Assembly: GCA_907165135.1 (NCBI GenBank)
Contig: OU015566.1
Coordinates: 6,758,001-6,822,000 of the forward strand
Direction: 5' to 3'
DNA length: 64,000 nucleotides
From: Oikopleura dioica
Lineage: Eukaryota > Animalia > Chordata
Position numbers and translations under genes: made by a program. Below, in pieces: positions 1 to 64,000 of the stretch. The notes under the pieces were generated by a model that was not told where the DNA came from, made no database searches, and was given only the letters and a program-made list of their open reading frames with translations. Position 1 is the stretch's first letter. The number at the start of each line of letters is the position of its first letter.

Positions 1-329
1 CTATCATAATTGCCCGCTGCGGATCCATATGGCGGCCAAAAAGAACTCATTCCTGTAGAAGGAACGAGTGAAGAACTTGCTTGAGAATGTTGAGGCATTC
101 CAGTCGTCGGTAAATTCAACGAGAGGCCACCAGTTGCTTCTGAAGAGGTTGGGAAGGATAGATTTGATTGAGGACTTTCAAGAAGAGGTTCGATTTTTCC
201 AGGAGTGGGAATGACTGGCTGAGGAAGCTGAGAAGGTTGAGAGCTGGAGACGGATTGAGTGTAGTCGAAAGGATTGTGCGCGACGGGTAGACGCGGTTCG
301 GAGGACATTCCGACCAAGTCTTCGGTCAT
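1..329 (-). CDS. 5' coding exon of an unidentified Ser/Pro/Thr-rich protein, possibly a transcription-factor N-terminus; continues off the left edge
   Basis: Acceptor ttgtttttaag| ends at 349, ATG at 329, frame open to the edge: MTEDLVGMSSEPRLPVAHNPFDYTQSVSSSQPSQLPQPVIPTPGK...SSFWPPYGSAAGNYD. About 2 kb of non-coding DNA lies upstream. Confidence 0.6.
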   Translation of the reverse strand, partial: MTEDLVGMSSEPRLPVAHNPFDYTQSVSSSQPSQLPQPVIPTPGKIEPLLESPQSNLSFPTSSEATGGLSLNLPTTGMPQHSQASSSLVPSTGMSSFWPPYGSAAGNYD

Positions 330-2406
330 CAGAGCGTTTTGGAGAATCCTTAAAAACAAAGTCAAACGTTGGCGCTATCGTTTATCTTCAAAACTCGCAA
401 GAGCGTAAGTTACACTCGTGCTACCATGCCCGTCATATATACAAATGTGCATACGCGGGTCGCCAAGGTCGCCCAGGTCGTAAACAAATCAGATACCGCG
501 CCTGACCCGGCCGCTAAACAAAATTTCCAGCAAAAAAAAACTTTCTTTCATATTTTGAAACTGAAGTGCTTGCTTTTGAAAAGTGGAAATTCCGCCGCCA
601 GTGGAAGCGGCACACGAGCGGATATGCGCGCTTTTAATTGGAACTTGTGAGCACGCGGATGCGCGAAGATGGCGCTAAAGGAAGCTATGAATGGCCAATC
701 AAATTTATTAGATAATAGTTAGAGTACTTTATATTAAATTTTGAAATTTCGTCATTGGGTAACTATTATTGCTATTGCTTCTTGGCTTTAAATTATTAAC
801 TCAATCTATAGCAAATTTATAAATTCCAAAAAGACATTATAAATAACAAAACTATGGTGCATTTCAAGACCGCGCTAAAACTGATGAGGCATTTTTAAAT
901 AAATAAAATATGAAATTATTGATTTACTTTAAGCATCTACTAAGAAAAATAGGAGCGGAAGTCAATTATGAGTAAAGAAGGTCTAATCGCTCTTTGGGGA
1001 TGCCAGGTTCAGTCCAAAGGAGGTAAATGAGTTTTTAATTTTCAAAGCGCTCGTGCCCGCGAATACTTCAAGACTCATTAGGAAGGAACATGCTGACCCC
1101 GCTCGTAACATCTTTCAAAAAACGAAGCGTCTATTTAGAATGACAAGTAGAATTTTTAAGTTTATTTACCGAGCATTTTTCTTCCTTGATTTCACCTTCG
1201 ATTTTTCTCTAAGAGTTTTAAAGACTATTAATTTCTCTATTTAAAATTTTGTTATAACTTCCGATAAGTTTTTTTCGATCTCTAGCTGTGGCGTTTTTTG
1301 CACGAGAGGGTTGATTATTTCCCTATCGAGCTCTCCAGATCGGCGCCGGGGGATTTTTTGGTGGTGAGGGACCCAGACTTTTTATGAATAAATTCACGGT
1401 GGTGGCGGCGGTGGAGGCCCTGTTGTGTTCGATTAATTTGATAATCACATGGGCCTGGCCCAGCGCGAAATTCAGATTTTCCGCCAAGTCGGAAGACCCT
1501 TTGAAAGACGCCTTCGTGAGATTCTAGCGTTTTATTATTCTTGACTGCCACCTATCATGTATTCTTTCTTTTGATATCTTCCAGAGAAAGGGATGATAAT
1601 GAGCCTATGCTAACTTTACCTGTCAATAGTTTCTTCGACCTTTCAGTAGGTCGACTGTAGATTTTCAATTGTAGAATCTCTCACTTTCGAGTCAAAAACG
1701 TAAATTATCGATGGTATGTTTTTGTTTATTATTGTCAGGAATTCGGTCAATGCTAAAACGATGCAACAACAAGCAAGTTCCTGATTTCCATATTTTCGTT
1801 GCGGTATATTTTCTAGAATGCAGGTGGAGTACCAGCGCTGTGAGCTCCCGCTAGCCGGCGCTGTCCTTATTTTTTTTTCCTGCTTTTTCCGCGGTTGATT
1901 TTTGTTGAGCACCACTGGAATGCGGCGGTCCAAGGCAGCGGGGCGCTAATTAATCGAGAAAGACGAGCGATAATTAGCGCAGGGAATTTCATGCTCGACC
2001 AGAAGGTGAGATAAACCTTCCGGTTTCGGAACATTCTAGCGCGACTATGGTAATTTAAGCGGTTTCAAACTCTAATCATTTTCGTCTTTCAATTCTTTCG
2101 TTTGATTAAAATTTCAGTTTCCGCGTCTCTTGATTTTGATTGACGAAAATGTCGAAATTTGGCTTTGAGACAATTCACAATTGATCAGCGCGGCACTGGC
2201 TCTGGCCAGTATCGGGTACCCTTAACCTAAACAGTCTAAATCAAACATTTAATTACCGCTATTCTACCTCGATTATTCAACAAACTCCTCACGCGCTGAC
2301 CGGGTGCCTAGCTGATACTTATGTATCTACCTTGACACAGATATGTCCACCTGAAGCCTAATTAGAGACTACTTTATTTCGAAAAAGAAAAAAACAGCGT
2401 TGCAAA

Positions 2407-5400
2407 ATGGCGAGAGGTTACGACAGAGTCTTCAGCTTCGCGCCTCAAATGGGCAAATACCAAATCATGGTTTATATAATTGGTTATTTATCGTCTGTTT
2501 TTATTTATGGACCATTTTTATCCGCCGGAGTCTATTTCCAGGTAAAAAATATTTTCTTATTAGAGTTGATCGAGTCTTTAGTACACGCCGAAATTTAGAT
2601 GCAAGACATTTTTTGATGATGGCAGTTCTAGTAAAGTCAGTTTTAATGATTCCCGATCGATAGAGCTTCTATCGAAGGTAGCGATACCTTCAAATACTCA
2701 TTGTAAAATTCAAAGGAAAGGCGGAAATCCATTTTTTTTTTCTTGAAAAAAAGGAGTTTGAACAAGTTTTTATGCCTTCAAAAGCCACGAAAAACTAGAA
2801 ACATGTGCGAACGACTCACTAAAAATCGACTCTGATTGCTTTGCCATTAATTCAACGAGTGAAGAAGCATGTACGGATTACGTGTTCGACTTGGAGCTGA
2901 TCTATGATACGATTTCAATAGAAAATGACCTGGTCTGCAATCGAAGTTGGATAAATAAGTTTCTCACGACTTTGACAATGATTGGTTTGGTAATTGGGCC
3001 GACTCTTTCTGGTAAGCACAACTTTTAAAAATGAGCCTAATGACGATTTCAGGTATGGTTTCTGATAAGATTGGTCGATCATTGTGCATCATCCTTTTTT
3101 CATTCATCACGTTCGGCTTTGCTCTTACCTGCGGTTGTTTGGGCACATATCACTGGGGTGTCTTCGCAGTCTTTCGAACTTTATCAGTTATTGGCTCGGC
3201 TGGAGTTGGTGTCACATATTTCGTTTTGGTCATGGAAACGGTCGGCCCAAAGTTCCGACCGATATTGGGACTGCTCTTTATTTCTACAACGATTGGACTC
3301 GGAACGATTATGCTTACTTTCGTGATGATGTATTTGAAGAACTGGGAATATGCGCAGTTTTTCATGGCTTTTTCGGCGATTGTCGTTGGTTTTGCGACAA
3401 GAGTATGCAGCGAGACTCCGAGGTACTTAGAGATTTTTTATGATCAAGTAATAGAAAGTGTTTTTGAATATAACTACCCTTCAAAGTGATGAGTTCTTTG
3501 TACCAACTTGAGATCCTGGAATGTTATATTCACTACTAACCTGATTAACCCGATAACGCGAGTTTGAAATTATACGATAACGAGAGCGGGAGCACTTAGT
3601 GCACCCGGGCCATCTAGAACAATTTTAAGCAGAAAGAGAACAAAACTGCCTGTTTTCTCGGTCTGTAAGACGGCGTTTTCGCCGGAATTTTGAAAAATGC
3701 TCGGTCTAGAACTCTTGAGAACTCTATTTTGTGGGTAAAAAGGCGAAAAGAACGCCCGCTCTGTTGATGAATGTTATGTAACATTGAGTTCTCGAGACGA
3801 TTTTCCAAAATTTTTCCCTTTTTCTTATAAAAAAGGGATTAAATAAAAAGTATGAAAATTTCTTAAAGTCAAACTAAGTGAAGAATAGGTATTAGAATCT
3901 AAGTTTTTTTGAATTTTTGGATTATCTTCAAAATTGAAGAAGATCACAATGCAACAACTAGCTCTGGGAGCACTTAGTGCTCCCGCTCTCGTTATCGGGT
4001 TAATAAAAATCTATATGCAAAAGAATTTGTTATATATTATAGTTTTTTCAAAATATTTCTAGATGGTTATACTCAGTGAAGAAAAATGAGCAAGCGCGAG
4101 AAGCTATTCAAAGAATGGCAAGATGGGATGGATACAGAATCTCGACAGATCAATTTGAGACTTTTGAAAAAAATATGGCAAGTTCATCATCTTCTCTTCT
4201 CTTGGTAAACCTCCTTTAGGAAGAGGATGATAAACAGGCCGCGAAAGAAATGGAACAGAACAAGAAGTCGATCAAAGATCTCATAGCCAGTCCCTTGATT
4301 CGAAAAATTACCATCATCCTGATGCTGAACCAGTTTGTCCGAGGAATCATCAACTACGGATTCTTATTCAACATCGGAAGCCTCAAAGGAAACATCTTCA
4401 CCAACAACATTTTTAATAATTTTATGGGAATCCCTGCTTTCATCATCTGTGCTTGTCTCATAAACACGAGACTCGGCAGAATAGGAAATTTCATTTGGAC
4501 TCTTTACGTAGCCGGGCTCTCTTCATTTCTTATGTAAGTTCTTTCGAGGAGGGATGAGCGTTACATAATTGTGGGAGTAGAGACTCGGTTGATTTATTTG
4601 ATCGGGGGTTAATTTATCTTTTTAGCTTCTTTGGGCACCTATTCGAGTTACCTCTCTTGGTCAATATTTCTTCATATGTTGGCATGTTCGGTAAGTATAG
4701 TTATTACTTAAGGGGGGGTCGACGAGAATCGGGATTTCCGTGACCAGAAATGCGGGAAAACCTGAGCAGATAGGCAAAATCTGATTATACTGGTGGATAG
4801 AAAAGGGTTGAAAAAATCAGGCGGCGAAAACTAAAAAAAATTTTGACCAGAAAAAATCGGTCAAAAATCTCGTCAAAGTAGGGCCATTTTCGCGAAAATG
4901 CACTAATAATGGTCAATTTTTCTACAATTTTGCAAATTTTACCCCCTAAATCTAATTTTTATCAAATGATTTTAGGCTCAATAGATTCAGGAGAATCTGT
5001 AGATTCCAAAAATATAAGATTCATACCCAGACTATGGGTATAAGCGAAATTACGATCACGCCGGAAAAAATTCTCGTCGACCCCCCCCCTTAAGGACCCC
5101 CCCCGTCAACAATTTTCGAAAAATCTATTTTCGGAATTTTAAAATTTTGACCCCGGAAATGGATTCTACGGGTGAAAAAACGATTTTAGGCTTCATTTTT
5201 TGGGGGTCTATCTCGACTCTAACACCCTCAAAATCGCGTTTAAAAATTGGACTTTTTCACGAAAAATGATGAAAATGGCCTATTTTTGCTAGAAAATCAG
5301 ATTTTTCTTGGTCAAAAATTGCTGCGAACAAGTTTATATGATGTTTTAAACTTCCAGGTACACTCAGAAGCCAAAATATGGCTGTTTTAAAATTTTCGAT

Positions 5401-6038
5401 TTTTTGAGGAAAATTGTTGACGGGGGGGTCCTTAAACATGAAATTATATTAAAATATATCCTATCATTGATAGGCTATCACAGTAATGGCACTTCTATCG
5501 TGGTTAAGATAATTTAGTCATCGTTACAAATCATTTAAATTACTTATATAAAATAACAACAACGATTTTATGGTCTTCAAACAATATTAAAATATTCTAG
5601 CATCTACCGCTGCAACATCAGTAGGCTACGTCTACACCGCCGAAGTCTACTCTACAGACGTCAGAAACGTCGGAGTTGGATGCTGCTCGAGTATGGCCAT
5701 GTTTGGTGCTCTTGTGTCCCCGTCCCTTGCTATTGTTGAAGATTATGTCTGGTGGTTTCCTCCTCTTTTTAATGGGCTTATTGGTAAGCTTGAAAATCAA
5801 ACCCGCTAATAGCTCTGCACTTGAAGCTGTTATTGCCGGTTCCCTGTCGTTCTTGCTCCCTGAGACTATTGGCAAACCGATGACCACGACGACTGAAGAA
5901 TTCATAGCGCTCTACGGAAAGCAATCGCCACCATCAATAGTCGAAAAAGACAAAAAGAAGGATGATCATCCAGTTCAAAACGGAAGCACCCCACATGAAG
6001 CGTTGGAGAATCCGAGCTTCAAAGATTCCGAACTTTAG
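2407..6038 (+). CDS. SLC22-family (MFS) organic cation/anion transporter, multi-exon
   Basis: Spliced translation gives SLC22 hallmarks: YFQ-VAIPSNTHCK; CTDYVFD...ISIENDLVCNRSW; SDKIGR; METVGPKFR; SETPR|WLYS; YTAEVYSTDVRNVGVG; LLPETIGKPM. Stop at 6036-6038. Confidence 0.93.
3549..3999. mobile_element. piggyBac-type MITE (451 bp) in an SLC22 intron
   Basis: TTAA at 3545-3548 and 4000-4003; termini CCCGATAACG...CGTTATCGGG; inverted repeat extends as CGATAACGAGAGCGGGAGCACT. CCC termini with a TTAA target are characteristic of piggyBac. Confidence 0.85.
4712..5089. mobile_element. TTAA-flanked MITE, family A (GGGGGGGTCGACGAGAAT TIR)
   Basis: TTAA|GGGGGGGTCGACGAGAAT...ATTCTCGTCGACCCCCCCCC|TTAA; a truncated second copy starts at ~33772. 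Confidence 0.88.
5094..5431. mobile_element. TTAA-flanked MITE, family B (GGACCCCCCCCGTCAACAATTTTC TIR), abutting family A
   Basis: TTAA(5090-5093)|GGACCCCCCCCGTCAACAATTTTC...GAAAATTGTTGACGGGGGGGTCC|TTAA(5432-5435). Confidence 0.88.
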
Positions 6039-6257
6039 GAGAATATTTATCTTGTGCTCTTTTTCACGAGCAACTTTTTACTGCGCGAATAAAAAATAGA
6101 AAGATCTTGTGAATTGGAAAATTCTCGGGAGAGACGGTTCGCGATTTTTATGAAGGCAGGTGGAGGGTGTGCCAAAAAGGGCGTTTTTTCTTCCCATTTC
6201 TGAGTTAATTTCCGCTCCCGAGTTTTAAAGAGAAAATTTCTACTAGAAAAAATCATC

Positions 6258-8989
6258 ATGGATATTGGTAGACTTTTATCAGCTGTTTCCGAAGGTAAAT
6301 CAACCGCAAACGATCAATTATCAATGAATCCTAAAAATTCTAGAGCTCGAGGCAATTCAACTCCGAGACTCAAGCGAGTACAAGCCGAAATACGCCAGAT
6401 ACATGTCGGAAATAGCACTTTTAGAGATATTTCCATAAAAAGAAGTGTTATTTTGAGTTAGACGAGATCGTTGCCAATTCCCGGACATGGCGCACACGCG
6501 AGCCCGAGTTTGTTCAGAACACGAACAATCCCATCCGACGAATTGTCGACAACATGCGTGTCGTTCCAAACGAGAAGTACCCAATGATCCCGCTCTCTAT
6601 CGGTGACCCCGCGGTGTATGGCAACTTCGATCCCTCCCCAATCGCCGTTCAAGCTGTCAAAGACGTTCTTGACAACAACAAAGACAACGGCTACGGCCCA
6701 GCAGTCGGAATACCGCTGGCGAGAAAATCCATCGCAGAGTATCTGAAGCCTTTCTTCACTTACGAACCTGATGTGAACAATATTTCCTTGGCGAATGGAG
6801 CTTCCGGAGCGCTTGAATTCGCTATCACTTGTATTGCTGAACGAGGAGACAACATTCTTCTGCCAAGGTAAGTCAATAAGGAGTGGATTTTGGAGTTATC
6901 CCGTTCTCTTTCAAAATTTTTTGCAGCAAAATGAAGACTTTGAAATTACTAGTGAGGAAATTTATTGTTGGGTAAAAGGCCAAAATGTGAGTCTAAAAGT
7001 GTGGCAGTGGGTGAAAAATCTAGATCAGTCTCATGAACAGATTCGTAACGTCTATCGCAGGAGGTGCCTCTTGTTGTTGTTGTTCTTGTGGGACGGGCTG
7101 CTCTTGTCGGGCGGGTTGCCCTGCTTGTTGACGACGAAGAAACTCAGCGTATGCTCGTTGATCCCGTTCAAGGAGTCTTCAAAAGACAGTTTTCTACTGG
7201 AGAAGTTTTCGCCTTACCTTTGAGCGCTTCCGAACTCATTGGTTCCTCTGATAGCTTCTCGTCTTTGAAACCGGCGCATCATTTCTGGGTATCGAAATGC
7301 TCCTCCAAGATTTAGCCAAAGCTGAGCGATTGGGCAAACGCGATACTTCAAGTAGTCGTCAGCTGTTAGAAGGCCGCTTCTTCGGAATATCTTCATTGCT
7401 TCCACGTGGTCACGGACTAAAGCTTTCATTTTTTCCTTTATTTGGGCTTCTGATGACTCTCTAATGAGTTTCTGGATCTTTCGAACAGAAACAAATCCTC
7501 GGTTGTTCAGAAACGCTCGTCGACATTCGCGGCCTAGACGAAACCGGCGATGTGTGATGTTGTATTTCGACTTGACTTCCTTTACTGAAAAAATCGGATA
7601 ATTATTGAGCATACAATTTTAAATTTACTTACGATTATCGACGGCAAAGCAGCAACATATTAAAATTTCGTGGAGACGGCGATTTTCGCGAGCATATCTA
7701 TCGAGCGTGAACGCTTGCATTTCTCAAAATTTCCAACTTTCAATTTTTATCTGAATTTTTATTTGAATGAGAACTTTGATGGAAATTTGATTCTGAGTAG
7801 CCTAAAAATCTAGAGAGTTAATTTCAGTGCGTCTGGAAAATCCCGTTTTTTCATTTGAAGAAAAAATGGCTCGATTCCCTAAAACAAGGAAAACGCTTTT
7901 TCTCACTAATTTCCTAATTTTAGACCTGGATTCCCACTTTACTCAGTTCTTGCCGAAGCTCAAGGGATCAAATGCAAATACTACGATCTCGATCCTAACC
8001 GGGTAAAGAAAATAACGCATTGCGATATCAAATTTATTCTGAGTAGGATTGGGCAGTCGACTACGACAGTCTCGAAAACGCCATCGATGAGAAAACATGC
8101 GCCGTCATCTTCATCAATCCTTCCAACCCAACTGGCGCCGTTTTCAAGCAAAATCACATGGAGCGCCTGGTCGAGCTTTGCGAACAGTACAAGATTCCAA
8201 TCATCGCCGATGAAATCTACGCTGGAATGACATTCCACGACTCTCCTTTTGTTTCCTTTTGCCAGGTTGCTAAGAGGATTCCCGTCATTCATGTTGGCGG
8301 TCTTGCTAAACGATTCCTTGTCCCAGGTAAAAGAGAGGAAAGTAAAGTTCATGGATTGACGGTGCTTTAGGCTGGAGAATCGGATGGTGTGTGGTCCACG
8401 ATCCGATGAGCATTTTCAAAGGAAGATTGACGACCGGGATTAAAAAGCTCGCCACACGCCTTGTTGGTCCAAATAAGCTTATTCAAGTACAGTAAATAGT
8501 TGATTTTTATGTTTATGTCCTCCTAAGGCGGCGATTCCGAAAATTCTATCCATCCCCGTCTCCTGGCACAACGAACAAAATACGAAACTTGAAGAAGCTG
8601 CAGATCTCTTCTACGATGGAATCATGCAAGCTCCAGGACTCATCCCAATCATGCCGTCGGGAGCGATGTACATGATGGTCAAGATTGATTTCTCCCGACT
8701 GGAGAATTTCTCCGACGACATGCATTTCTGCCAGACACTAGTGTCGGAAAAATCCGTGTTTGTCCTCCCTGGAAGCTGCTTCGGCTTCCCAAACTTTTTC
8801 GAGTCGTTATTACGATCCCCAAGGTAATTTTTCTCCAATCTCGTCTCTTTTCAATAATTTTTGTAGGAAAAAATTCCAGAAGCTTGTCAACGAATCGTCG
8901 ACTTTTGCAACGATAATGTGAAAACTGAAAGAAAGAGTAGTCTGAGAAGAACATCAGAACTTCTTGCTGGCGGTTCCGCTAATCTTTGA
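6258..8989 (+). CDS. TAT: Tyrosine aminotransferase (class I PLP-dependent); 5' exon structure uncertain; apparent 1-nt deletion at ~8800
   Basis: NPIRRIVDNMRV, SIGDPAVYGN, NGYGPAVG, GDNILLPR|PGFPLY, INPSNPTGAVF, IIADEIYAGM, GGLAKRFLVPG|WRIGW, PSGAMYMMV, SVFVLPGSCFGFPNFF, last exon EKIPEACQRIVDFC; stop at 8987-8989. Introns of 41-50 nt plus one of ~1.05 kb. Confidence 0.95.
7020..7720 (-). CDS. Orphan ~200-aa, 3-exon gene nested antisense in the long TAT intron
   Basis: Exons 7720-7633, 7584-7218 and 7176-7020, joined by GT-AG introns of 48 and 41 nt whose phases match. Continuous ORF MQAFTLDRYARENRRLHEILICCCFAVDNLKEVKSK...LLERDQRAYAEFLRRQQ...NLFMRLI*. Confidence 0.8.
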
Positions 8990-9136
8990 TACTTCTGCTT
9001 TGAATTAAGAATCGCTTATTTTGAAACGAAAGCAAATAAAGACAATATCATTATAAAAAATATTTAATTTCATTTACTCTGACGACGAGAAAAGAAGATA
9101 CACTGTCATTTCACATGCATGATCACTGGTCATTGA

Positions 9137-9924
9137 TCAGTTTAATTCTCGATCGTGTTGAACCAAGGCGCAGCAATGGCAGAACAAGATGATCATAATA
9201 TCGCTTATAAAAAAATTTGATCCTATTATTTGCAATTATTATTACAAACAATTATTATTATTGCATTATTCACTCACCTCAATTTAGTTCCTTCGATACT
9301 ATGTTTCTCTCGAATAGCAACCCTTTGCTTCCAGGCGATATAATTTGGAAGCTAAAAAAATCTTCTTGGAAGATAATGAATTTGATCGTACGAGAATTGA
9401 TGTCAAGAAGCAGATAGTAGCGAGGATAGCACTCCAGATTGGAAATTTTGGTGCAGCTTTGACCATGTTCGGGTCGGCGAGGAGTGTAGCGCCTTTGTTA
9501 AAAGCATACTTCCAAATTGAAAAACTGAAGTACCCACAACCCTTAAGTTTTTAATAATATCATAAAGTCAAAAATACAAACGCCCAAAGGAAGGTAGTAA
9601 GCACCAACATAAAGAAGACAACAAAGACATGAGTTGCCTTCTTTCAGTCCATCTTGGATTGACTGAATGACGCAGCAAGGAAAGAACATTGCTTGACAAG
9701 AAGTGCCGCATCGCCCGCAACAGCTTTAATTTTGATAATTATCTATTTAAAAGATTTTGCAAAACATGTGCCTTTAGTAAAGACTCTTTACAATATTATC
9801 AGCTCCTTAACAGTGGGTATCTAAATTGACCATCTGGAGACTTGTATTTGAACGACTGTGGCTGCTCTGATACTATAAAGGAACTTGTCTCGATACCATT
9901 CATAGTGGTCTGTAGTGAGCACAT
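9137..9924 (-). CDS. PLAC8/cornifelin-family Cys-rich protein, paralog A copy 1 (intact)
   Basis: Five exons: MCSLQTTMNG...GQFRYPLL-SCCGRCGTSCQAMFFPCCVIQSI...QRVAIREKHSIEGTKLSDIMIILFCHCCALVQHDRELN*. CC-x-FxPC and R..IR..H.I.G...D...FC.CCAL.Q..RE are the PLAC8 signatures. Confidence 0.9.
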
Positions 9925-10007
9925 TGCAGTAGCTCTCGATGATATTCTGACTTGAATCTGAAAGTGCAAAGCGCCCTTGTTCTGCAAAGCTTATAAAATC
10001 GATTGGC

Positions 10008-10766
10008 GAATGACATTCAACGACTCTCCTTTTGTCTCCTTTTGCCAGGTTGCTAAGAGGATTCCCGTCATGCATGTTGGCGGTCTTGCTAAAGGATTCC
10101 TTGTCCCCGGTAAGAGAGAGAAAGCAAAACATGGATTAACGATGCTTTAAGTTGGAGAATCGGATGGTGTGTGGTCCACGATCCTATGAGCATTTTCAAA
10201 GGAAGATTGACGACCGGGATTAAAAGCTCGCCACACGCCTTGTCGGCCCAAACAAGCTTATTCAAGTAAAATCAATAATTGAGTTTTGCGTTTTTAATTT
10301 CTTCAGGCGGCGATTCCGAAAATCCTCTCGATCCCCGTCTCCTGGCACAACGAACAAAATACGAAACTCGAAGAAGCTGCCGATCTCTTCTACGACGGAA
10401 TCATGCAAGCTCCTGGACTCATCCCAATCATGCCGTCGGGAGCGATGTACATGATGGTCAAGATTGATTTCTCCCGACTGGAGAATTTCTCCTACGACAT
10501 GCATTTCTGTCAGACACTCGTTTCGGAAAAATCCGTGTTCGTCCTTCCCGGAAGCTGTTTCGGCTTTCCGAACTTTTTCCGAGTCGTAATTCGATCCCCA
10601 AGGTACTCCAATCTAATCCCTCCTTTTTTAATAGTTTTTATAGGAAAAAATTCCAGAAGCTTGTCAACGAATCGTCGACTTTTGCAACGATAATGTGAAA
10701 ACTGAAAGAAAGAGTAGTCTAAGAAGAACATCAGAACTTCTTGCTGGCGGTTCTGCTAATCTTTGA
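10008..10766 (+). pseudogene. TAT: 5'-truncated TAT duplicate, copy 1
   Basis: Begins at GAATGACATTC (MTF-DSPF) in the middle of an exon and keeps the last three introns. AKR is changed to AKG; ATTACG>ATTCG is a 1-nt deletion before the last intron; one extra 1-nt loss in an A-run at ~10222. Confidence 0.88.
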
Positions 10767-10910
10767 TACTTCTTTTGGAATTACGAATCGCTGATTTTGA
10801 AGCGAAAGCAAATAAAGACAGTATCATAAGAAAAATTGAGATTTAATTAACTCTGACAACGAGAAAAGTAGATACACTGTACTTTCACATGCATGATCAC
10901 TGATCGTTGA

Positions 10911-11721
10911 TTAGTTAACTTCTCGATCGTGTTGAACCAAGGCGCAGCAATGGCAGAACAAGATGATCAAAATATCGCTGAGAAATAATTTAAGTTTAAT
11001 TAATTTAAAATAATTTATTTTATTTGCAATCACTGTTGGGTATTCACTCACCTCAATGTGGTTCCTTCGATTGCGTGTTTCTCTCGAATAGCAACCCTTT
11101 GCTTCCATGCGATATAATTTGGAACCTAGAATCAACTTTTTCGAAAGATAAATTTTCAATGATCATACGAGAATTGAAGTCAAGAAGGAGATAGAACCGA
11201 GAATAGCACTCCAAATCGGAAATTTTGGTGCTGCTATAACCATGTTCGGATCGGCGAGGAGTGTAGAAAGAGAGGAAGCGCCTTGATGACAAGCATACTT
11301 CCAAATGGAAAAACTGAAGTAACCAGAACCCTAAAATTTATTAAGAAGCTCATAAAATATAAGATACAAACGCCCAAGGGGAGGTAATAAGAACCAGCAT
11401 AAAGAAGACACCAAAGACATGAGCTGCCTTCTTTCATTCCATCTTGGATTGACTGAATGACGCAGCAAGGACAGAACATTGCTTGGCATGAAGTACCAAA
11501 TCGCCCGCAGCAGCTTTAATTTTGATAATTATCTATTTAAAAGATTTTGCAAAACATGTGTCTTTAAAATATTATCAGCTCCTAAATAGTGGGTATCTAA
11601 ATTGACCATCTGGAGACTTGTATGTGAACGACTTTGGCTGCTCTGATACTATATAGGAACTTGTCTCGGTACCATTCATCGACGGAATGTTAGAAGTGTT
11701 AACGGTCTGTAGTGAGGACAT
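10911..11721 (-). CDS. PLAC8-family protein, paralog B copy 1 (intact)
   Basis: MSSLQTVNTSNIPSMNGTETSS...GQFRYPLF-SCCGRFGTSCQAMFCPCC...IAWKQRVAIREKHAIEGTTLSDILIILFCHCCALVQHDREVN*. Confidence 0.9.
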
Positions 11722-11984
11722 TACAGTAGCTCTCGATTATATTCTGACTTGAATCTGAAAGTGCAAAGCACCCTTGTTCTGCAAAGCTTCTTAAATCGAT
11801 GGCGAAGTGTTAGCGAGTCATTGCTGCATTATATATGAAGCTTTTCCGGGACGCTCTTGATTAAATTTGCATTGGAACAGCCTCTTTGATCCCTTGAATC
11901 GCAAAAGAGAACACGACAGCAGGTTAGGATTCCGACATTTTTGCTTAAAACCCATTTATTTTTGTTTGAAACAAATTTTTTCAA

Positions 11985-12350
11985 TCACGAAAGAAAATCA
12001 AGCAGTTGATCAGTTGCAGAATCTTCGTTTTGGCTTTCGTCCTTTGCTGTTTCTTCCTCTGGAACAGACACTACTGGAGTTGTCATCTCTAACAAGCCCA
12101 GATCTGTCGATGTGGGAGAATCTTGAGCCTCTGTTTCTTTGCTTTCGACGGAAATTGGCCCAGCTTGGGATATATTTTCCTTCTGATTTTCCGGGTCTTG
12201 AAGGGTGACTGAAACATCTTGGGTGGAAGTTGGAACGTCTTCTGAGGTAATGATTACGTCAGACGAAGGTATTTCTTAATTTTAGTAAATTGAGTTGCTC
12301 TTTTTGTCCTTACCTTCAACAGGGACTGGTAGGTTTTCAACTGAAGACAT
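11985..12350 (-). CDS. Junction-created 108-aa acidic ORF derived from the duplicated amnionless 3' region, copy 1
   Basis: ATG formed at the duplication junction; 37-nt exon, 39-nt GT-AG intron (12275-12313), 290-nt exon: MSSVENLPVPVEEIPSSDVIITSED...SATDQLLDFLS*. Confidence 0.5.
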
Positions 12351-12587
12351 GACTTTTGCAACGATAATGTGAAAACTGAAAGAAAGAGTAGTCTGAGAAG
12401 AACATCAGAACTTCTTGCTGGCGGTTCCGCTAATCTTTGATACTTCTGCTTTGAATTAAGAATCGCTTATTTTGAAACGAAAGCAAATAAAGACAATATC
12501 ATTATAAAAAATATTTAATTTCATTTACTCTGACGACGAGAAAAGAAGATACACTGTCATTTCACATGCATGATCACTGGTCATTGA

Positions 12588-13377
12588 TCAGTTTAATTCT
12601 CGATCGTGTTGAACCAAGGCGCAGCAATGGCAGAACAAGATGATCATAATATCGCTTATAAAAATTTTGATCCTATTATTTGCAATTATTATTACAAACA
12701 ATTATTATTATTGCATTATTCACTCACCTCAATTTAGTTCCTTCGATACTACTATGTTTCTCTCGAATAGCAACCCTTTGCTTCCAGGCGATATAATTTG
12801 GAAGCTAAAAAATCTTCTTGGAAGATAATGAATTTGATCGTACGAGAATTGATGTCAAGAAGCAGATAGTAGCGAGGATAGCACTCCAGATTGGAAATTT
12901 TGGTGCAGCTTTGACCATGTTCGGGTCGGCGAGGAGTGTAGCGCCTTTGTTAAAAGCATACTTTCAAATTGAAAAACTGAAGTACCCACAACCCTTAAGT
13001 TTTTTAATAATATCATAAAGTCAAAAATACAAACGCCCAAAGGAAGGTAGTAAGCACCAACATAAAGAAGACAACAAAGACATGAGTTGCCTTCTTTCAG
13101 TCCATCTTGGATTGACTGAATGACGCAGCAAGGAAAGAACATTGCTTGACAAGAAGTGCCGCATCGCCCGCAACAGCTTTCATTTTGACAATTATCTATT
13201 TAAAAGATTTTGCAAAACATGTGCCTTTAGTAAAGACTCTTTACAATATTATCAGCTCCTTAACAGTGGGTATCTAAATTGACCATCTGGAGACTTGTAT
13301 TTGAACGACTGTGGCTGCTCTGATACTATAAAGGAACTTGTCTCGATACCATTCATAGTGGTCTGTAGTGAGCACAT
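12588..13377 (-). pseudogene. PLAC8 paralog A copy 2 with premature stop
   Basis: Same exons as A1, but TGG>TGA at 12964-12966 (FSI-W-KY becomes FSI*). Confidence 0.85.
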
Positions 13378-13460
13378 TGCAGTAGCTCTCGATGATATTC
13401 TGACTTGAATCTGAAAGTGCAAAGCGCCCTTGTTCTGCAAAGCTTATAAAATCGATTGGC

Positions 13461-14220
13461 GAATGACATTCAACGACTCTCCTTTTGTCTCCTTTTGCCA
13501 GGTTGCTAAGAGGATTCCCGTCATGCATGTTGGCGGTCTTGCTAAAGGATTCCTTGTCCCCGGTAAGAGAGAGAAAGCAAAGCATGGATTAACGATGCTT
13601 TAAGTTGGAGAATCGGATGGTGTGTGGTCCACGATCCTATGAGCATTTTCAAAGGAAGATTGACGACCGGGATTAAAAAGCTCGCCACACGCCTTGTCGG
13701 CCCAAACAAGCTTATTCAAGTAAAATCAATAATTGAGTTTTGCGTTTTTAATTTCTTCAGGCGGCGATTCCGAAAATCCTCTCGATCCCCGTCTCCTGGC
13801 ACAACGAACAAAATACGAAACTCGAAGAAGCTGCCGATCTCTTCTACGACGGAATCATGCAAGCTCCTGGACTCATCCCAATCATGCCGTCGGGAGCGAT
13901 GTACATGATGGTCAAGATTGATTTCTCCCGACTGGAGAATTTCTCCGACGACATGCATTTCTGCCAGACACTAGTGTCGGAAAAATCCGTGTTCGTCCTT
14001 CCCGGAAGCTGTTTCGGCTTTCCGAACTTTTTCCGAGTCGTAATTCGATCCCCAAGGTACTCTAATCTAATCCCTCCTTTTTTAATAGTTTTTATAGGAA
14101 AAAATTCCAGAAGCTTGTCAACGAATCGTCGACTTTTGCAACGATAATGTGAAAACTGAAAGAAAGAGTAGTCTAAGAAGAACATCAGAACTTCTTGCTG
14201 GCGGTTCTGCTAATCTTTGA
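13461..14220 (+). pseudogene. TAT: 5'-truncated TAT duplicate, copy 2
   Basis: As copy 1, with the same ATTCG frameshift; stop at 14218-14220. Confidence 0.88.
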
Positions 14221-14365
14221 TACTTCTTTTGGAATTACGAATCGCTGATTTTGAAGCGAAAGCAAATAAAGACAGTATCATAAGAAAAAATTGAGATTTA
14301 ATTAACTCTGACAACGAGAAAAGTAGATACACTGTACTTTCACATGCATGATCACTGATCGTTGA

Positions 14366-15184
14366 TTAGTTAACTTCTCGATCGTGTTGAACCAAGGCGC
14401 AGCAATGGCAGAACAAGATGATCAAAATATCGCTAAGAAATAATTTAAATTTAATTTATTTAAAATAATTTATTTTATTTGCGATCACAATTAGTGATTG
14501 TAGTATTACTAACCTTAATGTGGTTCCTTTGATTCCATGTTTCTCTCGGATAGCGACCCTTTGCTTCCAGGCGATATAATTTGGAACCTAAAATCACTTT
14601 TTTTCAAAAGATAACTTTTCAATAATCAAACGAGAATTGATGTCAAGAAGCAGATAGAACCGAGAATAGCACTCCAAATCGGAAATTTTGGTGCTGCTAT
14701 AACCATGTTCGGATCGGCGAGGAGTGTAGAAAGAGAGGAAGCGCCTTGATGACAAGCATACTTCCAAATGGAAAAACTGAAGTAACCAGAACCCTAAAAT
14801 TTATTAAGAAGCTCATAAAATATAAGATACAAACGCCCAAGGGGAGGTAATAAGAACCAGCATAAAGAAGACACCAAAGACATGAGCTGCCTTCTTTCAT
14901 TCCATCTTGGATTGACTGAATGACGCAGCAAGGACAGAACATTGCTTGGCATGAAGTACCAAATCGCCCGCAGCAGCTTTAATTTTGATAATTATCTATT
15001 TAAAAGATTTTGCAAAACATGTGTCTTTAAAATATTATCAGCTCCTAAATAGTGGGTATCTAAATTGACCATCTGGAGACTTGTATGTGAACGACTTTGG
15101 CTGCTCTGATACTATATAGGAACTTGTCTCGGTACCATTCATCGACGGAATGTTAGAAGTGTTAACGGTCTGTAGTGAGGACAT
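14366..15184 (-). CDS. PLAC8 paralog B copy 2 (intact, 3' part partly A-like)
   Basis: Open after splicing; ends IREKHGIKGTTLSDILIILFCHCCALVQHDREVN*. Confidence 0.88.
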
Positions 15185-15447
15185 TACAGTAGCTCTCGAT
15201 TATATTCTGACTTGAATCTGAAAGTGCAAAGCACCCTTGTTCTGCAAAGCTTCTTAAATCGATGGCGAAGTGTTAGCGAGTCATTGCTGCATTATATATG
15301 AAGCTTTTCCGGGACGCTCTTGATTAAATTTGCATTGGAACAGCCTCTTTGATCCCTTGAATCGCAAAAGAGAACACGACAGCAGGTTAGGATTCCGACA
15401 TTTTTGCTTAAAACCCATTTATTTTTGTTTGAAACAAATTTTTTCAA

Positions 15448-15813
15448 TCACGAAAGAAAATCAAGCAGTTGATCAGTTGCAGAATCTTCGTTTTGGCTTT
15501 CGTCCTTTGCTGTTTCTTCCTCTGGAACAGACACTACTGGAGTTGTCATCTCTAACAAGCCCAGATCTGTCGATGTGGGAGAATCTTGAGCCTCTGTTTC
15601 TTTGCTTTCGACGGAAATTGGCCCAGCTTGGGATATATTTTCCTTCTGATTTTCCGGGTCTTGAAGGGTGACTGAAACATCTTGGGTGGAAGTTGGAACG
15701 TCTTCTGAGGTAATGATTACGTCAGACGAAGGTATTTCTTAATTTTAGTAAATTGAGTTGCTCTTTTTGTCCTTACCTTCAACAGGGACTGGTAGGTTTT
15801 CAACTGAAGACAT
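15448..15813 (-). CDS. Junction-created 108-aa acidic ORF, copy 2
   Basis: Identical to 11985-12350 at an offset of +3463. Confidence 0.5.
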
Positions 15814-16052
15814 GACTTTTGCAACGATAATGTGAAAACTGAAAGAAAGAGTAGTCTGAGAAGAACATCAGAACTTCTTGCTGGCGGTTCCGCTAATCTT
15901 TGATACTTCTGCTTTGAATTAAGAATCGCTTATTTTGAAACGAAAGCAAATAAAGACAATATCATTATAAAAAAAATATTTAATTTCATTTACTCTGACG
16001 ACGAGAAAAGAAGATACACTGTCATTTCACATGCATGATCACTGGTCATTGA

Positions 16053-16844
16053 TCAGTTTAATTCTCGATCGTGTTGAACCAAGGCGCAGCAATGGCAGAA
16101 CAAGATGATCATAATATCGCTTATAAAAAATTTTGATCCTATTATTTGCAATTATTATTACAAACAATTATTATTATTGCATTATTCACTCACCTCAATT
16201 TAGTTCCTTCGATACTACTATGTTTCTCTCGAATAGCAACCCTTTGCTTCCAGGCGATATAATTTGGAAGCTAAAAAAATCTTCTTGGAAGATAATGAAT
16301 TTGATCGTACGAGAATTGATGTCAAGAAGCAGATAGTAGCGAGGATAGCACTCCAGATTGGAAATTTTGGTGCAGCTTTGACCATGTTCGGGTCGGCGAG
16401 GAGTGTAGCGCCTTTGTTAAAAGCATACTTTCAAATTGAAAAACTGAAGTACCCACAACCCTTAAGTTTTTTAATAATATCATAAAGTCAAAAATACAAA
16501 CGCCCAAAGGAAGGTAGTAAGCACCAACATAAAGAAGACAACAAAGACATGAGTTGCCTTCTTTCAGTCCATCTTGGATTGACTGAATGACGCAGCAAGG
16601 AAAGAACATTGCTTGACAAGAAGTGCCGCATCGCCCGCAACAGCTTTCATTTTGACAATTATCTATTTAAAAGATTTTGCAAAACATGTGCCTTTAGTAA
16701 AGACTCTTTACAATATTATCAGCTCCTTAACAGTGGGTATCTAAATTGACCATCTGGAGACTTGTATTTGAACGACTGTGGCTGCTCTGATACTATAAAG
16801 GAACTTGTCTCGATACCATTCATAGTGGTCTGTAGTGAGCACAT
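16053..16844 (-). pseudogene. PLAC8 paralog A copy 3 with premature stop
   Basis: Same TGG>TGA, at 16431-16433. Confidence 0.85.
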
Positions 16845-16927
16845 TGCAGTAGCTCTCGATGATATTCTGACTTGAATCTGAAAGTGCAAAGCGCCCTTGT
16901 TCTGCAAAGCTTATAAAATCGATTGGC

Positions 16928-17687
16928 GAATGACATTCAACGACTCTCCTTTTGTCTCCTTTTGCCAGGTTGCTAAGAGGATTCCCGTCATGCATGTTGG
17001 CGGTCTTGCTAAAGGATTCCTTGTCCCCGGTAAGAGAGAGAAAGCAAAGCATGGATTAACGATGCTTTAAGTTGGAGAATCGGATGGTGTGTGGTCCACG
17101 ATCCTATGAGCATTTTCAAAGGAAGATTGACGACCGGGATTAAAAAGCTCGCCACACGCCTTGTCGGCCCAAACAAGCTTATTCAAGTAAAATCAATAAT
17201 TGAGTTTTGCGTTTTTAATTTCTTCAGGCGGCGATTCCGAAAATCCTCTCGATCCCCGTCTCCTGGCACAACGAACAAAATACGAAACTCGAAGAAGCTG
17301 CCGATCTCTTCTACGACGGAATCATGCAAGCTCCTGGACTCATCCCAATCATGCCGTCGGGAGCGATGTACATGATGGTCAAGATTGATTTCTCCCGACT
17401 GGAGAATTTCTCCGACGACATGCATTTCTGCCAGACACTAGTGTCGGAAAAATCCGTGTTCGTCCTTCCCGGAAGCTGTTTCGGCTTTCCGAACTTTTTC
17501 CGAGTCGTAATTCGATCCCCAAGGTACTCTAATCTAATCCCTCCTTTTTTAATAGTTTTTATAGGAAAAAATTCCAGAAGCTTGTCAACGAATCGTCGAC
17601 TTTTGCAACGATAATGTGAAAACTGAAAGAAAGAGTAGTCTAAGAAGAACATCAGAACTTCTTGCTGGCGGTTCTGCTAATCTTTGA
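16928..17687 (+). pseudogene. TAT: 5'-truncated TAT duplicate, copy 3
   Basis: As copy 2; stop at 17685-17687. Confidence 0.88.
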
Positions 17688-17832
17688 TACTTCTTTTGGA
17701 ATTACGAATCGCTGATTTTGAAGCGAAAGCAAATAAAGACAGTATCATAAGAAAAAATTGAGATTTAATTAACTCTGACAACGAGAAAAGTAGATACACT
17801 GTACTTTCACATGCATGATCACTGATCGTTGA

Positions 17833-18651
17833 TTAGTTAACTTCTCGATCGTGTTGAACCAAGGCGCAGCAATGGCAGAACAAGATGATCAAAATATCGC
17901 TAAGAAATAATTTAAATTTAATTTATTTAAAATAATTTATTTTATTTGCGATCACAATTAGTGATTGTAGTATTACTAACCTTAATGTGGTTCCTTTGAT
18001 TCCATGTTTCTCTCGGATAGCGACCCTTTGCTTCCAGGCGATATAATTTGGAACCTAAAATCACTTTTTTTCAAAAGATAACTTTTCAATAATCAAACGA
18101 GAATTGATGTCAAGAAGCAGATAGAACCGAGAATAGCACTCCAAATCGGAAATTTTGGTGCTGCTATAACCATGTTCGGATCGGCGAGGAGTGTAGAAAG
18201 AGAGGAAGCGCCTTGATGACAAGCATACTTCCAAATGGAAAAACTGAAGTAACCAGAACCCTAAAATTTATTAAGAAGCTCATAAAATATAAGATACAAA
18301 CGCCCAAGGGGAGGTAATAAGAACCAGCATAAAGAAGACACCAAAGACATGAGCTGCCTTCTTTCATTCCATCTTGGATTGACTGAATGACGCAGCAAGG
18401 ACAGAACATTGCTTGGCATGAAGTACCAAATCGCCCGCAGCAGCTTTAATTTTGATAATTATCTATTTAAAAGATTTTGCAAAACATGTGTCTTTAAAAT
18501 ATTATCAGCTCCTAAATAGTGGGTATCTAAATTGACCATCTGGAGACTTGTATGTGAACGACTTTGGCTGCTCTGATACTATATAGGAACTTGTCTCGGT
18601 ACCATTCATCGACGGAATGTTAGAAGTGTTAACGGTCTGTAGTGAGGACAT
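17833..18651 (-). CDS. PLAC8 paralog B copy 3 (intact)
   Basis: Matches B2 at an offset of +3467. Confidence 0.88.
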
Positions 18652-18914
18652 TACAGTAGCTCTCGATTATATTCTGACTTGAATCTGAAAGTGCAAAGCA
18701 CCCTTGTTCTGCAAAGCTTCTTAAATCGATGGCGAAGTGTTAGCGAGTCATTGCTGCATTATATATGAAGCTTTTCCGGGACGCTCTTGATTAAATTTGC
18801 ATTGGAACAGCCTCTTTGATCCCTTGAATCGCAAAAGAGAACACGACAGCAGGTTAGGATTCCGACATTTTTGCTTAAAACCCATTTATTTTTGTTTGAA
18901 ACAAATTTTTTCAA

Positions 18915-21900
18915 TCACGAAAGAAAATCAAAAAGCTGATCAGTTGCAGAATCTTCGTTTTGGCTTTCGTCCTTTGCTGTTTCGTCCTCTGGAACAGACA
19001 CTACTGAAGTTGCCGTCTCTAAAAGCTCAGATCTGTCGTTGTGGGAGAATCTTGAGCCTCTGTTGCTATGACTTCGATGGAAATTGGCCCAGCTTGGGAT
19101 ATATTTTCCTTCTGATTTTCCGGGTCTGGAAGGGTGACTGAAACATCTTGGGTGGAAGTTGGAACGTCTTCTGGGGTAATGATTACGTCAGAATATGGGA
19201 TTTCTTAATTTTAGAAAATTGAGCTCCTCTGTTGGTTCTTACCTTCAACAGGGACTGGTAGATTTTCAGCTAAAGACGCTATATTTTCGTCCAGAACAGG
19301 TCTGTTTTCAAGGTTCAAAATAGTGCTGTCATCAATACCAGAGTTACTTTAGTCGGTTACGTCGACGATGCACAAGGAGCGTCATTAAGAAGAATCAAAG
19401 GAAGAATTATTCTTTGGCGGAAGTATGTCACGAACCGAGTCCTTTCTTCTGAAAGTTCGTTCGTCTCGAACGAGGGATTTGTGAAGCCAGTAGGAGCGTG
19501 ACGTGCTGCTATCACTTCCTCGCTTTCAAAGTCGACTGCCTCGTCATACCTCGTCGTGCTCTTTTATCTTTGGTCTCTTTCTCTTTTCGATAAGTAAGTA
19601 CTATTTATTTCGTATGAATAAATCGATATCAAAGGGCTCAAGTGATGTAAGATACCTTCCTCGGGATCGTCGTCATTCATTTCGTATGTCACATTATCAA
19701 CACCAGCTCAGGTGGCTTCAAAGAAACTCTTTCTTGTTGATGCTCAAAAAAACTACAATTGTGCAGTTATTGAAGCGTTCCTGATACTGTCGATATTTCC
19801 ACATCTCCTCCTTGATTTCCTCCGTCAAAGTTTCTGACCGTCTTCGCCGGGAAAACCGACAAGAAATAATATTCCAAGTCATATTTGTGATATCCCTTGT
19901 AGCCAGCGAACGCAGCAACTGCTATTGCTAGAATGACGCCGAAAATTGCTCCTCCACTGAGTCCCGATGCATTGTGAGGCCTTCCAGAGATAGTGACCAC
20001 AACGTTTGAAACGCCTGGAAGCTTGCTCACGGCCTTTTTCAAGTTTTGAACTTCGTTTTTCGCCAGTGATCCGGAGCCGTCGGTATCTGTGAGCAGCAGC
20101 TGATATTGATCATCCTATGAAATTATTTCAGCAATTAAGTTTCAGATCGGGAATTAAGCCCGGTATACTTCGATAGAACACCTTTGTTTACGCAAATATG
20201 ATATTTAAAGTAACGAACCTTTGATCTTTTCAGAACTGAAGGATCAAAGTCTTCTTCAAGCGGCGTGATTCTGGCTATAGAGCTTTTACCGGTGTTCTCG
20301 ACTATCAGATTAATTACCGGTAAGATTCGTAAAGATAGTGAACATTATTTCATGCTTGATCACCGATACCTAAGCACTTCTGACGATGATACTTCACCCT
20401 TGACGAGATCCTCCAGATCCTTCCTACGGAAAGCCTACGGGAAAATAAAAAATCTCTACAGCTATTTTTATGAATTACTCCGTCGAAATCAAAAGTGATG
20501 ATTCCGCCGCATACTGAGCAGCAGTGTCCGAAGGGTTCTACAGGTTCATTACAGGCAATGGCTGGTCGATCTGAAATCAAGGGTTTTTTAAGGCTTGTGT
20601 CTTTGTTTTTCCACCTTCAGTGCAATTTACTTGTCGGCAGATGAGCTCTTCAATATATGCTCGTCCATCAAAGTCGTCCTCTCGGCAAGTACACCCAGCA
20701 TCACTTTGAACTCGAGTCAACAATTGATAACTGTCACAAAAGCTATTTTTATTATATTTCTTGCGACACGAGTCCCACAGTCGTGCGCTCGCACATCCAC
20801 CTTTGATTCACCAAACTGAAACGGGCCAGAAACAGAGTTTTGTACATAGTTATTATAATCATCTGTTGAGGACAATCGCTCATTTCCGACGATCATAGAC
20901 TCGATTTTCGGATCTGGAGTGTGCGCCATATTTGGATTTGGAATGGATGGCGGGTACTTGCTTCCTTATCTTGAGTTTTACAAAGAAAGAACTGGACTCT
21001 TTGAGGGCTTGAAAAGCGGAAATATCCATCAATCAACGTTTTATATTCAATAAATATTCTGTAGCAAGGACTCTTTGATTCAAGAGAGTCTTTAAAAACT
21101 CCATCCTGAGACGGAGAACGTCGAATCCTTGGTAGAAAACTGGACCGTGTCAGTTTGGCAAGGGAGTCTTTCTAATCATAAAGGTCTTAGAGACTGTCAA
21201 ACTTGGTGACCTGGGCCCAGAGTCTCACGGACGAAAAGCGGTGCTAGTTGATCAGGCTAGTACCTGATCATTAAAGTTATGGCCTGATATTCTATTAGGT
21301 AATAAATCTGCAATGACACCATGATTTTACGGCTTCGTTATTGCGAAAATATCTGAGCGAAGACCCTGGCTATGTCAAGCATTAGCGCTGGAGCTCCGGA
21401 GACGTCCCAGTTGTTCAAGTCATACCAAGCATCAGGGCCGCCGTTGAACTTGTATTCTCCGTAATCTTGGCATCCTGAAATGGAGATGTCTGTTCCGATC
21501 ACAACATCTTTTCCTTGGAATCAGGGTCTCAATATTATGCAATCGAAAGAAGAAAAAAATAGACAGACCCCGCCCTAGAATGAGCTCAGCATTCCGCGGC
21601 AAGGTCAAATCCGAAACAGTAAAGCTGACATCAACAAGGACTGAGGTTCTTACACGGGCTGATGAAACGAAGATCGATTTCTGCGGAACAGGACAGAATT
21701 TATCACCTTGCCGAATCGATCACAAAATTATGTTGTAAATGAAGAACACCAGCCTTTCATTATCTTCAAATGTTACGACAGAGTCCATACATGGTTTACT
21801 GACATTTTTATTCTGAACAAAATATAACGCTTCAAGAAAACCAACTTCAAATTACCCATCGATTCGTGTCCGAGAACAAAATCTCTTGGTTCCAGCTGAA

Positions 21901-21966
21901 TGTAACTGAACCAGTATCTGGAAGATTGCAAAAGAATAGCAACAACTGTATGTAAAACTCCTTCAT
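18915..21966 (-). CDS. AMN: Amnionless (cubilin co-receptor); 3' exon structure and extent of the acidic tail uncertain
   Basis: Signal peptide MKEFYIQLLLFFC; W..N..F...NRW..KPC; SVLVDVSFTVSDLTLPRNAELILG; GCTC...ICRQVNC...ACNEPVEPFGHCCSVCGG; TM helix GAIFGVILAIAVAAFAGY; cytoplasmic GFTNPSF (FxNPxF motif). Confidence 0.88.
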
Positions 21967-23193
21967 TCTTAGAGTCTCTTGTAAGAGATTAGGCAAAAAT
22001 ATCTTGAAAGACAAATCATGTTTGCGAAATAAAGTGCAAAAACTAAACACCAGAGTTTGTTTTCTTGACGATTCTATAGTTTAGGGTAAAGATACCCTTA
22101 CATCTTGTAACAAGCTGCGTTTATTTTTTTTCTTCACTTTGTTTGGGACGGGCCTCACAAACTAAAGTTCTTCTGACTTTCTTGGGAAGCTACTAATGAA
22201 CAAAGTGCTCCTCACGAGGCTCGTTTGATGCTTCAAATTTATACGTCAAACAATTTATAATTTGACGACCAAAGTGTGCTTCAAAAATCTCGCCGTTTTC
22301 AATCGATTAGGAAAATTGCAATTCGTTAAAAAAAAACTTCGTCATCAAGTCTCAATGAAATGAATTCGAAAATAAACAGAATTCGAATCCTCAACTTTTT
22401 GTCTCAAAACGCTCGCTTTTGAATTTGTCGGAATGTCAGTGTATAAACTCGGACAATTTCCAATTAACTATTGAATCTCGCAGTCTCACAGACTATTTCC
22501 GCTCAGCTAACGGATCATTTATTGCCTTGAAGTTTTAATATGTTGCCTTTTTTCGGCGATTTTGCGGAAATTAGTTGTTTTTTCGTCAACAAAAGGGACT
22601 TCTAATTGATCTAACAAGATAAATTAGCTTCTATCTTAGCCGGCTTCAGTCGGATTCTAACTTATCAACTGCGCAAGTTGTAACATAGAAGATATAATAT
22701 TTTTAATTCTGATTTATTCATTTTTTATTCGTTCGGTCGTTGATTCATTTTCAGGAACGGTAGTGAGGTTAGGTGGAGAACAACTCCACTGGGCGACGGC
22801 TAGATTCGTGAAGGTTATTTTCAAAATAATGAAAGAAAAAAAAAGATGATTGTCAATCGCTTCAATGTGAACTTGCAAAGATTGAGATTGTTTTTTCGCA
22901 AATAAAAAAACGCAAATTAATATACACATAAATAGATATTTCATATATGTTAGTTTTGAGGCGGCGAGACAAGAAAAAAAGAGTGAGGATGCACCAGGTC
23001 ATGCAGGCAAGAACCGGGAGTTTTCTTTCTTTAGCACATTTTGTTTCAATGCAAGATAAATACAGAATCGGTATTCGTGAGTGTCTCTCTGACGGAAAAT
23101 AGGAAAATGAAAACTTGATTTAGGCACACAGGAGAAGTAATTGTTTCAGCGAGAAGCACATGTTATGCATGGTATTATTTCGATTAAAAATAA

Positions 23194-26100
23194 TTAATGG
23201 CCGAATCTGTTTTCGGGAAAAATAGGCGCTGACAGAGGATTCTTTACAATCTTGGAGGCGCTTTCTGGTGAGCGGAGAACATGGCCGGGGCCCATTTGGC
23301 TGGCGTTGGGGAGCAGGTGGTCGGGGGAAGAGATGTAGTGCGCCACGAGGTCCTTAACGCTGATATTGAATATTTCCATTTTCTAGTAGCTGCTATAACC
23401 TGTCGGGTATCAAATCGAGCGGGGCAACGATCGCAGTTTGTTCCGCTTCCTTTTTCGGGAGAAGCATGTTTGTTGATTTCCTGTGGGAGCATATTGAAAA
23501 GGTCCAATCCCGACATCGGCGCCATCGAACGCGCCGGGGGCGAAATCATCGCGCGTGGGTTGATTGGCAGAGATTGGGACAAAGCAGGAGGCGCTGGAAG
23601 AGAAAGATGGGTAGCGTGTTGGGCGACTCGAGCGCGCTTGTTGAATTGAAGAGTTTGATCCGACTGTTTTTCTCGGAGACGCATGATCGAAGCAATGTGC
23701 GTTCTGTTCACATCCTTGCCCCATCGAGCGGCGAAATGCTCGGCGATCTGGTTGAATGTCATTTCCGTGCTAGAATTAACTTATTGAATCGAATTAGTTG
23801 TTATGATAAATACTGGTAAGACTGGAGAAAAAGCCGTATTTATGCTTCATTAGTTTTTAATTCGAAAAATTAGTAAATGCCATTCAAGTAAATGACTGCT
23901 GTATTTAGACCAACAATACAAGACTAGTAACATTCGAGTACTGTTAATGGAACTTACCCATGATCCGCCAGAAAGTTTGAAATCTCCTCTCGCTCCTCCG
24001 GTGTCAGCATGACTCGAGATCGTTTTCTTTTCATGACCATTGGACCGTCCTGGGCTGATCCCTCGTCGACAAATTTGTAGTGTGTCTGGGTACAGTCTTT
24101 GTACGCTTCGTCGAGCCACTTTTCCAGGTTTTCTTTGGTGGTGATGATTTGCCTGAGAAGATTTGTAAACATAAACGTCTATGGCTCAGTAGCGATCTAT
24201 TCAGTGGTTCATCTTTTGATTCGAACTTACCGAGCTGTGACTGTCCTGTTCCAAGCTTCAGTGAAGTACTTTGCGTACTCTGGATAGGTCTTGTTTGGAT
24301 TCTCTTTGATGAATTTGGCGATGATGTGTTTTTCGCCAAAGCTGAGTCGAATGAATGGCTTTCGTTTTTGAAGAGGTTCAATCGGTCGGTTTTGACGGCC
24401 CGTTCCAGTTCGCCCAACAAACTGACTAAAAAAGGAAAAGGATAAGAAACAAGCCAAGGTTCATAGCAAACGCCCAGTCATCAGTAAAAATGTGTATTTT
24501 ACAATAATATGGAATTATCTCCGCAGTTTATTTTCGACAATAACACGCAAATTGATATTCAATTACTCAAGAAATACGGCAATTACAAACGAACAAAGTT
24601 CACTTACTCTGAAAGCTGCTGATGCTGAGCGGCGAGAAAGTTGTGATTGAGCCCATTTGAAGCTTCAAGAAGTGCTTTCATTTCGCTGATTCGTTGAGCC
24701 TCGACGTATGCGTTTGGAGGTGAGGATCGTTGGATAGTTTCTGGCGATTGCTGGTTCAGCTGCCAGGGAAGCATTTGCGCTGAAGATAAATTTTTATCAA
24801 GTGGTAGTTTTGCGTGTTTAATTTCGTGCTACGGGCGGACATTTCAACACAATTTTTTTGATAAAGGAAACTTGTCTATTTTCAACGCGGCCAGTTCATA
24901 AATTTGTGTTCATGAAAGAACTGAAAGATCCATCAAGAGTCTAAAAATATCGGTCTACACAGGCCTTGGACATAAGAAATGCGAAATAACATGATGAATG
25001 TTGTTATGATCACCCAATTTCTTTTTGCGAGTTTGTTTTGGACATAGAACTAACGTCACGAATAAATTATTACCAGGTTACTCAAGAACTCAGTAATTAC
25101 AAAACAATTTGAAAACTAAGAGCATCAATTGATGTCTTTAATAAATTGAACTATTTTCCGTGACCACGCGGTTCCCAATCATCCGTTCAAGTCATCTCCA
25201 TTTTTACCAAATGACTACTTCGTAAATCAACCAATTTTTACAGTCTTAATCGCAACTCGCGAAAATTCACGCTGCCTGCTTAAGTTTTGTACAAGCAGAA
25301 AAATTGGCTCGCAACTGGACGCAAACACCTTTCTGCTAGATTTATCATCTTTCTTAAAAATTCAAGCAAAAGATGGATGTGAAAATTTTTGACTGTAAAA
25401 TATTTCTTTAAGAATTCATTAATAATGACGTTTTCGGGGGCTCTATATCATTGTTATGCGCAAAAGATGATTTTTGAAAGTCTTTTATGAAAAGCCGCGC
25501 AGCGGCTTTTTTAAAAACGAAGGCGCGAGGCGGCTTCGCAAATATATTTTTCTATCTTATCATCATATTCTGGCGAAGCCGCTTTGCGCCTTCGATTTCA
25601 AAAAAGCCGCTGCGCGGCTTTCAATTTCGGATCTTTGAGACCCTGACTCAGGCTTTCTACACAGGTTAGCAGACATAGCTAGTAGAATTCTAGTGTATTT
25701 TAAGAAATGAGACACTTTTTTTGATAAAAAGCAAAAATTCGAGACAGGGATTAATTAAAGCTGCCGTGCACGTGATAAGGCCCGCTAGGGTTACACCAAA
25801 TTGTACTCACGTGATGACTGTTGCTGATGCTGCTGGCGACGGTTGCGAAGGTGATCGATGAGCTCTGGCGTGATGTCCTTGCGAAATTTCGTGCTGAAGA
25901 GCAGTGCCGCGTCGCTAGAAGTGACATTCGGATTGTCCGATAAAAACTGACGCATCTCGTCGATTTCCTCGTCGCTAATGTTGTGCCGCGGCGCTGGACT
26001 CAGGCTCATTCGTTGAAGATCGAGGGGCGATGTTGAGTTAGTTTCTGAGGATGGACCGGGCTGAAGATACAATTGGTTATATCAACTGATGAAATAACGT

Positions 26101-26734
26101 AATTTTATCGATTATTGTGCGTAAAAACGATTTAAACGGGGCTACCGCAGGTTTTTTTTTATCAAAAAAATATTTTTCTATTTTATGTAGGCCAACTCGT
26201 CGTTGTTGTTCCTCTTTGGAAGTTACAAGTTGGAACGTAAGGTACAGGTAGTAGGGAATTATCGATAAGTACGCACCTAATCCTACTGGGGTTAGGGTTA
26301 CCCTGTACCTAACGGTAGCCCTCTCGATCCCCAGTCTGGCCTCGGCAACTTGTGAAGAAAACCGGGTCTGAAAGAGCTAGAATGAAAAGGCGCTTAGCGG
26401 TTTCGTCATTAAAAGAGCCGCCTCGCGGCTTTTCATTCAATATTTTTCGGACCCTAACTCTGGTGTTCTCAATAGTTTGCTGAGCCCAGCCTTGGATGTC
26501 CCTATCATCATCACTATCCGAAAAGAAAGTTCCTAATCAGGTTGATTCTTACCGATTGTGGACTTTCACCAGAGCTTCCAGCGCCATCTGAGTTGTTGTT
26601 GACCTGTAGGTTGTTTTTAATCTTGGCAATAACATCAAAAGCCTTTTGCGCGGTTGAACACGCACTTCAACGATCCTCGAAAGGTAGTTAGTTGTTTCGC
26701 AATCTACAGTTATACTTTGCGCTCCTACAAGCAT
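23194..26734 (-). CDS. Putative transcription factor with three CENP-B/ABP1 N-terminal-like HTH repeats and a C-terminal C2H2 finger
   Basis: In-phase exons encode RHNISDEEIDEMRQFLSDNPNVTSSDAALLFSTKFRKDITPELIDHL; KRKPFIRLSFGEKHIIAKFIKENPNKTYPEYAKYFTEAWNRTVT; KRKRSRVMLTPEEREEISNFLADHGTEMTFNQIAEHFAARWGKDVNRTHIASIM; then CDRCPARFDTRQ|DLVAHYISSPDH across a 47-nt intron. One junction (~24176) needs +1 nt. Confidence 0.75.
25488..25672. mobile_element. Palindromic MITE family H (hAT-like ends), partial copy
   Basis: Internal inverted repeat GAAAAGCCGCGCAGCGGC...GCCGCTGCGCGGCTTTC; right end GACCCTGACTCAGG...ACACAGGTT. Confidence 0.75.
26241..26309. mobile_element. 69-bp MITE with TAA target duplication (PIF/Harbinger, Tourist-like)
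   Basis: TAA|GGTACAGG...CCTGTACC|TAA, with an internal GGGGTTAGGGTTA. Confidence 0.55.
26341..26487. mobile_element. MITE family H, degenerate copy
   Basis: CTCGGCAACTTGTG...TTTGCTGAG ends, with internal AAAAGGCG...GCGGCTTTTC. Confidence 0.6.
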
Positions 26735-27928
26735 GTCTTGAGTCACATTCCAAATCAGCAATTATCTTGCTTCGTGTTTATTGTTATGTTAAACTAGAGT
26801 TGAAATCAAGAATTAGCTGGGGCGGAATTTCCGCTGCGGAAACTGCGTGTTTTGGGTACAAACAGTTCCTTACTCGTGGAGTTATCGAATTATTACTTTA
26901 GTTGAACAAAGAGAGGAGTAAGGACGAGAGCCCATTCGCCTATTGGAGACTAGAAACAACCGCTTTCCTGATTCTTGGGCAATAATGCTTGAATGAAAGC
27001 AACTAGATTTGGCGTCAGCGTAAATGATAGTCCTTTTTCTTCATCGCCGGGAGAATATGCTTTTTACAGGCTCAACTCTCCGATGTTTTCACAGCTGAAA
27101 AAATTAGACATCAGACGAAAAGGAACTAATTCCTTCTCGAATCAAAAAGTTCTCGAGTTTATTTTGACGAGCTAACTCTCGTACAAAAACTCAATTACGA
27201 GATAAAAAAAAAATTTTGAAAATTTCAAATTTCAAAATTGAAAAATTGAAAAGGAGGCGCCCAGGCTGAGCCACCGTCTGCTAGAAAAATGTCTCATTAG
27301 AGCCGTGAAATCGGCATTTTCACGTTGAGACAGATTTCACTTTACTTTTGGCCGCGGCGAAAATTGCCACTGCACCTTAATCTCGCTGCTCAGACAGAGA
27401 ATAAACGTCTGAATATTTGATCAAATACTAGAAAAGTAAATTATACAATGAATAGAAATTTTAATAAATAACACTTCTGTCTACCCATTCTACTGTGATA
27501 ATCAGGCCAAGAGTCAGAAAACCTGACTCAGGTTTTTAACAGGGTTTGCTAAACTCAAATGCCAGGAAATGGCGCTAAAAGAGCCTGTAATTCTAAATTA
27601 CCCCAAGCTCAAATTAGATAATAGATGCTACTGTTGTCTTCAAGCCTTGTTAGAAATTTAAAACTGAAGCAAGATTACAGCGCATTTATACTGGACGTCG
27701 CTCCGGCCCAGGATTAGGGGTACTGGCGGACAGCCAGGGAGACCGATCAAGTTTCGTAGGGTTCATTTTTTATGTCCTCTCAAATGACCATTCCAACTTC
27801 TCAGTCGTAAAAGTCATCCTTTCATAAAAAAATGGCGCGATTTTGAAAATTCCGGGTTATTTTTATTGCCGAGTTCATCGTTTTTTCGTACTCGTTTATA
27901 GGTACCCCTTGCGCCATTTTTTATAGCG

Positions 27929-28109
27929 CTCGGCAACCTGTGTTCAAAACCTGAGTCAGGGTCAAAAAGATCTCTATTGAAAATCCGCGTAGCGGCTTTT
28001 TTTATAACCGAAGCCGCAAAGCGGCTGCGCCGGAATTTGAATATTCACGCTGTTTTATTATTAGAGATCTTCCAGACCCTGACTCAGGTATTCTACACAG
28101 GTTGCCAGG
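27929..28109. mobile_element. MITE family H, near-complete copy
   Basis: GGCAACCTGTGTTCAAAACCTGAGTCAGGGTC...GACCCTGACTCAGGTATTCTACACAGGTTGCC inverted ends. Confidence 0.8.
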
Positions 28110-28124
28110 CCCATCAAAACCCAC

Positions 28125-29670
28125 CCTCTTTGAAAGTCTGATTTTTGAGCCCTTTCCTTGATTACTCTGTTCTCTTTCTGGAGCTTGCTCTGGAAAGCTG
28201 AAAGCGCCTGACTGTGGAATGCCTGTATGAATACTCTCCATTTCGTCCTCCTCGTCGCCGATATACTCTACATCGTCTTCGCTCTCCTGTATCTGAATGT
28301 GAATGTTTGAAATCAGCGATTGAAAAATTGGCGAGAGACAGAGGCTGATGAATTTTGCCATTTTCCAAATTCATGTCTCAGGAAAAAAAGATTTAAATAA
28401 TTTGATCTTTTTCCGAAGCAAATTAAGGGGGTAGAACTAGATTTTTCGAAATTCCGTGATTTTCGGGAGGCACACTTTAATAAGTAAAACCTGTTTTTAC
28501 TTATGATATCGCATTTTCCTCAAAAATGTTGCTAGATAAAGGGTTAAACTATCTTAAAATGAGATTTAAAAATTTTGGCTAGTCACGTGACTCGAGAAAT
28601 TTGAGGACGCGAATACGCTAAAATTGCGACTTTCGAAGAGGTGGGTTGAAGTTTCGCTCTCTAACGCCAAATTGTCTTGACGAAAAAAAATTTTAAGAAA
28701 AATGTTGTTAGATCTAGGTTTGTTCTTTCTTCAGCCGAAGAGAGAATTTGAAAATCTTAGCTCTCCTGGCTTTGAGCGCCGGTCTAGAATCGCCTATTTT
28801 CGAAAAACCTAGTTCTACCCCCTTAAACAAATATATTATAATAATATTGCAATGGAGAGAATTAATTTCATTATTCGGATGCCCAAATTACCACAAAATC
28901 AATTACTTTTATCATCTTTTTTAATATTATTATTATAATTTTCGTAATATTACTTTATCTTGATACCGTATAAATAACGAGTATCTTTGATCACGTGATG
29001 AATTATTACGCAATATCCGGATGATTTTTTGATGCAAAACTGTCTCGTAGACATTCTCCTCAGTACTTTTACCGATATTTTTTCTTACAGTAAAATATTT
29101 CAAAAATTACGCCATCAAATCGACCTTTCCGGGTCTGGGAGACACAGGAGAGAGTACGGTCAAACTCAATTTACGTAAAACAGGATGATTTTCCGTAAAA
29201 AAAACGAAGATGCCACTCCCATTCACGAGGTACGCAGCATATAGCGATATGACATCACCGGATATTGAAAAATTTAAGCTCAGCCCTGCTCTATTTCCTT
29301 CAGTGAATGACTAGCTCTATTCTTGGCTAAGAAACCTGTGTAAAAAAACTGAGTCAGGGTCTGAAAATTTTAAATGAAAAGCCGCGGCTTTTATAAAAAC
29401 GAAGCCGCGAAAATACTCTTTTGATTTAATTTTTTAAAACTATGATTTTGAAATCCTGAGTCAGGGTTTTTACACAGTCAACTCAGTTTTGAAAAATTAA
29501 ATCAAAAGAGTATTTTCGCGGCTTCGTTTTTATAAAAGCCGCGGCTTTTTATTTAAAATTTTCAAATCCAAACTCAGGTTTTAACACAGGTTTCTCAGTC
29601 TGTCTCTTACCTCAATTTTGACGAATTCGTCCATCTTGCTCCTTCCGGCTGCGTTTTCAATTTGGCTCAT
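28125..29670 (-). CDS. Two coding exons (29670-29611, 28292-~28125), probably the 5' end of the triple-HTH gene
   Basis: MSQIENAAGRSKMDEFVKIE|gtaag...cag|IQESEDDVEYIGDEEDEMESIHTG..., phase 0 to phase 0; VKIE fits a SUMO consensus. The link to the 26734 exon is possible but unproven. Confidence 0.55.
28427..28822. mobile_element. TTAA-flanked MITE, family C
   Basis: TTAA|GGGGGTAGAACTAG...CTAGTTCTACCCCC|TTAA. Confidence 0.88.
29327..29598. mobile_element. MITE family H, long-palindrome copy
   Basis: AGAAACCTGTGT...ACACAGGTTTCT ends and ~100-bp inverted arms (AAAAGCCGCGGCTTT..AAAAACGAAGCCGCGAAAATACTCTTTTGATTTAATTTT). Confidence 0.8.
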
Positions 29671-32600
29671 GTTTCCAACTGTGCGCGGGTTTTTTTACTT
29701 TCTAGGAAAAAAATTCTAAATAAGCGCTCTTTCTGTGCCTCTCGGTGTCGATTTTGATAGTTTTGTGTTCGTCTCTGCCCGGTCAAAAAAAATGTAGAGT
29801 CGGAAAGGCGCAGTAGTAAAAAGTTGAGCCCGGCGCCGTCCAGTAATAGTCAGCTCGGGCGAATAACTGAAGTGGCGGTGATGAATTTTTAGTTTTTTGA
29901 CTCGCAAGAAATTGAAAAGAAAAACCGCCCGACTCAAATTGATCAAAACTCTTACTGTTGCGAAGAATAGTCATACTTTTTGGGTCGAATTTTTACTTAT
30001 AAAATCGAAATTTTTGACTCAAAAATAAATCAATATTTCCACCAAAATTCTAATTAGTTAAAATTGATAAAATTTATACTGAAATTGAAAATTGGCGACA
30101 ATTTTGACCAAAATTTTGGTCAAATTTTAGACGAATCAAATTTCCGCATCCGGCCTATTAGTTCAACCAGTATTTTAGAAAAAATTATGGCAGAAACTCG
30201 AATTTTTGTCACATTTTTTGGTCGATTCGAGCCGCCACCCCAAAAATTTTGGTCATAAAAATCTTGGCCTTTTCGAGGCTATGAAATCAGTGATATTCCG
30301 ACTTGCCTTTACTGTGATAAGGAGCTTTTGAGCCTTTTTGATTCTCGCTTTTTGTTCTATCTGTTTGTATGACTTACAGTGACTGAACTACAGGCAACTT
30401 CTTTCTACAGCTCTTTGAATTCTGGAAACGCGCGAAAAATGGGCTATCTCGAGATCGCGAAAAAAAAATTAAAAAGGAAGGGCCTGTATGTTTGCGGGTA
30501 TCCTCCCTCTAGGGGGAATTTTTTCACTGCTCCGGTAGCTTGTGTTTTTTGTTGTTTTTAGAGCAAGTGAAGCGTAGCGCTCGCACAACAGTAGAAACAG
30601 TAAAACAATAAAACACTACGACGAGTGGTACCTAAATATGGACTGTCCTCCTTTGCCCGAAAAAAAAGAAAAGAAGGGATTGAGCTGCTTGTAGTTAGCT
30701 TGGCCTCCTTTTTATGGCATTCGGGATGGTGGGTGATTGATCAAGGTAGGATGAAATCTAAAATTAAATCATGTTTCTGATAATATCGCGGAAGACATAA
30801 TTATGGCTTACGAACCATTTGAATAGATGTTCCGATAAAAACTCTCTTTCACTACCTTTTTTTGTAAAAACTGAGATTGAGGAACAATTATGAAAAGGGT
30901 TGTAATAGGGCTATGAAATTTAACATTTATCTTTGATTTTTCATAGTGAAACCCTTATTTTGTCATAATTGTTAAAATTTCTGAAAAATTTTTCCCGTGA
31001 TTTTTCCCCCTGATCATGTCTTCTACCGTTTTCTCCAGCCTTTAACCGTAAACTAACAACATCAGTTACAAACTGAGCATAAAGTATTTGTCCTAAAGAT
31101 CAAAGAATGAGACGATGATGCCTAGTTCGATTGTAAAATAATAAAACTAGTAAATTCTTGGAAGAGATTTTATTGTTTCCATCCTTAGTTCTGAAAGAAT
31201 ATTTTTCTACTGCGTAGCACAAGAATAACTAATCGCAAATCAATCATTGTTGATAATTAGACATTGGCTTAGTTCCACAGAAATGCGATTGTTTAAACGG
31301 AAGCTCCTGCTGAACCACGGAAAAGGGCACTGGATAGACAGGCAGCTCCATTAGACAGGGTTTAGCATTTTGGTTTATCAACCAGACTGGCTAGCTCAGC
31401 TACCGTATCCACCTGCATGCGGCCAGAAAAACGGGCCGGGGGAAGGGTAAACAGCTGAATTTTTTAAACAGCCTTTTCGAAAACACTGTACATATTTGGC
31501 CTCGGCTCCACGAGCTCTTTGAAATTAAAATTTAGGTCCCTCAGGATGAAAAGTTCATTCTGAAGATAGCCTTATTTTGGGAGAAACAAGATAAGCCCTA
31601 ATTTCTAGCGCGTTATTTGAGTATTGATAAAAGAGGTTGAATGAGGAACGCCAGGTTTTGATAAATGACATAGGGAATGTTACTGGAAGTTACTGTATGA
31701 TGAGGATATTGCTAGAAAGTCATGCTTATAATTGAAATAAGCGCTTCTGTATTTAATTGTACAGGTTGACCTATTGTTGAGAGCTATTCTTGAATCGTAA
31801 AAAATGGTAAATTGCAGGCCTGGCAGAAAGGCTTCCCGCAGTATGTCAGGTAGCTTATTACTGGCGGTCATGGGCATACAAGCCCAGTCTTGCAGACTGA
31901 GACTCAGTTTCGAAAGAGTTAACGAGCGCATCGAAAAAGAGACTGAGCTTCGAAATTTGATCCACGCGGGAGACAAATGCAAAATTAATGAGAGCACCCG
32001 AGGCTCTTTACAGTCTTCTAGAGCACTGGAACCGCGGGTTTAAAAGAATCAGCTCGATCATCGTTGACTCAGAAAATGATACATCGATCACGGTGCTCGA
32101 GGAGTTATTTTTCAGCGAACTTTTTTAACTCTACAAAAATTCGCAAAAAGCTCAAGAATAACCATAAATTTTGCTTGTTTCTTCCCAAAATCGATCGAAC
32201 TTGATTCGCTTAAATCGCTCGTTAGGGATTTCATACTGTGTCAAAAATAGGAGTGCCCAATTTTTATGCTCCAATTCATTTAACAATTGCTAATCTTTCT
32301 TATTTTATGATAAATATCCATCTTCTTTCTTTCAACTGTGAATTAATAGTCTCCTTCGCCGGTGCACGCTTACATAGGAGCACGTGGGCCCACAATACAG
32401 TAATTTGCTCCAAGCCCTTACTGAAGGCCACTTTTCTCACATAAAGCCGACAGATAAATATTTGAGCTTACACGAGAGTGAGTTTCTTTCCCACAGTTAC
32501 TTCCTTCCTATCCCCCAAGAACGCAGAAGCATTAGCGTAATTGACATAACTGTAAATATGCAAATACAGGCAAATACAATTCGCAAGTTTAATCGCAAAA

Positions 32601-32942
32601 TAAGCGACTTGACGCAACTCAATTGTAAATTGTCAATTGGCTAATTATCAGTAATTACGCGTTACAAGAAAAAGTTGATGTTACAGAGCTAGGGTTCGCG
32701 GAGTCTTACGGGCACGAGTACCCAAAACACTGACAGTGTTGTAACTGAGGCTCGTGAATTTGAAGCGTTCCCCTTATCAGTCTTTCCTTATCGCCATGTT
32801 TTCAACTCCAGGATACTTAGTCAAAGGCTGAATAAGAACTCTAGAACCAGGACGGCACAAAGTTCTTCAACTTATTCAGACCAGGTGGCATGTTGGCAAT
32901 ACGATGTTGTTCGAACTTTATTCTTAGTCTTTTCAAATTTAC

Positions 32943-33123
32943 GTAGCGGCTTTTCAGAATACGAAGCCGCGAAGCGGCTTCGCAAAATTTTTTTTTGCAT
33001 CCCAGTTTTCAATTCTGGCGAAGCCGCTTTGCGGCTTCGTTTAAAAAAAAGCCGCTACGCGGCTTTTCATCAAAGATATTCCAGACCCTGACTCAGGTTT
33101 TACACACAGGTCGCCGAGCCTAG
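32943..33123. mobile_element. MITE family H, right part
   Basis: GTAGCGGC...CGAAGCCGCGAAGCGGCTTCGC / GCGAAGCCGCTTTGCGGCTTCG...GCCGCTAC; end GACCCTGACTCAGG...CACACAGGTCGCCGAGCCTA. Confidence 0.8.
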
Positions 33124-33771
33124 ACCATTCCTAGATCAGTCTATCGGTTGTTTTCCCTAGAGAGTACCGCAGGAATTCTGTTTCTCCGCGGGTCACGTGA
33201 ACTTTCCGACGAATCGCGGAACATGTCAAAAACTTGCGTTTCCGCGTGCGCCAATTTATTTTCTACATTTTCCATAAACAATGAAAATGTTAGTTACTCG
33301 AGGGATAATTATGTTATGACATCAACCAGTGGATGTTTTTGCTGAAAACGTCTTACAACTGAGTATCACTGAGAGGTTGCTGAGTTCGCCGTGTTTTTTA
33401 GTACATGAATTTCGAATTCAGTGAGGAATGACTATCTCTTGAACTCTCTCTCAGAAGCCCCTGTCAGAAACTTCAAAGTCTGTATAATGAATATATACAG
33501 TACGAAGCGAAATGGCCCTGTAAGTCCTTACTGCGTTGCGAATGAGTCATCAAAACCGGGGAAGTAAAGTAAGGTATAAAGGAGATCAAGATTAAATGCA
33601 GTTCGATCTTCTAATGCACCCAACGGTTTCAAATTTTGTAGATTTGTATAAACACAGTCGTGGCTCGAAAATAAACTGAATAAAAAAACGAACTTTTTGA
33701 TCGAAAATGGTCGAATTTGATGATTGACTTTCCGTCTAAATTATGAGTGCAATTCTCTTCTTGCAAATTTA

Positions 33772-33990
33772 AGGGGGTCGACGAGAATCGGGATTTCCGT
33801 GACAAAAATGCGGAAAATCCTGATAAGATAGGCAAAATATGATTTTACTGGTGGATAGAAAAGAGTTGAAAAAATCAGGCGGCAAAAACTAGAAAAAATT
33901 TTGGCTAGAAAAAATCGGTCAAAATCCCGTCAAAGTAGGGCCATTTTCGCGAAAATGCACCAAAAATCGTTAATTTTTTTACAATTTTGT
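33772..33990. mobile_element. Truncated copy of MITE family A
   Basis: TTAAGGGGGTCGACGAGAATCGGGATTTCCGTGAC... aligns with 4712-4930; right TIR missing. Confidence 0.85.
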
Positions 33991-36142
33991 TCATCGTTGA
34001 ATATATAAACGATTATCTGATGATAATTATAATTCTTTCATCCTGAATTTTTATTGAGCGGCAGTTTTAAAATTTGAATAATCCATCTAATAAGGATCAT
34101 TTTTAATTTTGTAGCTCAACTCTTAATTCTTTGTTTCTAAAATTCCTTTGATCTGAAATTGCGAATTTATGGTTGCCGATTTGGCTCATAAAATCTAAGG
34201 AGTAAATATGGGATGCGTCCTTTTTTCCGTTCACGAGCGGGGGTGATCGACGAACACGGGATACACCGCGCTGCCCTAAGGTAGTAAGCTGGTAAAGTTT
34301 GGCGACTGATCAAGCGAGAACGAGGCCAAAAAAAGTGTAATTGAGAACTGTTCCAATTTCTTGGTATTTTATTCATCCGACCATAATATTTGTCTCTTAA
34401 AATCTAGTTATGAGACGCTTAAAATGGCTCTAATCAGAAACTCATATAAAAGCCCATTTGTTTTTGATAAATAATTTAAGAGAAAAAGAAGATAAAGAAA
34501 ACCCGTCCCGAAGAAATCACTGTGATTTTGTTCCGTCTTGACGTTTAAATTTGGTCCTTCGTTGAGCATACTTCCTCCAAAATCGTATTCTCTCTGTTCT
34601 CTTTTGTATCTCTCTTGTTTGTGTTGTTTATACTTCTTCCGGTCGCGAACGAGGGGTCCTCCGCTCTTTTTTGGGGTGAAATTTGGTCGTGGAAGAATCC
34701 AGTTCGGTTTGAGTTGACTGTAAACGCTGACAGCGCGGGCGCTAGAACAAGCTCTCGAAAGGTAGTTGAAAAGTCGTCGCGCTTGTCCAAAGTCAGCGAA
34801 GGCTCTCTCGGTCTGATACGGGAGAAGGACTAAGGGCGACAATGCGGGTATGACTGTTTTACTGACAGAAGTTGTTGAGTCCTATCACTAGCAGTTAGCA
34901 TTGGAGGAGCGCCGAGCCGGACCTCTAGCGCCATCTCAAGCCCCCTACCGCGCGCCGCGTCCGACACTAGTGCAAAAAAACTGTTCGCTACTAGCCCCTA
35001 CTCGTCATAAAAATAGCTTACGTGCTCGATCAGATCTTCTCGTAATCCGCAATTTTGCTTCCATAGCTTGTTTTTATGTTGTCGAGGCTGTTGGATATTT
35101 TATCTTTTCTTTTAGTACCGGTGTTGCAATTATTTCTTGGAAACTTTGAATTTGATCAAAACAATTTATTTTTAATCAAAAAAAAATAAAAAAAAAATCG
35201 AGAAGCGTTCTCTCTGAAAATATGATAGATAGACTTTGAATAATCTAACAGATAAGTTCCTTTAGTAAATTTTCTCAGTAAGGGTTAGGGTTACTTAGAT
35301 AAGGGTAAGGGCTAAAGAGACATGAAGTTTCTTCACCTTTTCCGTTGAGTATTGTCGCTTGGTGGCGCAATTTTCGACGAAAGCTAGCCAATCGAAACGA
35401 TGGCCTCCGGCGCGAGAAAAAGGATGATTTCTTTATCCTATGAATTCCTGTCTTTTTATGATATTTGACGTTATTATGTAAACCCAAAAACATTTCAATT
35501 AATTTTTTATCGCCAGGTACTAACTTTAAATATTTTGGATCTACAGTATTCTCTGATGACGCGTTGCTCATCCTATAAAAACTTACGAGGATAGCGGTGG
35601 ACAAGCACAAGTTCGAGCTTTTTTATTTTGAAAATCCATGGAATAGACTGAATTTTCCGAGATTAACTTTTGTACGGGGAACGGTGATCATGTTTTTTCG
35701 GTCATTTTAGAAAGAACTTTTTCGTTCCTTCCAAAATTTTCCCTGTAAATCACCGATCATCCTCGAAAAAATAAAAGCTGATAAAAATGAAATCAAATTT
35801 CTGAATCAAAGCAACAAAAGGTCTGGTGCATTTTTCTCCGCCAGCCGTGGCATTAGTCTGGTCTCGTCAACTTCACGGTTATTAGCCGATAAAATATCCG
35901 AGGGGAGGAGCTAGTGTAGTACCTGCTGCCCTCACGGAAATTGGAAATTCTGAGTCGCGCTGGTCAACGGCTGTCTGATCGCACCGTCTACACATTATAA
36001 CCGTGACTGATCGCGTTTCCAAACCCTGTGCAAGAATGATCCGCGCTCAAGATCCAAAGTCAAGGGCAAAATATTAAAAAATCATAAAAAAAATCGAGAC
36101 CACCCGAGAGTTATTGACTAAGACCGGCTTTTTCAGTGGATT

Positions 36143-36848
36143 GGTTAGATTTTCCGTAAATTAGGTTTTCCGTATGTTAGATTTTCCGTGAGATTTGATT
36201 TTCCGTAACTCACGGAAAATCTAATATACGGAAAATCTAATTTACGGAAAATCGAACATTATCTTAATTAGAGTTGCAAATTTTGTGAGCTAGCTGAGCT
36301 GAGCTATCTGAGCTCAGTAATTTTGAGGTGAGGGTCAGCTCAGCTCAATTTGACCCCCAGGGTTTGAAAAGTGACAAAATTTGACTGAGCATGAGCACGA
36401 TTGAGCATCGGCGTGCTTAAATTTGGTGAGCAGGAGCACGACTGAGCATTGGCGTGCTCTAATTTAGCTGAGCCTGAGCATGATTGAGCACCCGCCTGCT
36501 CGAATTTCGCTGAGCCTTTTGCTCAGACGTGCTCATTTTCAAGACCCCGAAGATTGACTGCATTTTTATCGGTAGCTCTTCGGGATTTTACCCCGAAGAT
36601 TGAGCGTATTTAAAATCGTCTATTCTTCGGGATCCCTACCCCGAAGATTGACCGCATATGTCGGTCAAAACTGTACATTCAGTAATTTTTAATCGAATAC
36701 TTTTCCTTCAGCGATTCGAATTTCCGTAGATTAGATTTTCAGTGACTCAAAGAAAAACTCCGTGAAATTCGATTTTCCGTGAGTTACGGAAAATCTAATA
36801 TACGGAAAATCTAACATACGGAAAATCTAATTTACGGAAAATCTAACC
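36143..36848. mobile_element. Foldback-like composite element with modular TIRs and two internal minisatellites
   Basis: GGTTAGATTTTCCGTAAATTAGGTTTTCCGTATGTTAGATTTTCCGT at the left is inverted at the right; both arms are built from a ~15-bp TTAGATTTTCCGTA module. Internal 41-42-bp x3 and 46-48-bp x3 arrays. Confidence 0.75.
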
Positions 36849-36864
36849 TCTCTTTTCAGTGATC

Positions 36865-37060
36865 CGTTAGGGCTAGGGTGGTAGTAGGGGGCTATCATTC
36901 GAGCTGCCCCTAACCCTAAACCTAACCCAGGTGGCTACGCCCCGCGGGACTCCCCCTTGAGAGTTCCCAGTCCCTAACCCTAACCACTTGCCCAGATTCT
37001 AGAGATATTGGATGGCTCGAAGGATAACCCCTCTCTACGGTTAGGGTTAGGGTTAGAGTG
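36865..37060. repeat. Interstitial telomere-like (TTAGGG/CCCTAA) short inverted clusters
   Basis: TTAGGGCTAGGG...CCCTAACCCTAAACCTAACC and CCCTAACCCTAACC...GGTTAGGGTTAGGGTTAG; related bits at 35281-35315 and 26288-26300. Confidence 0.6.
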
Positions 37061-38311
37061 TGACACGCATCATCTATCGATATTTCCACCGACCTAGATT
37101 TATTCTCAATAAGCCAAGAGCCACGTACTAAAGTTTTTAACCATGGGATGAGTATGGAGCCGCCTATTTTCAATAATAACAGAAGAGCATCATAGAACAT
37201 TTTAGCCATTTTAGCATAATGGAGGTGCAAAGTGACTCTTTGTTTTTCGTCAATAAATTTCGATTTCCTGAGATAATTTAAATGTTTTTTTGTCAATTTC
37301 GGAAGAAAAAGATCTGATAATTCTTCCGATTTAGAATTCCAGTCAATCTTGAATTGACATCTTCGGAGGATTTATCGGAGACAAATTCTTATTTATTAAT
37401 TTGAAATTAGGAAACGAGGCATTTTTGGAGATTTTGAATATCGGGCGCTTGTCATGTGGCAATTTATCAATGTTAAGGTTTCTCTTTAACAACTTGTTTT
37501 TAATTCTTTTGGAACAAGATTACATTGGAACATATGTTCAAATGAAACATCTTTTTTCAATTTTGAAGTTGAGTTCAAAGAAAAAGAATTCTGTCAGTAC
37601 TAAATTAGAAGTCACCCTGAAGGTCTAAAATTTCAGCATGTCTCGGGAATCCGCGCAGACGAGACGTTAATACGGATCGGATTCGGAGTAGAAATCGTTC
37701 TAAAGATGGCACTCACGGACTTTAGGGATCAGTCTGCGCTGCTCAATGAAACTTGAGTTGGCTCAAATTGGATCAAACTGCCACGTTTTTGGGAGAGCAG
37801 ACGAGATCACCAGACAAACTCGGATTTTGGAAAGTTTTATTGGCAAGTTGGTTATACAGTAAATTACAGGAGAGAAAAACGAGTATATATAGTAATTTGA
37901 TGGTATGAATGTTTGGCTAGGAAAAGTGCGTAGAATATAGAAATAACAAAAAACAATTTAACAAGTGGACAGTAAAAATAAGTAGATCTGAGTGACTCAG
38001 ACAAAAAGACATAAATTTACTTGGAAACATTCTCGCCAGCGACAGCTCGTGCGTAGGGTCCCCGGGCTGAAAATAAAGTCGTTATTTTTCGGATCGAAAA
38101 CACTATTGCTTGTATTACAAGCACTGCTTGTAAAGCAGTTAAGGTGCACTTGAGTTGGTTAAATATACTAAAGCCGGCACAGAAGACTGTGAGTATGAAT
38201 CGCAAGCAATTATTGTTAGTATTTGAAAACAAGCGCTTACGAATCTTCGGAAAATCTTCAAGGGAGTCTATTTTAGCTTCTTTACGAGCTGTTTTTGGGC
38301 GTTTGGCCCTT

Positions 38312-40700
38312 TTATTTTCTCGTTTTTCTAAAGTTTTCATTCTTTTTTGAAGCTCAAAAATTAAAACAAGTGAACATAAATGCGATTTGTTACTTACGAA
38401 TGACAGTATTCCATCCATCAGGTCCTGGCTGGTTTTCCTAAAAGTAAAGTTTGTTTTCCACTTTTCAAAGAACCGAAAGACCTACCCGAGGTCGATATTG
38501 CTGCTGCTGCTGCTGTTGGGGCTGAGCCTTCTTCTGGAAATTGCCCTGGCCCTGTTTGCCCTTGTTGAAGTTGTTAGGCTTCTTGTTGTAGGGCGCGTTG
38601 TTAGGCCCGTCGCCACGGTTCTTTCCCTCTGCCGAAGAGTATCCAGAAGTGTTGTTGTCCTGGTACTTCTCCTGGAAGTATGGGTACGTGTTCACGAATG
38701 GCTGATACGTCTTGATCTGCTTTTCTATTTCGTACTGCTCGTCCTAAACCAAAAAAGAATCACCAGGGAAAAGCTTATTAAATTTGAGACATAGACTGTG
38801 GCGGTTTGAACCTGCGTCTCCGGCGGAGATTTGCGGCAGACTGATACTTACTTGTAGCTCGTCGATTTCGCGCAGACTCTGCACGAGGTAATCCATCAGC
38901 ACTACCGCATTTTGGTTATTGATCCGGGTGCCAATAAACTTTATCCTGGCTTGAGCACACCTTTCCTAATCGGCCTAACATTAACCGTGATCCAGGTTCA
39001 AGACACAGATAAGGTACAGAAATGGTAGCTTAGTAAATGTCTATACAGTAGTTGCTCGATCAAAAATACTAGCCACAAGCCGAGCCTTAAAAACGGCGAC
39101 ATCTTTAGACTGAGCGCCTGGAATGTTCGTTGCATCTTCTTCAGAAAGTACTCGCACTTTGATCACGTGACTTTTGTCAATAATATCCTAGCAAAAATTG
39201 TCACAAATTCTACCGCCAATTTTACCTGAATTGATTTGCCTTTTTGGCCAATGATTCGTCCGACGAGCGGTCGAGGCACCAAGTAGTGCTCTTCTGTATA
39301 TTCCAAAATCTAAAACAGTCCCTTAAAATTCTTAAGGGTTGGACTTACATGTCTGGCTTCCGCTGCTGCTTCTGCATTATCTGCATAAATGTGAATAGCA
39401 TGTTGCTCATCATCGATATTGATTTGAATCACGCCAGGCACGGCTCTAGTATTTCATTTTTATGAGCTTCAATGTTGACGATTTTACCTTGCTTTTTGAA
39501 TATTTACTCCTTTGTGGCCAACGACGAATTTGAGCAAATCGGGGTCCACATTGAATTTCTCCGAGCAGCTACAGAAACAAGTTGTTAGGAAAGAAAATTA
39601 AATAAGGTTCTACACTTCTGCGTCTGTTTTCAGTAAATAACTAAGAAGTATCAACTAAAAACGGGCCTTCCAAGCTGGCAGCGTGAAAGAACCACGCGAC
39701 TGCTTGTTTCTTAATTCTTTTCAAAAATAAATTTTGGTAGAACATGCGACCTAAACTGACTCATTTTTTCGTTACCTTTCAGCGACCAGTTTAGACTGCT
39801 CAAGTGCCTTTTGCGCCTCGACCACTCGCTCGGCCAGGTGCTTCTTTTGGTGGAGATTCTTGAGATGGAACTCGCTTATCATGTCGACTCGGCGGGAGAC
39901 GTCCTTGCGCGAAAGAACGACGATTCTTCCAGCATGGTAGCGAACGCTCATTGCCTCGCAAGCCTTCGCAAAGTCCCGGTGCGCGTCTCAAGTTCAGGGC
40001 TCCATTTGTCTACTAGACAGTCGTCAATAATTAATTACTTAATTGCTATGCTCGAAAACAATTATTGTTCCCATGAATCTCTTTTCTGAGAAATGTGATT
40101 GTTATGAACTTTGGTTTTTATTACTGTCGACTTCGTAGAAAATCAGCAGACCCCATTGATAATAAAAGCCTTTCCTGGGTTATTTTCGCAGTAGGCATGG
40201 AGCTCCTCGGGAATGACAACTTGGCATTTATGAAAGTCTTCAGAGGACAGAGGCGTTGAAGTATTCAGGGTGCGCAAGTTGCTGTACTCGAAGACATCGG
40301 ACGTCTCGTTTCCGCAGAACAGGAACTTGCACTTGTAAAAGTCGCCCTAGAATCATCTCATGTAGTTTGTTTTGATCGTTAATTGGGAGATTACCTTGCA
40401 CTTGTCGATAACGCCTGGGTACCAAAGACCGGGCTTGTCAGCGCTTGGTTGGTAGTAGATATCGACAGAGTCGCCATCAACGAAGACGACTTCGACGGAT
40501 GGCGGAAGAGCTGGGCGAACACAAGTTACAGGAAAGTCGTGGCGAGCTCTGATCGAAAAAATGATAAAAATCATGAAAAAATGTGGAAAAACTCACTCCT
40601 GGTTAAACAAGACGGACACAGTTTGAGCGTCAGTATCATAATCGACGATTTGTCCACCAGCTGCCCAGCCGCCTTGCTCAAATCGAACTTCAACTTGCAT
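38312..40700 (-). CDS. FMR1: FMR1/FXR-family RNA-binding protein (2 Agenet/Tudor, KH0, KH1, KH2)
   Basis: MQVEVRFEQGG...; CVRPALPP; GDFYKCKF...LRTLN...FHKCQVVIPEEL; DAHRDFAKAC; KH1 VVGHKGVNIQKARAVPGV; KH2 VPRPLVGRIIGQKGKSIQDIIDKS; FIGT...AVVLMDYLVQSLREIDELQ. Last exon PSKKNENFRKTRK* follows a 45-nt intron. Confidence 0.92.
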
Positions 40701-41184
40701 CACAGACGCTTAATTCCGACAGTAATTGGCAGTTTCGAAGGAGTTTGTTCGACAACTGACTGATTGTTTACAAAATGCCCGTTGGGAAAATACACACTCT
40801 AGAATCGAACCTCCCTTTTTGAAAAATCGACTTTTCTAGCGCAAACTTATCCAAAAATCAAAACATTCTCTTCTCTATCAAAGACAGTCAACGTATTACA
40901 CTGTAATAATTACAGTACTTACTAGTGCCTTGACTGGAATCCATTCGGTTCTCACTTTTTATCTTACTCTTTGAAGTGAGTTTTTGTAAAAATAATAGTA
41001 CTTTTGCTAATTTTATCGATAAATTTTTCAAGAGATAACGCGATAAGTGTAGTTCCTAAAGATCTTTGGACTGTTAAATTGGCAAGAGGAGAAAAAGCGT
41101 TGGATTAGTAAGTGATAAGCAAGCTCCTTACATGACATTACAGTGACTGTACTTGCTTGTATTCACTTCTTACTAAGACATGAG

Positions 41185-41702
41185 TAGGGAAATCACTAAT
41201 AATCGAGCTTTTTCAAGGCTTAGTAAGGTGGGCATATAATATAGCTTTAGAAAGCCCAGGAGCTGGGGATCATTTTGACTATTGATACTTGGGGGTGATC
41301 TCGTACCCTGAGGGCATTTAGGTACCTCCGAAGTCATAAAATCTGGTCGATTTCGAAAAAGTACTCATTTTTTGTCGAGTTCCCCAACTTCAAGAGCCCA
41401 CAGCTCCCCAGGAACCCCACCCCTCACTACTTTTCTATAGCTCAAAATGACCGCAAGAGCCTGGGCTACAATCTAGTATAGGTGGCGACCTCTGAAAGGT
41501 CGAGTTAGGGCTTCTAAAATTCCCATTTCCGAAATCGACCAGATTTTATGACTTCAGGGGTACCTAAATGCCCTCAGGGTACGATATCACCCCCAAGTAT
41601 CAATAGTCAAAATGATCCCCAGCTCCTGGGCTTTCTAAAACTATATTATATGCCCACCTTACTAAGCCTTAAAAAAAGCTCGATTATTAGTGATTTCCCC
41701 TA
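41185..41702. mobile_element. hAT-type MITE (518 bp) with ~170-bp TIRs and a perfect 8-bp TSD
   Basis: GACATGAG(41177-41184)|TAGGGAAATCACTAATAATCGAGC...GCTCGATTATTAGTGATTTCCCCTA|GACATGAG(41703-41710). Confidence 0.93.
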
Positions 41703-41949
41703 GACATGAGTCATTTTAATGGAGATCTTTGGAAACTGAAATCAAGGAAGAATACATGTTTTCTTACGTAAATTAAAAGTCTTAGCTTTGGTTCTTTATT
41801 TTGTAAATTGATAATTTGATACAGAATCTTTTATTTACATAAAAGGAGTGTAGAAGGGATAAAACGGGAGATTTAATGATGATGAGCAAATGGATCCCTA
41901 TATTGTCTGTTTGATCTTGAGAGTCAATTGACTTGGCCCGTCAAGCGAC

Positions 41950-43357
41950 TTAGACGAGGAAGAAAAATGCTACCAGTGCCACGAGCTTTGCCTGAAAGAG
42001 TTTTCTTGTATAATGTAGATCAAGATGATAGATTACCTTCGATCTTCCATAGAAAGAATCATCCTCCTCCTCTTCCTCCTCTGATTCGGCCTCGGGCTCG
42101 TCAATGTCTTCGGAAATATCTTCGCTATCTGATTCTTCCTTCTTTTCCTCCGGAATCAAAACAGGAACGAGGATATCTGATTCAGTTGTGGATTCATCCT
42201 CGATCTCGGAGACCGTAGTAGCAGCGGTTTTTTTCGATGGAACTTGTGTCGTTGCTTCTTCCTTAATCGTAGTCTAAAGATTTTTTTTTCCAGAAGAAAT
42301 TGATTTTCGACTCACCTGGGAAACGGTAGTGGCTTCAGAGTCATCGACCACGGCTATTTCCGCTGTTGTAGCTTCTTCCACAAGTTCTGTAGTCACTTCC
42401 TCCTCGACTTCTGTAGAATCGGTTACGGTGGCATTCGCAACAACAGTTTCATTAACAGCGACAACAGTAGCAACAGAGCTGGTTGTAACTTCCGCCACGT
42501 CGATTTCTTCAACTGCAGCTTCAGTTACAGAATCTTCTTTTTCGTCAACAGGGGCAGATTGAGTTGTAGCTTCTTCATCGGGCTAAATTGCTTTATAAAA
42601 GTTGACAGGGCGACATTGATTTATATGAGAAACAGAAGCACGCGCTTATTTTTTGAATGCCAGAGCTCTTTATACTCACATCACTCGCTGTCTCATTTCC
42701 AGGACTTGAAAACTCTTCAACAATCGTCTCCTCCGTGGCGATTGGGACCGGAAGTGCTTCGTCTTCTGATTTGGAAACGGTCGAGTTGATCGAAACAGGA
42801 ATGGCGGAAGGTGTAGCTTGTGATGGGGTTAAATTTTCAGGGGATAAACTTGATTGTTCTGGAGCTTGTGAAGAAACAGTAGGTGCTAGTAAATAGTAAG
42901 ACTTTTCTTTTGGGTTTTTTGTTACCTGGAACAGATGATGCGACAGGTTGGGATGACTGAGGAGCGTCTGATGGATCTGCTGGAGCGGGGTCACTATTAA
43001 TTGCGACTAATGATCCCTCGTTTCCGCTCGATTCTTGACGACGCTGACGGCTCTAGGATGGAAAATTTAATCACGATAATCAGGGAAATATTTCAAGCTC
43101 AAGTTTACCACAAATTTACTATTTGACATTGTTATTAAAAACCATAAATGATTCTTTCCAAAAATAAATATAAATTTTTATGAGTTTGATTAATCGATTT
43201 CAACAACAAAACAACTCTAAGTAATTAAAATTGGACCCTGAGTACATAAAAGAATGAATCTAACAGACAAAAAACTATAGTAAGTACATATGTACATAAA
43301 TGTTTAAAAGATTACCGGGTTAGCCGCCGCAAGTGCCAGTAAAAAGAAGATATTCAT
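41950..43357 (-). CDS. Secreted, probably GPI-anchored, Ser/Thr/Glu-rich mucin-like protein
   Basis: Exon 1 MNIFFLLALAAANP (signal peptide), then |SRQRRQESSG; several S/T/E/V-rich exons; acidic tract; hydrophobic end KLFQAKLVALVAFFFLV*. Confidence 0.75.
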
Positions 43358-43960
43358 TCTTTCTGACGCTCTCTTTTCTGCTGACTTCCCACTTCCTGGC
43401 CCTTTGGCCTTACGCTTATCTCTTTTTTAATTGTCCTTGCAACGCGTTGATCCCCAACTTGGCCCAGTCCTTCTCTTCAGGTCCTCGCGCTGTCCTTTGA
43501 TTTCTCTTTGTATGCCGTTTCGTTTATGATTTCTGTATTCGAGCCGGGAAAAAGGTCAAACAGCTTTGGATAAAAAGAGAAAGAACCTAGGATGGAGTTC
43601 TTGCGCCCTTCGAGCTTGTTTGGATTGTCAAACAAAGATCGATCAGATTTGAATCGTTGGCACAGCGCGAACGAGAACTATCAAAAAAAGCTCTGACCAG
43701 GAGAAGTCATAAAACATAGCAAGAATGTGAGTTCATTTAGCATCATTGTGAGGACTTCGTTATAAAAAGCTCTTAAAACACAGCCAAAATAATGAAAAGC
43801 GGCACTATTAAATTGTCAATCAATTGATGGCCATATTCCACAGGTCATAATAATTGAAATCAAGGAAGAAAACCACTCAACGATTATTCTTCTCGGAAAT
43901 CTCTAGAATCGTATTTATTGAATCTTATCATTATGAAATGTCAACCTGCAATCATTATCA

Positions 43961-44407
43961 ATGATTTTTTCACTCCATAGTAAAAACTGCTCTACAAATC
44001 CAGCTCAAAAATGCCGGATGTGCAAAAACAAGGAAAGCGTTGCCAAAGCGCAGGCAAAATTTTCAAAGCCCCCTACTGGTAAATCCTTTCCACAAACCAA
44101 CACTTACTTTCTTACAGATACTGTCGTTTTCGGGCGAATGTACAAGCTCGCCTTCGTCAACCGAAACCTCCAGCTTCCGTATGCCCACGAAAAGACGATC
44201 GAAAACGATGGTAATCCAAGTCCAGAAGATTTTCCGATTGAGAATGATTTTGAGATGCTGGACATCTTGTCCCTCAATTCAGAAATGTCCCTCGCAGAAG
44301 CGAGCAATGCGGACATAAAGATTGCGCTCTGGAACCCGAGAAAGGCGGAAATTGACCGAGTTATGGCAATAGAAAAGCGGGAGCGAAGAATTAGGCGTCA
44401 GGGATAG
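43961..44407 (+). CDS. Uncharacterised coding segment (contains CRMC); start not defined
   Basis: 148-aa open frame with protein-like composition ending AEIDRVMAIEKRERRIRRQG*; upstream exons unresolved. Confidence 0.45.
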   Translation: MIFSLHSKNCSTNPAQKCRMCKNKESVAKAQAKFSKPPTGKSFPQTNTYFLTDTVVFGRMYKLAFVNRNLQLPYAHEKTIENDGNPSPEDFPIENDFEMLDILSLNSEMSLAEASNADIKIALWNPRKAEIDRVMAIEKRERRIRRQG

Positions 44408-44622
44408 GCTACTTGATTCAATCGTTTAGAGTCTAAACTTTAGACATATTTATGCGTTTTTCTCTGTTGAAAATAAGTAGCCATTTGGAGTCATTTTCCG
44501 TATCTGGAAGCGCCTTGGTAAAAGATCAAAAATCATCTACAAATTGACAACTACTTAGAACAAGTCCTTTTCTTATTTTATTTTTATCCACAAAAAATAC
44601 ATATTGCTATGCACGAAACTGG

Positions 44623-45162
44623 CTATTCTTCCTTTTTGTGTCGTCTGAGATTGTGGAAGATCATCTTTCGCCAAGATCGAAAGCGCTTTCGACATTTTTC
44701 GCACTTGAATTTCTTTTGATTTTCGTTCTTTTCGACCTTGTCCAGGGTTGAGCGGATCATTTCTTGCTGAAGATCTTCTTGAATTTCCTCGAAGAAGCTT
44801 TTTGAATTGACCTTGATGGAATTGAGCGAGGTGGATTTTTGAACCTTCTTCGTTTTCGGAAGTGTCTGGTCATGTGATTCGATGTGGATCAAAAGAGCAG
44901 TGCGGTGGAAGAACTTCTTCTCGCAGTAATCGCACTTGAATGATGGTGCTTCTCTGATGACAGGAGACGGGATGGCAAACTGGATGGTTCGTCTTCGGAT
45001 GTGCGATCTGGAAATGCTCTTGGTTGGTGTAAACTGGGTCGCGTCGGAGAGGCGCTTCAATCTGACGATCTTGGCGTTTGTTGGAAGAGAGCTGGACTCC
45101 CGAATTGGGGATAGAAGTTCCATCTTTTCGTTTTTTTTGGAGATATGACTTTTTTCATCCAT
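44623..45162 (-). CDS. Single-exon protein with two C2H2 zinc fingers
   Basis: FKCDYCEKKFFHRTALLIHIESH and FKCEKCRKRFRSWRKMIFHNLRRH. Confidence 0.88.
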   Translation of the reverse strand: MDEKSHISKKNEKMELLSPIRESSSLPTNAKIVRLKRLSDATQFTPTKSISRSHIRRRTIQFAIPSPVIREAPSFKCDYCEKKFFHRTALLIHIESHDQTLPKTKKVQKSTSLNSIKVNSKSFFEEIQEDLQQEMIRSTLDKVEKNENQKKFKCEKCRKRFRSWRKMIFHNLRRHKKEE

Positions 45163-46160
45163 TATGAAGGCCCCTGGCGGTAGAGAGGCAGCAAATAATT
45201 GCGCGGCGAATTAGGTCAAGATCAGAGCTAGAATCAGATATCGCGCGCTTCAGATCCACGGTACAGCTGGCAGGGCAAGGTGCCGGCGCCCGACACTTTT
45301 CAGCGGACATCAAAAGTTGTAAATCTTATCTCTGAGGAAGATCAGCCGCTAGATAAAGAAATGACCTGCTTCTTTTATTGCGGACAAATTTGAAAGTGAC
45401 CATGTTGTGTTGCGTGTAATATAACTTGCTTGAAATCTTGCTTCAAACAGAAACAGTTCAAAATATCGGCCAAATATGAAAATTATCAGTTTTCATTATC
45501 ATATTTGTAGCTTTCAGTGAAATGTAGCCTTTCACAAATGTTGTTATGATGAAATTTATTCCCTTGTGCGAAGCCTTTTCCTCATGAACTCAAGCAGATG
45601 GTTGTACCTGTATTACAAAGATTTCTTTCAGTAAAAAGTTGACAGGACCGCGTCCAAACGGGTTCGACACAGTCTTTTTTGAGCAAACGGAATTATTAAC
45701 GGAAATTCACAAGTTGGAAAGAATGGTGTAAATAAGTAAAGTTAGAGAGTGGAATTTTCTTAAATAAAAAGGCAAAAGTCGGAGAGCTTGAATTTTGAAT
45801 TTTTATGATCGTTTCTTTCCAAGTTGGCGAATTCTTTTTTGGTGGTTGCTTTTCTTCGCGAAATAGAGAAATGAGAATAGAGCTTACTTGTAGGTCGACT
45901 AAAAGGAGGGAGACGGAAATTAAATAAAGATTTCTTAGAGAAACGTGGTAAGGAGAACAAAGTGGTTTATAAAGGGTTTGTTTCTTTTATAAATCACTGG
46001 ACCAGGCTCTTCTTCAAGGCATTTCTACCGGGAGCTGAGATACGGATTTTAAATTGATACCACTCTAAGAGCAACAAATACAAGAGCTGTCTGCGGCTTC
46101 AATCGAAATAAAAAGACGGAAAAGCCGAAAGTATCCTGTTTATGAGTTTTAAAATCCGTG

Positions 46161-47610
46161 TCAAAAGGAATCGATGTCGTGGTTGTTGACATCGACGGCG
46201 TCGTTTCCGTTGAGACTGCCATTAGCGGAGCACGAGGCGCTTGATCCACTTTGGGACTGGTTCATTTCCGAGATTCTTCTCTCCTTGAGCTGCTTGGCGC
46301 GGCGCAGATCGCGAACTGGCGGCAACTCGCCGAAGTGCTCCGGCAACTCGTGCCAGTTGATACCCGTTGCACGGGGCTTGCGATTCCGGACACGAACTAA
46401 AATTGATTATGTGGCCGTTTTCTCCTCTTCTTTCTTACTTGTTTTAGTTGGAGTACAGATGATATCCACTGTCACGTCATGCTCCGTCTTCAGAAAGCCG
46501 GGAAGTGGTTTGACCTGCAGATCATGAACAGTAGTAGCGACAGTAGTATGCTCGTCGACGACTCCCAGCTCGAAGAGCATCCCCCACTCGAGGTCAGTTA
46601 GCCCCGTCCCTTTTCCTAGTCTCAAGCCAGTCCTAAAGACGGTGAATGGAGGAGGATACAGTAAGGGCTTTTCCTACCTTGGACAGACGCAGACAGAGCC
46701 TATGACAACCAAGTCTAGATGCTTGCCCTTGAGGTCACGGAGTCTCTTGGGTCGATCGCCGCCGAATTGAGCCGATGCCAAACCACGTTTTGATGCGGCC
46801 TGCTTGCACTTCTTGTCAGTGATGTCGTTCCCGTCGATCTCCCACATTAATCCCTCCTAGATATTCCTTCTCGAGCAACTCTCGATTATTTTAATTTACC
46901 TCGAGACTTGCAGGAACAAGTAAGACCTTCCGGTCCCAAAGGGAAAGATACCGGACTTTCTCCTGCGCGTCATTCTCGTTCACCGTGATCGTCCGCGCCT
47001 CCAAGTACTCCTTGCACTTTGAGAGGCGATTGGCCGCGCGCTGGTGGCCCTGGAAATTGGGAATTCGCCCGTGACAAGGTCTTGGAAGCGGATTGAGGGC
47101 GAGGTTCTATGTGGGTACGTACCTTGGGAAGCGGACAAGATTGTTTATGTCCAGTTGGTCCCAGATCTCGTTGCGGATCGTTTCCTTCGTTTCCCCGATG
47201 CAGGGAAGAAGTTGAGCGATCTCACTAAAAGAAAGCTAGTCAAAGACGGACAGATAAATTGGAACTTACGCTTCGATCTTCGGCGGTCGTTGTCTACCCG
47301 CCTTGGGTCCAGCCGCTCCATTCTCCTCGTCGCCACTTGGTGCTTCTAGCTTCGTCTTTTCCGCGGTTCTTACTGATGCTCTTACTGTAACAAATTCCTC
47401 GACCCCCTGTAGATGGAGTTCCTCTCGTTCTTCTTGAAGAAGGTAAGATGGACCGCTTTCCTGAAGCCGCGCAGCAGCGATCCTAAGCAATTCTTCCCGA
47501 GCAACGACGTTGTTCAGTTCCGCGAGGCCGAATTGAAAGTCCGCTGAGTTCGCCCAGTTTTCCTGCCATGAGGTAAGATCAAGTTTTCGCTCGGACACTT
47601 GGTCACCCAT
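46161..47610 (-). CDS. MTHFSD: Methenyltetrahydrofolate synthase domain-containing protein
   Basis: KETIRNEIWDQL..NNLVRFPR|PCHGRIPNFQG across a 42-nt intron; DLVVIGSVCV; GKGTGLTDLEWGML; TTVATTVHDLQV; EHDVTVDIICTPT. Confidence 0.9.
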
Positions 47611-48879
47611 TCTGGTCAACCGATTTCTTAACTGAATACAATCGTAAGCTAAATTTTAATGAAAAACCTCCGTTCAATACACGATCAAATGTAGATCTGG
47701 ATTATTCCTCGGTTCTAGAGCTTCTGGTAAGAAGTATAAACACAAGCTGATGTTGAATAAGTTATGATTTATTTTTCTCCTAGAAATTTTCTTCGCAGAT
47801 GAATAGATCAAAAAATGAATACAGCAATTTTGAAATTGAAGAGTAGAAAACAAGAGCGAGTATAAATTGAAATTGAACAAGTAGAATAGAACTGAATCAA
47901 AGAACTGATAGTTGTAATCAAGCTGGTCAGATAGACAGTACAGTGGTAGAGGAAGGGAGGAAGAATCGAAGTTGGGAATGGTGAAAGTTTATCTACAGTG
48001 TCTGCTACTAGAATTGGCGATAGATTTCGTTAGCTAGAATCTTTTCGATTCTGCTAGATTTGGTAGCTTGAAATTACTTTTGAATATTCTCTGAGGGATT
48101 AAAAATAAACAACAATTGAAACGTCTTGATTTGAAATTATGAAACTGAAGATAAAGGCACTCGTACTGAAACTTAGAAAAAGTTGGATTCTCGAGAAAAA
48201 ACTGATGAATCGTGCGTACGTGATACAAGAAACTGCAATTTTGATTTAGTGAAAACTGAAATTGAAGACACTTATTTTTAGAAAATGCGGGCCGCAATAA
48301 GAATATCTTGTTTTTTGAGATTCACAGGATGAAAATGATGTTTTTCGATTGTCGTCTTGTTGTGTCTGAAGAGGTCTGTGGCACGCATGCGGATTGTATT
48401 TTGACGGATATACAGTGAGAAAGATAGGGAAGAGGATTGGAGATAGCATTTACAGAAACGAATTGGTTTTACATTAAATTTGATAAGGCGCGTTTTCGGC
48501 GAGGGTTTTCATACCGTCAGTGCATCGTAATATGCTGCTTCGTTCTGAAAAACTGTAAGTTGATTTACCTCTTTAGTAACCTAAAAGTACATATCATGTA
48601 TAGACTATAGAATATTGTAAATATTGTATACAATTGTATTAATATTTATTAATCATATTTCAAAAGAGATTATATTTGCAATCAAGATGACGATCCTCAT
48701 GTAATTGAGCCTATGGATTCATTTTCCGACTGAAGTAGTGAGTAAATTCACTCTAATAATTCCCATCAGCGCTCATTTTATGGCTTTTGCTCAACATGAA
48801 AAAGAGCTTGTATCAAGTGATAAGGAACAAATTATTCTACACTCATGGAATTTTCAAAAAACAAAATGCCTTTTACATA

Positions 48880-51800
48880 CAGAATTACTAGGAGGATCTC
48901 CTCGAGCATGCTCTTCGTCATAATCTTCAATCGCTTGATCCATGCTTGGATACGTCAATTCCTTGGCTTCCTTATTGAAGCCAACTTTACCGAACGACTC
49001 TTAAAAGAAATATCAACATCAAATCCTAAAAAATTCTTCTTACGTTTTCGATTTTCTTTGTCAGTAACGAGGATGGACGACTTGATGACGACCTGTCCCT
49101 CTACGATCACATCGTTTACGTAGCCTTCTCGGGGAGGGATGAAATTGCCGTCTTGGTCTCGCTGAAAGATAGGGTTGAAAAAATGGAAAGAAGGGGGTGT
49201 CTCTTACCGAGTATTGACTATTCGTCCGGTCAGGGTTGACCGTGACGCCGTTAGTTGGCGGGCTGACCCTCTTCTTCCTCCCAGCCGGTTTTGGAGGCTG
49301 TCCGTTCGAAAGTCCATTTCGATCTGGCTTCTCAGGTGCTCTGAAAATGAAAGATAAACGATGAACAATATTTAAATATTGACCGCGATAAAAATTTTAT
49401 CCGCCCTCAATCAGAGGACATAAATTTGACCCGAGTCTGCATCCTGGCAACTCCCGTGGACGTTACGAAAAACGACCCAGCAAATACAAGGAAAAAGTGC
49501 GGAATTGTGTCTTTTTCAATCTTTCGGAAAGACTCTTTCCCAATTAGTCATTTTTTCACTTACCCGAGGCTTCCAACAGGCTTCGTATTTGGACTCGCCT
49601 TGGCCAAAATAGCCTTTGCGGCGGCAATTTGCTCCTCTAATAGCCGATTTTCTTCGGCCCATTTCGCCTCGTCCTCATCAACAGTGGTTGCTGGAGCTGA
49701 TGCTTCTTGTTTGGGCGCTTTTTTCGGCGCCTTTTTTGCTCTAGCGGAGGTGATTTCTTTGGGATCGGCGGATTTAACTTCCGAAGTGGTCGGATTTACT
49801 TCTACCGTTGACTTTGACTTTTCTATCAGAGCGTATGCGGCGTCGGCCTAGATTTTGTTGAGTTAAAATTTTCAAGCAACAGAAAGTGCAAATTTCTGAG
49901 GAGCTTTGGGAAAAACTGAAGAAATTTTAACTCTGAGGACTTTTCTTTCACAAGTTTATGAGGAAAGAAAAGGCTCTTTTCGTACCTTATTATGAAGATC
50001 CCCAAGGCTATTCTCCAACTTCTCCAGATCCTTGATCTCTTGATCATTCTTTCGTGGACTAGAAAGATAGCGTTATGAAGATAATGATAAAGAGAGAGTG
50101 AGTCAATTAATTGAAACGCACTTGATCGTAAAAGTCCGCATAGACAAGATGAATCAGAAATTCAATCGAAGTGGGTCTTTCTTTCCGTGCAAAAGATCGA
50201 GATTTATTTGGAGAGAAGATTTAATCTGAGATTCGGTGGCTCTCTCGTTCTCTCTCTTTCTGGGATCTCTCTAATAGGGAGCTCGAAATTTTTATCTCGT
50301 AAGCTGGCGCTCAGCAAACAATGGTCAATCAGCAATTTTTAGACTGTGTGTGTGTCCTTGTGCGGAAAATTTTCAGAAATTTCCTCGGCCTACGAGGAAT
50401 TAAATGAACGTTCGGGCCGACTTTTTTTGCTGTTTTATTAGCTGTGTTTTTACCGTGTCGGTGCTAAATTGAGGTGGGTGCGCGCTAGGGCCTCTATGTC
50501 GGCAGGGTCATCCAGGGTGACACTAGTGTGTACAGTAAATATTCCCGTTTTTGTCTGGATATTAAAAAAACTTCACTGTAAGTAACTAATGACGCATGAA
50601 ATTTGCTCAGTGAGGGAAATAGAAAGTCATCGTTAGTAGAGACTAGTAGAGAGGTGGAAATGTTGTTTTCCCAGGAGAATAGATCGATAATGGACTCCTG
50701 CGCAAATTTCCGAAAAGAAAATACAGTTCAACATACAGTAATAACGATGTATAGGATTATGACGTCAAACCTTTGCATGGAAATATTTTCGTTTTCATCG
50801 ATCCTCGACACTGGTACAGTCGTCCCGTCAATATCGACTGACTCGTCTGATGACTCTGGGTAATCCTCTGGCCTTGCTTTTGGAACGTGATTACTGGCAT
50901 GCTCCTTGATCGTGTCCCCGAGCAAGTCAAACTCGTCTTCTTGCTGAATTTCGGGGTCGGAAATGTCAGAGTTATCGCCATCTGACTCATCAAAGGCCAG
51001 CGGCGGGTTTCGATTTTCTACTGTTTTCATTTTCTTTGGCTCTGGCGTTGGTTCTTTCGAGCTCTCTGGTTCAGGAGAAGGAGGACGCTCTTGCTGCTGA
51101 AGAACTGGTGCTGCTTTTACAGGAGAGTGGGTAGGAGCGATTATTCGAGCGATTTGTTCCTCTTCTTCTTCCGAAAAATACTCTGGCCCGTCTGATTCAG
51201 ATGCTGATTCAAAATCTTGAGCAGCAGGCATTTGAGATTGTTTCACTTGAGGAATCACTTCAGGACTTGGTTCTTTCACGATTTCCGGGCTTGGGTCTCT
51301 GAGAACAGCCCTCGCCGGCGCTGGGGACTCTTCTCGGGGCGGGGTTGCCTCTCTGGGTGGGGAGAGGCTCCGCGGAGGGGTCATTTCTCGCTTTGGAGCG
51401 GAGTTGCTGTTGGTCGGGATTTTCGTGCGGGTTCGTTCGCCGAACATCGAGGCGGTCTTGGCGATGGAAACTCCAGCAAGTTGATCTTGTTTGTCGCTTT
51501 CTAGTTCTGACTGTACTGGACCCTGCGCATTCTTCTGGGGTGGAGCCGATTGTCTGATGACTTCAGGCTGAGCGCGAATAACTTGCGGCTCGACTGGAGC
51601 GGGAGGCTTTGGCTCATAAGCAGATTGTTTCTTTAGAATGCTCTTTTTCTCTAATGGAGGCGCAGTAGTATTGTTGTTTTGAGGCTGAACTTGGGGCTTC
51701 GTCTGGACGTAGGAAGGAGCTTTTTGCTGCGTTGGAAGGGTCTTGACATGGCGAAGGTAGGAGCCAGAGTTTTGGCGGGCGTAATTTGGTGTGGAATTGG

Positions 51801-53756
51801 GCCCTTGCTGGCTCTCCAGTCGCTAGAATTACGGATAGAAATAGGTTAGAGGGAGAAGAGGCTTACCTTGAACATGGCCAACGCATTGTTCTTGTCGATT
51901 TTCTCGCTCTCGACAGACATCGGATCAGCCTGATAAACTGGCTGTTCTTGAGCCTGTGTTGTCTTCTGATGATTTTCAGCAAAATTCTGACTCTCCTGCG
52001 ATTGTATGCGATTTGGCTGAACGGGCTCGTCAAAGAAAGAAAACTGCATAAAAATCAACGCAATCACTGATTCACCACTCGGCTTCTTTTTAACTCGAAA
52101 GAGTCGTAAATCGCGAGTTAATTTTCCGAAATCGGTCGAGAGAAACAAAAAACCGAGAGTGAGCAATTACGGATATGAGCTGAGTTTTTATTCTTTTCTT
52201 TTTTACGAGTCCTGTCTGGATGCATAGCTGGGTGGTGGTTGCCGCACCTGTGGTTTTGGAGGGTAGTGCAAGGCGATTGTTGAGGGGGCCTCGGATTGGA
52301 CTAGAATTATATTTAACTATGGTATATTTTCAAAACATTGCTGAGCCTAGCAAATAATAGAGAAGAAATACTGGACAATTGTTGTGAGAAAGATTCATAA
52401 AGCCTTCAAGAAAACGTCAGTAATTCAATTTGAATTCTGGTATTTACATTCGCAAATCAATTAAAATTATTTGCCTTGGATCACGGTACCGTGTGTACTC
52501 ACCGCTCTGACGCTCCAGATTTTCATTCGCTCGGATTGTGCTCACTTGGCTTTGCTGGCTTTGAAGCTCTAGGGGTAAAGGTTGAGGTCGCTGTTGGGGA
52601 TAGTAGGGGGACGGAGGGGGTTGTTGATGGAAGTTTTGGGGCTGGGGGAAGATTGAAGCGGGATATGCGTTTTGAAAGGAGTTTTGAGGATGAACTTGAT
52701 GATTTGTGAATTGTGGTGCTTGTGAAGAGTTCATGAACATTGAAGATGGATTGTGAGGGTTTTGGGAACCCGAGAGGGCCAGTTTGAAATGTTGTCGTGC
52801 AATGCGCAGTTGTTCTTCCTGAAATGAGAATATTTGAAAATTGGAAATCGGGATTATTCATTTGACGAGCTCGCGATTGAATCAAATGCCACGATGAATT
52901 ACCTGCACTTTGAGGAATTCTTCGTACTGGCTCGTGTCATTAAAATAACCATGCGCGGGATAAATGTACGGGTTGAACATAAACGGGTTTATGTTCATCA
53001 TTCCCATGTTGTTACTATTGCTGGCTTGAAATGAGTTGTTACTTGGCGGCTGTGAGAAGCCAGAATTCTGGTGAGGCTGATTCTGATTTCTCGTCATTTG
53101 TGGCATTGGATTTGACTGAACTGGGGTAGCACTTGAACTCATACCAGGACTGACGGTGTTCTGCTGAACTGTAGGCTGAGCAGGAGCCTGCTGGGGTTGA
53201 ACAGGCTTTGGAGCGATTCGATAGTTGGGACGGACTTTGGGAACGCTCGGAGGAGGCATCATTCGAGGAGTGCCCATGCCACCACGAGCTTCGTCGATTT
53301 CTTTCATGACGATCGCGTCAGAATCGGAATCTAACTCGAGAAGATTTCGCGCGTTTTGATCACTAAAATTCAAGTGAATTTTCATTCACAAATGACAGGA
53401 TTGGTGAACAAATCGTCGGTAGTTTCCTCTCCCTAATTGTTTGTCGACTGAACTTTAACGAAGAAAATTTTTAAAAGGTCTTCTGGTTGTGGGTTTCTTT
53501 AAATTACACAGAGCCCTTGTTTATTATCATTTTTAGGGGCTGAAATAAAGCTTATGAATTCATAAAATCTGAACTTTTTTGTCCTACAACGCTTTAAAAC
53601 AAAATCAAATAGAAAAGAAAATCCAGCTCTGCAAATTTAGACATAAAAAAGTCAGTCAATTGATGCCAGTAAAAACTTTTACCTTAGCGATCGTTCCAAC
53701 AGTCTGGCTCGTTTCTCTAAGGCCATGAGGGCCCATTCTGGAAGTTCCGACTCCAT
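48880..53756 (-). CDS. Taperin/phostensin (TPRN/PPP1R18)-like PP1-docking protein; 3' end uncertain
   Basis: N-terminal exon MESELPEWALMALEKRARLLERSL, in phase with the next exon; long P/Q/S/E low-complexity middle; C-terminal KENRK.SFGKVGFNKEAKELTYPS (RVxF-like motif followed by YPS). Confidence 0.65.
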
Positions 53757-55292
53757 CTTTTCAGGCTCGTACTTCTCTGTTTTTCAAATTTTCGAAAACG
53801 ATGCCAAGTCTGAACGAAAAAGGGTTGTACTTTTTTGTTGGTTTTTCACAGCTTTCTCTTTCTTTCCCGCGCCCGCGAACTGATTACCAATCCGACAAGT
53901 CACAAGTCCGAGTTTTAAGAAGATCTGCCCGTCAATAAATTTCACCTAAATTTGAATTAAGGGTGTCACTCCTCATTTCGACATCTTTGATGAAAAGGGC
54001 AATACATCCAAAACAAAATGTCTTTTTCTTTTTAGTCTCTTAGAATCGGGTACTGAAATCTCAGCAGGTAGTCTCTAACGATAAAAAATACTGACGGCTT
54101 GATTAGAGGAAGATAAAGGTATAAATTCGTAGGCGCCGCGCGCCGCGAGTCTCTACGAACACACGCCGCCGGGCAGAGTAGAGTAAGCGACACTGTGGAA
54201 TGCAAATTTATTGAAAAATGAAAACGTCTTTTATTTACACAAATTTAGTAAGACCACCCAAATGCAGTCTGTTTGACTTTTGGAAAAACTCACACTGCTC
54301 GCTAGTTGCTCTAGTTCGAGTAGTGGAGGCAGTGTTCCGATTTTGGAACATTTTCAAAGCTCAAATATTGGGACAGATTTGTTACGCTTGTATCGAAAGA
54401 CTGTAATCAGTAATCGATTCATTAGTTCTAGAATCTAGATATTCATATATTAAGTTCTTCCAAGATATTCGACTTAAATATAAAAACCTTAAAAAGCCAC
54501 AAAAAATATTTTGTTTTATATTTCGATTAAATATCATCATTTGACTAATAAATTTACACCTGAACTATATCTCCAATTGCGAACAAAAATTACACTATTA
54601 TTTCTCTAGAAATCAGCCAAGATGACTTCTGTCAATTCCAACGAGCCAAGTTTCCAATAAATCTGATATAAAAATGGAACATGAATGCGATTAGCAGCCC
54701 TCTCCCCAGCATCAGCATAAAAGAATCCAAAGTGCTTGGCTATCAAACACTCGAGCCATCAGTACATGAGCAAACTCAACATAAAATCAGACACACAAGA
54801 GGAACTCATACCAGGAAGCAGTAGAATCTTCGTTTTGCTTTCTTTTTATTTATTTAAAGTTTTGTCACAAGCTGGATGGAACGAAAAAGCGTTGATAAAA
54901 GTTGAATAGGAAGAAATTAATTGTTTGGGAACGTGGTTGAAACGGGGACAGATTTTATGGCATCTGGGAAAGAAGGAAAGAAACGAATGCTTTTGATAAG
55001 AATTGCGGGTAGATCTGGGAATCAACAAGGAATCAGAAGTTGAAGGGTGGGAACTAGAAGTGAGTCTGAACGAGCTGGGAAAAAGAAGGAAAGAATATAG
55101 AATGATAGGTTCTAAGATTATTTATTTCGAGCGAGATCTCAGATAGTATTTAAATTATAGCTTTTAAATTACTGATCCAGATAACTTCAACAATCAAATT
55201 GAACTTTTTGAAACAGTAAAAAAACCGAGCGAGAAATTCTTAAATTTTTTTCAATCTCAAGGCACAGCCTTGGGAGACATGGAAGAGAAAAA

Positions 55293-58200
55293 TTAGGCAG
55301 GGACGATGCTGAGGACAATTTCGCCCTCGAGATGTTTGAGCATGTTGACTGTATCCTGCCGGGTGTATCCTTCGAGCGATGTTCCGTTGACATAGACTAT
55401 CTGGTCGCCGCGCTTGAGCTTTCCGCTGCGCAGGGCGGCACCTCCGGACACTGTTTTGATGTAAATAGGCAAATCGCCCTTTGGAGAGTCTTTTCCTCCA
55501 ACAATAGAGAAGCCAAGGCCGTCAGCGCCTCGGAAGAGCACTACATCTACCATAGCACTAGAATTTGACGCTAGACTCAATAACAACTGATAAAAAAGCT
55601 ACCTGACATGCGGTTGTTTTTGCCTATCGGAGTGCTGGACAAGATATTGGCTCATATATTGCATCTCTTGGTCGCCAGGTGACACCTTGATGATGAGTTA
55701 AATCAAGTTGCATTCGACGAAGATGGGTAATTTACCTCGAGGACAACGTTTTGTGGGCTTTGTCGAAGAAGTTGGGCGCACTCGTTGTGGGTCACTCGTT
55801 CGCTGGAGGTACCGTTGATCGAAACGATTCTCTCGCCCATTTTGAGCTTGTCGCTCGCCGGTCCTTCGGGATCAACGGCAGCGATGAAAATCGGGACGTC
55901 GCCTAGAGCAGAGCCGAAGCCACCAGCAATTGAAATGCCGAGGGTTCTTGAGCGTGGCGTCGTTTGATAGTGACTTTTCGGATCTAAAAACAGTTTTAAT
56001 AATCAAGCAAAAAGATGTTGTTTCGTACGTGAGATCCTCTTCTAGGAGTTTTCGAGGCCCCATTTTGCGACTTTCGCGGTCTTCTGATTTCGATAACAAC
56101 TTGGCCTGTCGCTTTCTTCAGTTCGCTAGCAACTCTATCTCGGGTAGCGCCGCTGAGATCGACTCCATTGGCTCCGATAATTTCATCGCCTTGCTGTAGA
56201 GTGCCATCGATAGCCGCTTCTGAGCCCGGGACGATTCCAAAGATGATTGTTCCACTCGGTCCATTTTCAATATTCAGACCGAGACCTTGCCCAGGAATCT
56301 ATGAAATGAATAAAGAGAGGTTTTTATGAGAATCGTACCTTATTCAAACGGACTTTCATAGTGTCCGCCTGGCCAGATTCGTCGCGAACGATGCGGAGAC
56401 GAACTCGTGAGCCGGATTTTCTCAACACTTCGCTAGCTTGATTGTGAGTGTAGGTACTGATATCGACGCCGTTAACCGCTATGATTCGATCACCAGGAGC
56501 AAGACGTCCGTCTTGATGAGCCGCGGATCCTGGATAAACCTCGTGAATCACCACGCAGCCAAGGACCGTCTCGGCTCCACCAGCAATCGATAAACCAAGA
56601 CCACTAGATCCTAAAAAGCGCTCAAGTAAAAGGGATGTTGTAGAGAGACGCGTTTTACCTTTAATAATTTCTATTTCAGTTTCAGTGCCAGGATGCACCT
56701 CGCGCGAGTGACGCGAGCTAATGGTGGATGAAGAATCGCGCCGCGACGAGGGATGAAGAACAATCAGCTTAATCGTGCCCCTTGAGCTCTTTAGGATGTC
56801 GGTGACGTCACGGTAGCTAGAATGCTGGCAGTTCGTGTCGTTCACAGCTAAGATCTTGTCGCCGTTTTTCAGCCTAAATGAGTGGGTAAGGCAAAATGAC
56901 AAGAACTAGGTATTAATTTGCGGTCAAGAGAAAAGTTTCTCATTACAGGTTGACTAGAAAGCTTTCGACCTAATTTTTACATATTCTATCGTGTAAATTT
57001 CTGTTTTAGAAAGAGATGAACAACGAACCTGCCATCACGCGAAGCCGGGCTATTGGCGGAGAGTGATCGCACTCTCACACCCGAATTGTTATCGTCCTCG
57101 AAGGAAATGCCCAAGCCGTTGAAGTCCTTGACAAGTTTGATGACCTCGACACTGTCGACATCTTTTTTCGAAACATTCAAACGGAGCCGGGAGATTTCCT
57201 CATCGACAGTGAGTTTTGGCGCCGGCGCCTAAAAAGAAGATTCTTTTTCTCTGTACTAATTCAATCTAACATGAGTTTGAATCGCAACTTTTTCTTACCG
57301 AATAAGGCACCTTCGCGCCGTCTGATCGAATCAGTGTTATCTTTGCAGAATCGTGCTCTTTCAAGAGGTTGATAGTCTCGAGCTGCGATTTATCCGCTAA
57401 GGGTACTCCGTTGATTGTAACCACTTCGTCGCCAACTTGGATTCGGCCGTCCTTCTCTGCAGCGCCGTCAGGTGTGATTTTTACGACGCGAATGCCTGAA
57501 ATGGAGATTTATTGCTGACCAAGAAGTCGCTTTTGTCTCCGAGGAAAAACGAGATATTCGCGCGACAGAAAGAAAAAATATTGCAAGCACTAGAGTATCT
57601 ATTCAGACTTTTAGAGGACGTGATCCTGAATAAAAAGAGTCTCCAGATGTTCGAATTCTCAAAAAAAATGCTTTCAATTTTGATATAATCTCCGTAGAGC
57701 AAGTTTAATTTTTAAAGAAATACAGTCGATATAAAGACAAAACCTTCTACATGATTCAATTCGCGGCGCTTTGATTTAGCAAATTATAAATTAAAGAGTT
57801 CATACCTGCGTCGCCAGACTGGTTGCCAATAAGACTAACGCCAAGGCTGCCGTTGAGCTTATGAAGGGTAACAGAATACTCTTGCCCAGGCGCAATTTCA
57901 GGCGTCGCCAAGATCTGCGAGTTGTTCGAATTTGTACTGCTGGAAAGAGTTGTTTCTGTCTAAAAACAACGGCTTAGAAAAGTAGGAAAAATACAAGCAA
58001 AAAATAATCGCCCGTGAAATTGAAATTTCTAATGACCTGACCGTGGTCCACCACTGTTAGTGTCTAACATGAAATTTTGAAATGGAAAAAAAGAATAAAC
58101 GACCCGTTCTCTCTGCTGGAAAAGCCCGCCTTTGTGTGTTGTTTCAATGATTTTGAAAGGACAAGAATCACACGCTGCTGAAAAGCTGTTTTCCGCCAGC

Positions 58201-61200
58201 CTCATCAAAAAATTGAAATTTCTGAAATTTAAATGCTTCCTTTCAGAATTTCTCTAATTGAAAAAAAGAAGGTGAAAAGAGCTACTAACAAAGAAGCGGA
58301 ACCTGTTTCTCTCGGTTTCTTTGTTGAAGCCACTTTGAGGTTGGGGAGCAAAATACCACTCGGGCGGGTATTTGAGAGTTCGTGTTCGATTGAACTTCCT
58401 CAATTATTCACAGAGAGAACACACGTTTTAATCAATTTTTGATAAGTAAATGAATAGCAAAGGCACTGGAAAACTGCCACCGATGAAAGCTAATTCTCTA
58501 ATTCACCTATCGACCCTCTTTTCTCTCTTTGCAAAAGAAAAAAGGGAAGATCACCCTATTGTATATACTGAGTTACTGTACCTCACTCTCGTATAGAACG
58601 AGGTCGCCTGTGCACTGAATAATATAAGATTTATAACTTGATATACAGGCAGCTACCTCAATATTTCTTAAAAGCCATAAGAGGCTTGGTGCAAATAACT
58701 GTACTTTTCTGTCGATTGATTGTTAAACTGTAGATTACCTGTGGTTTCAGTGGCTGGACTTGCAGGTGTATCTTTTCTTGGTCGCTCGCCTTGATAAGCC
58801 GGATCACAGTCTGGTGCGAGCTCTTTACAGTACTCTGGCCATTCACCTTGAAAAAAATGGATAATGGAGGGAGAGAGTGCTTATGGGGGATTATCGGATA
58901 AAAATATCCGGTTTTCCGGTTTCAGTCCCGCTGAAACAATCCCACACGACGTCTGACCAACTAACGAGCGGGATCATGTTTGCTCCCTGGCTCGCGCTTC
59001 TCCCTCGGGCCATCAAAAGAAAGGGTTGAAGTTTTCTGCTCAGAAGAGGAAAATTACATTTATTTCGGCAGAGATGTATCTATCTATTTAATTGACTCCA
59101 TTACTATTTCAGGAAAAGTTTCAGCAAATTGTGAATATGAAGAAATAGTTCGATTATTAATTGAAAATAACGTCGGTGAACTATTTTACTACAATAGAAA
59201 TAACGAACTTTCCTTTGGTCTTTAGAAAGTAGACATTATAGGAAGAAGGGTAACGCGGAGAAGATTATGATAAACTTGACTTTCTAAAGCAGCTCAAGTT
59301 TAGTCGGTGCCCACGCAGTTGCGTTGAGTTTTCATGCTAATGACCGTCAAATTATGCAAATATCCAGTTATCCGGCCGAAAAACTAGGACCGGGCCCACT
59401 TTAGAACTTCTCTCTATATTTACCTTGATAATTCGATCGCCAAATTTGAGTCCTGCCGCTTCAGCTGGGCTGCCTTCATCAACGCTCTTGACGTAAGTAC
59501 CTCTTGGCAGGTCAAAGCCGCGATGCGAAATTTCTGAATAATCGACGAGCGTAAGGCCGAGGGAGCCATTTGGCGCACTAGGTCGAGCGATCGTGTACGG
59601 CTGCGGTGGATTCCACAGTGCGTCCCGCTCGTCGTCCGTTGTGGCTTCTGTCAGATAAGCGTCCGAGAGTCCAGCTGAGCTGGGCACGCGATCTACCGTA
59701 GCTACAGGTTCTTCGACAACAGCAGCAGCTGCTTGTTCGGAGGCGAGGCGATCCGTAGATGGGAGATATTGGAGAATAACAGTCGAGGAGTGGTAGGAAT
59801 GATGGCGGATGAGCTGGCGAGCCTTCTCTGTCTCGAGCCCGGCAACGTCTGAATCATTGACAGACACGATAATATCCCCAGCTTCCAGCTCGCCATGCTT
59901 GGCTACGGCGCCGTTGGAAATCACGCTGCGAATGACAAGGCCTCTGTTGAGCGTGTCAGGAGAAACGGTGATGCCCAGACTTGCAGTTCCCTTGTTGATT
60001 CGAATCGTTCGAACTTCACGGGTGTCGATGATGCTTTCTGGTTCTTGAGGAAGGTCGGGCTCAGAGTCGGATGATGGAACGTTGAGTTTTTCGTCGTCCG
60101 TGGTGTCTTTTGTTTCCGCGATTTGAACGGGGACTTCTGGAATGCGTTTGATTTCGTGGGCAGTGTTGTCTTCTATGATTTCAACGATTGAATATGTTAC
60201 AGAGAAAAGTAAGAGCAATGTTTTCTATCTATTAGTACATGCAAAGACAATCAATCAAGGAAGAGGTTTTTTGAACTTGATGAAGCATACCTTGTGGGAG
60301 AATTTGCGGCTCGTCAGGTTTAGTGTGGGAATGGATTGTAGTAGCAGAGACAATGGACTCGACTACGGACTCTTGAGCGTCCGAAAAGATCGACTCGTTG
60401 TCGGTTGTTTCAGCGCCAGCTGAGTTGGACTCATGTTAGATACAAAGTACGACATGCAAGAAGGGTTAAATAATAGCTTATGATTAGCGAAGACATTCAT
60501 GCATTGGTAAAAAATGATAAAGCAATACTTTTACCACATGAAAGTCTCATAGCAATTTTGATGATTAAAGCGCTCTTACGTTTGACCTGGATGACCGGAA
60601 GAAGCTCTCGCTCAGGCTCACGCTCCACGGGCGGCGGAGAAGGCGATCGCGACTTTTGAACTTCGGGCTCCGGTGAAGGAGATTTTGGAGGTGGCGTCGG
60701 AGGAACCTAGGAAGAAAATTATCAGATTTTTGATGAAATTTAAACTTTTTTCCGAGATGTAATCACACATTTTGAAAAAAGAAAAAAAATTATCAAGAGC
60801 TCATTCAAATTATTCGAAATCTAAACAGTTCAATCGCTAACTGTTTTTGGCCCAGTCGTTGGTGAGATTCAGAGAGCATTTCAAATCGAGGTGTGCACTG
60901 TGGTAAGCCGAAAGCGTCAGGGACCTCTTCCATGATTCGGACATCTTCGAGATTTTCGCGGAAGTGGACAGATTTTTCAAGATCGTGATGATGCTTTTCA
61001 GGCTCTTGGAATTCTTCTTTTGGGGGAGTAGCTGGAGGCGCTGGAGCAGGTTTTTCATCTTCTGACGTTGAAGATGAGCTGTCAGAGAGATCTTCAGTAA
61101 GTTTCGGTGCAGTTTCGAAGTTTTTATCCTCTTCTTCAAGTTTTTCTTTTACAACAATCGCCCCGAGAAGCGCTGCTTGTTTCTTGCCAGCTTCTACTTC

Positions 61201-64000
61201 ATCCTCAACAGTTTCCTCGACGGTTACCGTCTCTTCAACCTTAATAGTCTCGTGAACAGATGCGCTGGAATCACTCTCAGTATCAGTCTCATTTTCAGTG
61301 CCCTCAAACGATTTGTGCGGTTCGACAAATGGTGTCGAGTTTTCTGTCAACTCTTCGACAGATTCATTGACGGTTTCTTTTGAAGCAAGTTCTTTCAGCA
61401 CTGCGCCGCCAATTATTGCTTTTCCAGGAGTAGGTGAGGCTGAGTCGGGTTTCGGAGCCGATTTAACGATTGCAGAGGACTCGACGGTCTCCACAGTTTC
61501 GATTATTTCGACCATTTCATCTTCGATAGTAGAATCGGACGATGTCGAGCTAGATTCAATCTCTTGAACAGGTTGTACTGGTTTGTCAAGGGAAATCGCA
61601 GCCATTATTTCTTCGTAGGATGGATCTTTTAGGGCTGGTTCCTTGGGACCTGCTTGCTGTTCTGCGGCTTCGTCTTCTGAAGACGACGAGGATGAGGTTT
61701 CGAACTTGATAAGCTGCTCTTCTTTTACTTCTGTGATTGTTTCCACGACTTCTTCCGTTGTATCTGGCTTTTCTTCCTCTTCCGCTTCATTTTTCAACTC
61801 ATAAACATCTTCTTCAGTCGTTGAAGAATCATAATCTTCATCATGCGCTTCTTGCTCTTTTTTGGAGATAATGATAGCAGCTGCAAGGTGCTTCTTTTTC
61901 TCCTCTTCTTCATCAGATTCTTCAGAATCCGACACACTGTCAGACGAAAGCGCTGGTTTGACATCTGTGGTAGGCATCGGTTCAGGAGTGAGGGTTCTTA
62001 AAATTATGTAATAGAAACACGAGTTCGCTGATATTGATTCTTACCTATTCGAGTCTGAATCGCTCCACTGACCTTCAGATACAGATGTATCCAGCTGCTT
62101 GTTTTCTGCTTCCACGATAGACTTACTCCACTGACCTTCGGAAACCGACGTCTCATCGCCATCTTTCTTCTCTTCCACGAGACTCTGATTAAAAGTTCCT
62201 CTTGAGATAGAAGACTCTGCATCGGACTTTTCCCAGTCTCCCTCTGAAACAGAAGTTTCATCAGCGTCATTCTGTTTTTCCGCGATGGACTGGTCAAAAG
62301 TTCCGTTTGATACTGAACTATCTTCATTCTCATATTGCGCAATCGGACGGGGAGGAGGGAGAGTTGGAAGGCGCTCTCCTCGTTCTACCAGAAGCTCCAG
62401 CCTTGAACCAGCATTCTTCAGCATATCGACAACATCCTTTATTTCATAGCCCTCGACTTCCCGCTCATCGATTGATTTGATGACATCGTTGGGTTTCAAA
62501 AAGGCCTTCGCAGCGGGAGAGTCATCACCAACAACGCTTACAACAATTGATTCATCGACCTTTCTAATGCCAAATCCAAAGCCAGGCTCATCGGGGAATT
62601 TTACAATAAGAATCTTTGTAAAAATCTCATCGCGAACAGCAAGTGTCAGGAATGTTGAAGTTTTAATGACTTCAATTACTTCGGTGATTTCCATGTCATT
62701 AACTGATTGGCCATTGATAGAGACGATTTCGTTCCCAGACAAAAGAGCTTCTGACGATGGAGAATCATGGGAGACTGATTGCACGATAAGACGATTGTTG
62801 ATTTCGGCGACGCCGAAGCCGAACTTTTCATCTTGCTCTTTCGACACTCGAATAATGCGACCATAAGCAGGGCGAACAACATTGTGGTAATGGTCTTGCT
62901 GGACAACTTCAGTTTTTTCTTCAACAATTGTTTCTGTTGCTTCTTCGACAGTATCTTCCTCGATTTCTACAGTAGTTTCTTCTGATCGCCGGACCTTCAA
63001 AACGATAAATTCAGTCGCTGAACTAATCAGTTCATAAATAGCCTTCAATTCCATCTCATCAACTTGCATATCTCCAATAAACACAATCTGATCTCCAACG
63101 AGAAGACCCGCCTGCTCGGAAGCGCTGTTTGGGTTGATGTGCTGTACTCTTATTCCATCGCTCTTGTGGATGGCGAAACCGTAGGATTGATCTCGCACGA
63201 CCTTAATTTCTAGTAGATCGCTATCGGGCTTTGGCTTTTGTTGCTGAGAAGCGACAGAGATAGCAGCTGCGGAAAGGACAGCTTTGTTGAAGCCAGCGGC
63301 TTTTTCATTAATCGCGCGATCTTCTGAGGACAGAGAGGACTCACTGGAAGAGTCTGAGAATCTAGTTTCAACGGGAATAACTTGCGTTGTCTCCTGGACC
63401 GTCACGGTCTCTTCGACCACTTCTTCATCTGTGCTACTCGAGTAGATACTGGCATTGTCGTGATTGATTTCAATGGGAGGGATAAGAGGAGGAACTGGTG
63501 GTAAGCTTTCAACAGGAGGTGGCCCAGAAGCTCTGTGTAAAAATAGAACAACAACTCCGTCCGCTTTCTTGATCTCTTCCAGCGCCGACTGAACATTGTT
63601 CTGATCCAAGGCTACTCCATTGATCATTATGATCTGGTCGTCAATTTCCAGTCCAGAGTTATCTGCAGGTGTATCTTCGTTGATACTTTTGATTAAAATC
63701 TTTCCGTCACGCTGACATACACCAAAGCCGTACGTCACATTTCTGACGATTTTGATTTCAAAGCCATCGAGTGGAACAGCGGTGGGAGTTTCTAAAATAT
63801 CGCTCTTTTCAGAATCACTATCGGATGATGACGACGATGATGATGAAATCGACAAGGTACGAGTGACGTCGTTGCGACCGACTTTGAGATTAACTTGGGT
63901 TGGATTGGATTTGAGGAGATCCATGATCTCGCGCGACTCCAAATGGTGAACTGGCTGATGGTTGACTTCGAGAAGAATGTCTCCTTCCCGAATTGTTGAA
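55293..64000 (-). CDS. MPDZ: MPDZ/PATJ-like multi-PDZ scaffold; at least 13 PDZ domains in the window, 5' end off the right edge
   Basis: C-terminal PDZs match MUPP1/PATJ PDZ10-13 motifs: GLGLSIAGGAETVLGCVVIHEVY...DGRL; PGQGLGL; LGISIAGGFGSALGDVPIFIA; GLGFSIVGGKDSPKGDLPIYIKTV...LKRGDQI. Stop at 55293-55295. Confidence 0.85.

Follow-up and report, generated by a model that had tools for sequence, protein, structure and literature searches.

The window that we analyzed, a 64,000-nucleotide stretch of Oikopleura dioica chromosome 1 in the OKI2018_I69 assembly, contains an array in which a PLAC8 gene is present in six copies between a tyrosine aminotransferase (TAT) gene and an amnionless gene. 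The region from 8225 to 19277, which lies within 6,766,200-6,777,300 of chromosome 1, is a nested tandem duplication. A blastn self-match defined the older repeat, in which 8225-10010 (the TAT 3' half together with PLAC8-A) aligns with 10008-11806 (a dead TAT 3' half together with PLAC8-B) at 86% identity over 1835 columns; the trinucleotide GAA at 10008-10010 is the microhomology at the junction of this 1.79-kb duplication. The younger repeat matches 8900-15811 with 12351-19277 at 98.8% identity and yields three units of approximately 3.45 kb each: unit 1 (8900-12350, from the self-match and a three-way alignment of the units), unit 2 (12351-15813, from the three-way alignment), and unit 3 (15814-19277), which runs straight into the real amnionless gene. 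Each unit comprises, in order, a stub of the last TAT exon, PLAC8-A on the minus strand, the TAT 3' half, PLAC8-B on the minus strand, and a copy of the amnionless 3' end; the left edge lies 33 nt inside the last TAT exon (8867-8989), and the junction of the 3.45-kb duplication bears a 2-nt filler (AT). Repeat alignment and exon coordinates bear out this unit content, and the junction sequence the GAA, as the original prediction had described them; that prediction placed the start of the array at 8900, and the A/B self-match moves the left end to 8225.

The parent TAT gene (6554-8989, plus strand; stop codon at 8987-8989) carries matches to Pfam Aminotran_1_2 on three exons, as expected of a class I aminotransferase, and its 5' exon is single copy in the genome. 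A T5C run at 8795-8800 of this gene falls 1 nt short. The exon that has been copied matches the TAT structures 3PDX and 3DYD in the PDB with E values of 1e-16 to 1e-17. Truncated TAT 3' halves lie on the plus strand at 10008-10830 in unit 1, where alignment and a Pfam match on the copied exon identify the fragment, and at 13461-14285 and 16928-17752 in units 2 and 3, where the same fragment recurs. They start mid-exon, at the site matching 8225; the acceptor AG that follows has become AA, and one nucleotide has been lost after the RVVI codons, with one additional 1-nt deletion in the fragment of unit 1. The copied TAT pieces are dead. The internal fragments are without a promoter of their own. 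Poly(A) signals lie at 9035 on the plus strand for TAT and at 9068-9063 on the minus strand for PLAC8-A1. For the dsRNA that the original prediction suggested, any overlap between the predicted 3' ends of these two genes could be no longer than a few tens of bases.

On the other flank, the 3' part of the real amnionless gene occupies 19019-20580 on the minus strand, with the stop of the last exon ending at 19019, and scores 36.1 bits against Pfam Amnionless (PF14828) on 20350-20580 of that strand, above the cut-off of 30.4 bits. The last exon of this gene also shows a stop and a 1-nt deletion at about 19019-19022. The copies of the amnionless 3' end in unit 1 (11985-12350, minus strand) and unit 2 (15448-15813, minus strand) are the same feature, a two-exon open frame that begins at an ATG made by the junction filler.

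Each half of a unit carries a five-exon gene on the minus strand, so that three A and three B models were recovered and the six copies originally predicted are accounted for. The frames of A1, B1, B2, and B3 are open. PLAC8-A1 (9137-9924) has a coding length of 552 nt, and its exon 2 matches PLAC8 at an E value of 0.02; PLAC8-B1 (10911-11721; 585 nt) encodes 3 residues unlike those of B2 and B3, and exon 4 holds differences that set B1 apart from these two copies. PLAC8-B2 (14366-15184) and PLAC8-B3 (17833-18651) encode identical products, and their model agrees letter for letter with a public O. dioica OKI2018_I69 protein of 194 amino acids, CAG5105034.1 (g1776; P0001 in our analysis). PLAC8-A2 (12588-13377) and PLAC8-A3 (16053-16844) are interrupted in exon 3 by a TGA, at 12966-12964 and 16433-16431, respectively, and share an in-frame 3-nt insertion in exon 4. 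The two stops are one common TGG-to-TGA change. Broken A2 and A3 therefore reflect one mutation, not two. Among the predicted genes of the array, g1776 was the only one found in the public protein set, and A1 and B1 were not found there as separate proteins. The models uphold the contrast originally drawn between the B copies, all of them intact, and the extra A copies and TAT copies, which are broken.

Intron 1 of the gene is of the GA-AG type, and the public model uses the identical junction; the GA donor has the usual AG upstream and is without the usual A downstream. We also tried canonical GT donors for this intron, every one of which gave exon stop codons or the wrong phase. GA-AG introns are frequent in O. 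dioica (PMC7072748), and the genome of this locus agrees with the tiny introns, 11% of introns being noncanonical, reported for OKI2018_I69 (PMC8008620).

Membership of the PLAC8 family is secure for the B2/B3 product, which scores 60.6 bits against Pfam PLAC8 (PF04749; E value of 2.9e-16; residues 42-192 on profile positions 2-101), well past the gathering cut-off of 34.4 bits; the family assignment of the original prediction is thereby sustained. Searched exon by exon, the model gave 17.8 bits for exon 2, 21.5 bits for exon 5, and 33.6 bits for exons 4 and 5 together, with no Pfam match for exon 1, 3, or 4 singly; collinear separate exons of B1 (17.8 bits for exon 2 and 24.1 bits for exons 4 and 5) and of A1 (16.3 and 18.5 bits) behaved likewise. 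The protein is Cys rich (13 Cys in 194 amino acids) and has two hydrophobic segments, centered near residues 140 and 178, in accordance with what had been predicted. It carries an N-terminal CCxxxxCPC-type motif and a C-terminal Cys cluster followed by Q..RE. Exon 2 of all B copies reads CCGRFGTSCQAMFCPCC and exon 5 reads FCHCCALVQHDREVN, and the A copies have the equivalents. The resemblance to the PLAC8/cornifelin family embraces the whole domain, with its N-terminal Cys cluster (CC-x6-C-x4-CPCC) and C-terminal motif FCHCCALVQHDRE, and extends to the protein-language and structural look-alikes in the Atlas, which are PLAC8 clusters of 194 to 233 amino acids; the Oikopleura protein differs in possessing a 41-residue N-terminal leader ahead of the domain. 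A word search of 5.8 billion proteins returned no close relative of the PLAC8-B protein but itself, and the 50 to 54 amino acids encoded by exon 3 had no match by word search or, in a genome search, elsewhere in their own genome. Approximately 49 six-frame matches make PLAC8 a large family here, and our literature search on PLAC8 in Oikopleura found nothing relevant. An AlphaFold2 model built from the B2/B3 product as a single sequence (mean pLDDT of 41.8 and pTM of 0.28) was too poor to use. By analogy with other family members, we infer that the genes encode small PLAC8 proteins that are rich in Cys and associated with membranes. Plant PCR, FW2.2-CNR, and MCA proteins, which also belong to the PLAC8 family, are associated with metal resistance, cell number, and Ca2+ influx, respectively. 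They share with the Oikopleura protein the domain and hydrophobic stretches flanking or within it, but the likeness is at the level of the family domain only, structural matches to MCA and CNR13 clusters in the Atlas having TM scores of 0.47 to 0.49 by query, and functional inference from it is unjustified. The array leaves knowledge of PLAC8 function unchanged.

The A/B split is old relative to the units, as had been proposed, with 86% identity across the repeat and a dS of 0.24 between A1 and B1. The comparison of A with B that the original prediction had called for gave a dN/dS ratio of 0.30, and because of this ratio we consider that both A and B were kept as coding genes; purifying selection has acted since the split. 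In exon 3 alone, pS was 0.30 and pN was 0.07. All indels that separate A from B within exons are multiples of 3 (21, 12, and 3 nt), whereas those in introns are not. The 5' flanks are unequal: B keeps the whole ancestral stretch, whereas A keeps 86 bp only, and this short flank could by itself explain a greater dispensability of A.

The three-way alignment exposes the middle unit as a mosaic. Unit 2 agrees with unit 3 against unit 1 at 51 of 51 left-hand sites and with unit 1 against unit 3 at all 32 right-hand sites; it matches unit 3 up to 14651 and unit 1 from 15465, so that the switch lies within 14652-15464, which corresponds to 813 bp of unit 1 (11189-12001) over which the units are identical. 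The exception lies close to the start of the unit, where a 2-column AA indel (15969-15970 in unit 3) sets unit 3 apart from units 1 and 2. Changes private to unit 2 are confined to two 1-nt homopolymer deletions, and none is a substitution. Units 1 and 3 diverge by approximately 0.8% across 8900-10979, in unit 1 coordinates, and are separated by 35 differing columns within the 209 bp of 10980-11188 and by 30 within the 347 bp of the tail. The near identity that had been claimed for the three units holds overall, at 98.8%, but not in these pockets, where units 1 and 3 diverge by 9 to 15%; because the pockets remain, the split between units 1 and 3 is probably older than it looks, with later homogenization. 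Within 10980-11188, B1 and B2 each have private states relative to A. Gene conversion from A to B1 was considered as the sole cause of this pocket and rejected, as B1 matches A at approximately 12 of the 35 columns and B2 matches A at 15.

We consider that this locus is probably a locally grown tandem array of one PLAC8-family gene, produced by at least three ordinary mutational steps. The first would have been a 1.79-kb tandem duplication of the TAT 3' half and a single ancestral PLAC8 gene, joined at the 3-nt GAA microhomology, that gave rise to A and B. A 3.45-kb duplication may then have copied the TAT stub, A, the TAT fragment, B, and the amnionless tail, leaving the 2-nt filler at the join, after which gene conversion would have homogenized most, but not all, of the duplicate. 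One A copy presumably gained the stop. Very recently, the two units would have crossed over unequally within the identical 813-bp stretch, generating the middle unit and duplicating that stop. Amplification in two rounds, as first envisaged, understates this record, in which at least three events can be read and the middle unit is purely a recombinant between units 1 and 3. How these events were ordered and by what mechanisms they arose is what we infer, and the divergence used to order them has been blurred by gene conversion. Head-to-tail units, a hybrid with one switch, and a mixture of homogenized and nonhomogenized patches are shared with tandem arrays that have grown by nonallelic homologous recombination (NAHR) under concerted evolution; unlike those arrays, steps 1 and 2 here were not homology driven, given the 3-nt microhomology and the 2-nt filler, and their junctions look as in end joining or replication-based duplication. 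The array is ordinary gene-family growth, by tandem duplication and one unequal crossover, and no new kind of system.

A hybrid unit with a single switch inside a shared identical stretch is what unequal crossover by NAHR leaves behind, and an assembly slip gives the same pattern; on sequence grounds, the mosaic marks either a two-unit array that underwent unequal crossover or a misjoin. The true locus could have two units if haplotype merging or contig joining shifted by one unit within the 813-bp stretch; such a slip would yield exactly the mosaic that we see, in a middle unit whose own differences are a matter of homopolymer length. The genome, approximately 3.6% heterozygous, was assembled from Nanopore reads with Canu and HaploMerger2 (PMC8008620). 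A haplotig slip, however, joins allelic copies, which at that heterozygosity are expected to differ, and units 2 and 3 show zero substitutions over the 2.3 kb of their left parts; the array, at approximately 10 kb, is well inside the reported read lengths (PMC8008620), and no extra allelic copies of the locus are present elsewhere in the assembly. We regard an artifactual middle unit as unlikely, at perhaps one chance in a handful, and retain the locally grown array as the preferred reading.

Selection for extra copies of PLAC8-B (for example, for metal or stress tolerance) at a locus of variable copy number in populations, as the original prediction envisaged, is very improbable: all three B copies are open, A and B have evolved under purifying selection, and PLAC8 genes are numerous in this genome, but B2 and B3 are too recent for their intact state to be informative on selection, the two broken A copies trace to one nonsense change copied by crossover in a gene with an 86-bp 5' flank, and the likeness to the plant PCR metal-resistance proteins is a shared domain only, with TM scores for plant MCA and CNR13 below 0.5. 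Unequal crossover readily changes copy number in such arrays. We would give equally little credence to the fuller proposal that the locus recombines actively and varies in copy number among natural populations of O. dioica, with PLAC8-B dosage selected and the minus-strand amnionless-B-A-B-A-B-A run transcribed as a unit; were it true, the open frame that the junction makes out of amnionless tail sequence (11985-12350 and 15448-15813) would represent a new gene that arose at a duplication scar. Dosage selection is probably unnecessary to explain the array, a judgment that we hold with the same confidence as the explanation of local growth as a whole.

Within 11 kb, in an animal genome that ranks among the most compact, the locus offers a short and fully readable record of the growth of a small gene family: two apparently nonhomologous duplications that left scars, followed by what is probably a homology-driven crossover and patchy gene conversion. 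Some points bear on annotation. Of the four open PLAC8 copies, we found only one among the public proteins; TAT, a single gene, reads with a frameshift; and the amnionless C terminus is unlike between the real gene and its copies.

At this Oikopleura dioica locus a PLAC8-family gene has expanded in tandem; the expansion is ordinary yet unusually legible, and its final step was a putative recombinant unit. The array lies between a plus-strand tyrosine aminotransferase (TAT) gene, whose exons match Aminotran_1_2 and whose last exon occupies 8867-8989, and, downstream, amnionless on the minus strand (PF14828, 36.1 bits). Comparison of the window with itself resolved two nested levels of repetition, an older repeat pairing 8225-10010 with 10008-11806 (86% identity, 1835 gapped columns) and a younger one pairing 8900-15811 with 12351-19277 (98.8% identity), which together define unit 1 (8900-12350), unit 2 (12351-15813) and unit 3 (15814-19277), each with halves A and B; the original observation was confirmed. 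The left end of the older duplication falls within a TAT exon at 8225 and its right end 86 bp upstream of the PLAC8 start codon, and the GAA microhomology noted earlier at the 10008-10010 junction was borne out, being common to both parental sequences. The younger duplication begins at 8900, 33 nt inside the last TAT exon, and ends in the penultimate amnionless exon at approximately 19277, 36 nt upstream of the donor at 19242; the unit junctions read tail-GAAGAC, AT, then TAT GACTTTT, so that AT is a 2-nt filler. This filler makes a minus-strand ATG at 12348-12350 and 15811-15813, opening a predicted two-exon frame of about 98 aa, MSSVENLPVPVEG plus the amnionless tail, in which the amnionless donor and acceptor are used.

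A three-way alignment of the units contained 87 variable columns. Within 9215-11188 (unit 1 coordinates), unit 2 matched unit 3 and differed from unit 1 in 51 of 51 variable columns, whereas within 12002-12350 it matched unit 1 and differed from unit 3 in 32 of 32; between these tracts, at 11189-12001, the units were identical. The exception to the left-hand pattern was a 2-nt AA indel near the unit start (15969-15970 in unit 3), a homopolymer-length difference for which units 1 and 2 share one state and unit 3 has another, and the only differences private to unit 2 were two 1-nt homopolymer-length changes. Such a mosaic middle unit would result if, in a two-unit array, unit 2 on one chromatid crossed over unequally with unit 1 on the other chromatid. 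PLAC8 copies A2 and A3 share a TGG-to-TGA change in exon 3 (12966-12964 and 16433-16431) and, in exon 4, an insertion of 3 nt that keeps the frame; since the unit 2 mosaic fits copying by crossover, their nonsense change counts as one event that was duplicated, not two separate losses.

The published OKI2018_I69 assembly was produced with Canu and HaploMerger2 from a genome with approximately 3.6% heterozygosity (PMC8008620), and a one-unit slip in haplotype merging could have created the third unit. Such a slip predicts the same mosaic as that observed, but a join of allelic haplotigs at this heterozygosity should leave substitutions, and units 2 and 3 have none across the 2.3 kb of their left portions; moreover, a genome search turned up no additional allelic copy elsewhere in the assembly. 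We consider a slip unlikely, if well short of negligible, and favor the crossover. The presence of two kinds of junction, and of the diverged pockets described below, shows that the A/B split and a minimum of two units are real.

Units 1 and 3 have diverged very unevenly along their length: by about 0.8% over 8900-10979, with 35 differing columns among the 209 bp of 10980-11188 (B exon 4 and neighbouring introns), none across the next 813 bp, and 30 among the 347 bp of the amnionless tail. The pocket at 10980-11188 thus stands out in a unit otherwise about 99% identical, and within it exon 4 of B1 differs from that of B2 and B3 by five synonymous and two nonsynonymous changes. A plain conversion tract from A was rejected as its sole source, for B1 and B2 each carry A-shared states together with private ones; the pocket may be a stretch that gene conversion missed, or one that a diverged allele supplied. 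On the simplest reading, the duplication of the unit is considerably older than 1% divergence implies, gene conversion having subsequently homogenised most, but not all, of the unit. The original interpretation was only partly supported: the GAA junction stood, but its two rounds of amplification give way to at least three events plus conversion, as indicated by the mosaic unit 2 and by diverged pockets in otherwise homogenised units.

The genome searched comprised 64,281,565 bases in 19 contigs (window, G000:C4:6758001-6822000), and the published assembly comprises 64.3 Mbp in 19 scaffolds (PMC8008620). The window encodes, letter for letter, a public 194-aa O. dioica protein (CAG5105034.1), which corresponds to B2/B3; the DNA is of tunicate, not human, origin. 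Alignment of all six minus-strand copies and placement of splice sites yielded a five-exon model, with 585 nt encoding 194 aa in the B copies and 552 nt encoding 183 aa in A1. This model is supported by the A-versus-B indels (21, 12 or 3 nt in exons; 14, 4, 1 and similar in introns), by dN/dS (0.30 for A1 versus B1, with a dS of 0.24) and by the public protein, which agrees at all junctions, GA-AG included. Introns measure 40-82 bp; the genome's median is 49 bp, and 11% of its introns are noncanonical (PMC8008620). All six copies have a GA donor in intron 1 with AG just upstream, as is typical of GA-AG introns, the commonest noncanonical class in O. dioica (PMC7072748). Both A and B retain this boundary (AG|GAGCTG...AAAG|C, e.g., 11581-11514, minus strand), and the public gene model splices there. 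Every PLAC8 start codon is preceded, at a distance of about 37 nt, by an acceptor-like CACTTTCAG (9925-9965, minus strand, and equivalents), and amnionless and the six PLAC8 copies all run on the minus strand; one can conceive of a spliced-leader acceptor here, or of transcription as in an operon.

The B2/B3 protein matches Pfam PLAC8 over residues 42-192 (60.6 bits; cutoff, 34.4 bits) and has 13 cysteines; its hydrophobic segments have their centres near residues 140 and 178 and, for a weaker segment, near 57. In the ESM Atlas it resembles PLAC8 clusters of 194-233 aa (structural TM of 0.65/0.60 versus a 212-aa cluster), so its length is not unusual for PLAC8. The family is large in this genome: 49 six-frame PLAC8 matches were obtained, 15 of them above the cutoff. 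Among the 49 are C4:11571951 and C4:11573347, 4.7 Mb from the array on the same chromosome. Closely spaced matches on this chromosome (C4:14452751-14455906, C4:11571951-11573484 and C4:11752161-11753641) suggest further local duplications. In the whole genome, exon 3 had no match beyond the six array copies and exon 2 only matches of 41-49%, and a full-length word search of 5.8 billion proteins returned only the query; by these searches, the array subfamily has no close relative that could be detected beyond the locus itself.

The spliced A1 and B1 products were examined exon by exon. Exon 3, which has no Pfam match, gave a pS of 0.30 and a pN of 0.07 between A1 and B1, in further support of the five-exon model. 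Purifying selection since the split shows that A and B were both functional for most of that time. A1, B1, B2 and B3 have open frames, and the contrast noted earlier between intact B copies and broken extra A and TAT copies was seen. Selection for B dosage, possibly tied to metal tolerance, had been proposed; B keeps the whole ancestral upstream region, with 11189-12001 the same in every unit, whereas A keeps 86 bp of it followed by a TAT fragment, and this retention is the simpler asymmetry. TAT has its poly(A) signal at 9035 on the plus strand and PLAC8-A1 at 9068-9063 on the minus strand; the two face each other within about 30 bp, making a short 3' overlap, the suggested source of dsRNA, possible, and short 3' overlaps are commonplace in so compact a genome.

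The TAT fragments (10008-10830, 13461-14285 and 16928-17752) are dead: all sequence 5' of the breakpoint is missing, the next acceptor is changed from AG to AA, and one base is missing after the RVVI codons, with an additional 1-nt deletion in unit 1. The exon that was copied has matches among solved TAT structures (3PDX and 3DYD), and the TAT 5' exon is single copy in the whole genome. The genome's only TAT gene itself appears frameshifted in its penultimate exon (8789-8830, plus strand), where ...GFPNFF is followed by ESLLRSPR and a stop, and the next frame reads FRVVITIPK, matching mouse TAT PNFFRVVITVPE, the conserved Arg included. The site is a T5C run (8795-8800) at which the dead copies have CC; the cause is a lesion of very recent origin or, alternatively, a homopolymer or polishing error introduced within repeated sequence. 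The last exon of the real amnionless gene (19019-19170, minus strand) stops at TAG (TDLSF*), with a 1-nt deletion directly beyond, and in the internal copies (11985-12241 and 15448-15704, minus strand) the frame extends 34 codons further to DFLS*. Since residues of the longer end remain legible in a shifted frame in unit 3, the gene-linked copy, not the internal ones, looks to be the altered one. Elsewhere in the window, at 36144-36846, a cluster of short tandem arrays combines units of 16 nt, TTAGATTTTCCGTAAA and the reverse complement, with a unit of 42 nt in a layout that resembles an inverted-repeat element.
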